Below are positions 1 through 64,000 of a stretch of 64,000 nt of DNA, piece after piece (the stretch's first letter is position 1; each line of letters begins with the position of its first letter). The translations under genes and the position numbers were made by a program. The stretch lies in contig NC_073414.1 in assembly GCF_028641065.1 (NCBI RefSeq), positions 620,001 through 684,000 on the forward strand. The letters run 5' to 3'. Below the pieces are notes generated by a model. That model searched no databases. It was not told the origin of the DNA and saw only the letters and a program-made list of their open reading frames with translations. The stretch comes from Leucoraja erinacea (Eukaryota).

Positions 1-2979
1 AATAAACTTGCCCTGCACATCTCCTTTAAGCATTGCCCCTCTCACTCTTAAAGCTATGCCCTTTAGTATGTAATTATTCCACCCTCGGGAAAAATATTCT
101 GTCAACCCTGTCTGTGCCTCTAATTCTATATACTTCTATCATTTTCCCTCAACCTCCGGTATTCCAAAGAGAACAACCGGAGTCTGTCGAATATCTTTCT
201 TCGGCTAACATCTCCTAATCCAGGCATCATTCAGGTAAACCACCACTGCATCCCTTTTAAAGCCTCCACATCCTTCCTGTAATGGGGTGACCAGAACTGC
301 ACACAATACTCCCAAATGCAGCCAAAACCAATGTCCAGGACTAAATACCTGCAGTAATTCGGTAATTTAGTCTTCTCAACGTGATTAATTGCAAACATGG
401 AACACCGCTAACAAACCAAGCACTTAAAGAACCAGGGGGAATGATCTGCCATTGCATTCCTGATTGAAGATAAAACCCAGGATGGGAAAATATAAGAAGG
501 GTCCTGACCCAAAACATCATCTATCCATGTTCCCCAGAGATATTGCTTGACCTGCTGTGTTACTCCAGCAATTTCTGTCATACTTTTTAAATATCTAGTT
601 TTACTGCAAAGTTAAGATAAACTGTTCTTTTACTTGACTAACGTCAATATTTCCTACCGTTTACTTTTCTCTCTTCCTGCCCAAATAGTGCTGTCATTGA
701 ACAAATTGTTCACTTTTGGAAAGGCGTTAAAGGGTGGTAAAATACTAACATTGGGTGGACAAGACGTCATAAAAATAAAATCCACAACTAGCTGCAGTAT
801 TAGTTTCACTTTGCTATCTTGCTCATTCTGATCTACTGTTTGTGGCATTATTATCTGTGGCCCTTTACGCAGGTTGCAGATGTAATATCTCTTACCAACA
901 GACTAGCAGGATTATTTCTTCAACATAAAAATGTATCCCTGAACCAAACAGTAGTCAGGCATAGCCAAGAACCTATGCTGGAAAACATTTGATTTTCTGC
1001 CATTAAAAACACGATGGCACAGGATAGTCTGCTAAATTTCTCCACTTGACTATGAAACCTCCAAAAGCAACATACCGTGCATGCTGGAATTCTGAAATAA
1101 AAACAAAATGCTGAAAATGTTCTGGTTATGTGGCAGCTGTAGAAGGCAAAACACTTAACATTTCAAGTTGCAGTTTTTTAGACTTGCATAGTGAATCTTG
1201 ATCACCATCTGCCTCACTGTCACTGTTCCATGAAATAGCATTTGATGGCAAAACCAAGGTACCACGTGCAGATTATCTCAAAAGTATTTACTGTGATTAC
1301 AGCTTCAACTAATTAAATATTATTTAAAGCGAAAGCCAGGAAATGTCTTGATTTGTTGTAGGCTGCATAGAGCAAGAATAGCTCTGACATAATACCCACA
1401 GCCTCTGGAGCTCCATGTGATTTGAGCCTCCCAGTATCTTGGTTAAAGGTTACTGTTCAATATAAACTACATAATGTGGACAAAGGTCATCTGTATTGAG
1501 TTATCAGCCCTGCTATGGGAATTACAATTGTCCTCAGCTCATGGCTAGAGGGAATAATATATCAGTAAGGATTAATGCTCCTGGTCTTGCTGCCAGTATT
1601 AATTAAGTAAAGAACTTTGGGCCACATGCTGTTGGTGTAGGTTGTAGAGCATCTTGCACCCAAGTTATTTTGTCTCCTTGTCTGTACATATGTTATCCAT
1701 CAAGCACTTAAGAAATCAGAGTTCCTTGAAGAATGAAACACAATCAGCGATGAATCAGACCATTATTGACTCAGTGCCCATATAAGACTTGGGTGACCTG
1801 AGCCATGGCAATGGTGGAGCCCAAAAGTAATGGGAAGAAGCATCAGAATAATGACTCTCTAAACTAAAACTCTGCAAATGACTTTGCCCAAAAACCCGCA
1901 TTACAATTGGCCATTTTCTGGATGGAATGATGGAGATGTAAGGAACTGCAGATATTGGAATCTTGAACAAAACACAGTGCTGGAGAAACCCAGCAGGTCA
2001 AGCAGCATCTGTAGATGGAATGGACAAATGATGAAAAGTAACATCCAATCCCTGCATTGATGCTGCTTGACCTGCTGAGTTCCTCTAGCACTTTGTACAT
2101 TGTTGTGGTATGATGTTGACCTGGTTCAATCTTGGGAACATCGGTTGTTCTTTAATTTGATTGGGTGCTGGGCAATTTTACCATGGGTATTGTTCTTACT
2201 TAGTTGGGATTAATATGTGTACATTTATATATTTGTTCTCTGAAGAATTTTCTAACTCTTCCCTGCACAAAAAAAAATAATGCCCGTTTGAGATACAGCA
2301 CAGGATTTGCAATATCCATTGGAATGTCCTGCTGGAAGAGTTAGAGGAAAGATGGAAGTGAGTTTTGTGCAGATACAATGGTTGTTGTTTGAAAGCTTGC
2401 ACAAAGTAAATTGAGAAATTGCATACTAATTTACCCTGAAGAAAGGTATTGACCCGAAATGTCACATTCCTTCTCCCCAGAGATACTGCCTGTCTCGCTG
2501 AGTTTAGCATTTTGTGTCAATCTTCTACTAATTTATCTCCTCTGGAAGCTTTGCAGTTGAAAATTCATAATTCTACATGATTTAAATTGTAAAATCAAAA
2601 TGTTTTTATTGTATTGGTGTCTCTTTCATATCTCAGTTAATTATAGGATTATTAGCAGCTCCTGTTTTAATTTGCACTGCACAAATTGAGATTGGTTGGA
2701 GAAGAACATTGGGGCAGGTGATTGTCAAATTGGAATATATTATCCATTTCACTAACCTGTATGCTGACTGGAGCTTGCTATTTCAGTCAACAGTCTAAAG
2801 TGTTTAATGGTCATGTACCAACAATGGAACACTTACTTGCAACAATGGAAATTCTTACTTGCAACAGCTTAACAGGCCTGTAAATACACTAAATACAGAT
2901 AATTAAATAGATTAATAATAGTAATACTGGTGCAACAAAAAAAACCAACGTCCTTTGTGCAACCAAAGACAGTTAATTG

Positions 2980-3340
2980 GCGCTGAGATTAGTGTGTGGT
3001 GGTCAAGAGTCTGATGGTTTTTTAGCCGTTTTTGAACTTGGAGATTATGATTTTGAGGCTCCTGTACTTTCATCCCGATGGTGGAAGTGAGATGAGGGAG
3101 CAGCCAGAGTGGTGTCGGTTTTTGCATTGGTGCCTCCTGTAGATCCCTTCGGTGATGGGGAAGGTCAGTGCCTGTGATGGACTGAGCAGTGTTTTACCAC
3201 TTTCTGTAATCCCCTGTCCTGGGCATTTGAGGTGGCAGTCCCAGGCTGTGATGCAACTAGTCAGTGTGCTCTCTACTGTACACCTGTAGAGATTCCACAG
3301 AGTGTTCATTGACAAACCAACTCGCCTCAGTTTTTGAAGG
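2980..3340 (-). mobile_element. Rex1-type LINE 3' fragment
   Basis: NTLWNLYRCTVESTLTSCITAW resembles the C-terminal part of the 62640-63870 element. Related 3' ends at ~14200-14420, 30840-30970, 33105-33360, 36770-36975, 46140-46385, 47180-47475. Confidence 0.7.
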
Positions 3341-3719
3341 AAGTAGATTTGATTTCAGGTTTGACATGAGATTCCATTTATTTGGAAGGAGCGGAGGCAA
3401 CACAGGAGAACCTTGTACTGTTCATTCCCCAACTGCAGAGCATTCTTTGCTCATTTACATCCTTGAGGCCCTTCAATTTTTTCAGTGTGTATCATTTTAA
3501 GAAAAAAGGGAGATGCACAGGGAGATGAATGCAACATTTTCTGAGTTGTGGAAATATGGAACAAGCTGCCAGAGGAGGTGGTTGAGGCAGGTACTATAAC
3601 AGCATTGAATATCCAAACCGACTTTGCTGCCTCTTTTTTGCCCGCATTTGCTGCAAGAGGGGATGGGTTGTTTCTTTTATGGTTTTCAGACAAATTAATG
3701 AACCATTTTTAATTTTCAG

Positions 3720-3986
3720 TTCTCCAAGGCCAAACTCAAACCAACCACAGTCCTCTGAAGCGCTCGGTTTCCCTCACTCCACCGATCAATATGACAAACC
3801 AGTCTGTGGTCAGCGAGTGGATGTCTCCAGATGACCTGCGCAGCCGAGCAGTCTATGCCCCATCAGACCATGCACCGCTCTCCCCTCAAAGCAGCATAGC
3901 CTCCTCTGGAAGTGGGGGCAGTGAGCAGACAGAAGAACAGGGGTCAAGTCGCAACACTTTTCAGGAGGAGGGGAGTGGAATGAAAG
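3720..3986 (+). CDS. SAMD4B: SAMD4B (Smaug2) internal coding exon; upstream exons lie outside the window
   Basis: ttttcag| acceptor and G|gtaag donor; encodes [10 protein letters not shown]...[10 protein letters not shown]...[32 protein letters not shown] matches SAMD4B rather than SAMD4A as recalled. Confidence 0.93.
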
Positions 3987-6513
3987 GTAAGACACAATGA
4001 TCAGGCTATTGGCTCAAATGTCTTAAAACCACATAGACTTCAGAATAAAGACTGCGTTCAGATTAGAAAGTTGGTGGTAGGCGAGGTAGGTGACCTTTTT
4101 CATCCAGGCTAGTTGTTCCCCATCCTGGGGAAGTTGTTGACCCAGAGTTAACATGAGTGTAAAATCTGGTGGTTAGTCTTTGCATCAGGATTGTTGTGTT
4201 GCATTGTTGGGAGCCAGTGAAAGCTATTAACGGCCATATCATGACAGCTATAATCAGATTAACTATTTAAGCTTGAACTGTGAAGGATGTAGCCACAGCT
4301 TCACGGTGTAGGTTTAATTTGTACTGAGAAGGTACACATTGACACTGAATTTGTTATATCGATGATGAAATTGCCCTCGGTTTCTATTAATACTCTCTGG
4401 ACTATAACTTGGACTTCTTGCATGTCCGGTTTAATGTGGACGTTTGAGTTGGTATCTGTGATTCAAATGCTGAACTGTTGCCTGTTTCTCAACCAGTTGA
4501 GGGAAATTGCATAATCTAGAGCTTGCTAAAATATTATCTGAATAAAGCTTTGAGGTTTGAATTCTAATGGTGTTCTAAGCCATAATAGCTGATCACAAAT
4601 CTATTTGGCTCTTTACAGAATCACAGTAAATATCTTCAATGTATATGTCAAAATACAAAGGATTTAAACTGTGGCTTTTAAATACGATGTTTAGTATGAT
4701 TGGTTATTCAGTCAGCTTGCTGATATCACAGCTGCTGGATGCCTGGAATTCTGTGGAACTAATGTGCAACAGCTGATCCAGAGGCTCTCTGGAGATGACT
4801 AGATCTTTGTGAAGAGCTTTTTATTTTCACAAGATCAAGAAAGCCCCACACTGACTGCAAATTCTGCATATTGTTAAGTGCATCCCGTGAGCAGTCTTTC
4901 ACTAAGAAAATAACATTAACATTAGGATGAGGTCTTCAAGTACATTGTTTCATCAAAGATGATTTTAATGATCCTGTGCCCCCAGGTCACTTGGCTGCCT
5001 GAATCCCATATCTTATTCAGCCCTTGGTGGCCAAAAATCTAGTGGTCTCTGGCTCAAATATATTCAGTGACTGAGCATACGCCGATTACAAAGATTACAA
5101 ATTCCCTGCATAAAGAGTGTTTCACCTCCTGGGTTGTGTCTTTCCCTTTTATTTTAGCGTGCAGAAAAGCCACTAGCAGACAATTGTAGGATCGACAACT
5201 ATGTAAAATATCATGGAATAAACTTGTGATTTTAAAAATATTTAATTGTAGACTTCGTATTTTCAGTTTTATTTGATAGCAGGAACTTTTTAAACGTTTT
5301 TTTCTCAAAGTGATAACGCACCTCACCCCTGAATGTTTGTAGCCATTGCTTACACATTCTGAGAATTCTTTGTTTTTCCAGTTCGTCTTCCTTGTGAGGT
5401 CTTCAGTTACTTTTTACCTCTTTCTATAACATTTACCTTTTGCGTTTTACAATAAATTGTTTAGAAATACACTTCTGTTCTGTGAATAAACATGGTTGGT
5501 AACATGCACAACAATACCCTGCAGTTTACAACTGGACTGAGTGCAATAGTCTATCTTGGGAGCTAGTGGCTTGGAAGAAAATTGCTAAAAAACCTTTTCC
5601 TCCAATACTCTCCTGGAATTGGCATAATTGGTTCTATTCCTTCTCTTCAGAGATGCTGCCTGTCCCATTGAGTTACTCCAGCTTTTATGTCTATCTTAGG
5701 TTTAAACCCACATCTGCAGTTCCTTCTTGCACATAATTGGTCTATTGTTCAGTCTGAAGATTGCCCCTTTGTTAATGATCTAGACATGTACACAATAACT
5801 CGGGCACGGATGGTACCATTCAAAGGGATATCCCTGCCTGCATGGCCAGATTCTTGACATTAATTTTATTACCTGTGGTTATTGAATACTAGGTGGTGTT
5901 CACGTGATTACCCTCTCTAGTTAGCACTCGATACTTAGGAAAATTGCAAGTCTTTTTATCCGTCCATGCTCTTAACCTATTTTTAACCTTTCCCATTTGA
6001 CTGTTCTTGCTGGTTTTGCTTTGAAATCTAATGCTGTAACATCAGTTGATCATGAATTCTGTGTGAGGGCTGGGGGAGTAGTTTATATATATTTATTTAT
6101 GCATACACTCAACTATTGGCTATGATGCAAAGACAATGTTTAAAGATTAAGTTCTCCCTAATATTTGTAATATTTTCTGATAATGGAGGACTGTTTAGGT
6201 TGAGTTTTACATATACAGTTCTGTTTTTCTCTATCCAGATTTCTTCCTCATTGTTTCATTTGTGTAGTATTGTGTATGGGTGAATTATTAGAGGCATGTT
6301 GCAAAGTAGTAACCAAGACGCGTGTTAAAATTTCATTCATAAATTGTCTGCACTCTGCATGCATGTGACGTAACTTAAAACTCCCTGTTTTGACGTTTCC
6401 CTGTAACATGATCACGATTTGGTGATCACACTTGCCAACATCCTGTGATTTCTTTAATGCATGGGCACTGTACAGTGTCAGGCCCATACAACTCGATATA
6501 ACCACTGATGCTA

Positions 6514-8186
6514 CAGTGCCCTCCATAATGTTTAGGACAAAGACCCATCATTTATTTATTTGCCTCTGTACTCCATAATTTGAAATTTGTAATAGAAAAA
6601 AATCACATGTCGTTAAAGTGCACATTGTCAGATTTTAATAAAGGGTATATTTATACATTTTGGTTTCACAATGTAGAAATTACAGCAGTGTTCATACATA
6701 GACCCCCCCCCCATTTCAGGGCACCATACTGTTTGGGAGACAACTACTTTCATTTACATGACATTGCTATGTTCAGTATTTTGTTGCATAACCTTTGCAT
6801 GCAATGACTGCTTGAAGTCTGCGATTCATGGACATCACCAGTTGCTGGGTGTCTTCTCTGGTGATGCTCTGCCAGGCTTATATTGCAGCCATCTTTAGTT
6901 AATGCTTGTTTTGGGGACTAGTCCCCTTCAGTTTTCTCTTCAGAATATAAAATGCATGCTCAGTTGGGTTCAGGTCAGGTGACTTGGCCACTCAAGAATT
7001 GACAATTTTTTAGCTTTGAAAAACTTCTTTGTTGCTATAGCAGTATGTTTGGGATCATTGTCTTGATGTAGAATGAACTGCCGGCCAATTAGTTGAGGCA
7101 TTTGTTTGAACTTGAGCAGATAGGATGTATCAATACACTTCACAATTCATTATGCTACTACCATCAGCAATTGTATCATAAATGAAGATGTGAGGCAGTA
7201 CCTTCGGCAGCCATACATGCCCAGGCCATAACACCCCCACCACAATGTTTCACAGATGAGGTGGTATGCTTTGGATCTTGGGCAGTTCCTTCTCGCCACC
7301 ATACTTTGTTCTTGTCATCACTCTAATATTGTTAATCTTAGTCTCATCTGTCCACAAGACCTTTTTCCAGAACTGTGGTTGTTCTTTTAAGTACTTCTTG
7401 GCAAACTGGCCATCCTATTCTTCTTGGTAACCTGGTCATCCTATTTTTGGAGCTAACCAGTGGTTTGCATCTTGCAGTGTAGCCTCTGTATTTCTGTTCA
7501 TGAAGTCTTCTGTGGACAGTGGTCATTGACAAATCCACACCTGATTCCTGAAGAGTGTTTCTGATCTGTTGGACAGGTGTTTGGGGATTTTTCCTTACTA
7601 TAGAAAAAATTATTCTGTCATTTGCTGTGGAGGTCTTCCTTGGCCTGCCAGTCCCTTTACGATTAGTAAGCTCACCAGTGCTCTCTTTCTTCTTAATGAT
7701 GTTCCAAACATTTGATTTTGTTTGGTAAGCATAAGGTTTGGCTGATGTCTCTAACAGTTTTATTCTTGTTTCTCAGCCTCATAATGGCTTCTTTGACTTT
7801 CATTGGCACAACTTTGGTCCTCATGTTGATAAACAGCAATAAAAGTTTCCAAATATGATGGAAAGACCAGAGGAAAGACTAGGTGCTGAGATCTCTCAGA
7901 TACCTGATTTAAAGAGGCATTTAAACACACCTGAGCAATTACAAATACCTGTGAAGCCATGTGTCCCAAACATTATGGTGCCCTGAAATGGGGGGGACTA
8001 TGTATAAACACTGCTGTAATTTCTACGTGGTGAAACTAAAATGTATAAAAACACCCTTTAATAAAATCTGACAATGTGCACTTTAACCACATGTGATTTT
8101 TTTTCTATTACAAATCTCAAATTGTAGAGTACAGAGGCAAATAAATAAACGATGGGTCTTTGTCCCAAACATTATGAAAGGCACTG
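6514..8186 (-). mobile_element. Tc1/mariner DNA transposon, near full length, decayed, in a SAMD4B intron
   Basis: TA flanks at 6512-6513 and 8187-8188; ~225-bp terminal inverted repeats (CAGTGCCCTCCATAATGTTT...) with an internal repeat of the terminal motif; disrupted transposase ~7824-6773 with WTDETK, QDNDPKH and SPDLNPTEH motifs. Confidence 0.95.
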
Positions 8187-10790
8187 TATTTAAGGTCATG
8201 GACCTGTTGTTTTGCAAATCAACAGTTAAACTGAGCATTGACATTTCTCTAACTAATTCAATGAAAGTGTCAGGATTTAGTTGTAACGCTCCTTAAGCAA
8301 AGTGCTGAATTGATTGACTCTAAACAAAGATGCGCCAACAGAAATCGAATCCATCCCACTGCATGACCCAGTTCCCCCATACTCCCATGGTATTAAGGCA
8401 TAAATACTCTTTAAACACAACCCAAGGACACGTATTATGAATGTACTATTTTGCTTTTAGTCTGTCCCCCACCAGCGAACTCAAAATGACACAAAGATAG
8501 ATGTTTTTGAAAGTTCAGTGATAATTTTGCTTACTTTAGTACAAGGAGTATACTTAGCACAAAGAAAACATTTAATCAGTTTTAATACTGATTTACTCTG
8601 TTTTAGTTTCCATTTGCTCTCCAGGCTGGTATTGGAACTCTGACAGGATTGTGTTGTTGCTTCTGTCTGGCAGGCCTGTGGTAGCTGGTGTCTGAGTCGT
8701 CTGTGCGGTTACTGTCTGGTTTCTCCTGTGTGTGGGGATGCAGTGAAGTTGAAACTGGACAGTGATTGGGCTCAATCATTCGGTTATCATTCTCTGGTGC
8801 AAGACTGATGGTCAGCCTCTCAATTTGATGCTTGTAGCAGACATCATGTTAACATAATTCACATTAAATATCAATGTATTGCAGCCATTATGTTTTTGGT
8901 AAATTGGAAAATGGTTTCTTGTCTTCAAATATTTCCGTGCTGTTTATTAAAACGATACGATACGATAAAACTTTATTCATTCCCGGAGGGAAATTGGTCT
9001 GCCGATTGTCACAACACCCAAGGTACACTAACTTGAAAGTAAAAAGAAAAAGACAAGCGTCTGTTGGCTGGCTGCCGTGTGCACAATGCCTTCACCGGAA
9101 CGAACAAACAAACAAACACAGGCTTATCCCCTGCGCAAAGGATTCTAAAACTAGAGTGCCCTCCCCCACGCCGGGTCCCCATTGTTCTTCGGCGGTTCCC
9201 CCCCCCCCCCCCCCCCCCCCCCGCGCTCATTGTCTGTGAGGCCTCACCGCCCAGCTTCACTGCGGTCGGTCCACAGGGAGGCCTGTGGGGCGAGTCGGGT
9301 CGACCGGGGGTGCATTCCGGTCTTCCATCGTTGTCCTATTTGGCGGTGGCACGGTTGTTTGGTGGGTGGATCGGGCCCGTGCGGCTCCCGGGGTCACTCC
9401 CCGGGAAAAAAACATGATTATGGACTAAGGGCATAATAAAACATTAAGATGTATAAAGGAGACAAAGTTAACTTCAGGCAGCATTTCTCTGAAACAGGAA
9501 GTTGACCCTGATCTGAGATTGTACATCACCCAACCGCTATCCTTGAACAATGAGTGGATCTTTCTGTTGTTGCAAAGTGTCTCCTAACGTGGCAAAGTGA
9601 AAGCACACTGCCCTTTTACCTGCTAACGTGGGTCTGTATTTCTAGGTAGCTTTTTCCTCCTCTGCCCCTATTACGCAGGCTGCTCAATCACCTTGCTGCC
9701 CAGCTGCTCAATCACCGTTCTGTGCCTCCTGGGTGATCCCAGATGTTGATGTTGGAAGCTCCTGCTTGACTTTGAGTGTGTGGATGCTATGGAGTGAGCG
9801 TGGACAAGACTCTTTGTCTTGTTGGTTGTGGTTTTTTGGGTTCTGGGGGTATGTCACTGAGACCATGCAGTATGGTATTGAGTGGCTGGAGGTATTAGGT
9901 ACCAACAGCATTGTGCTGGGGTGTCGTTGGTTGTGTGCGGGGATACTGATCATGGGTGGATGTGCTCCCCACTTGAAGTGTGCAGCTTTGGGAATAAATC
10001 TTCCTGCATTAACTTGACATCTCGCACTGAATAATCAGGATCAGTGCAGAGAGGCAAATGATTAGTGCCTTGAACTGTCCTTAAAATGTGATGCTGGTTG
10101 CTAAAGTTCTGGTGTTGATCACGAGTTAGTCAAATAGTATGATGGGGACTGTTGGTTTGTGTAAATTAGTTTGATCGTTACTTCCATCATCTGTCCTGTC
10201 TTTATTTGTGCTTTTGTAACTGCTTTGATTTTGTTGGAAACCCTGGATCGTTGATGAAGCAGAAGTTATTGCCGACTTGCTTTAAATCCACATTACTTAT
10301 GTTGACATTTCCTTGTTTACCTAAGTACTATATGCTATACTGTGTTTCTCAAACCAGGAAAGGTAGTCATTCAGACCATGTCCTTGCTGAACTGAAAGAA
10401 CCATCCAGTCTGACCCCAACAGCTTGCCTCTTAGGCTGTAGCTTGCAGGCTGCACCACATCAGTGACATGTCCAAACCATTTTAAGTAGGGTGGGTTTTG
10501 CAACCTTCTGCCACCCTCAAATTATCAAATCCAGTCCCACTGGATCATTGATCAAAATAGTTATTGTCTATATCTATTCATATGTCCTTTTTTGTTTGAA
10601 AATTGCTATTTGTTGTTTCAAAGTAACGTCCAACCTATCCAGCCATTCCTCATAGTTAAAATTCTCTGGCTTTGGCAATATTGTCACTTGTTTTTGAATC
10701 TGTAGATCAAATTGTATCAGGTCTGTGGAAAATGCCTTCATTTGTTTTCCCCACTTTCTCTTGACTCTTGGTTTCTCATTTTTATCATAG

Positions 10791-10900
10791 ATGTGCCCAC
10801 TTGGTTAAAAAGCCTTCGGCTACACAAATATGCATCGCTCTTCTCGCAGCTAACATATGAAGAGATGATGACCCTGACCGAACATCAGCTGGAGTCTCAG
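10791..10900 (+). CDS. SAMD4B: SAMD4B exon, SAM domain N-part
   Basis: atcatag| ... CAG|gtttg; (D)[36 protein letters not shown]; phase fits the previous exon. Confidence 0.95.
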
Positions 10901-11969
10901 GTTTGTTGGTGAATGTGGAAATTCATGCTCTCCCTTTCAATAGGCTATCAAAACCATTTGCCTGTTGACTGTCCATGTTAAGTTTAATGGACTGCAGTGT
11001 ACACCTTGTGGTCAATACATGTTTTTTGTGTATATGTCATATTGCTAACGTTTCGATCATACGAGTCGGGAGCATTGCTCTTTATGTAATAGTATGTGCC
11101 AGTACGGTGCATCGACACCTCTTTATAAAAAATATACATATTTTGTTTCCAGCAATGCATTAATTGTACATACCAGCATATTTTGTCTGCCATAAAGGTC
11201 AGGCCAAAGGGGAATAATAATTGAATTCCAGATATGAACCTGGGGTACATATATGATATGATACATTCCAGAAGTTTGGGGTTTTTTTTAGGTTATATGT
11301 TGCTCTGTTTTTAACGTGGAAAAATCTCTTGTGTTTCAGTAATGTTTCATGCTGCTTTATTTCCCCCCTTTCTCACCAAAGGTATCATTGTGGGCGTAGT
11401 TCTACAGCTCTCCGTACATCAGTGCCCCTTCTTCTGTCAGTCCTAGGTATTCTGAGATTGATGGGGAGGGGTGCCAGAATGAGCTCATGGCTGGCTTTTA
11501 TCCAGGCTTGCCTCTAGTTTACTTTTCTCAGCCTCTGGAGTCAATGCTAACTCGCAGGACAATTCCAGTTCCACTCATTTTCCTTGTTACCAGTTGTCTC
11601 CACATTCTTTCCACACTTTTTCACACAGAGGGTGGTGGGTGTATGGAACAAGCTGCCAGAGGAGGTAGTTGAGGCTGGGACTATCACAATGTTTAAGAAC
11701 CAGTTAGACAGGTACATGGATAGGACAGGTTTGGATGGATATGGACCAAGCGCAGGCAGGTGGGACCATTGTAGCTGGGACATGTTGGCCGGTGTGGGTA
11801 AGATGGGCCACACAGACAACACTGGCGGTCAGGATTGACCCATGGTGTCTCCCAGTGGGCTAAGCATGGGATGGGTAGCAGGAAATCTACATTCTCTTCT
11901 TGTTTTCATCCTGGTCCTGTCTTTAATCCCTCTTTACTGCAACATCTCACTAAATGTGTTCTTCTGCAG

Positions 11970-12056
11970 AATGTCACAAAGGGAGCGCGACATAAAATAG
12001 CTCTGAGCATTCAGAAGCTACGTGAGCGGCAAGGTGTGCTGAAGTCATTAGAAAAG
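11970..12056 (+). CDS. SAMD4B: SAMD4B exon, SAM domain C-part
   Basis: ctgcag| ... AAG|gtgag; [29 protein letters not shown], 87 nt. Confidence 0.95.
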
Positions 12057-13612
12057 GTGAGCTGATTTATTTCACCATCCTCTACATACAATGTATTTTC
12101 CCCTTAGTGAATACACATGAGAAGTATCTATGTCAGACACTGCTTACACCCTCAGATTCCACTTACAGATTGCTACTTGGGGTCCCTAATGGGCCCACCT
12201 TTGGTGATTTGACCCCACCTTGTCTGCCAATTATATTTATTGCCCTCTCTTCACCCTCCAGTCATTTAAGTGTAGTTTCCCTCCCTCAATTAGTTCTATT
12301 CTCCTGAAAGTCCTCCCCTGCCTGAGTTCTCAATGCTTGCTTCATGCTTTGCTTTTAACCAGCCCTCTATCCCTTTATATTCCGGGTTCCCTGAAATATT
12401 GACCTTTTCTTTCCCCCTTGCAAAAACACATTGGCCCCGAATTCTCGCTATTTCACTTTTAAATTACTCGTGCTTATTAGACATACTTGCCTGCCAATTG
12501 CTGATCCCAATCGACTTTTGTCAGCTCCAGTCTTACAATATTGAAATCAGCATTACACTTAATTCGGGACCTTAAACTCCCTAACTACCTTGCAAACCTA
12601 GACTGTGAGCTCTATCTCCAAATGTCACCCCACTGACACTTCAGCCACTTGCTACATCCCTTAATCCAGTTGAGTGGCTGCTCTTTCTCTAGTGGGACCA
12701 TCAGCATTCTGGCTCAAACTCTCCTGAGCACAATAACAGTTTCAACCCCTTGAAGTCTTTAACACTTGAGGTTATCCCAGTAAAAATGTAGAAACAATGA
12801 AATGCAGATGCTGGTTTACACAAAAGGACACAAAGTGCAGGAGTAACTAAGGCAGCATCTCTGTAGAACATGGATAGGTGACATTTTGGGCTTCAGACTG
12901 AAGAAGGGTCATGAAAGGGTCGTCCATATTCACCAGAGATGCAGCCTGAACTGCTACGTTACTCCAGCAGTCTGTGTCCCTTTTATCCCGGTCAATGTTG
13001 GGGAAAGTTAAAATCCTCTAGACTTTAGAGATATAGCGAAGAAACGGGCCCTTCGGCCCACAGAGTCCACGTCAACCTTGATCACCTCGTACGTTAAAAC
13101 TATCCTACACAGTAGGGACCTAAGCCAATTAACCTACAAACCTGCACGTCTTTGGAGTGTGGATGGAAATCTGAGCACCCGGAAAAAACGCACAGGGAGA
13201 AGGTACAAACTCCGTGCAGACAGAACCCGTAGTCAGGATCGAACCCGGGTGTCTGGTGCTGCAAGGCAGCAACTCTACTGTTGCGCCACCGTGCTGCCCC
13301 TACTATACTACTATACTGTAACCTGTTTGCTTATGCTCTACATGTCTTCTGCTTTCTCCTGTTAACTGTTGGGAGACCTGTAACATACTCCCATAAAGTG
13401 ATCACCTGCTTTTTGTTCCTTAGCTCTACCCTTGTGGCCTCATTGCAGAGCTGTACAGAATATTCTTCCTCGTTGTTGCTTTAATAGACTCCTTAATCGA
13501 TTCACAATGCTCCCACCCTCACTACCATTTTGAATACAAATGCAAGATGCTGACGAACCGCACCGTGCAAAGAGTCTAGTGGGCACTTGGTTATTTTGTT
13601 AACTCTTAACAG

Positions 13613-13922
13613 GATATTCTTGAAGGAGGAAACCTGCGAAATGCCCTTCAGGAGCTGCAACAAATAATTATAACTCCTATCAAAGCCTACACCCCACCTC
13701 AACTAACACTTAAAGAAGGGCACGACACAGATTCCAGCAACTCCTCCAGCAGTGCAACTGGGCTGGGAACAGACAGCCGAACAACCAAAGCAGCTGCTGG
13801 GAAGGAAACGACACCTGATGGTTTTCAGTCTCAGATTGTGTCAACGTGTGATGGAGAATCCACAGCAGCCCCTGTGTCTGAAGGCGATATCCCTGGGCAG
13901 TTCACCAGGGTCATGGGGAAAG
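13613..13922 (+). CDS. SAMD4B: SAMD4B exon
   Basis: ttaacag| ... G|gttag; DILEGGNLRNALQELQQIIITPIKAY...EGDIPGQFTRVMGK, open frame not shown in the ORF track. Confidence 0.93.
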
Positions 13923-14440
13923 GTTAGTTCCAAACTTTCTCAGCAGCAGGAAGGTTGAATATGGTTAAAGTTACGCCTGCATTTCCACATGCATCGGGGA
14001 AACACAAGCACCGATCAAATGTCACGTGGTATTTCTCAAATTGCTAGTGGTATTAATTTATTATTGTCATGTATTGAGAGATGGCAAAGCTCTGTGTATT
14101 ACACGTACAATCAGGCCCTGCACAAGTACAAAGGGAAATGTATCAGTGCAGAGTATAGGATAGAACATTTATTGCCTCAGTCACAGAGAAAGTGCAGATT
14201 AGTAAGAAGTGCATGACCACAATGAGGCAGATTGGGAGATCATGATTACACCCTTAGTTTATGAGAGGGCCGCTCTGTAGTCTGATAACAGCAGGGCACA
14301 AAGCTGTTCCTGAATCTGGTGGTACGAGCTCTCAATGTTTTGTTTCTTCTGCCGATGGGTGGAGAGAAGAGGGAGTAACGGGTGAAGGTGGTCCTTGATT
14401 ATGTTGGTTGTTTTCCCAACGCAATATGAAGCCAATTGGT

Positions 14441-14475
<35 letters not shown>

Positions 14476-14819
14476 AAAAGGCTGGATTTTGCAGTGTAAA
14501 TAAATAGATGTAATCTGAAATTGCCCTTGGAGAGGACACAAAATAATGATGGGTATGTGTGATCGAAAACTGAAATAACCGATTATCTAAAATAGCCGAA
14601 TGCAGCACTGAGGCCAGAAGAGGGAATTGTCAGAAGAGGAGATGCTGTTCCCTGAGCTTGTGTTGAGCTGCTTTGAAACAGCTCGTGCTGGAAGCATAGT
14701 TGAGTACAGTGGGGAAATAAGAATGTACTCTGTGCTTAAAGAAGTGGACATTTTCTACACTGATCAGATTTGGTTTGGTGGAGCAGAGATTCTAATGTTT
14801 CAATCTTGTTTTCCTCCAG

Positions 14820-14905
14820 TTTGTACTCAGCTGCTAGTGTCCAGACCCGATGAAGAAAATATAAGCTCTTACTTGCAGCTCCTTGAGAAGTGCCTGGCAC
14901 ACGAG
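14820..14905 (+). CDS. SAMD4B: SAMD4B exon
   Basis: cctccag| ... GAG|gtgag; (V)[28 protein letters not shown]. Confidence 0.95.
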
Positions 14906-15904
14906 GTGAGTGTGGAGATCGCTGCGCTGTGGCAATGGTGTACATTCCTTTATTCTATTACACCAGCACAAATGATTCTTCTGAAACCAGGGTGAAAACA
15001 GCATTGATCCTATTTCTATTACCTTTTTCCCCATAATTGGGGTGTGAAGAGGGAGAAAGATACACCAGGTTTGCAGATTCTTCCAGTGCTTCCAAAATAG
15101 ATTGCAGCTAAGGAACCACCTTTTATAGTCAGGCTTCTTTGTTGCCTATTAGTGCACAGCATTAAAATTGCCATGTAATCTGTGGCTGATGTAATTGACA
15201 GAGGAATGTTGTCCAAGGACTTAGGCCAACATCATCTTTCATTGCACCAGTGGATGCAGCATTGGATAATGATCTGGTTAACAATGTTTAAAGCTGCCCA
15301 CAGTTGCTCTGGGAAATGCTTTCTGGGCAAGATGTACCGTGGCAGTTCCTCACATATTTTTGTCTTGCAGCCTTGAGAGGAGGGTGATGAATGTTCAAGA
15401 CTACTGTAAACTACTGTCCAGTTGTTTTACAGTAATGCGAATCACTGGTGCTCAAGTTTGCACCAATCTCCGCTTTGGAGAGCAGATATGGATGAATGCA
15501 TCATCGCAGAGTCTCTCAATTACCTTTCTGGGTTTCTGAAGTGTACCTGTAGTTATAATGCTCCCCTACTCAAAACTTCACTATGTTCAACAACAGGTGA
15601 TAGATTTTATATACATTTGAGATAAATTGAATTGAAACATAGAACAGCATAGGAACAGGTCCCCTGGTCCACCATATCTGTGCCAAACATGATACCGAGA
15701 TAAATGAATCTCTGCCTACACGTAATCCACATCCCTCTATTCTCTCCACATCATTGTGCTTCTTAAAGCCATCTAAAACCCTGTTAAACACCATTATTGT
15801 ATGAAATTGTCCTACATGTATTGATCTGTCCTACATGGTAGTTTGGTTCTTGCACAGACTATGCATTGCCGGGGCTCACAGTGTTTCCTCTTTGGTTTCT
15901 TCAG

Positions 15905-16020
15905 GCATTTACTGAAACACAGAAGAAAAGACTCTTCTCATGGAAGCAGCAGGTGTTTAAGCTGCTCAGGTCCTTTCCCAGAAAAGCCTTGTTGGAGATG
16001 CCAGGTGTTCGCCAGAGAAG
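15905..16020 (+). CDS. SAMD4B: SAMD4B exon
   Basis: tcttcag| ... AG|gtgag; [38 protein letters not shown]. Confidence 0.93.
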
Positions 16021-18828
16021 GTGAGATTCCATGCCACCTATGAAATCTGTGGCACTAAACTCAGAGTAATCTCAAATAATTTATAGCAAAATGGCATTTT
16101 TGCCCCAGAAAACTGCAGGTGAAGTCATCAAATATATTCAAGATGAAGATTGACAGACATTTGATTTCGACAAGACTTGGTGTTTTTGGGGATATGAAAG
16201 GAAAGTGAGGTCAAGATTGCTGAATGTCGGAACAAGCTCGATGGGCCGACTGGCCTCCTGCTAGTTCTAGTGCTAGTGTGACACTGGAGTTTTATACTTT
16301 CCATGACCGACCTGGGTAGTGTGGATGTTGAGAGGATGTTTCCAGTTGTGGAAGAGTCTTGGACCAGAAGGCACAGCCTCAGAATAAAGTGTGTACCTTT
16401 AGGAAGGAGATGACGGGGAATTTCTTTAGCCAGGAAACAGATTGGCCATGATCAAATGGCCTAATTCTACTCCTTGTACCTTTGCTCTGTATTTCTGCAG
16501 GTTTACTGTACAATGGGCAGGTTTTCAACGTCTGTGCTGCATCCTCTTGTCTCTCCCTCTGCTCACCTTGGATAACTAAGCAGTGTTGACCGATGGATGT
16601 AGGGATGGGAGTTGGTGCAAAAGGGGCTAGTGCAGTGAGAGCTGAAGCTCCGGCCGTTCTTCAATAACAAAATGTCTTGCATTTCCTGATCTGTAAGTGA
16701 ATGCAGGTCTTGTTTAGAAAATATCAGCAGACTGGTATGTGTCTGCAATGAGAGTCGGGCCAAATCAGAAAATAATAGTTTTTGAACATTCAAAAGTGAG
16801 GAAAAGGGTTAATGTAACCAGTTACTTGGTTAATGGTGGCGCACTTGGTTAGTGGTGGCACAACAGAGTTGCTGCCTATCAGCACTTGCAGTGCCAGAGA
16901 CCCGGGTATTATCGATTACACGTGCTGTCTGTACGGAGTTTGTATGTGCTCCCTGTGGCCACGTGTGTTTTCTCCGAGCTTGGTATGAATGTAAATTGTC
17001 CCTGGTGAGTGTGTAGAATGGTGTTAATGTGCGGGGTTCACTGGTTGGTGTCGACTCTGTGGGCTGAAGGTCCTGTTTCCGCGGTGTATCTCAAAACTAA
17101 ACTAATCAATTGGTCTGAAGAAGGGTTTCGACCCGCAACGTCACCCATCCCTTCTCTCCAGAGATGCTGCCTGTCCCACTGAGTAACTCCAGCTTTTTTG
17201 TGTCTATCTTTGGTTTCTGTAGTTCCTTCCCAAGCTAATTTAGTCATTCATCTGGAGCCCATATAATGTTCTGGCACAATGTTACATTTGAATAATATTT
17301 GTGATTTCAGAGATGGTAGAAGCAAACTAGATTAGTATCATAGAACAGTGTTAGGTTGAATCTGTGCCATCTGTCAGGCTTTGTCTAAGAAATCCAGGCA
17401 CACCCTAACTATGCAATACCTGATTGTTGAATTTAATGAAGACTACAGTTTGTTACTATATATAGGATCGTTGATTGGCATTGAGAACAAAGAATGCATT
17501 CATTCAAATGATTTTTTTATGAGCAGAAGTGGGTTTCAATTACTACATTAAGCTCACTGCCATTCAATTTATTATAATTAAAATATAAGGATCTAGCACA
17601 ATTGTGCCAGACCTGTCTGTGTAGTTTTTATTTCTCTGAAAGGTTTCTGAACCAGAGGTTCAATCATGTGTGGAAGTAGAATGCCTCGTGTGTCGCTATC
17701 AAGACCAGCTTTAAATGATAGCCACCAGGAGTATGTGTAAGGAAGGAACTGCAGATGCTGGTTTAAATCGAAGATAGACACAAAATGGTGGAGTAACTCA
17801 GCAGGACAGGCAGCATCTCTGGAGAGAAGGAATGTGACGTTTTGGGTCCCGATCCTTCTTCAGGCTGATATGTGAGATGCATCGGCAAGCTCGGTCGGTC
17901 AGGATTCTCTGCTTTACATTTTTAAAGGAGCCAACTGCATGGAAGAAATAAGGAATTGCAAATGCTGGTTTACATAAAATACAAAGTGCTGGAGTAACTC
18001 AGGTGGTCGGGCAGCACCCCTGGAGAACATGGATGGGTATCGTTACTGGTTGGGACCATTCTGAAGAAGGGTCCTGACCTGAAGCATCACCAATTTCATG
18101 TTCTCCATGATTGCTGCCAGACCCCCTGAGTTACTCCAGCTTTCTCTTTGTACAAATGCATGGACGATTGTCTTTCTAACCCTGAGTAATGCAGGTTTTA
18201 CTTGTTTATTAAAACAAACAGCACTGCAAAAGTATTTTTTATTCCTTTGCTTCTGTTGCATTTCAGTGATTGAATTGTTCCAAAGTTCCAACATGCCTTT
18301 TCAGTGCATTATGTAGGAAAACTTTCATTTGTATAGCACCTGTCTTTACCATGGTATCACGGAGTCATACAGCACAGAGACGGACCCTTTGGCCTAATTC
18401 TTTCATGCTGACCAAATTGCCCAATCTAAGGTCGTGCCATTTGGCCCATATCCCTCTAAACCGTTCCTATCCATGTACTTGTTCAATCGTGTTTTAAATG
18501 CTATAATAGTTACTGCCTCTACTGCATCCTCTGGCAGCTCGTTTCATATACCCACCACCCATGAGTAAGAAAAGTTGCTACTTCAGTTTGTGTTTAATCT
18601 TGTCCCTCACAAACATCTGCCCTCTTGTTCTTGAAAACAAGATATCTCTATTAAGCTCAGAAAATGTGCCCCTGTTGCCTGGGGAACAGTCAACAGCTTT
18701 CAGTCATATGGACCTGATATATTTTGGCTTTGACACTGCCACTCATTCTTGTTTACATAATCAATAAAGCATTGTCAGTCATTGAGCTCACGAGATTGTA
18801 TTCAGAAACGTGTTGTGTTTTCTTCCAG

Positions 18829-19030
18829 CTGGGGTTTTGGTCAGTCCAGTTCCCTTCCCACAGCCGGTTCTGTGGTTGGTGGCCTGAGCCGACGAGGCCA
18901 GCGGCCGTTCCAGGTACCTCCCCGAGGTCTCTCGGCAACCCGCATGGGTCTGATGGGCACGTCGGCTGCTAATCTGGGTGGCGTTTCTCCACGCCATACA
19001 CTTAACCCACTGGCAAGCCAAGGCAGGCAG
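18829..19030 (+). CDS. SAMD4B: SAMD4B exon
   Basis: cttccag| ... CAG|gttag; [15 protein letters not shown]...[18 protein letters not shown]; phase consistent. Confidence 0.92.
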
Positions 19031-19902
19031 GTTAGTACACCTTCCCCAGAGAGTGGGGTGTAAACACAGTCAGTGTGTAAGGTTTGATTTTTGTGATATA
19101 GTTAGTCTCAGACAGAAGGTTGGACCATTCAACAGCCTCATCTCCTGTATCCCAAATGTCCATCCAGGCTGGGCTGATGGTGGAATAATTGTTATTGTTG
19201 TAGCTATTGGGATCTTCTGTGTAATGAATGTGGGCATTTTCTGATCAGCTTTAATGATCATGGGCCCAGAGTGGTAATGATCCCAAGCCCACTGGCAGTG
19301 AACTGCTATGTGGGTGGGTGGGTGGTCTGAGACTTGGCATGCCTCACCGTTCATTGTGTCATTCCATCTCTTTTACTGCCTCTGTTGCACTGAATGGAGT
19401 GTTGGTATACTTTTTTCTTCAGCCCATCATTCAAATTAGTGGTAATTCCTAAAGTGCAAAGGTGTTGTATGTGCACCTGGATCCTCTGACAATGATTCGG
19501 TGTAAGTTGTACCAAACAGTGCTTGGTTGTAGCTGACTAGAGCATCTGTTATTGTGGTCTGACTGAAGTAATAAATGACCTTGGCTAATTCATCCATTCG
19601 GGGCTGTGCAATATATCTCTGAAATCTCTTGGGATCCACACACCTGTCCCTCCCCTGTTGGTTCTTCCACTAGCATCCATTATTTAGTATTGCACTGAGT
19701 TTGAATGAAGAGTCTGAAAGCTGGATGTGTCCGTAGACAACAAGGACTCCCAGTCTGCGGGTTGTATGTTCCAGCATTGTGGAAGCTGTGACAACTAAGT
19801 GCTCTTTCATTAAAACCGTTGCTCTGTGTGAGTGTTGAAACAGGAGAAAGCAGATGGATGTTGGGTAGTGTGTTCGATAACATGCCTTCTCTATTCCCAC
19901 AG

Positions 19903-20029
19903 AACTTATGGTTTGCCAACCCCGGTGGCAGTAACAGCATGCCGAGTCAAAGCCGCAGCTCTGTACAACGGACATACTCTCTACCTGTGCACACCTCCCC
20001 TCAAGCCATCCTGATGTTCCAGCAGTCGG
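19903..20029 (+). CDS. SAMD4B: SAMD4B exon
   Basis: cccacag| ... G|gtatg; [42 protein letters not shown]. Confidence 0.94.
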
Positions 20030-21964
20030 GTATGTAGTCTTTCAACTTCCCGTAACTCCCGTTGTGCAATAGTGTTTCCTGAAACAGAAACCATGTGCTG
20101 GGAAAGATCAGCAAGTCGGGTGGAGAAACTATCAATGTTCCGAGTCTCTGATCTTTGTCGGAACTGGCAAATTAAAATGCTAACACAAGGAACTACCGAT
20201 GTTGGTTTACAAAATAGAAACTGCTAGAGCCAATTAACCTACAACCCTGCACTTTGGGATGAGAGAGGAAACGGGAGCACCCGGAGAAAGCCCATGAGGT
20301 TACAGGGAGAACGTACAAACTACACAGATAAAACCAGTAGTCTGGATGGAACATGGGTCTCTGGTGCTGTGAGGCAGCAACTCTACCAGTACACCACTGT
20401 GGTGCTGCCTGACCTGCTGAGTTACTACAGCACTTTATGTGGAATTAAAATGCTTGGTCTAGGAGCAATAAAAGCATATTCAATATTTCTACATCATTTG
20501 AGCATTAAGTCTAAGTTAAACAGAAAAGCTTTTATTTTGCAACCTGGCAGAGAGTGAGGGGTGGGGGAAGGAGACCAGATGCTGGGAATCTATCTAATGC
20601 AGATATTCAGCTTGTAAGGCAGCATCTGTGGAGAGGGAGGCTGATCAATGACCTCCAATGTTGGCTATCAGCAAACCTCCAGCAACTTTATCATCAGATT
20701 TAATGATTTAGCAAATAAAAAGTCGCCTACAGTTCTGTACCACATAGTGAAAAGCAACATCTCTGGAGAAGGGTCTCGACCCGAAACGTCACCTAATCCC
20801 TTTTCTCCAAAGATGCTTCCTGACCCGCTGAGTTACTCCAGTATTTTGTGTGTATCCCGTTGATGACTGATGCTCGGCTTTAGCCGGCACTGAGGGGGAT
20901 AACCGACAGCCACTGGATAAGGCGAGAGGCACAGCTGACGATTCCTCGGGAGTTGGAGCAGAGTTGAGCTGAAGTTAGCATTTCTTCTCTACGCTGGCAG
21001 TAAGCCTGGGGGGTCGCCACTGCCGGGTCCAGTGTCCCGTCAGTCCAGGGTCACCCCAGACATCTCCAGCCGCCCCCGGACAGGGATGTGACACTCGGGA
21101 GGGGGACGGTCCAGTGGCAATTCAACCGCGCTTGCAGCGCCGGAGACCCGAGTTTGATCCTGAGTACGGATGAAATGCAGGTTTGTATACATGCAGCAGC
21201 TTAACAACTGAGAATGTTTATCTCCAGTGACCTATGACCTGGGCATGCACAGTCGGAATACTGAACTCGCTTATTCCGAGAGATGCTGACAAGATAGATG
21301 CTAAGTTGTACCTTTCTTCTCTCCAGAGATGCTGCCTGTCCAGCTGGGTTACTCCAGCATTTTGTGTCTATCTTCAGGGTAAACCAGTATCTGCAGTTTC
21401 TTCCTACACAGATGCTAAGTTCTATTTTCTTGGAAAGTACCAAACTGAATAGTGTTGTCTTGCAAGTTAAAGTGAGGATTAGAAGAAATGTGTTCCAGGA
21501 TTGTGAATCTTTGGAGCTCTACATCCCAAAGTGGTGGGAATGCCCAGTTGCAGAGTACATATTTGAAAGATGCCTTTGGGTACTGGGAGAATCTGGTCCT
21601 GATGTGGCATTGAGAGATATGAAGGATCTTGTAGACTACTTCCATTACCATGTCATGAACTGCCTTCTGCATTAGTCTAATTCCCAAGAGATCTTGAGCC
21701 TTACTCTTGGAGAGCATTTAGTGGGGTGGGAGTTGGGGAAAGGAAAATCAGTCGGGGTCACCAAGCTGATCATTTGTCCATGGTGTTCCTTGCACAGTCA
21801 GGTCCTTTCTCAGTGTTCCAGGTGGGTGAGCTGTCTCCCAGAAGGTCTGGCCCCTAATAGCCAGGGAACAAATGCCAGGGTAACCAGCCCAAAGGAACAG
21901 AGAAGCACATGTGGTTTTAGTATCTGGCATTTTGTTTACCAGAGGCTTTGTGCTGTTTTACCAG

Positions 21965-22048
21965 AATGTCAAGTGCCAGTGACAGAACCAGAGATTAACA
22001 CAAGACTGGAGTCTCTCTGCCTCAGTATGACGGAGCATGCCTTAGGAG
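21965..22048 (+). CDS. SAMD4B: SAMD4B penultimate coding exon
   Basis: ttaccag| ... G|gtaag; (E)[27 protein letters not shown]. Confidence 0.94.
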
Positions 22049-22463
22049 GTAAGTCTCTTTCAACACCATCCCTCATTCAATCGTAAGGACCAAGTGGAAA
22101 ATACCACAGTAGGGAGGGTTCTTCTTCAAGATAAATTGATTCAACCTTTGCCATTGAGCTCTTAACTCATGGTTATGAATGTGAATAATGAAGTGGTTTT
22201 ATATAATATTTATGATATGTTCATTGATACCCAAAGTCTATAAATGACTGAAATCTAGATTAAATGCTGGACTAAGGCTAAAAGTTGTATGAGGGAAGAT
22301 TTATGCTGACTGAGAATTAAGGATGGATTGTAAGGAGTGTCGTAGATCTCTGTGGGAATTTGAAGACAGTCTGTTATAATACAACATGAACAGTAAATAT
22401 GTAGCCTGGCTTGCTTGCATTTAGTGGAACAACAACTAAAGTCATTTCCTTTAATTTCAACAG

Positions 22464-22492
22464 ATGGAGTGGACAAGACGTCAACTATTTAG
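22464..22492 (+). CDS. SAMD4B: SAMD4B last coding exon
   Basis: tcaacag|; (D)GVDKTSTI then TAG at 22490-22492, the typical SAMD4 C-terminus. Confidence 0.93.
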
Positions 22493-25400
22493 TGTGCAGT
22501 ACTTGGCTTGTGAACACTTAGAGAGACTGACGTTACACAACAGCTGCGGGCGGACAACGCCACTGATGTTTGAGGGGCTCACTACATCTTACAATGTATA
22601 TTTTCGCTGACCTTTATTTAACCTCGGGGGAATCAGACTGATACCCAAACTACCTTCGGTCTGTTTTCCATTATATTTTTTATTTTAACTTTTTTTCAGT
22701 ACCCATCTGGTTAAAGGTTCAGCACCGGTACAAAAATCATTTAGCTCAACTTAATTTAAAAGAAAACTGGGAACTAACATGAAATTAGTGATTGACAGTG
22801 CGATGTGCTGAGCAGTGCTCATGACAAAGAGGAGAGACGGGAACTCTTGGGCGGATGTTACAATGGTCTTAACAGAAACCTGCACGTGTCGATTACTGTG
22901 TGCTCATGTAGGTCTGGCACCAATGCATGCAGTACTTGGCAGTCGTGCAGCTCTGGTGTTTACCTGTCTATCACTAATTTAAACTAAAATCTCTGGTCAA
23001 GTGATGAAAACAAGTTAACCATTTAAGAAAGTTTAAACTATATAAGAGATGTTCTGTTCTGAAGCACGCATTACTCGATAAAACACAATGGTTGCATTAG
23101 CAAAACTGCTCCAGCATTTTCATTTGAGGAGCTGCAAAGAAGAATGGAAAATTAACTGACATTTTTCTGAGGTTATCTCTGTTTGTGCTTGTAATGATGG
23201 CAAAATACATCTAGACAGCTCCAAATTAGCACTGTTTGGACTGGGTTTACTCTTGTGCTTTGTGCTTGATATATGTTTGCCCAATTTCTACATTGTGGAT
23301 CTATAACAGGAGGCTAGTGTTTCCACTTCTTCCCATCTGTACAGTCTCTCCGTGATGCTTCCCCAGCCGGCCCCTCACAATCTAGCCGATGACTGGGATT
23401 CTGAAGAAGGCGTTGACTCTTCTACCGTTGATGGTGGTTTAGAGCTCACCTACGTTTAGTTTGCTTTGGAACTTCATGAAGGTTATCTTAATCGTTTGGA
23501 AAAGGCTGGCTGATTGGTTGGAACGCTGTGCATGAATGGAAAGCCTGGGGTACCAAGAGATGGAAGCTCTGGTTGTCATCTGGTCAATTGGTCAAGTTTT
23601 AAACAGCAACATTGAGCATTGATAAAGAGTTTAAAGACTGTCTTGGAACTAACCCTTCAGTAGTTGAACTAGCTGAAGGTTTTTGTCAATGACTAATAAG
23701 AAGACCGTTGCAATCTGTTTAAAGCCTAAACCAGGGCGATACATCTTCTCCCCCCCCCCCCCCCCCCCCCCCCCCCCCTTCACTGCTCCTCACTGTAGTC
23801 TTCTTCCTCATTGCACAAGACTGTGAGACCAAGAGTAGAATATCATTACTTCCCTGAACTCGTGCTCCAGTAGCAGAAGAGCAGAAAGTTATCGCAGCGC
23901 CCAGCTGAGCGTCTTGGTCCATAGTTCCCTGCTGCATCCAGTGCTGGGAACAGTCTGTATTGAACATCCGTTTAGAACAATGATGCCTGATTTTGGAGCT
24001 GCCAGACCAGGTTTTAGGCTAGGTAAGCCAATGCAAATGCTGGCTTATTGAACTGTGACATGGCAGGAGAGACCAATAGCTCCACTCTGGCACCCAGCAA
24101 GAGGCCTTGGGAGAGAGACAGACAAAGAGAGTGCATTCACCAAAGTATTAAAAAACTGACAATTTCTACTCTCCGTGTTTACTGCCTAGATGCAGAACAA
24201 TTTTGTAGTCAAGCGGGACATGGCTATTTCATATTTACAAGCGTCGTTCCTTTTTGGTGCCTTTCTTGCTTGATGTGAGATATTTCAACCTGACTAATGG
24301 GGACTGGGCTAGTTTTGGCAGTGGCTGTCCAGCTGTTATCCAGAGGCACAGTATCTCCCCTCATTGAAGCCAATGCAACATCAGTACCAATAGCAAACTA
24401 CCCAAGCGTTCTTTTGTAATGACGGTGCTTTCAGAACACGATATTTCTTTGAAATAATGTAAGGAAAGATAACTTTTTTTTGTTGTTGAAAAATTTAACA
24501 GAGCAAGATTATGGGGAGTCGTGTATTTGTAACTCCCGGTTGCTTAGTTACATTTAAGAGTTCATGGGTCATAATTTTCTAGCATGAGGCACAGAATGGG
24601 GGAGGGGGGGGAATGTGTATGTTCAAAGAAAAATGGTTTCATGTATATAGTAAATGTATGTATGGAAAAGTGAGAATAATTCTTGAAAGGGTTTCAGTGC
24701 TACAAGGGCCTGTTTATATGAATCACATTTTTTGCCTGGAGTCTTGTGGCTTCAGTAAAGGACTTTTATGTGTTTACATTTTAAGAGGGGGCATGCATAA
24801 CACGGGCACGACTTTAAATGACTTTGGCTTTCAATGGTCCTGTCACACTGGTCAACAGAATCGTTCCAGATTTCTACCTGTGGTGAGATTGCTCTCAAGC
24901 TGTCGTCTTGACGAGGCGTTTACAAGGGTAGGGGTGGTCACCTCCATGATGGGACCCTTGTTAACGAGATGATCAGTGACATACGTGTCAAGGGGGAGAG
25001 ATGTGCGTGTGTCCCTGCTGGTGGACATTCACTTTTCTTAAGAAAAAGGCTGCTGTGGGATTGGAAAACCACAATTCTATTTCTGTCTCTTTCTCAAATA
25101 ATCTCAACTAATGCACTGGAATGAGAGGCTACATCATCCTCACACTCTCCCTTTCCAACTTCTTGCTCTCGCTTTTGCAAAATGATTTGCTTTCTTGACT
25201 TCCAAAATGAGCACTGGCAGAGATTTGTGACTCTCCCTTAAAATATTGAAAATAAATTAACTTTGTACAGAAGAGAATTCTGCGTAGTGTGAAGAATCCA
25301 TGTTGGCTTTGTCCACTCGCCTCTCTCCCAGTACTAGGCTGCAGGAATTGTGCTCTTGATAATGTTTATACAACTAATGCATTGGGCACATTTTAAAATG

Positions 25401-27158
25401 GGGATGGATGACGGAGAGTTTGAGAGAGTTGGGCTCTTACACTAGTCGAGGCGCATTGCATAGATGCTCCTTGTCTTTTCACTTCCGTGTAGACTTTGAG
25501 GTACATTCAAAGGCTCCTTTCTTGTCGGTCCAAGATACACCAGACATTGGGCTTCCCTCTGAAGAATACAAGGCTCAGTTTTCCCACTTCATTAGCTACC
25601 TTGTCATTCAGTGACAGTGAGACCCATGCTGTGTGTTTTTGTCATGATTCTCTGACCAGTGCTGCGGTGGGAGAGGCTTGCTTCATGACAAAGGTTTCCC
25701 ACTGTGTTTGTGCTACCTCCACTAATGATAGTTGGGTACTGAAGTCACTTTGTTGCATAGTTTGGTACTGGGATAGCTGTAATGCCATGCCTACGCCTGG
25801 CTATCTTTAAATGGGCAATTTAATAAATCTGTACATTTTGGGCTGAATCGGTGATTTGGTGAAGATTTCTGTTACTGTGTGGTTGGAAATTTAGCTGGTT
25901 CCTGTGAGAGTGTCCAGTATAAACCCGTGCAAGGCCGTCACTGTTCGGATAGCTTTATTTTATCCTCTCCTCCTTACTCATCCTATGCCACTGCCCCTAC
26001 ACTGTAACCTGCCACAACAGTGATGCTATCTGGAACAGCACCTGGACTCCCAATATTCACCCTGTCTGAACTCTAATCCAATTCTGTCTCCTACATCACT
26101 CATCCCAGAATCAAGTTACAGACCTGCTGCTAATCCCAGGTTCATCAATTGTGTGGTCTGTTCCAACAGACTGGTCCACTGCCCTTGCTCGGCCTGACTT
26201 GTGTCCAGCCTCGTTCCACAGTTGGTCACAGGGCTGCACGATCCTCAGCTGAGTTTCAAGACGAGGACAGATGCCCCATCCTTCCCACTCCCGATTAAAA
26301 TACTTGTTGATCAATGTTTTGATCAGTGGCAGGACTGTTCTCAATGCAGGCTGTGGGGTTAGTACCATTTGGGGTTCCTCTGTCCAGGCTGCTTTTGAAA
26401 GATATGAAAGTGCCAGGGTTGGTGATTAGTGGGTTTTGTTACCTGACCCAGGTGACAGCTTAACACTGCAGTGCCCTCTCTAATGAGGTGCTACCAATGG
26501 CTAATGTGCCTCAAGTTATTTTTATTTAGCACCTATCTTTTTTAAAGTTGGAGTCTGATGAAAGATGGGCGCTCCTATCTTGAGAATTCCATTTTTCGGT
26601 CATTGAGGGTCACTGAGAGGTCCTGTAGCTGTCTGTTAAATTAGAATTAACCCATCACCATGCTAGATTCAATGCAGTCTGGGACAATCTGTACCACTGC
26701 TGTTGCTTGTGTATTGCTGGCCCCGTCCCAGCCACATTGACCAGCCAGTCCTATGTTAAGGAATCTCCCCTTCTCCCACCCCACACTCAAAGCAAAATAA
26801 GGAATAGCTTTATCAATAACCCACATTACCACCTCGTGTGTACTGGTGAGGTTGGGACATTTTTCTTGGGTATCTACAGCTGATGAGGATGCTACCATGG
26901 CAACAGTATCCTGTTTTTGTGTAACATAAAATTGGAGGCGAGAGTTGGGTGTAAAGGGGCAGGCCCCCCTTGTGCTTTAGTCCTGTTGATACATCTGTAC
27001 AGCATGTGTGTAACGTCCCTGTGCTTGGAGTGGACTGTAGATCAATGCCTGCATGCAGTTGTGGAACTTGTCAACTTCTGCAACTACTCCAGTCTGTCTC
27101 CATTTCATACTTTGTGAATCAACTATTTGTGGCAACATTTAGATCATTTAACTGATCC

Positions 27159-27187
27159 AATAAAAGACAATAAACTGCTAAAATAAA
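27159..27187 (+). terminator. Cluster of three AATAAA signals, candidate SAMD4B polyadenylation site
   Basis: AATAAA at 27159, 27169 and 27182, downstream of the SAMD4B stop within a repeat-free tract. Confidence 0.5.
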
Positions 27188-40134: not shown

Positions 40135-40673
40135 TGACTTGTCTTGTCTTGACTTGTCTTGCCTTGACTTGTCTTGCCTTGCCTTGTCTTGTCTTNNNNN
40201 NNNNNNNNNNNNNNNNNNNNNNNNNNNNNNNNNNNNNNNNNNNNNNNNNNNNNNNNNNNNNNNNNNNNNNNNNNNNNNNNNNNNNNNNNNNNNNNNNNNN
40301 NNNNNNNNNNNNNNNNNNNNNNNNNNNNNNNNNNNNNNNNNNNNNNNNNNNNNNNNNNNNNNNNNNNNNNNNNNNNNNNNGTCTTGCCTTGCCTTGTCTT
40401 GTCTTGTCTTGTCTTGTTGTCTTGTCTTGTCTTGTCTTGTCTTGTCTTGCCTTGTCTTGCCTTGCCTTGTCTTGTCTTGTGCCTTGTCTTGCCTTGTCTT
40501 GCCTTGTCTTGTCTTGTCTTGTCTTGCCTTGTCTTGTCTTGTCTTGTCTTGCCTTGTCTTGCCTTGTCTTGTCTTGCCTTGTCTTGTCTTGTCTTGCCTT
40601 GTCTTGTCTTGTCTTGTCTTGCCTTGTCTTGTCTTGTCTTGTCTTGTCTTGCCTTGCCTTGCCTTGTCTTGTC
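40135..40673. repeat. (GTCTT/GCCTT)n pentanucleotide microsatellite with an internal gap
   Basis: Directly visible. Confidence 0.97.
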
Positions 40674-41304
40674 TGTGGTGCTTGTGTTCACTAGCTGTGT
40701 TCCCCCATCTTTATATCAACAGTGGTATTCTTCACCTTGTGCAATGTTGTACGTCTGATGAATGGGGGAAAGATGCAGATGGGGGGAGAGGGGAGGATGG
40801 TGGGAGTGAAGGTGAAGGGAGAGAAGGATGGTAAGAATGGGGAAGGGAGAAGGGGAGAGAGAATGAGGGAGGAGGAGGGGGGTGCTTGGAGCAAAAGGGA
40901 GGGGTGAATAGTGAGGGATGTGGAGAAGATGAAGCAGGGGATGAGGGAGAGGTGACTGTGGGGCCAGATGGCGAATGACGCAGGGAAATGGAGGATAAAT
41001 GGAATGGAATGAAGCAGATGAAGGGAATGGTCAAGTGGGAAGAAGGGAGTGAGAGAGGGGATGCAGGGAATGAGGAGGGGGGGGGATCGGGGGGCAGACA
41101 GAGGGATGGGGGCAAGAAGTAAATAGAGGAAATACGGGAGGGTTGGGGTGGGTGTATGTCACGATGCACTCACCCTCACCGTCTCCATGATGCTGGGGTG
41201 ATGAGAGCTGATGGGAGAGGGGGTGTAGGTGGGGCTAGGGGTCGGGGTTTGGGGTACAGTGCATTAATCCTGTCCCTGTCTCAGTGATACTGGTCGCTGG
41301 GGCT

Positions 41305-41344
<40 letters not shown>

Positions 41345-41470
41345 GAGAGAGAGGATTAGGGGTTAGGGGTTGGGAGGTCGGGGTTTGGGGTATGATGCAC
41401 TCACCCTGTCCCTGACCCTGACCTTGTCTCTCCCTCAGTGATTACTGCCGCTGGGGGCTGAGGAGGGGCC

Positions 41471-41725
41471 ATGCCGCCCATCAGTGAGGTGTGGAGATAC
41501 GTAACGCAGAGAGATGATCGAACCCTGGAATGCACCATGTGTGGCTGGCAGCTAGCCCACCCTTGCAGCACTGAAGTACTGCGCCTACACCTGCAAAACC
41601 ACCACCGCATCCACTTCACCACAGAGACCGGGCAGGGGGAACCGCAGGGAACCGACAGCACCGGAGACGAGACTCAGTGTGAGGAGGAACAGGGTCACAG
41701 CGACATGCTGGACATAGACAGCCCC
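41471..41725 (+). CDS. ZBED-family gene, first coding exon, BED zinc finger 1
   Basis: Acceptor tccctcag| at 41438, gccATG Kozak; SEVWRY...CTMC...LRLHLQNHHRI fits the BED pattern; CCC|gtgag phase-0 donor. Confidence 0.75.
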
Positions 41726-42840
41726 GTGAGTCCACGTGTGTACGGAAACAGGCCACTCGGCCCAAATCACCCATACTAACTTTCCACACCTGCCTACGGT
41801 TGGCCCATAGCCCTCTAAACATGTCCTATCCATGAACCTCTCCAAATATCTTTCAATGTTGTTATAGTCCCAGCCTCAACTATCTCCTCTGGCAGCGCGT
41901 TCCATACACCAACCACCTCTGTGTGAAAAAGTTACCCCTCAGGTTCCTATTAAATCTTTTCCCCTTCACCTTAAACCTATGTCCTCTGGTTCTTGATTCC
42001 CCTATCCTGGGTATCCTTGTACATTCACCCTATCTATTCCCATCGTGATTTTATACACCTCTATAAGATCACCCCTCACCCTCCTGCGCTCCAAGGAATA
42101 AAGTCCTAGCCTGCGCTCCAAGGAATAAAGTCCTAGCCTGCTCAACCTCTCCCTGTACCTCAGACCCTCAACTCCTGGCAACATCCTCGTAAACCTCTGC
42201 TATCAAAGCGAGTCCCATTTGCTCACATTCCTCTAAATATTTCCTATCCATTCACCTGTCTAAATGTCTCCTAAACATTGTTATTGTATCTGCCGCAATT
42301 ACTTCCCTTTGGCAGCTCATTCCATACACCCACCATCTTCTGTGCAACTAAGCACAAAGTATTGGAGGAGCTCAGCAGGTCAGGCAGCGTCTATGGAGGG
42401 AATGGACAGACATTTCTGGTCGGGACCCTCCATCAGACTGGTGGGGGGGGGGGGGGGGGAGTGGGAAAGCGGACAAGAGAGATGGTGAGTGTACAGAGGG
42501 GGGGGGGGAGCAGGGTGACTGTGAAGGGGGAGGGTGGGCGAGGTGTATGCACGGGAGGGGGAGGGGGGGGGACAGAGAGAGTGGTCAGTGGGGGTACAAC
42601 TAGATGTCAGTGTTCCAGCTGTTGGACTGTCAGCCAGCCACGCGAAGTGCTGACATTAGGCCCCTGACTCACACCCAATCCCCAATATCGCTGCCGGTGG
42701 TATCTGACCCCTCCAGTCTGTAGACTCCCCGCACCCCCCCGCCACTCCCCTCCCCTGGGAGAGGGGGTCCACATGGTTCCCTTCCTCCCCACCGCAGGGC
42801 AGGTGAGCATCATGTAACGTCTCCTCTTTGCTCTGCACAG

Positions 42841-42976
42841 GAGCCCCACAGGTCGCCGGGCAGCAGCAGCAGCAGCAGGCGCATGTCGGAGATGCTGCGG
42901 GACTGCGCTGCACAGCTCGAGGACGAGGAGGACGAGGGGCCAGGAGATGGAGACCCTCACCCCACCCTGACTGAAG
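42841..42976 (+). CDS. ZBED-family gene, second coding exon (acidic linker)
   Basis: ctctttgctctgcacag| acceptor; EPHRSPGSSSSSRRMSEMLRDCAAQLEDEEDEGPG... is in frame with the first exon; G|gtacc donor. Confidence 0.65.
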
Positions 42977-43293
42977 GTACCGCACCCCACAACACACTTA
43001 CCACCACCCCCCTGTTCTGGACTCCCCCAACATGGGGAACATTTTTCCTCCATCTACCCTGTCCAATCCTCTAAGAATTTTATATGTTTCCATAAGATTC
43101 CATTTTATACTAAATTCCAGTGAATACAAGCCCAGTCGACCCATTCTTTCATCACATGTCAGTCCTGCCATCCCGGGAATTAACTTGGTGAACCTACTCT
43201 GCGCTCCCTCCATAGCAAGAATTGTACCCCTGGGTCACTATATCATTGTAGCCCCATCTTGTATCTGTATCACTCTACCCATATATACTGTAG

Positions 43294-43531
43294 CCCTCTC
43301 CTCACGTCTCCTCCTCTCCTCTCCTCACGTCTCCTCCTCTCCTCTCCTCACTTCTCCTCTCCTCTCTACTCTCCTCCCATCTCCTCTCCTCTCCTCTCTT
43401 CTCTCCTCTCCTCACTTTTCCTCCCCTCTCCTCTCCTCCCCCTCTACTCCCATATCCTCTCCTCTCCTCTCCTCCTCTATTCACCTCACCTCCCCTCTCC
43501 TCTCCACTCTTCTCCTCTCCTCTCCTCCCAT
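43294..43531. repeat. (CTCCT)n-type pyrimidine microsatellite before the gap, in the ZBED intron
   Basis: Directly visible. Confidence 0.95.
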
Positions 43532-43668
43532 NNNNNNNNNNNNNNNNNNNNNNNNNNNNNNNNNNNNNNNNNNNNNNNNNNNNNNNNNNNNNNNNNNNNN
43601 NNNNNNNNNNNNNNNNNNNNNNNNNNNNNNNNNNNNNNNNNNNNNNNNNNNNNNNNNNNNNNNNNNNN

Positions 43669-45565
43669 GCTGTCCACGCTGCTTCGCTCCTGTGGGCCGG
43701 CCCGCAGTCCCCGGGGAAGCGCCGAGCTGACCTACAAGCGGCGGCTGGCGGGCGGGAGCCCGGACCGGGCTGAGACATGGGATTTCTTCAAGAAGCTGAA
43801 CGAGCGGTGCGTCGAGTGCAGCCTCTGCCGCAAACAGCTCTGCTTCCACGCCAGCACGGCCAGTCTCCGGGAGCATCTCCGCCGCAAACACCGGCTCGGG
43901 GAAGCGCAGCCCCGCCACGGCGCCGACGATGCCTCGTCCGGATCCGAGTCGGTGGGGCCGGAGCCCGAGGTGAAGAGGAACCGAGCGGTGGGGGAGAGAG
44001 TGGGGGTCCCGGAGTGTCCGGAGTGTCCGGAGCGGCGGCGGGACGTGCTGGACCGGCTACTGCTGGGCCTGGTTTACCGGGACCTGCAGCCGCTTGGCCT
44101 CGGGAAACAGACCGGCTTCAAGCGGCTGCTTGGTTACTTGGAGCCGAGTTACCGACCCCCGACAGCGGCTCAGTTATCGGCCGCTCTGCGCCGCCTCTAC
44201 CTGCGGGCTCGCCAACATCTGGCGGCACAGCTGCGCTCGGTACCGGCGCTGGCGTTATCCACTCACAGCTGGAGCGGCCCCGGCGGTCGGCCCTTCCTCA
44301 CTGTGCTAGCCCACTACACGGACGCCCGTTGGGCCACGGTGCGCTGCGCTCTCCGGACCGGCCGAGCTCCCGGTCCCGACCTCCTGCTCTCTGCCCTCGC
44401 CGACTACCAGCTCCCCGCCGCTGCCGTCATCTGTGTGGTGGAGGATAGCCCGCGGGCCCGGGCCGAGTGGCCGCCATACAGCCTCCCGTGCGCCCGCCGC
44501 GCCCTCGACCTCTGTCTCCGACAAACACTGCGACTCGAGGCTCTACAACCGGCACTCGGAGCAGCTCGCCGCCTCGCCGCGCAACTGCAGCTCGGCCCGG
44601 ACTTCGGACACGGGCTGGAGCCGCTGGACATCGGTCTCCTCCAGGCTGGACAGTGGCCGGAGCCGCTGGACACCGGTCTGTTCCCGGCCGGACAGTGGCC
44701 GGAGGCGGACACTGGCCCGCACTGGGACAACACGCTACAGATGTGCGAGCGGCTGCTGCGGATGCGGCCGGCACTGGACAGCGAGCCCGCACTTTCCCCG
44801 CAACACTGGCAGCTTTTGCGGGACCTGGTGTCCGTCCTGCAGCCGCTGCGGCTCGGCCTGGCCTTCCTGTCCGAGCCCCACAACGCTTCAGTGTCGGCGC
44901 TGCTGCCCTGCCTACATGGAGTGGCCGCCGCGCTGGCCCAGTGTCCGCTGGAGGTGGCGAGCCCGGCCAGGGCAGCTGGGGCCCGGCTCCGACACTTGTT
45001 GTTGCGCCGCTGGGAACTGGAGAGCGGCCCCGATGTGGCCACAGGTCCCGCTGGTCTGGCCGCTATCGCCTCCTTCCTCGACCCGCGCTTCAAGGACCTG
45101 CGTTTCCTCGACGCCCGCACCCGGGACCACATCCACCGCAAGGTGCGGGCACTGCTGGCGGCCACTCCGCCCGAACCCCGGCCTGCTAGCCCGTGCCCGC
45201 CGCCGCTCGGCCCGTCCCCAGGGGCTGCTAGCCCGGGCCCGCCCCCGGCCGCCCTGCCCAGCGACTATGACCTGTTGTTCGGCGCGGAGCCGGCGGGCGC
45301 GATGCCCGAGTCTCGGCTGCAGTTGGACGGGTACTTGTCCGAGCCGCTCCGCAAACGCGACTCCGACCCATTCCACTGGTGGCGGGACAACGGGCATCGC
45401 TTCCCGGCGCTCGCCCGCCTCGCCCGCCGCTTCCTGCCCATCCCCGCCGCCGCCGGGCCGCTCTCTCCCCGCCACAACTCCACGCCCGCCGGCGGCACCG
45501 ACACTGATGTGGAGTACATCGTGTTCCTTCACACAAACGTCCCGTACATCGACCTCCTCCAGTGA
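43669..45565 (+). CDS. ZBED-family gene, large terminal exon: BED finger 2, hAT transposase-like core and hATC dimerisation domain; 5' boundary hidden in N-gap
   Basis: ~630 open codons: WDFF...CSLC...LREHLRRKH (BED), RDLQP...GFKRLL..LEPSY, ASFLDPRFK, DPFHWWRDNGHRFPALARLARRFLPIPA; AATAAA at 45769. Confidence 0.92.
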
Positions 45566-48451
45566 CGCCAAACCGAGTGGCCCTTCGGCCCGTCCACTCG
45601 CTGCTCTAACCCCACGCTCCCAGTACAGCAGCGCCAGTCTCGACAGAAGAGACACAAGCGACTGATTGGCCCAATCCTGCTCATTATGTGATCCTAATCC
45701 TAATCATGTTCTTTGAACGAAAGCTATCCGTGCACCGTGGAATTTGACAGATTCTATTTATTCACATAAATAAACAAGGGCAGGACTTGAACAGTAAATG
45801 ATAGAGTACAGGGGGAAAGAACACAAAGCCTGGAGGTGCAGGCACATCATTCCTTGACGGTGGTCTGAGGTGGACAACCTTCTTTAATCCATCCAACACA
45901 TGAACTCAAGCCAATCCAACATCACCTCCCAGAATAAACCCGTGCTGAATCTCCCTGATCAACCAATGCCTTTCTTCGTGGCCTCTGCATTGATTCCAGC
46001 AATTTTTTTCACCCTGGAGCAGATGACCAGCTTGTAGGTACTTGCATTCCTTCAGTCAGTGACAGCGCTCCTCAGTGGGCAGAGTTACTCATTGCTGTAA
46101 CACTGAAACAAAAACTGAATCCACATTTCATAGTCTCGTGTACCGAGGTACAGTGAAAAGTTTTTGTTGTGTGCTAACCAGTCAGCGGAAAGACAATACG
46201 TGGGCCATTTATAGTGTATAGATGCATGATAAGGGAATAACGTTTAGTGCAAAGTTAAGCCAGCAAAGTCCGATCAAGGATAGTCCAAGGGTCATCAATG
46301 AGGTAGAAAGTAGTTCATTGCTCTCTGGTTAAGGGTAGGATTATTCAGTTGCCTGATAACAGCTGGGAAGAAACTGTCCCTGATGTAATGGCTGCTTGTT
46401 CTAATGTTGTGATATCCTCTGTACCTAATGAAACAGTAGGCTGTGATTATTGCTGACAATCTAGGGAGGCAAACAAGACCTGGGTTTAATCTCTGCTCTC
46501 TCAGCATGAAGCTGAATCATCAACCTACACCAAGTCTGTGGAGCAGGACTTGACTCCATGACCTCCTGACCCGCCAGAGGCAGGCCTTGGCTCAATCCGT
46601 GGGCTGACGTTTCTTCCCAGTTGTTATTTTCAAGAGAGAATTAGATAAGGCTCTTAAAGATAGCGGTCAGGGGATAGGGGATAGGGGAGAAGGCAGGAAA
46701 GGGGTACTGATTGGGGATGATCACATTGAATGGCGGTGCTGGCTCGAAGTGCCGAATGGCCTACTCCTGCACCTATTGTCTATTTGGCAACTGAACTATC
46801 CTACCACAACCAGAGAGCAGTCCTGGACTACTATCTACCTCTATGATGATCTTCGGACTATCTTTGACGGGGAACCGAACAAACGAGGCTAAGGGCGTCC
46901 TCATCCACGGCCACAGGAGAATATTCCTGACAATCAGATGCTAAATATTTGTATTGGTTTGTTATTGGTTTATTATTATCATGTGTATGGAGATACTGTG
47001 AAAAGCTTTTGTTTGTATGCTAATTGATTAAATCAGATCATACAATGCATGAGTCCAATCATGGCAAGCTACGACATCTAGTCGAAGGGCCGAATGGCCT
47101 TCTCTAGCACCTGTTTTCTATGTTTCTAGTGCAAAGAGAACTTTAGCAGAGTGCAGAATCTACTTTTGCAGTGTTACAAGCCTAATGTCCACGACGAGGT
47201 AGGATGGAAGAACGGGACTGTTCGTAGTCTGATAACAGTGGGTAAGAACCTGGTCCTGTAGCTGGCAAGCTTTTCCATCTTCTGCCCGACAGAAAAGGGG
47301 AGAAGAGGAATGAACAAGGTGAAAGAAGGTCCTTGATTATGTTGGCTGCTCTCCTGAGGCAGCGTGAAGTGTAGACGCAATCAATGGCGGGGAGTCCAGT
47401 CTGTGTGATAGACTGGGCTACATCCACGTCTCTGCAATTTCTTGCGGTCTTGAGCAGAGCTGTTCCCAAACCACGAATCCCAATTGGATATTCTTGCAGT
47501 TGTTTTGATTTTTATTCAAATGAATTAACTTTCGTTTTAAAATAACCGCAGATGTTATGAATCTAAAAATACATCTTGGAAACACAGCAGATCAGGCAGC
47601 ATCTGTGTAGAGAGAAACAGAGGTTGTAGATCCTCCAGAACCAGGTGTCAATCTCTCCCAGATTTGATGAGTGATCATTGAGCTGAAAACCAAGCAGATT
47701 CCATCTTCACAGATGCTGCCTGGACCACTGAGTGATCTTGTGTTTGCTGGATGGACAACAATGGACAATTGTTTCAGGATCAACATGCTTCCTGCTAACA
47801 GCAACATGTTGGTTTAAGCTCCAATCTGGTGGTCTCCCTGCCCTGTGTGTGCGAATGATCTGTCCCCACACCCTCAGTGGAGCAGTGATGGACCGAGCCG
47901 TTCCCTGACCGGTTGAATGGCGGAGCAGACTCCAAGGGCCGAATGGCCTCGTTCTGTCCCTATACCTTATAGTCTTGCCTGACCTATGTATCCCGTATCC
48001 TTCTGTCAGTTAATGAGCACGAGGAAGGGTGTCTACATGTGGTGACGACACCAGTATCTCATCACAAACACAGCGGTTTCTGTGCTGGAAGTTGGAACTG
48101 CTCCCGCCGTTAGGTATTAGACGGCCTTGGTTATTCCCAATAAACAGACGGCAGTGTGGATAAATGATACATTTTCTATTTATTTCCTGTACTGATAAAA
48201 CCACTGCCTCATAGAAACAGGTGTAAAACAACTAATTGTTAAGGGAACAAACCATCCATGTCACATCTTCAGGATGCCCAGAGCGTGTTACATGTGTGGT
48301 CACCATCATGGGACAGGCAGGACAGCGACGTCCCCCAACTCATGCAAAACTGAATTCCATAAAACTTCAATCCAACGACATGACCCATTGAAGATCAGTC
48401 CTGGTGTTTATAGAAACAAAGAACTGCAGATTTTTTTTTAGGCCCCATTCG

Positions 48452-48825
48452 GTCATGGCTGACCATGGGTGTCTCCTGGGTTGGAGGACGCCAGTACGTG
48501 ACTTTGTTTAACGTGGGGAGACTGGTGTACAGACAGCCACCACACACACGGTCCTTGACAGATCTGGGTTAGGATCCAGTGGCTTGGAGTCCAAGACGAA
48601 CGGAGACCCCTTTCATCCGCCTTCCCAGCCGTTGTGGCGCTCCACTAAGGTCAGCCATCGTCCTCCACCTGTTCCACCATTGAGGTCTTGGTTGGATCAC
48701 TCTTTGTCAGAGACCTCCCCCTCAATCTTACCGCCATGGGTGACCCTACCAGGACCATAGCTCCAGACGGCATCGCTCTCAGGATCTCAGGACCACACAA
48801 GCTTCTCCATCACGGACAAGGTGAC
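48452..48825 (-). mobile_element. Possible RTE-clade LINE 5' UTR fragment
   Basis: ccatgggtgaccctaccagg...gctctcaggatctcaggaccacacaagcttctcca resembles recalled RTE-type 5' regions; no ORF support. Confidence 0.4.
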
Positions 48826-49430
48826 CCACACACACACACACTGACCCCACAGACACACTGACCCCACACACACACTGACCCCACACAGACACTGACCCNN
48901 NNNNNNNNNNNNNNNNNNNNNNNNNNNNNNNNNNNNNNNNNNNNNNNNNNNNNNNNNNNNNNNNNNNNNNNNNNNNNNNNNNNNNNNNNNNNNNNNNNNN
49001 NNNNNNNNNNNNNNNNNNNNNNNNNNNNNNNNNNNNNNNNNNNNNNNNNNNNNNNNNNNNNNNNNNNNNNNNNNNNNNNNNNNNNNNNNNNNNNNNNNNN
49101 NNNNNNNNNNNNNNNNNNNNNNNNNNNNNNNNNNNNNNNNNNNNNNNNNNNNNNNNNNNNNNNNNNNNNNNNNNNNNNNNNNNNNNNNNNNNNNNNNNNN
49201 NNNNNNNNNNNNNNNNNNNNNNNNNNNNNNNNNNNNNNNNNNNNNNNNNNNNNNNNNNNNNNNNNNNNNNNNNNNNNNNNNNNNNNNNNNNNACCCACAC
49301 ACACACTGACCCCACACAGACACTGACCCCACACAGACACTGACCCCACACAGACACTGACCCACACACACTGACCCCACACACACACACTGACCCACAC
49401 ACACTGACCCCACACACACACACTGACCCC
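48822..49430. repeat. Minisatellite CACTGACCCC(ACAC/AGAC)n upstream of ERH, with gaps
   Basis: Directly visible ~15-20-bp variable units. Confidence 0.95.
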
Positions 49431-49629
49431 NNNNNNNNNNNNNNNNNNNNNNNNNNNNNNNNNNNNNNNNNNNNNNNNNNNNNNNNNNNNNNNNNNNNNN
49501 NNNNNNNNNNNNNNNNNNNNNNNNNNNNNNNNNNNNNNNNNNNNNNNNNNNNNNNNNNNNNNNNNNNNNNNNNNNNNNNNNNNNNNNNNNNAATATTTAA
49601 ACACAATCGGACATTTTTATTCTACAGGA

Positions 49630-49745
49630 TTTTTTTGGCGCGAAGTTTCTACAACAAAGGGGAAACTTTCAGCCATTCACAGGCTTGCGTGACGTCACCG
49701 CGCTTCCGGGTGGAAGGTCGCGCCTCGCCATTTCCGGTTTCCATT
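49630..49745 (+). promoter_or_regulatory. ERH core promoter with E2F, CRE/ATF, ETS and YY1-type motifs
   Basis: TTTTGGCGCGAA at ~49633-49644, GTGACGTCAC at 49689-49698, CTTCCGG at ~49703, CGCCATTT at ~49726 overlapping TTCCGG; CpG-rich, TATA-less, ending ~55 nt before the ATG. Confidence 0.7.
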
Positions 49746-49800
49746 TCACCCCCGGCGGCCCCGAGACACGACAAACGGCGAAACACGCGGCGGCGACAAC

Positions 49801-49803
49801 ATG
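49801..49803 (+). CDS. ERH: ERH exon 1 coding part (ATG only)
   Basis: aacATG|gtgggt; phase 0 joins to TCT CAC ACG of exon 2, the known ERH structure. Confidence 0.85.
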
Positions 49804-50099
49804 GTGGGTGTGGGGGGGTGTGGGGGTGGTGTAGTGGTGTAGTGTAGAGTAGTGGGGGTGGTGGTGTATGGTGTGTGTGTGGGGGGGGGGGGTAGTGTAG
49901 TGGTGTAGTGTGTGTTAGTGTAGGGGGGGGTGGTGGAGGGGCGGGGGGGAGGAGGGGGGGGGGGCCGCCGGGCCGGTGGGTGTGTGTGTCTGTGGGGGGG
50001 GGGGGAGCCGGTGGGGGTGGGGCGTGTGTGGGGGGGGCACGGTGTGGTGACGATGACGCGATGGCGCCGCCGCTAACTCTCTCCCTCCTCCATCTCCAG

Positions 50100-50187
50100 T
50101 CTCACACGATCCTCCTGGTGCAACCGACCAAGCGGCCCGAGGGCCGGACCTACGCAGACTACGAGTCTGTCAACGAATGCATGGAAG
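50100..50187 (+). CDS. ERH: ERH exon 2
   Basis: tctccag|; [29 protein letters not shown]; G|gtacc. Confidence 0.96.
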
Positions 50188-50304
50188 GTACCGCAGGGCC
50201 TTTGTTCATCTGTCTCTCTCTGCCTCTCTCTGCAGGATTAGTAACTGAGGCCGTGGGTCACTGCACCGTGTGTGTTCACCCTTCACTGGGGCCCGGCTGC
50301 TTTA

Positions 50305-50590
50305 TAAGGATGAGGGAGAAATCCTTTAAAACCGAGATGAGAAGAACTTTTTTCACACAGAGAGTGGTGAATCTCTGGAACTCTCTGCCACAGAGAGTAG
50401 TCGAGGCCAGTTCATTGGCTATATTTAAGAGGGAGTTAGATGTGGCCCTTGTGGCTAAGGGGATCAGGGGGTATGGAGAGAAGGCAGGTGCGGGATACTG
50501 AGTTGGATGATCAGCCATGATCATATTGAATGGCGGTGCAGGCTCGAAGGGCCGAATGGCCTACTCCTGCACCTAATTTCTATGTTTCTA
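50305..50590 (+). mobile_element. CR1-clade LINE 3' end, little decayed, in ERH intron 2
   Basis: [28 protein letters not shown]...FKRELD, then the tail ggctcgaagggccgaatggcctactcctg and (tttctatg)n. Other CR1 3' pieces at ~1-335, 11625-11810, 33700-34020, 37445-37780, 38995-39295, 41750-42340, 43010-43220, 46620-46785, 50710-51295, 56840-57180. Confidence 0.88.
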
Positions 50591-51885
50591 TACTTTCACC
50601 TCCACAACTCCCCAACTCCTGCACTGTTCACCTGCGGCTCCAACAGCGAATCCAGTCAGAGCTGGATCTCCTCTAGTCAGCGGCACACAGTCCATTTACC
50701 CAAGATGAGGCATAGATCGGGTAGATGGACATAGTCGCTTGTCCAGAGTAGGGAAACGAGAACCAGAGGACATAGGTTTAAGGTGAGGGTGGTGGGGGTG
50801 GGAGAAGGTTTAATGGGAACCCGAGGGGTAACATGCACATGCATGGAATGAGCTGCCAGGGAAGGTTGTTGAGGTGGGTACCATCGCAACTTTGAAGAAA
50901 TATTTAGACCGGTACATAGGACAGGTTTGGAGTGATATGGGCCAAACATGGGCAGGTGGGACTAGGGTAGATGGGACATGTTGGTTGGTGTGGGCAAGTT
51001 GGGCTGAAGGACCTGTATCAAGGTCGGGGAATGAAGAGCCAGAGGCCGTAGGTTTAATGGGAATCTGAGGACAAACTTTTCACACAGAGGGTGGTGGGTG
51101 TATGGAACGAGCTGCCAGAGGAGGTAGTTCAGGCAGGTACCACAACATTTAAAAGACATTTGGACAGGTACATGGATAGGACAGGTTGAAAGGGATATGG
51201 GCAAACAGGCAGGTGGGACCAGTGTAGATGTGGCAACGTAGTCGGCATGGAGTAGTTGGGCTGAAGGGCCTGTTTCCGTGCTGTATGATCCTATGTCGCT
51301 CCTACCTGTGAACAAGTGTAATACTCCCTGCCCACACCGTGTACGATTTAATGCAAAATTTGCAGACACAAAGAACTGCAAATACTGGAACCAAGCAAAA
51401 CACAAAGTGCTGGAGGAACTCAACGGGTTGGGCAGCATTTGGACAGTGTTATGGGTTGGTTTCCTTAACGTCGTCTGTCCATTTCCTTCCACAGATGCTG
51501 CCTGGCCCGCTGTGATCCTCCCGCACTTTGTGTTAACGTGTAACTTGTTTGATAATGCTGTTTGTTTCCCCTTTGGAATAGATGGAATTGTCAGGTGTGG
51601 TTTTAGGGAAGCGGTTAGGGTTAGGCTCCTAATTGCTGCAGCAGCAGCCCAGAACTGTTACATCACAGGCTCCATGCAATATGTAAACTACAAAGTACGT
51701 TTAAAATGCCATGAAACACACAGTGCTGGAGTAACTCAGCGGGTCTGGCAGCATCTGGGACCCATGTTCTCCAGAGATGCTGCATGTCCTGATTTACTCC
51801 AGCACTCTGTGTCTATGTTTGGTATTTGAACCAGCATCTGCAGTTGCTCGTTACATTTAAAACATTTGAATCTGCTCCTCCCCAG

Positions 51886-52006
51886 GTGTCTGTAAAATGT
51901 TTGAAGAGCATTTGAAGAGGATGAACCCGAACAGTCCGTCCATCACGTATGACATCAGCCAACTCTTTGACTTCATCGATGACCTTGCTGATCTGAGTTG
52001 CCTTGT
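51886..52006 (+). CDS. ERH: ERH exon 3
   Basis: ccccag|; (G)[39 protein letters not shown](V); GT|gtaag. Confidence 0.96.
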
Positions 52007-53063
52007 GTAAGTGTTGCCTTCAGTTCCCAGACAGAGCAACAGGGGAAATTGACCCAGCCATTCCAGCCTGTTTCACCTGCACTTCAAGTCCTTCACGCTA
52101 CCTTGTTAACCCTCAGCTTCCTCATCCAAGGGAAGTTTAATTTAGAGATACAGCGTGGAAACAAGTCCTTCAGCCCACTGAGTCCACAACGACCAGCAAT
52201 CGCCTCTACATTCATTCTTTTCTACACACATTGAGGTCCATGAACGATCAAGGTGGCTTATGGGGTCAAGGGCAGGTCATGACTAGCTCTTACCCAGCTC
52301 TTATAAATCTAGAAGACTCGAGCAGTCGGGACTGCAGAATGCCTCAGCTCAGAGACCTGGGTTCAATCATGACCTCGGGTGCTGTCTGTGTGAAGTCAGT
52401 CATAGTGATACAGCGTGGAAACAGGCCCTTCGAGCCCAACTTGCCCACACCGGCATACAATGTCCCAGCTACACTAGTCCCACTTGCCTGCGCTTGGTCC
52501 ATATCCCTCCAAACCTTTCATATCCATGTACCTGTCTGTTTCTTATACGATGGGATAGTCCCAGCACAACTATCTCTGGGGTTTGGATGCTCTGGTTTCC
52601 TCCCACATCCCAAAGACTTGCAGGTTTGTAGGTTACTTGGCCCTCTGTAAATTGCCGACTGTGCAGGGAGTGGATGAGAAAATGGGATAATATAGAACTA
52701 GTGTGAACGGGTGATTTCTGGTCGACATGGACTTGGTTCATTAAGTGTACCCTGCTATTTAATCATAGTTGATCTATCTTTGCCCTCTGTGCTTGTGCTC
52801 TTATCATATCCGGACATTGCATGGAGTGAATTAAGTTAGGCTAAAGTCTTGCCTGTGATTGTGGGGATGTGGGGAAGCTTAGTTTATTCAACACCTCTGG
52901 CTGCGTAGGATTCCCAGTGAGGGCTGTGGTGGACGCAGGAGACCACAGATGCTGGAATCTTAAACTCAGCGGGTCTGGGTCAAAGGGTCCCAACCTGAAA
53001 CGTGAGTTGTGGCAGTTGGATCATTGAAGGTCCTCGACACTGACGGCACTGTTTTTTCTCCAG

Positions 53064-53166
53064 TTACCGAGCAGACACGCAGACGTATCAGCCATACAAC
53101 AAGGACTGGCTAAAGGAGAAGATCTACATCCTTCTGCGTAGACAAGCCCAGCAGGCAGGGAAGTAG
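53064..53166 (+). CDS. ERH: ERH exon 4 to stop (104-aa protein)
   Basis: tctccag|; [36 protein letters not shown]; candidate ATTAAA at 53752. Confidence 0.96.
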
Positions 53167-55820
53167 TTGGGTCCTGCCACCTGCACCAACCTTTGTGTTT
53201 TGTAGTTCACAGATGTTCCTCTTCAGGTCTTGGGTGCACCTGAGTGTACTGATTCTAGATCTGCAGTATTTTTGTAGAAATCATTTTGGATTTGTTTTTC
53301 CCTCTTCCCCAACCATCCGTTAGAGGCATTTTCTTACAGAAAATCATGCATTGGTGTTTTAAAACAAACCATATTAAATGCAGTGAAGGCCCTGTCTTGT
53401 TCTGGCCACCCCAGATACAGGTAATAACATCCAAAGCCTTTGTTGCTTTTGTCTTTCATGGAAGGACCACCACCATTTTCTTGCTAGTTGTCTGCTCACA
53501 CCAGCAGTTTTCTTGCTTGCCAGAGAATTAGTTGTTGGTGGTTTTGCAAACACTTTTCTGTAATGTCCTGTTCACACAGTGGCAAGTCTAAATTTGACTG
53601 TTTAGAAAAAATGCTCTTTGGATTAAATGCGCTTCTTAGAAGACTGAAACCTAGCGGGGAGCGCACTGTTTCTGCTGGACTGATGTCTGGTTATCTGGTA
53701 GTTTTTGTTTTTGCTTTCTCTGGTTGCATTTATGATTTCTTTTTGTTGCAGATTAAAGATGTTTTAATATTGAAACTTCATTGAATTGCTTTCAGTTCTA
53801 CATTGCTGTGGGAAAGTGGAGAGGGGTTTGGGGCTGGGCGGACACCTGTGACATAATGTTGACCAGTAGTTCAGAGTCCATCTGCATTTCTGGACGTTTG
53901 TTCAAGTTTCCTCTGCACACTTAATGGTCAGTTAAGTGCACGTGTCTCTCCTTGAGAAAAGAGTGGCTACAGTTTTGTTTGTGGGTGAAAGATCCATTGG
54001 GTCTTGTCAAGATGGCAATGTGACTGACATGTGTTTATCTCGGATCCTTTAGTATTTCTTCAGAATGAAAAGTGATTTAAACACGACACTGAAATAATAT
54101 TCCCAACAGTCAACATAATGTTTATTCAAACAATTCTGCATATTCTCAAAGAAATATGTGCTTGGAGCATCAGTGGGGTTTCACCTAATGATTGTTTAAA
54201 ATATATTTTACCCACAAACAAAACCTTAACTCCATAAAATTGTAACACATCAGTGCTTATAACTTGTATGTTGCCCAGAGGCAGAAATGAGGTCAAGAAT
54301 CAGATGCCAGACAGATCTCCACTCCTCGCATCACAATTCTCCAACATAAATGTAAACAGACATTGTGTGTGCAGTATTTGTACACATACTTATATACAAA
54401 TGAAAACTAAACACTGGCAAAAAAAAGGTTAAAAACACATCCGTTGCAATCTTCTGGTAACCAATCAACTACCTATTGGGTTTGGATCTTAAACTAAATA
54501 TACAACAATGTACAAATACAAAATGAAGAGATTACTGACGCTTCCATTCTTGATTTAAGTTTGGAGACGCAACAACAGAGATTTATTAGTTTGAGTTTTT
54601 GCTCAATAGATGAACATTGTGCAGCTTGCTAGCACTGTGAGTTGATCGTGCTGTTTCACAGGCATTTGTATTTGACCATAAACCCTGACTATCATCAAAC
54701 GTGCCTGAGACTACTCTGGTCTAAATGTATTTCCAGTCTCGTTTGGATCAAATGTTCTCTAAATGTGGCCTGCCTTTTTAGCTACTATGAACGTTAACCG
54801 CTGGCATTATTTACGTTTTTCATTTTTTCCAAAGAGTTCTACTTTAACATGCCCAGGGCATCTTGGGAGTAGTTCCTATGGGTGGCAGCTTAATAGCATA
54901 AAATATTCTGTAAATCTCGTAAATTCTCTAGTCGCATAACAGAACAGAATAGAAGGAATGAAGGGACCATAGGACGTGATGCTCAGTTGGACTTTTGTGA
55001 AGGTAAACAGGGTCATATTTAACACTTTTCTGCAGCTCCCTATAAAAATATGTTACATTTTGCATTGCATTGACTTGGCTTTCTGTTATATACCACACAG
55101 CTGGGCTGTTTTTTCAAACAAACGGTCAGTTTCAGCTGCTTGTCCCACTCCTAGATGCAAACCTGGTCCGAGGGCACCAAGTTTAATGTGTTTTAGGACA
55201 GCCAACTTTAACATAGTCTGTCAACCCAAGATGGGTTTGGTCAAGGATCTCAGTGATTGTCTAGTTAAAAAGCATCTGCTGTCTGTAATTCCAGATGACC
55301 TGATGCTGAGGGACATCAGGTAACGTACACCCTCAGCCACAGGTTGTTTAAAACAATTCACATTTCCTTCAAATATATCAATCTTAAAACACTATCAAAT
55401 AGTTTGCATGAACAACTCCAGCAATTATTATTAACCACTGGTAAAATAATGAAAATATCACCTTTCTGTCAAAAATACTTAAAAAATGCAAAAAGTGAAT
55501 AAAGGCAAAGGAATTTTCTGGGCAGGTTAAAATGGGAATGTTATGGTTCTGCTCAGTACATCAGACTAAAAGAGGTATTGGGTTTAATTTGTGGTGGGTC
55601 AACTCTTGTTGGAATGTATGGGGAGGAGGGGGGCACATTGGTGGAACCGTGCATCTTGCAGGGACTAGGCTGTACATATCAACACTGAGCAGCAATGGGC
55701 AACATCCAGGTATTTCTATCCCAGTGTCTTCAGCCCACAGCGTCCATCGGTACCAACCAAGACAAGACACTGCTTCTCACCCCTCCATAGCCTCGTGTAT
55801 CTCTGCCAGGTGCTGATACT

Positions 55821-56004
55821 CTAAGGTGTGCTGATGTTCTGTAGATTGTTTGGATTGAAGACCACAACAGTCTCCACTGGTTCCTCCTTTATCTCAGCCT
55901 TCAAACGTATTCTCGATCGCTTCATCTCCGCCTGTCGTTCTTGCTCTTCCTGTTGCCTGTGGCATTTCATGTGAGCATTCCGACTTTTCACTTTATCAAA
56001 TACT
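55821..56004 (-). CDS. ZNF541: ZNF541-like (TRERF1/MIDEAS family) last coding exon, second half of a C2H2 finger
   Basis: atttcag|; VFDKVKSRNAHMKCHRQQEEQERQ...EIKEEPVE...ISTP TAG; minus-strand AATAAA at 54121-54126. Family is clear, paralogue assignment less so. Confidence 0.75.
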
Positions 56005-57254
56005 CTGAAATAAATGTGTGAACACCCAGGGTAAATATCTACGTTCTTGGTTTACAGCTGATTATTGTCTCTACACCAAAAATAACCAACGTACCATTGC
56101 AGATCAGGCCAATGTTAAATAAGTACCACTCTACACATCAGGCCATCAGCCAGTCTTAGTTTCCTGTCATCTGGGTGAGTGAGTTCTACAGAGTCATCAT
56201 GGCACAGTCCACTTTGACACCGCAAGTCTCTGCTTATTCAATACCCCTGGCGTTCCTTCAATAAGAGCAAATCCTCTGAACTTTCCCACACACCTCATAT
56301 CCCCTTTTATCTCCCCTCTTTCCCCTTCCACCCATATCCTTCCCTCTGGCTTTCCATTTCTCTACTCATGATCTGACACCCTTTTGTCTCCTGTTCACCT
56401 CCAGTCTTTGTCACTTATTCCACCCATCTGCAATCTCCCCCCTCACCTGTATCCACCGATCACTAGCCAGTCTTTGTACCCCCCCCAACTCTTTCTTTAT
56501 TCCATCCCACCCCCCAATCAGTCTGAAGGGTCCCAATGCAAAATGTCCTCTGCCCATCTTTCTCCGCAGATACTGCCCGACTCGCCTGTCACGGTTTTTG
56601 TTTATTTTTTAGAGACAGCATGGAGACAGGGATTGTTCAATTGCTTCTAAGTCACAAGGTTGTTGGTTCAAATCCCAGGTTGAAAGGATCAGCACAAAAG
56701 ACAAGGCAGATCTTAAGCCAAAAGCAGCATCGACTAAAAACTGCAGACGCAGGCCAGTCGCTGGCCTCTAAAAACACAACCAAGCCTGTGTCATCCACTG
56801 ATTAAAGGGCAAACTCGGTTAGTGCTCGGTCATGCAGTGGTTTAGTGTAGAAGCAGACCCCTTGGCCCACCATCTGCCTGCCTATCATTGTGTCTGTCTA
56901 CACTAATCCCACGCCTACATTATTTCCACGTCCCTCTGCCCTGTTCAGTCAAGTTGCTGTCCAGATGTCTCTTATATCTGTTCCTGCCTCCTCCTCTGGT
57001 GGATTCCAGATACTGTGTGTTAAACATTTAAAATTCCCTCTAAACCTCCCTCCCACCTTAATCCTGTGCCCTCTAGTTTTAAGAATATTTCTTATACCTC
57101 TATCCTCTAGCCTCTGCTCTACAATGACGACCAATCCCTCCTGATAACTCAAACCCTCCGATCCAGGCGACATCTTTGCTGCACAATCACAGCTGTTGAC
57201 TAAAACCTCGTACTTCCCTTTCAATCAGACTCCGCCACTCACACTTGTACCTAC

Positions 57255-57421
57255 TTGCTGCATTCTTTACACGGGAAATTGCCGATGGTGGGTTTTTTCT
57301 CGTTCTTGTCCTGGACTCCTGCCGGACACTGAACAGATGGGGACGAGCTGGACTTAGCACGAACCACCTTCTTCCTTGTGTTCTCCCGGTTTGCGCTTCT
57401 CTGGTAAGGAGCGCTCAGATT
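57255..57421 (-). CDS. ZNF541: ZNF541-like exon, first half of the C2H2 finger
   Basis: ttcacag|; NLSAPYQRS...KSSSSPSV...GNFPCKECS(K); AA|gtagg phase 2 matches the next exon. Confidence 0.75.
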
Positions 57422-57561
57422 CTGTGAAGCTAAGCATGACTAAGGGTGGAAATAACAGATGAAAATATCTGACGACAACTTGCTCTGATAAAATGTTACC
57501 AGTAATCATCAATGTTACTCCAGCTACTTTATAGGAAAAGTAAACATCCTCGAAGGCTTTA

Positions 57562-58035
57562 GGTCATAAGGAATAGGAGTAGAATTAGGCAATTCGGCCT
57601 ATCATGTCTACTCCACCATTCAATCATGGCTGATCTATCTCTCCCTCCTAACCCCATTCTCCTGCCATCTCCCCATATCCCCCGACACCCATATTAATCA
57701 AGAATCTATCTCTGCCTTAAAAATATCCACTGACTAAGCCTCCACAGCCGTCTGTGGCAAAGAATCCCACAGATTCACCACCCTCCGACTAAAGAAATTT
57801 CTCCTCATCTTTTTCAGAAAAGAGCGTCCTTTAATTCTGAGGCTATGACCTCTAGTCCTAGACTCTCCCACTAATGGAAACATCCTCTCCACATCCACTC
57901 TATCCAAGCCTTTCACTATTCTGTACTTTTCAATGAGGTCCCCCCTCATTCTCATTCAACTCCAGCGAGTACAGGCCCAGTGCCGACAAATGCTGTTCAT
58001 AGGTTAACCTACTCATTCCTGGGATCATTCTTGTA
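57562..58035 (-). mobile_element. CR1-clade LINE 3' end
   Basis: MRGDLIEKYRIVKGLDRVDVERMFPLVGESRTRGHSLRIKG...RNFFSRRVVNLWDSLP plus 3' tail. Confidence 0.88.
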
Positions 58036-58669
58036 AAGTCAGTTCCAGAAGTACCATTCCTTCACTCACTTGCTCAAGCAAGTACCTGTCCAGTTCTCTG
58101 TATATTCATTGTTTTACCTATCTGCCTCTTCCAACACTTTCATTATTGATCTGGCATCTTCCCTTGTAATATTCACCTCTATAAACCTCTCGATGAAGAG
58201 GCAGTGGGTCTGATAGTACTGTAGTCATAGTCATACAGTACAAACACAGGACCTTCAGCTCATCGATCAAGCTGACTGTTGTACCTGTACTAATCAGCAT
58301 TGCCCACATTATGTCCATGGCCTTGTGTGCCTGGACTATTTGTGCTGATCTAAATGCCTTTTAGATGTTCAATGTATATAAGCCAATTCTATTGCAGGGC
58401 TCCCACTCGGGGGTGAAAGGCACACATTAGAATAGAACTGAAACCAACTGTGCCATCAGCTTCATGTAGGTAAAGTCTGCAAATGGAAATGTAAAACCAG
58501 CGCAAACGCTGCAGCACATCAAGGACGGGGAGAATCACCTGTTAGAGTAACTGCTTCCAATTTGTCCATGGTGGTGAGGAGGGTGTGACTGCAAGTGAGG
58601 CAGGCAGGGGAACAGAGGTAGCGACAGTGTTAGAGGAGCCTCAGCCCTTGAGCTTGTCAAGCAGGTACC

Positions 58670-59057
58670 AAAACACCCAGCAACTGGTAATGTCCATGAA
58701 TCGCAGACTTCAAGCAGTCATTGCATGCAAAAGGATATGCAACAAAATACTAACTTTAATTTACATGACATTGCTGTGTCCCAAACATTATGGTGCCCAG
58801 AAATGGGGGGACTGTGTAAAAACACTGCTGACATTTCTACATGGTGAAGCCAAAATGTATAAAAAATACCCTTTAAATAAAATCTGACAATGTGCACTTT
58901 AACTTGGCCACTCAAGAATTGACCATTATTTAGCTTTGAAAAACTCCTTTGTTGCTTTAGCAGTATGTTTGGGATCATTCAAATCTCAAATTATGGAGTA
59001 CAGAGGCAAATAAATAAATGATGGGTCTTTGTCCCAAACATTGTGGAGGGCATCGTA
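58670..59057 (+). mobile_element. Truncated, rearranged copy of the same Tc1 family
   Basis: Transposase C-terminus (TQQLVMSMNRRLQAVIACK) plus one TIR matching ~7960-8186. Confidence 0.9.
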
Positions 59058-59111
59058 TATTGCCCTGTCAGTAGCCTGGAGCTTTTCTATGGAAGTAAGA
59101 ATATTTCTAAC

Positions 59112-59264
59112 CGGCTTTTTGAATTCCTTTCCATCTCCAGCACTGTCAGTTTCACGTTTTATTTCCTCTTCCTGCAGCAGACGTGATCTCTTCCACTCAA
59201 ATTTTAGCTGCTTCTTCCAGGTGTAGTAATACTCTACACATTGAGCCACAGTCTTGTGTTTTAT
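59112..59264 (-). CDS. ZNF541: ZNF541-like exon, SANT domain C-part
   Basis: tttacag|; IKHKTVAQCVEYYYTWKKQLKFEWKRSRLLQEEEIKRE...FKKP; |gttag; 153 nt. Confidence 0.8.
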
Positions 59265-61565
59265 CTGTAAAAACAGCAAGCTCATGAATGTAGTAACTGA
59301 TTCAGAACAAGGCTGACTTTCTGATCAGCTACCTGGGGATTAGTACAAAGGGCATATTTCCTCTTTGGACTCCAATGTTTCTTGAGTTATGCAGTGGACT
59401 AAATCCCTAATAATGGCGGCAACGAGTAAAATCAGCCCTGTAATCTGTACCAAGAAACGCAGTGGTCACAGGGTGAAGGTGCAAACTCCACACAGACAGC
59501 AGCAGAGGCCAGAATTGAACCAGGTCTTTGGTGCTGTAATAGCGGCACCTACAACAACATTCTAGAGCAGCATGCATCAGCGGGATGCACTGACACCACC
59601 TGTGCCCATCTCACTGCTTTGTTGATCCCAATACCATGAGGAGCTCTCAATTTCAAACTGTTGCAGAATGAAATTGCATCTACACCACTCTCTCAAATCA
59701 CCAACCTATAAAAGTTAAGATAGACACAAGGACACATAAACCTATAATAATTTCCAAACATCCTTTAGAGAACAGCGGTGTGTTCTTGGAGCTCCAGGTC
59801 ACGGGTGCTAGACTGGGCAATCCATGCCCTGCAGTGTTTCATGCTGAGGTATTCAACTCATTTCACCACGGAACTTCCAGACGTTAGAAAGAGGTCAGGA
59901 GATAAAATTATATAGTGCTGGAGGAACACAGCAGGTCAGGCAGCATCAGTGGAGAGGGATTGATGAAGATTACTGACCCGAAACGTCACCAGTCCATTCC
60001 CTCCACAGATGCTGGCTGACCTGCTGAGTTCCTCCAGTACATTGTGTTTTTATCTCCTGACCTCTTTCTAACAACTGGAAGTTCTGTAGTGAAATGAGTG
60101 TGGATTGCCCAGTCGGGTTGCTCCAAGCACACGCCACTGTTCTCAATATGCTGAGTTCCTCCTGCACTTTGTGTTTTGCTTAAGATTCCAGTGTCTTCAG
60201 GTCGGGAGATATTATGTAATTAAGAAACAGCTGTATTTTTGAGTTACATTATACTTGCAGTTCAGCTGCTTCCCATCCAAACCCATATTGTATGCAGACT
60301 TCTAATCCCACAGCCTGGGTTGTTTCCAAAGGCAAGCTCCACAAATGGGCAACCACCTCTGCCGTGCTGCCCTCGCCAGTCACTAGGTGGCAGCAGCTAA
60401 CTATACCTCAGCATGAAGCTCTCAGTTACACACAAGACCAACTACTGAATCAAACTAACTCTCTTTACAAGTATGGAAACTTTTCCTGAGCTTTCAGTCA
60501 GGAAGAAAAATGTTTGTATTTTATATTCTTGCAATCTTTCCTGTTTGTTCTCAGTCCAGAAGCAGGGTACCGGCTCAAAGTCTCGACTTACCCCTTTGTC
60601 TCCACAGCTGAATTTGTCCAGCATTCTGCCTTTGTTCTAGATTCCAGCATCTGCAGTCCCTGTTGTCCCGCATCTTGCACAGATGCACAAATCCTCATGT
60701 AAGGGTCTCACCATCTGTTTGTTCTTACCTCTGTACATTCAATTCCATTAACTTTGAAGGCACTGAAAGAGCAGGAGTGAAGGCAACCAGATCCAACCCA
60801 TTTGGTGCTGTTGACTAAAGATAAACGCTCCCCGTCTCAAATACACCTGGGAGGTTGCACCAACAGCTTGGTATCGTCATGGTCCACAAGAGATATCAAT
60901 GAAATGATTTTCAGGGGCACAATGCAGGCTTACTGGGGAGGAATTCAGAGGTAAACCTCTCACTTACTTCAGTCTGAAGAAAGATCCTGGCCCAAAACGT
61001 CACCTACCTACGTTCTCCAGGGATGCTGCCTAACCTGCTGAGTTATTCCAGCATTGGGTGTCTTACTGTAATTCTTTTTAGGAAACCACAGTACTGTTAT
61101 AAATGGACTTTATGCAGGTAATTAATCAGGTTAGTGGTGCTGGCTGGGAAATGTACCTATACCAGGGGCTGGTACAACCATTCATTCCCTCTCTGGAGAC
61201 TCATGAGCTTCCTCATGATAAAGCCACAGAGCACAGAAACAGGCCCTTCAGCCCATGTCCATGCTGATCACGTTGGTCTCTAAATTAACCTCATTATCCC
61301 ATACTTGATCCATATTATTCTATGCCCTGAGCATAACACAAAGTGCCGGAGGGACTTAGTGAGTCTGGCAGCATCTGTGGAGGGAAATGGACAGGGATGT
61401 TTCGGATCAAGACACTTCTTCAGCCTGACAGTCTGCAGTCTCCTTATATGCCGGAGACATCGGTGCAAATTACCCTGTAAAATATCAGAATTAATGTTGG
61501 CAGAAGTTAGAGAGTTTCTACCTGTTTTTTTTACAGAGTGCGCTTGCTACCAGATATTCACTTAC

Positions 61566-61654
61566 CATCTTCTGCATCAGGAAGAAATCCTTGTTGTAAA
61601 GGCAAATTGCTTTATTGAACATCTTTTTCTCAGCTGTGGTCCACTTCTCAGTCC
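61566..61654 (-). CDS. ZNF541: ZNF541-like exon, SANT domain N-part; upstream exons presumably beyond the window
   Basis: aatttag|; (G)TEKWTTAEKKMFNKAICLYNKDFFLMQKM; |gtaag. Confidence 0.8.
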
Positions 61655-62639
61655 CTAAATTGAAGAGACATACTGAGAAACTCATCACAGAAACTAAAGG
61701 TAAGGCTGCAAGACTGCGGCAGAGTGTGCAAGAGGAAAGCTCTAACACTTCAGTATCCCAGCCTGCTGAATGCTGAAACGGGCTCCTGTTTAAGTGGCTT
61801 TGCTCTTACCCGTGTAGTGATAATCTCCCAGAGGATGTGCAAGGTCCCGTCTTGCATCTTTCATCAGTAATATATCCAGACCAGCCTGCAAGAAAGGGTG
61901 CTGGAAATAACATCAAGCCAGAACTGTGGAATATTAATGCACCTCATTGCAATTGCTCTGTAATTACTTACAAAGGTTAAATGCAGCATAAAAGAATCCG
62001 ATGAAGAAATTTGATATAAATGACGTTTCTTTAACATTAATACCAGGGATTCTCTGGGCTACACTACATCCCCATATCTGATCTGTAGAAGGTTTGTGTC
62101 TATCAAAGGAAGAACTGTGACATTAGACAAGGTGTGTTTAGAGCAATAACCAACCAAGAGGTCCAAGGCTGGAGGGGCCATAGTGGTTTGTTGGAGTGGC
62201 AAGGAATATGCAACTGTTATATTGTCCTGGCAGCACTCTGGGCAATCAGAGGCACCCTTGCAGCTCACATTATTAAGGTACAAATACAATCAAAGGCACC
62301 CTTGCAGAGAAGCAAAGTTTAAAGGAGATGTGCGGGGCATGTTTTTACACAGATGGTGGTGAGTGCCTACAACATGCTGTCAGGGATGGTGGTAGTAGAG
62401 GCAGGTGCAATAGTGGTGTTTCATAGACTTTTAGATAGGCACAGGTTCAGTTCAGTTTTATTTGTCATAAGTAAGTTAACACAGGGTCAACGGTACAATG
62501 AGATGTTTGACAAGACAACGGGTCACCTCAGCAATGATATTACAAGGATAAAATTAAGGTAAAAATAGATAAGATAAAACTGACATTGGTAGATAAAAGA
62601 CAATGATAAATAAAATCATCAACATATATGATGCGTTTG

Positions 62640-63870
62640 AGTTCAGCGGCCTAAAGGCATGATGATAAAAACTGTTCTTAAGTCTAGTGGTACATGCAGC
62701 CATGCATGCTCCTGTATTGTCTGCCTGACGGTAACAAGGAGAACAGTCTGCGTGCTGGGTGGCTGTGGCCCTTGATGATGCTGTGTGCCTTCCGCAGGCA
62801 CCACCTGTGAAAAATGTCCTGAATGGCCAGGAGACAGTTGCCAATGATGTGCTGTGCCGCCTTCACCACTCCCTGTAGTGATTTGTTGCTGTGGGCAGAA
62901 CAGTTCCCGTACCAGACTGTGATGCAGCCCATCAGCAGGCTCTCGATGGTGCAACTGTAGAAGTTTGTGAGGATGCTGGCGTTCATGCCAAACTTCCTCA
63001 GTCTTCTCAGGAAAAAGAGCCGCTGGCGGGCTTTCTTAGTTACTGTGTCCAGGTGCAGTGTCGTCAGTGATGTGCACACCAAGGAACTTGAAGCTGCTGA
63101 CCCTTTCAACCTCAGCATCACCGATGTGGATGGGGAGGTGACCACTCCCCTGCTGTCTCCTGTTGTCCACAATCATCTCTTTAGTTTTACAGACATTGAG
63201 GGAGAGGATATTTTCCTGGCAACAGCTGTTTAGTTCCTTTACCTCCTCTCTATAGGCCGTCTCATTATTGTCTGTGATGAGGCCCAGGAAGGTCGTGTTG
63301 ATGTTGGAGCTGTGCTTAGCAGTACAGTCGTGCGTGAACAGGGAGTACAGGTGAGGACAGAGCACACAGCCCTGTGGTGTGCCTGTGTTGAGGATCAGTG
63401 AGGAAGAGGTGTGGCTGCGAATTCTCACCACCTGGGGCCTGCCCGTCAGGAGGTCGAATATCCAGTCCAAGATTAAGGAGCTTGGGGACGAGTTTTGAGG
63501 GAATGATAGTGTTGAATGCCGAGCTGTAGTCAATGAAGAGCATTCTCACATATGTATTCCCTTTGTCCAGGTGGATGACCGCAGTGTGAGTTGCCATGGC
63601 GATGGCATCATCCGTGGCCCTGTTTGGTCTATACACAAACTGAAGAGGGCCCAAGGTGTCAGGGATAAAGGAGCAGATGTGCGTTTTGACTAGTCACTCG
63701 AAGCACTTCATGATGACTGATGTCAGTGCGACAGGACGGTAGTCATTTAAACAGGAGATTAATGGTTTATTTGGAACAGGAACAATGGTGGATGCTTTGA
63801 AGGGAGTGACTCAGGGGGAGGTTGAAGATGTTGGTGAACACCTCTGCCAGTTGATCAGCGCACGCCCAGA
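62640..63870 (-). mobile_element. Rex1/Babar-type LINE reverse transcriptase fragment, frameshifted
   Basis: [72 protein letters not shown] across three frames. Confidence 0.9.
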
Positions 63871-64000
63871 TGATGGAGGATATGCAGGATGATGTGCAGG
63901 CAAATTGTTGATCTCGGCATCAAATTCAGATCAGACTTTGTGTATTGCTCTATCTTCTTACACATTCTTGCTTTCTACTTTATTTCATGACCTTACCTAT

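What the first reader, a model, noticed from the sequence alone, without database searches (positions are those of the whole stretch)
41439..45774. Intron-containing domesticated hAT transposase with two BED fingers and a dismantled active site
Seen: three spliceable exons give BED1 - acidic linker - BED2 - hAT core - hATC domain in an intact, very GC-rich frame with a poly(A) signal and no visible TIRs. Seen: positions matching the catalytic machinery are altered. The first Asp motif (xTxDxW) reads LSTHSW, CxxH reads CARR, and the PAxSxxxERxFS motif reads PAAAGPLSPRHN with no Glu; only VVEDS keeps an Asp. Known: ZBED genes are exapted hAT transposases whose coding region is often a single exon. 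Inference: a host DNA-binding regulator, possibly the ZBEDX-type lineage of non-placental vertebrates or an undescribed paralogue, with an extra spliced BED finger.
Basis: partly seen in the sequence, partly recalled or inferred. Interest (0 to 1): 0.75.

Follow-up and report, generated by a model that had tools for sequence, protein, structure and literature searches.

The report
Skate copy of ancient tamed transposase
This is the skate copy of an old jawed-vertebrate gene (database name zbed4l2) descended from a hAT DNA transposon; it keeps two zinc fingers, has lost most of the residues needed to cut DNA, and likely works as a DNA-binding gene regulator, though no function has been tested.

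Summary
The gene is real. Its three exons match an existing RefSeq protein letter for letter, and the large exon is transcribed at low level on the sense strand; its splice joints were not seen in reads. It is the skate member of an orthogroup named zbed4l2 / si:dkeyp-117b8.4, found from chimaera to birds, with no named mammalian hit. The group forms one fully supported clade that follows vertebrate phylogeny. It is not Xenopus ZBEDX: the sequence differs by eye and the neighbours differ.

The skate lacks equivalents of Hermes D180, H268 and E572, but this is a derived state: coelacanth and caecilians keep D-D-H-E, and most bony vertebrates keep acidic residues. The upstream BED exon is shared by cartilaginous fishes. 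Dissimilar extra fingers appear in several teleost lineages.

It is most likely a non-catalytic, self-associating DNA-binding regulator (inferred). It may be a hAT domestication missing from the published ZBED tree; ZBED1/4/6/X could not be put in my tree. This scan found the same gene earlier in a ray (e1-7814591).

The parts
41439..41725 (+). First coding exon: 5' untranslated part, ATG at 41471, extra BED finger (BED1, about 41483-41608) and start of an acidic linker
   Evidence: Splice signals; Pfam zf-BED E 5.3e-4, just under cut-off; equals residues 1-85 of P0001; homologous finger in sharks and rays, degenerate in chimaera
42841..42976 (+). Second coding exon, acidic/serine-rich linker, phase 0 in, phase 1 out
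   Evidence: AG/GT; equals residues 86-130 of P0001; aligns to shark and ray proteins
43532..43668 (.). Assembly gap hiding the acceptor and first 4 nt of the large exon
   Evidence: N run; P0001 has two residues between the readable pieces
43669..45774 (+). Large last exon: hAT transposase-derived frame to TGA 45563-45565, 3' UTR, AATAAA 45769-45774
   Evidence: low, strand-specific sense RNA depth in runs X16 and X19
43772..43894 (+). Core BED finger (BED2), the most conserved region of the family
   Evidence: Pfam E 4.4e-6; 85% skate to horn shark, 100% turtle to axolotl
44264..44266 (+). His331 at the Hermes D180 position
   Evidence: His in all batoid entries and chimaera, Asp in sharks
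44444..44446 (+). Asp391, retained Hermes D248 equivalent
   Evidence: Asp in 131 of 142
44489..44500 (+). CxxH motif read as CARR (His lost)
44605..44704 (+). Skate-specific in-frame 42-nt tandem repeat (2.4 copies) at the start of the insertion domain; expanded further in Rhinoraja
45323..45451 (+). hATC dimerisation region with the WW pair and Leu at +11
   Evidence: Pfam E 1.4e-8; WW in 140 of 142 family entries
45443..45478 (+). Motif that should hold the Hermes E572 equivalent; no Glu, with a short deletion

Best explanation
This is the skate orthologue of zbed4l2 (si:dkeyp-117b8.4), a hAT transposase inferred to have been domesticated once before cartilaginous and bony vertebrates split, and it likely works as a non-catalytic, self-associating, sequence-specific DNA-binding regulator. 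Shown: a three-exon intact frame, a transposase fold, loss of three of four catalytic positions, a species-tree-like clade, strongest conservation in the core BED finger, and low sense transcription of the large exon. Inferred: the protein multimerises through hATC, which presents several BED fingers to repeated DNA sites as in Hermes and human ZBED1. The upstream exon added a second finger in the ancestor of cartilaginous fishes, raising valency or changing specificity. The RNase H core persists as a scaffold. The extreme skate divergence likely reflects relaxed constraint on the core plus regional GC bias, not a new function.
For: P0001 equals the three exons. Relatives occur in rays, sharks, chimaera, bichir, paddlefish, gar, teleosts, coelacanth, amphibians, reptiles and birds. 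Family clade support: 100 in FastTree (35 of 144 rows) and 100/100 in IQ-TREE (22 of 39 rows), with actinopterygian and sarcopterygian subclades at 97 or more. Profile scores of near-full-length hits fall from 553 to 392 bits between family and outsiders. Hermes is the top sequence and fold match. BED2 identity exceeds the RNase H region in every cross-order pair tested, e.g. 85 vs 38% skate to horn shark and 100 vs 62% turtle to axolotl; CCHH is kept in 134 of 142 and the hATC WW pair in 140 of 142. W590, W591 and L601 are needed for ZBED1 self-association (PMC7471704, passages). DDE and CxxH are needed for hAT catalysis (PMC4763223, passages). Sense RNA depth is 0.3-3.9 in X16 and X19, with polarity set by ERH and MRPS12.
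Against: No binding, localisation or knock-out data. Splice joints were not seen in reads. Copy number in this genome and dN/dS were not tested. Run X12 shows almost no depth over three of four exon bins and X10 at most 0.22. The chondrichthyan subclade has only 86/55 support. Skate changes 28 of 142 highly conserved columns, against 16 for Mobula and 0-9 for five of six non-batoid entries tested (chimaera 15). The Rhinoraja record is flagged low quality and the Pristis model leaves the family alignment near its end. The AlphaFold model is weak (mean pLDDT 53.9, pTM 0.43).
Confidence: 0.75

Rival explanations
1. The gene arose by duplication from the ZBED1 or the ZBED4/6/X lineage inside a vertebrate genome, not by its own domestication, as its database names suggest.
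For: Database names 'ZBED1-like' and 'zbed4l2'. Hayward 2013 report expansion of one ZBED clade by duplication.
Against: None of the fetched proteins, including the best 150 profile hits, carries the short BED motifs of ZBED4, ZBED6, ZBEDX or ZBED2. The single ZBED1-motif match (P0277) has a complete transposase-like catalytic set and falls among the outsiders. The nearest outsiders are mostly intact transposase-like proteins: 75 of 98 have D-D-H-E. This is a rank argument, not a tree; ZBED1/4/6/X were not available as rows.
Confidence: 0.2
2. In skates the gene is decaying towards a pseudogene; the lost catalytic residues and coding repeats are drift.
For: Longest branch in the family (0.34 + 0.66); 28 of 142 conserved columns changed; two in-frame repeat insertions; GARP 0.38 vs 0.21 in sharks; low RNA depth.
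Against: Full-length proteins in three skate genera. Leucoraja to Rhinoraja identity is 98% in BED2 and 89% in the RNase H region, against 63-73% in linkers. The repeats keep the frame.
Confidence: 0.1
3. It is the skate orthologue of Xenopus ZBEDX / C7orf29.
For: Two BED fingers; His at the first Asp position is also seen in frog ZBEDX (read by eye); found outside placental mammals.
Against: The frog ZBEDX rows of Hayward Fig. S2 differ by eye from frog family members, which have one annotated finger of another type. ZBEDX lies upstream of LRRC61; here the neighbours are SAMD4-like, MRPS12 and ERH.
Confidence: 0.03
4. The skate protein keeps some nuclease or recombinase activity, as yeast Kat1 does.
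For: D248, W182, W319 and C265 equivalents are kept; coelacanth and caecilian orthologues keep D-D-H-E.
Against: The skate lacks D180, H268 and E572 equivalents; each DDE mutation abolishes Kat1 activity.
Confidence: 0.03
5. It is an active or recent hAT element that happens to be spliced to host exons.
For: One TIR/duplication-like pair brackets the frame.
Against: That hit is at chance level (4 of 20 shuffles) and its left arm lies inside the coding frame. Catalytic residues are lost and the tree follows host phylogeny.
Confidence: 0.01

Closest known systems
zbed4l2 / si:dkeyp-117b8.4 orthogroup (database names; RefSeq XP_055519509.1 for this protein)
   Same: Same clade as Danio aesculapii si:dkeyp-117b8.4; NCBI names the Rhinoraja protein zbed4l2; carp and Astyanax hits are named 'BED-type containing 4-like 2'.
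   Different: Skate has the chondrichthyan upstream finger, the most eroded catalytic site, and coding repeats. No paper holds either name in the library searched.
ZBED1 / hDREF
   Same: BED + hAT core + hATC architecture; hATC WW and +11 hydrophobic residue kept.
   Different: Different BED motif, two fingers, locus not near DHRSX in this window. The 'E3 SUMO ligase' label is transferred by similarity and untested.
Xenopus ZBEDX, C7orf29 and ZBED6 (Hayward 2013, PMC3606216)
   Same: Domesticated Ac-family transposase with two BED fingers.
   Different: Different sequence (by eye) and neighbours. Hayward's extra fingers arise by internal duplication and the paper reports the DDE triad as conserved across ZBEDs; here the extra finger sits on its own exon and the triad is lost.
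Zebrafish zgc:161969, also called ZBEDX (Zeng 2023, PMC9859435)
   Same: Fish BED-hAT protein with an intron.
   Different: 630 aa, one finger at residues 17-59, little synteny beyond a few fishes; the Danio member of this family is 948 aa with another N-terminus.
Hermes transposase
   Same: Top sequence (E 5.6e-19) and fold (E 8.9e-8) match.
   Different: D180, H268 and E572 equivalents lost; no credible TIRs; spliced host exons.
PGBD5 (PMC3902484; search listing only)
   Same: Precedent for an ancient, intron-containing domesticated transposase.
   Different: piggyBac superfamily; present in humans.

Membership tests
Domesticated hAT gene (ZBED in the broad sense) | BED zinc finger | tested here: met
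   (BED2 above cut-off, BED1 just under); ligands conserved
Domesticated hAT gene (ZBED in the broad sense) | hAT catalytic, insertion and dimerisation domains | tested here: met
Domesticated hAT gene (ZBED in the broad sense) | No TIRs or target-site duplication | tested here: met
   one chance-level hit
Domesticated hAT gene (ZBED in the broad sense) | Vertical descent across species | tested here: met
Domesticated hAT gene (ZBED in the broad sense) | Single copy in the genome | tested here: inconclusive
   No genome held; Leucoraja appears once among protein hits
Domesticated hAT gene (ZBED in the broad sense) | Purifying selection (dN/dS) | not testable with these tools
   No orthologous coding DNA; protein-level proxy
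Domesticated hAT gene (ZBED in the broad sense) | Transcribed and spliced | tested here: inconclusive
   Sense depth on the large exon in 2 of 4 runs; joints not among displayed rows
zbed4l2 / si:dkeyp-117b8.4 orthogroup | One clade with the named fish gene | tested here: met
   (P0126 in tree; P0133 and P0140 aligned only)
zbed4l2 / si:dkeyp-117b8.4 orthogroup | Shared synteny with fish and tetrapods | not testable with these tools
   No eukaryote genomes held
Xenopus ZBEDX / C7orf29 | Two BED fingers | tested here: met
Xenopus ZBEDX / C7orf29 | Next to LRRC61 | tested here: not met
   Neighbours SAMD4-like, MRPS12, ERH; only stop-free stretches of 55 aa or more in 64 kb were scanned
Xenopus ZBEDX / C7orf29 | Sequence of the ZBEDX lineage | tested here: not met
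   Motif search; by-eye reading of Fig. S2 rows
Xenopus ZBEDX / C7orf29 | Tree placement with ZBED6/C7orf29 | not testable with these tools
   Those sequences were not among any tool's results
ZBED1 / hDREF | ZBED1 BED motif, single finger, DHRSX locus | tested here: not met
ZBED1 / hDREF | SUMO E3 ligase activity | not testable with these tools
   Name transferred by similarity
Active hAT transposon | DDE triad and CxxH | tested here: not met
Active hAT transposon | TIRs with 8-bp duplication | tested here: not met

The most novel reading that the evidence does not exclude
zbed4l2 is a third, independent hAT domestication in the jawed-vertebrate ancestor, missed by the published ZBED tree because mammals lost it. 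It kept a complete catalytic set in coelacanth and caecilians and shed it step by step elsewhere. It gained a second BED finger at least three separate times (cartilaginous fishes, cypriniforms, salmon/pike group), so one gene records repeated zinc-finger exon capture and staged loss of catalysis.
Probability: 0.4. Interest if true: 0.55.

Novelty: new member of a known kind. Interest (0 to 1): 0.35.

Why it matters
The skate gene itself is already annotated, and domesticated hAT genes are a known class, so this is no new kind of system. Its value lies at family level. It is an uncharacterised, probable transcription regulator whose core finger is identical from axolotl to birds, with no named mammalian relative. 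It offers a natural series from a complete catalytic site (coelacanth, caecilians) to a dead one (skates), which makes testable the open question raised by Hayward 2013 of why ZBED genes keep their DDE residues. Zebrafish carry the gene, so binding and knock-out tests are within reach.

Tried and rejected
Own-genome search for copy number: no genome held. Run search listed no RNA holder (no evidence either way).

The AlphaFold model was too weak for active-site geometry. The ESM Atlas gave only generic BED/hAT clusters. The BED-finger tree had 47 columns and could not resolve the source of BED1: its best match to a core finger (102) equals its best match to an outsider (104).

The TIR/duplication-like pair 43692/45597 was rejected as chance. 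The lamprey BED-hAT protein P0164 was rejected as an orthologue, since it groups with a wrasse hAT protein (99/98). No GTRAG-type donor was found at the CpG island 39560-40120. No complex prediction was run, since a homodimer would pass by likeness to Hermes.

Literature searches found no paper on this gene. The library lacks most subscription papers, and the supplement of the transposase-capture preprint was not seen.
Full report
Observation. Exon 1 runs from an acceptor at 41438 to a donor at 41726, with ATG at 41471 and 255 coding bases. Exon 2 is 42841-42976 (136 bases). The large frame is open from 43670 to TGA at 45563-45565, followed by AATAAA at 45769. The last acceptor lies in an N gap (43532-43668). 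A RefSeq protein named 'E3 SUMO-protein ligase ZBED1 [Leucoraja erinacea]' (P0001, 763 aa) equals the three translated pieces with two residues between exons 2 and 3, as the phase requires. Pfam finds BED2 (E 4.4e-6), hATC (E 1.4e-8) and BED1 (E 5.3e-4, just under the cut-off). A profile of 15 relatives matches Hermes (E 5.6e-19). It places His331 on D180, Asp391 on D248 and Arg409 on H268, with no Glu at E572; W182, C265 and W319 equivalents remain. A low-confidence model (pLDDT 53.9) still finds Hermes first (E 8.9e-8). A scan for TIRs with an 8-bp duplication gave one weak pair, matched by 4 of 20 shuffles.

Expression. Four RNA runs with the species label of the best holders were laid on 36000-52500. 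In two stranded runs the four bins over the large exon show 0.3-3.9 depth on the sense side and 0-0.16 on the other. Polarity is set by ERH splice joints and the MRPS12 exon. The last bin reaches about 140 bases past the poly(A) signal. The other two runs show little (X12 only in the last bin, X10 at most 0.22). This gene's joints were not among the 15 displayed (3148 hidden), so splicing rests on splice signals, phase, RefSeq models in three skate genera, and shark and ray proteins that align across both junctions.

What it is. A bird relative as query gave 119 hits at E 1e-30 or better: birds, crocodilian, turtles, tuatara, squamates, all three amphibian orders, coelacanth, bichir, paddlefish, gar, teleosts, sharks and this skate. 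Fish hits are named si:dkeyp-117b8.4 or 'BED-type containing 4-like 2', and NCBI names the Rhinoraja protein zbed4l2. No named hit is a mammal. The 10 unnamed hits are nearest to birds, lizards, frogs or fishes at 77-100%. One divergent unnamed 305-aa fragment (P0207) could not be placed. The search scored only 8000 candidates, so loss in mammals is likely, not shown; no spiny-rayed fish was named either. The family is one clade in FastTree (35 of 144 rows, support 100) and IQ-TREE (22 of 39 rows, 100/100). Inside it, ray-finned and lobe-finned groups follow the species tree, and the cartilaginous group is weakly supported (86/55). A lamprey BED-hAT protein falls outside. The window neighbours are a SAMD4-like SAM exon (10706-10909), MRPS12 head-to-head upstream, and ERH downstream. 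That this resembles human 19q13 is recalled, not tested.

Catalytic site across the family (142 entries, isoforms included, P0032 left out; the last position was counted from a motif and is unassigned in 10). D180 column: E 109, D 19, H 9. D248: D 131. H268: H 41, R 56, E 21. E572: D 54, E 38, T 11. Exact D-D-E occurs in 4 of 142 (two caecilians, coelacanth, paddlefish), three of them with the CxxH His; a newt entry has D-D-H with the last position unassigned. Among near-full-length outsiders, 75 of 98 have D-D-H-E. So the ancestor probably had a whole site. Most bony vertebrates keep acidic residues, sharks lost the His and the Glu, and batoids also replaced the first Asp. The skate branch is the longest, with Gly/Ala/Arg/Pro at 0.38 against 0.21 in sharks and GC3 at 0.82. 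The neighbouring MRPS12 frame is similar (0.78), which points to a regional bias.

Zinc fingers. BED2 is the most conserved region: 85% skate to horn shark, 100% turtle to axolotl, against 38% and 62% for the RNase H part. Twenty-nine family entries have two pattern-matched fingers. The extra fingers fall into five types: cartilaginous fishes, cypriniforms, salmon/pike group, Myxocyprinus and Denticeps. Scores within a type are mostly 131-261 (the degenerate chimaera finger 77-100); between types they are 27-92, no better than to unrelated transposases. Separate gains are the simpler reading. An old shared finger that diverged is not excluded, and the two single-species types may be annotation fusions. 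The source of the cartilaginous finger is unresolved.

Mechanism. Hermes multimerises to gather BED fingers on repeated sites (PMC10368747, passages). Human ZBED1 needs W590, W591 and L601 of hATC for self-association, and the N-terminal part of hATC for DNA binding and nuclear accumulation (PMC7471704, passages); the WW pair is kept in 140 of 142 entries, with Leu or Val at +11 in 139. DDE and CxxH are required for cutting and hairpin formation in Kat1 and Hermes (PMC4763223, passages). I infer a non-catalytic, multimeric, sequence-specific DNA-binding regulator. Targets, and whether it activates or represses, are unknown.

Comparison with known genes. Hayward 2013 (PMC3606216; main text parts 1-3 of 4, Fig. 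S4 text, Fig. S2 part 1 of 22 and 30 rows) describe two domestications, ZBEDX upstream of LRRC61, and a conserved DDE triad. None of their 75 rows shows this family's BED start by eye, and frog ZBEDX differs from frog members of this family. Short BED motifs of ZBED2, 4, 6 and X match none of the fetched proteins; the ZBED1 motif matches one outsider. ZBED1/4/6/X were not in my trees, so independent origin is a rank argument. Zebrafish zgc:161969 (PMC9859435, parts 1-2 of 5) is another gene. The transposase-capture preprint (10.1101/2020.05.07.082677, passages) does not mention ZBED in its main text; its supplement was not seen. Searches for zbed4l2 and dkeyp-117b8.4 found 0 papers, and seven other searches found no study of the gene.

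Verdict. Observation confirmed and interpretation partly supported. It is an annotated but unstudied member of a known class. Interest 0.35.

Noticed in passing
P0032 (turtle protein): A Pelodiscus 'KDM5A isoform X4' model joins the N-terminal part of the histone demethylase to a complete BED-hAT protein that groups with a Carettochelys BED-hAT protein, outside this family. Possible host-transposase fusion; KDM5 is not mentioned in the main text of the transposase-capture preprint.
   Followed up: partly
P0164, P0322 (lamprey proteins): A BED-hAT protein nearly identical in Petromyzon and Lampetra, with Asp at the last catalytic position; a candidate separate domestication in jawless fishes, where Hayward 2013 found no ZBED.
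   Followed up: partly
P0126, P0121, P0119, P0145: Teleost orthologues carry extra N-terminal BED fingers of four types unlike the cartilaginous one.
   Followed up: partly
window 44605-44704 and 45180-45259: Two separate in-frame repeats with 42-nt spacing inside the coding exon; both are longer in Rhinoraja.
   Followed up: partly
window 41240-41314 and 41376-41468: Local duplicate of the acceptor region of exon 1, about 136-154 nt upstream, which could be an alternative acceptor.
   Followed up: no
window 36280-36729 (-) and about 39600-39950: MRPS12-like exon on the minus strand and a GC/CpG-rich stretch that may be a shared head-to-head promoter; the non-coding first exon of the BED gene was not located.
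   Followed up: partly
window 49801-52000 (+): ERH gene with read-supported joints 49802>50099 and 50185>51884.
   Followed up: yes
window 10706-10909 (+): SAM-domain exon of a Smaug/SAMD4-type gene (SAMD4B by recall).
   Followed up: partly
window 7347-7772 (-) and 62687-63693 (-): Tc1-type transposase fragment and LINE reverse-transcriptase fragments.
   Followed up: no
P0207: Unnamed, divergent 305-aa family fragment with only weak preference for birds; it bears on whether any mammal keeps the gene.
   Followed up: partly
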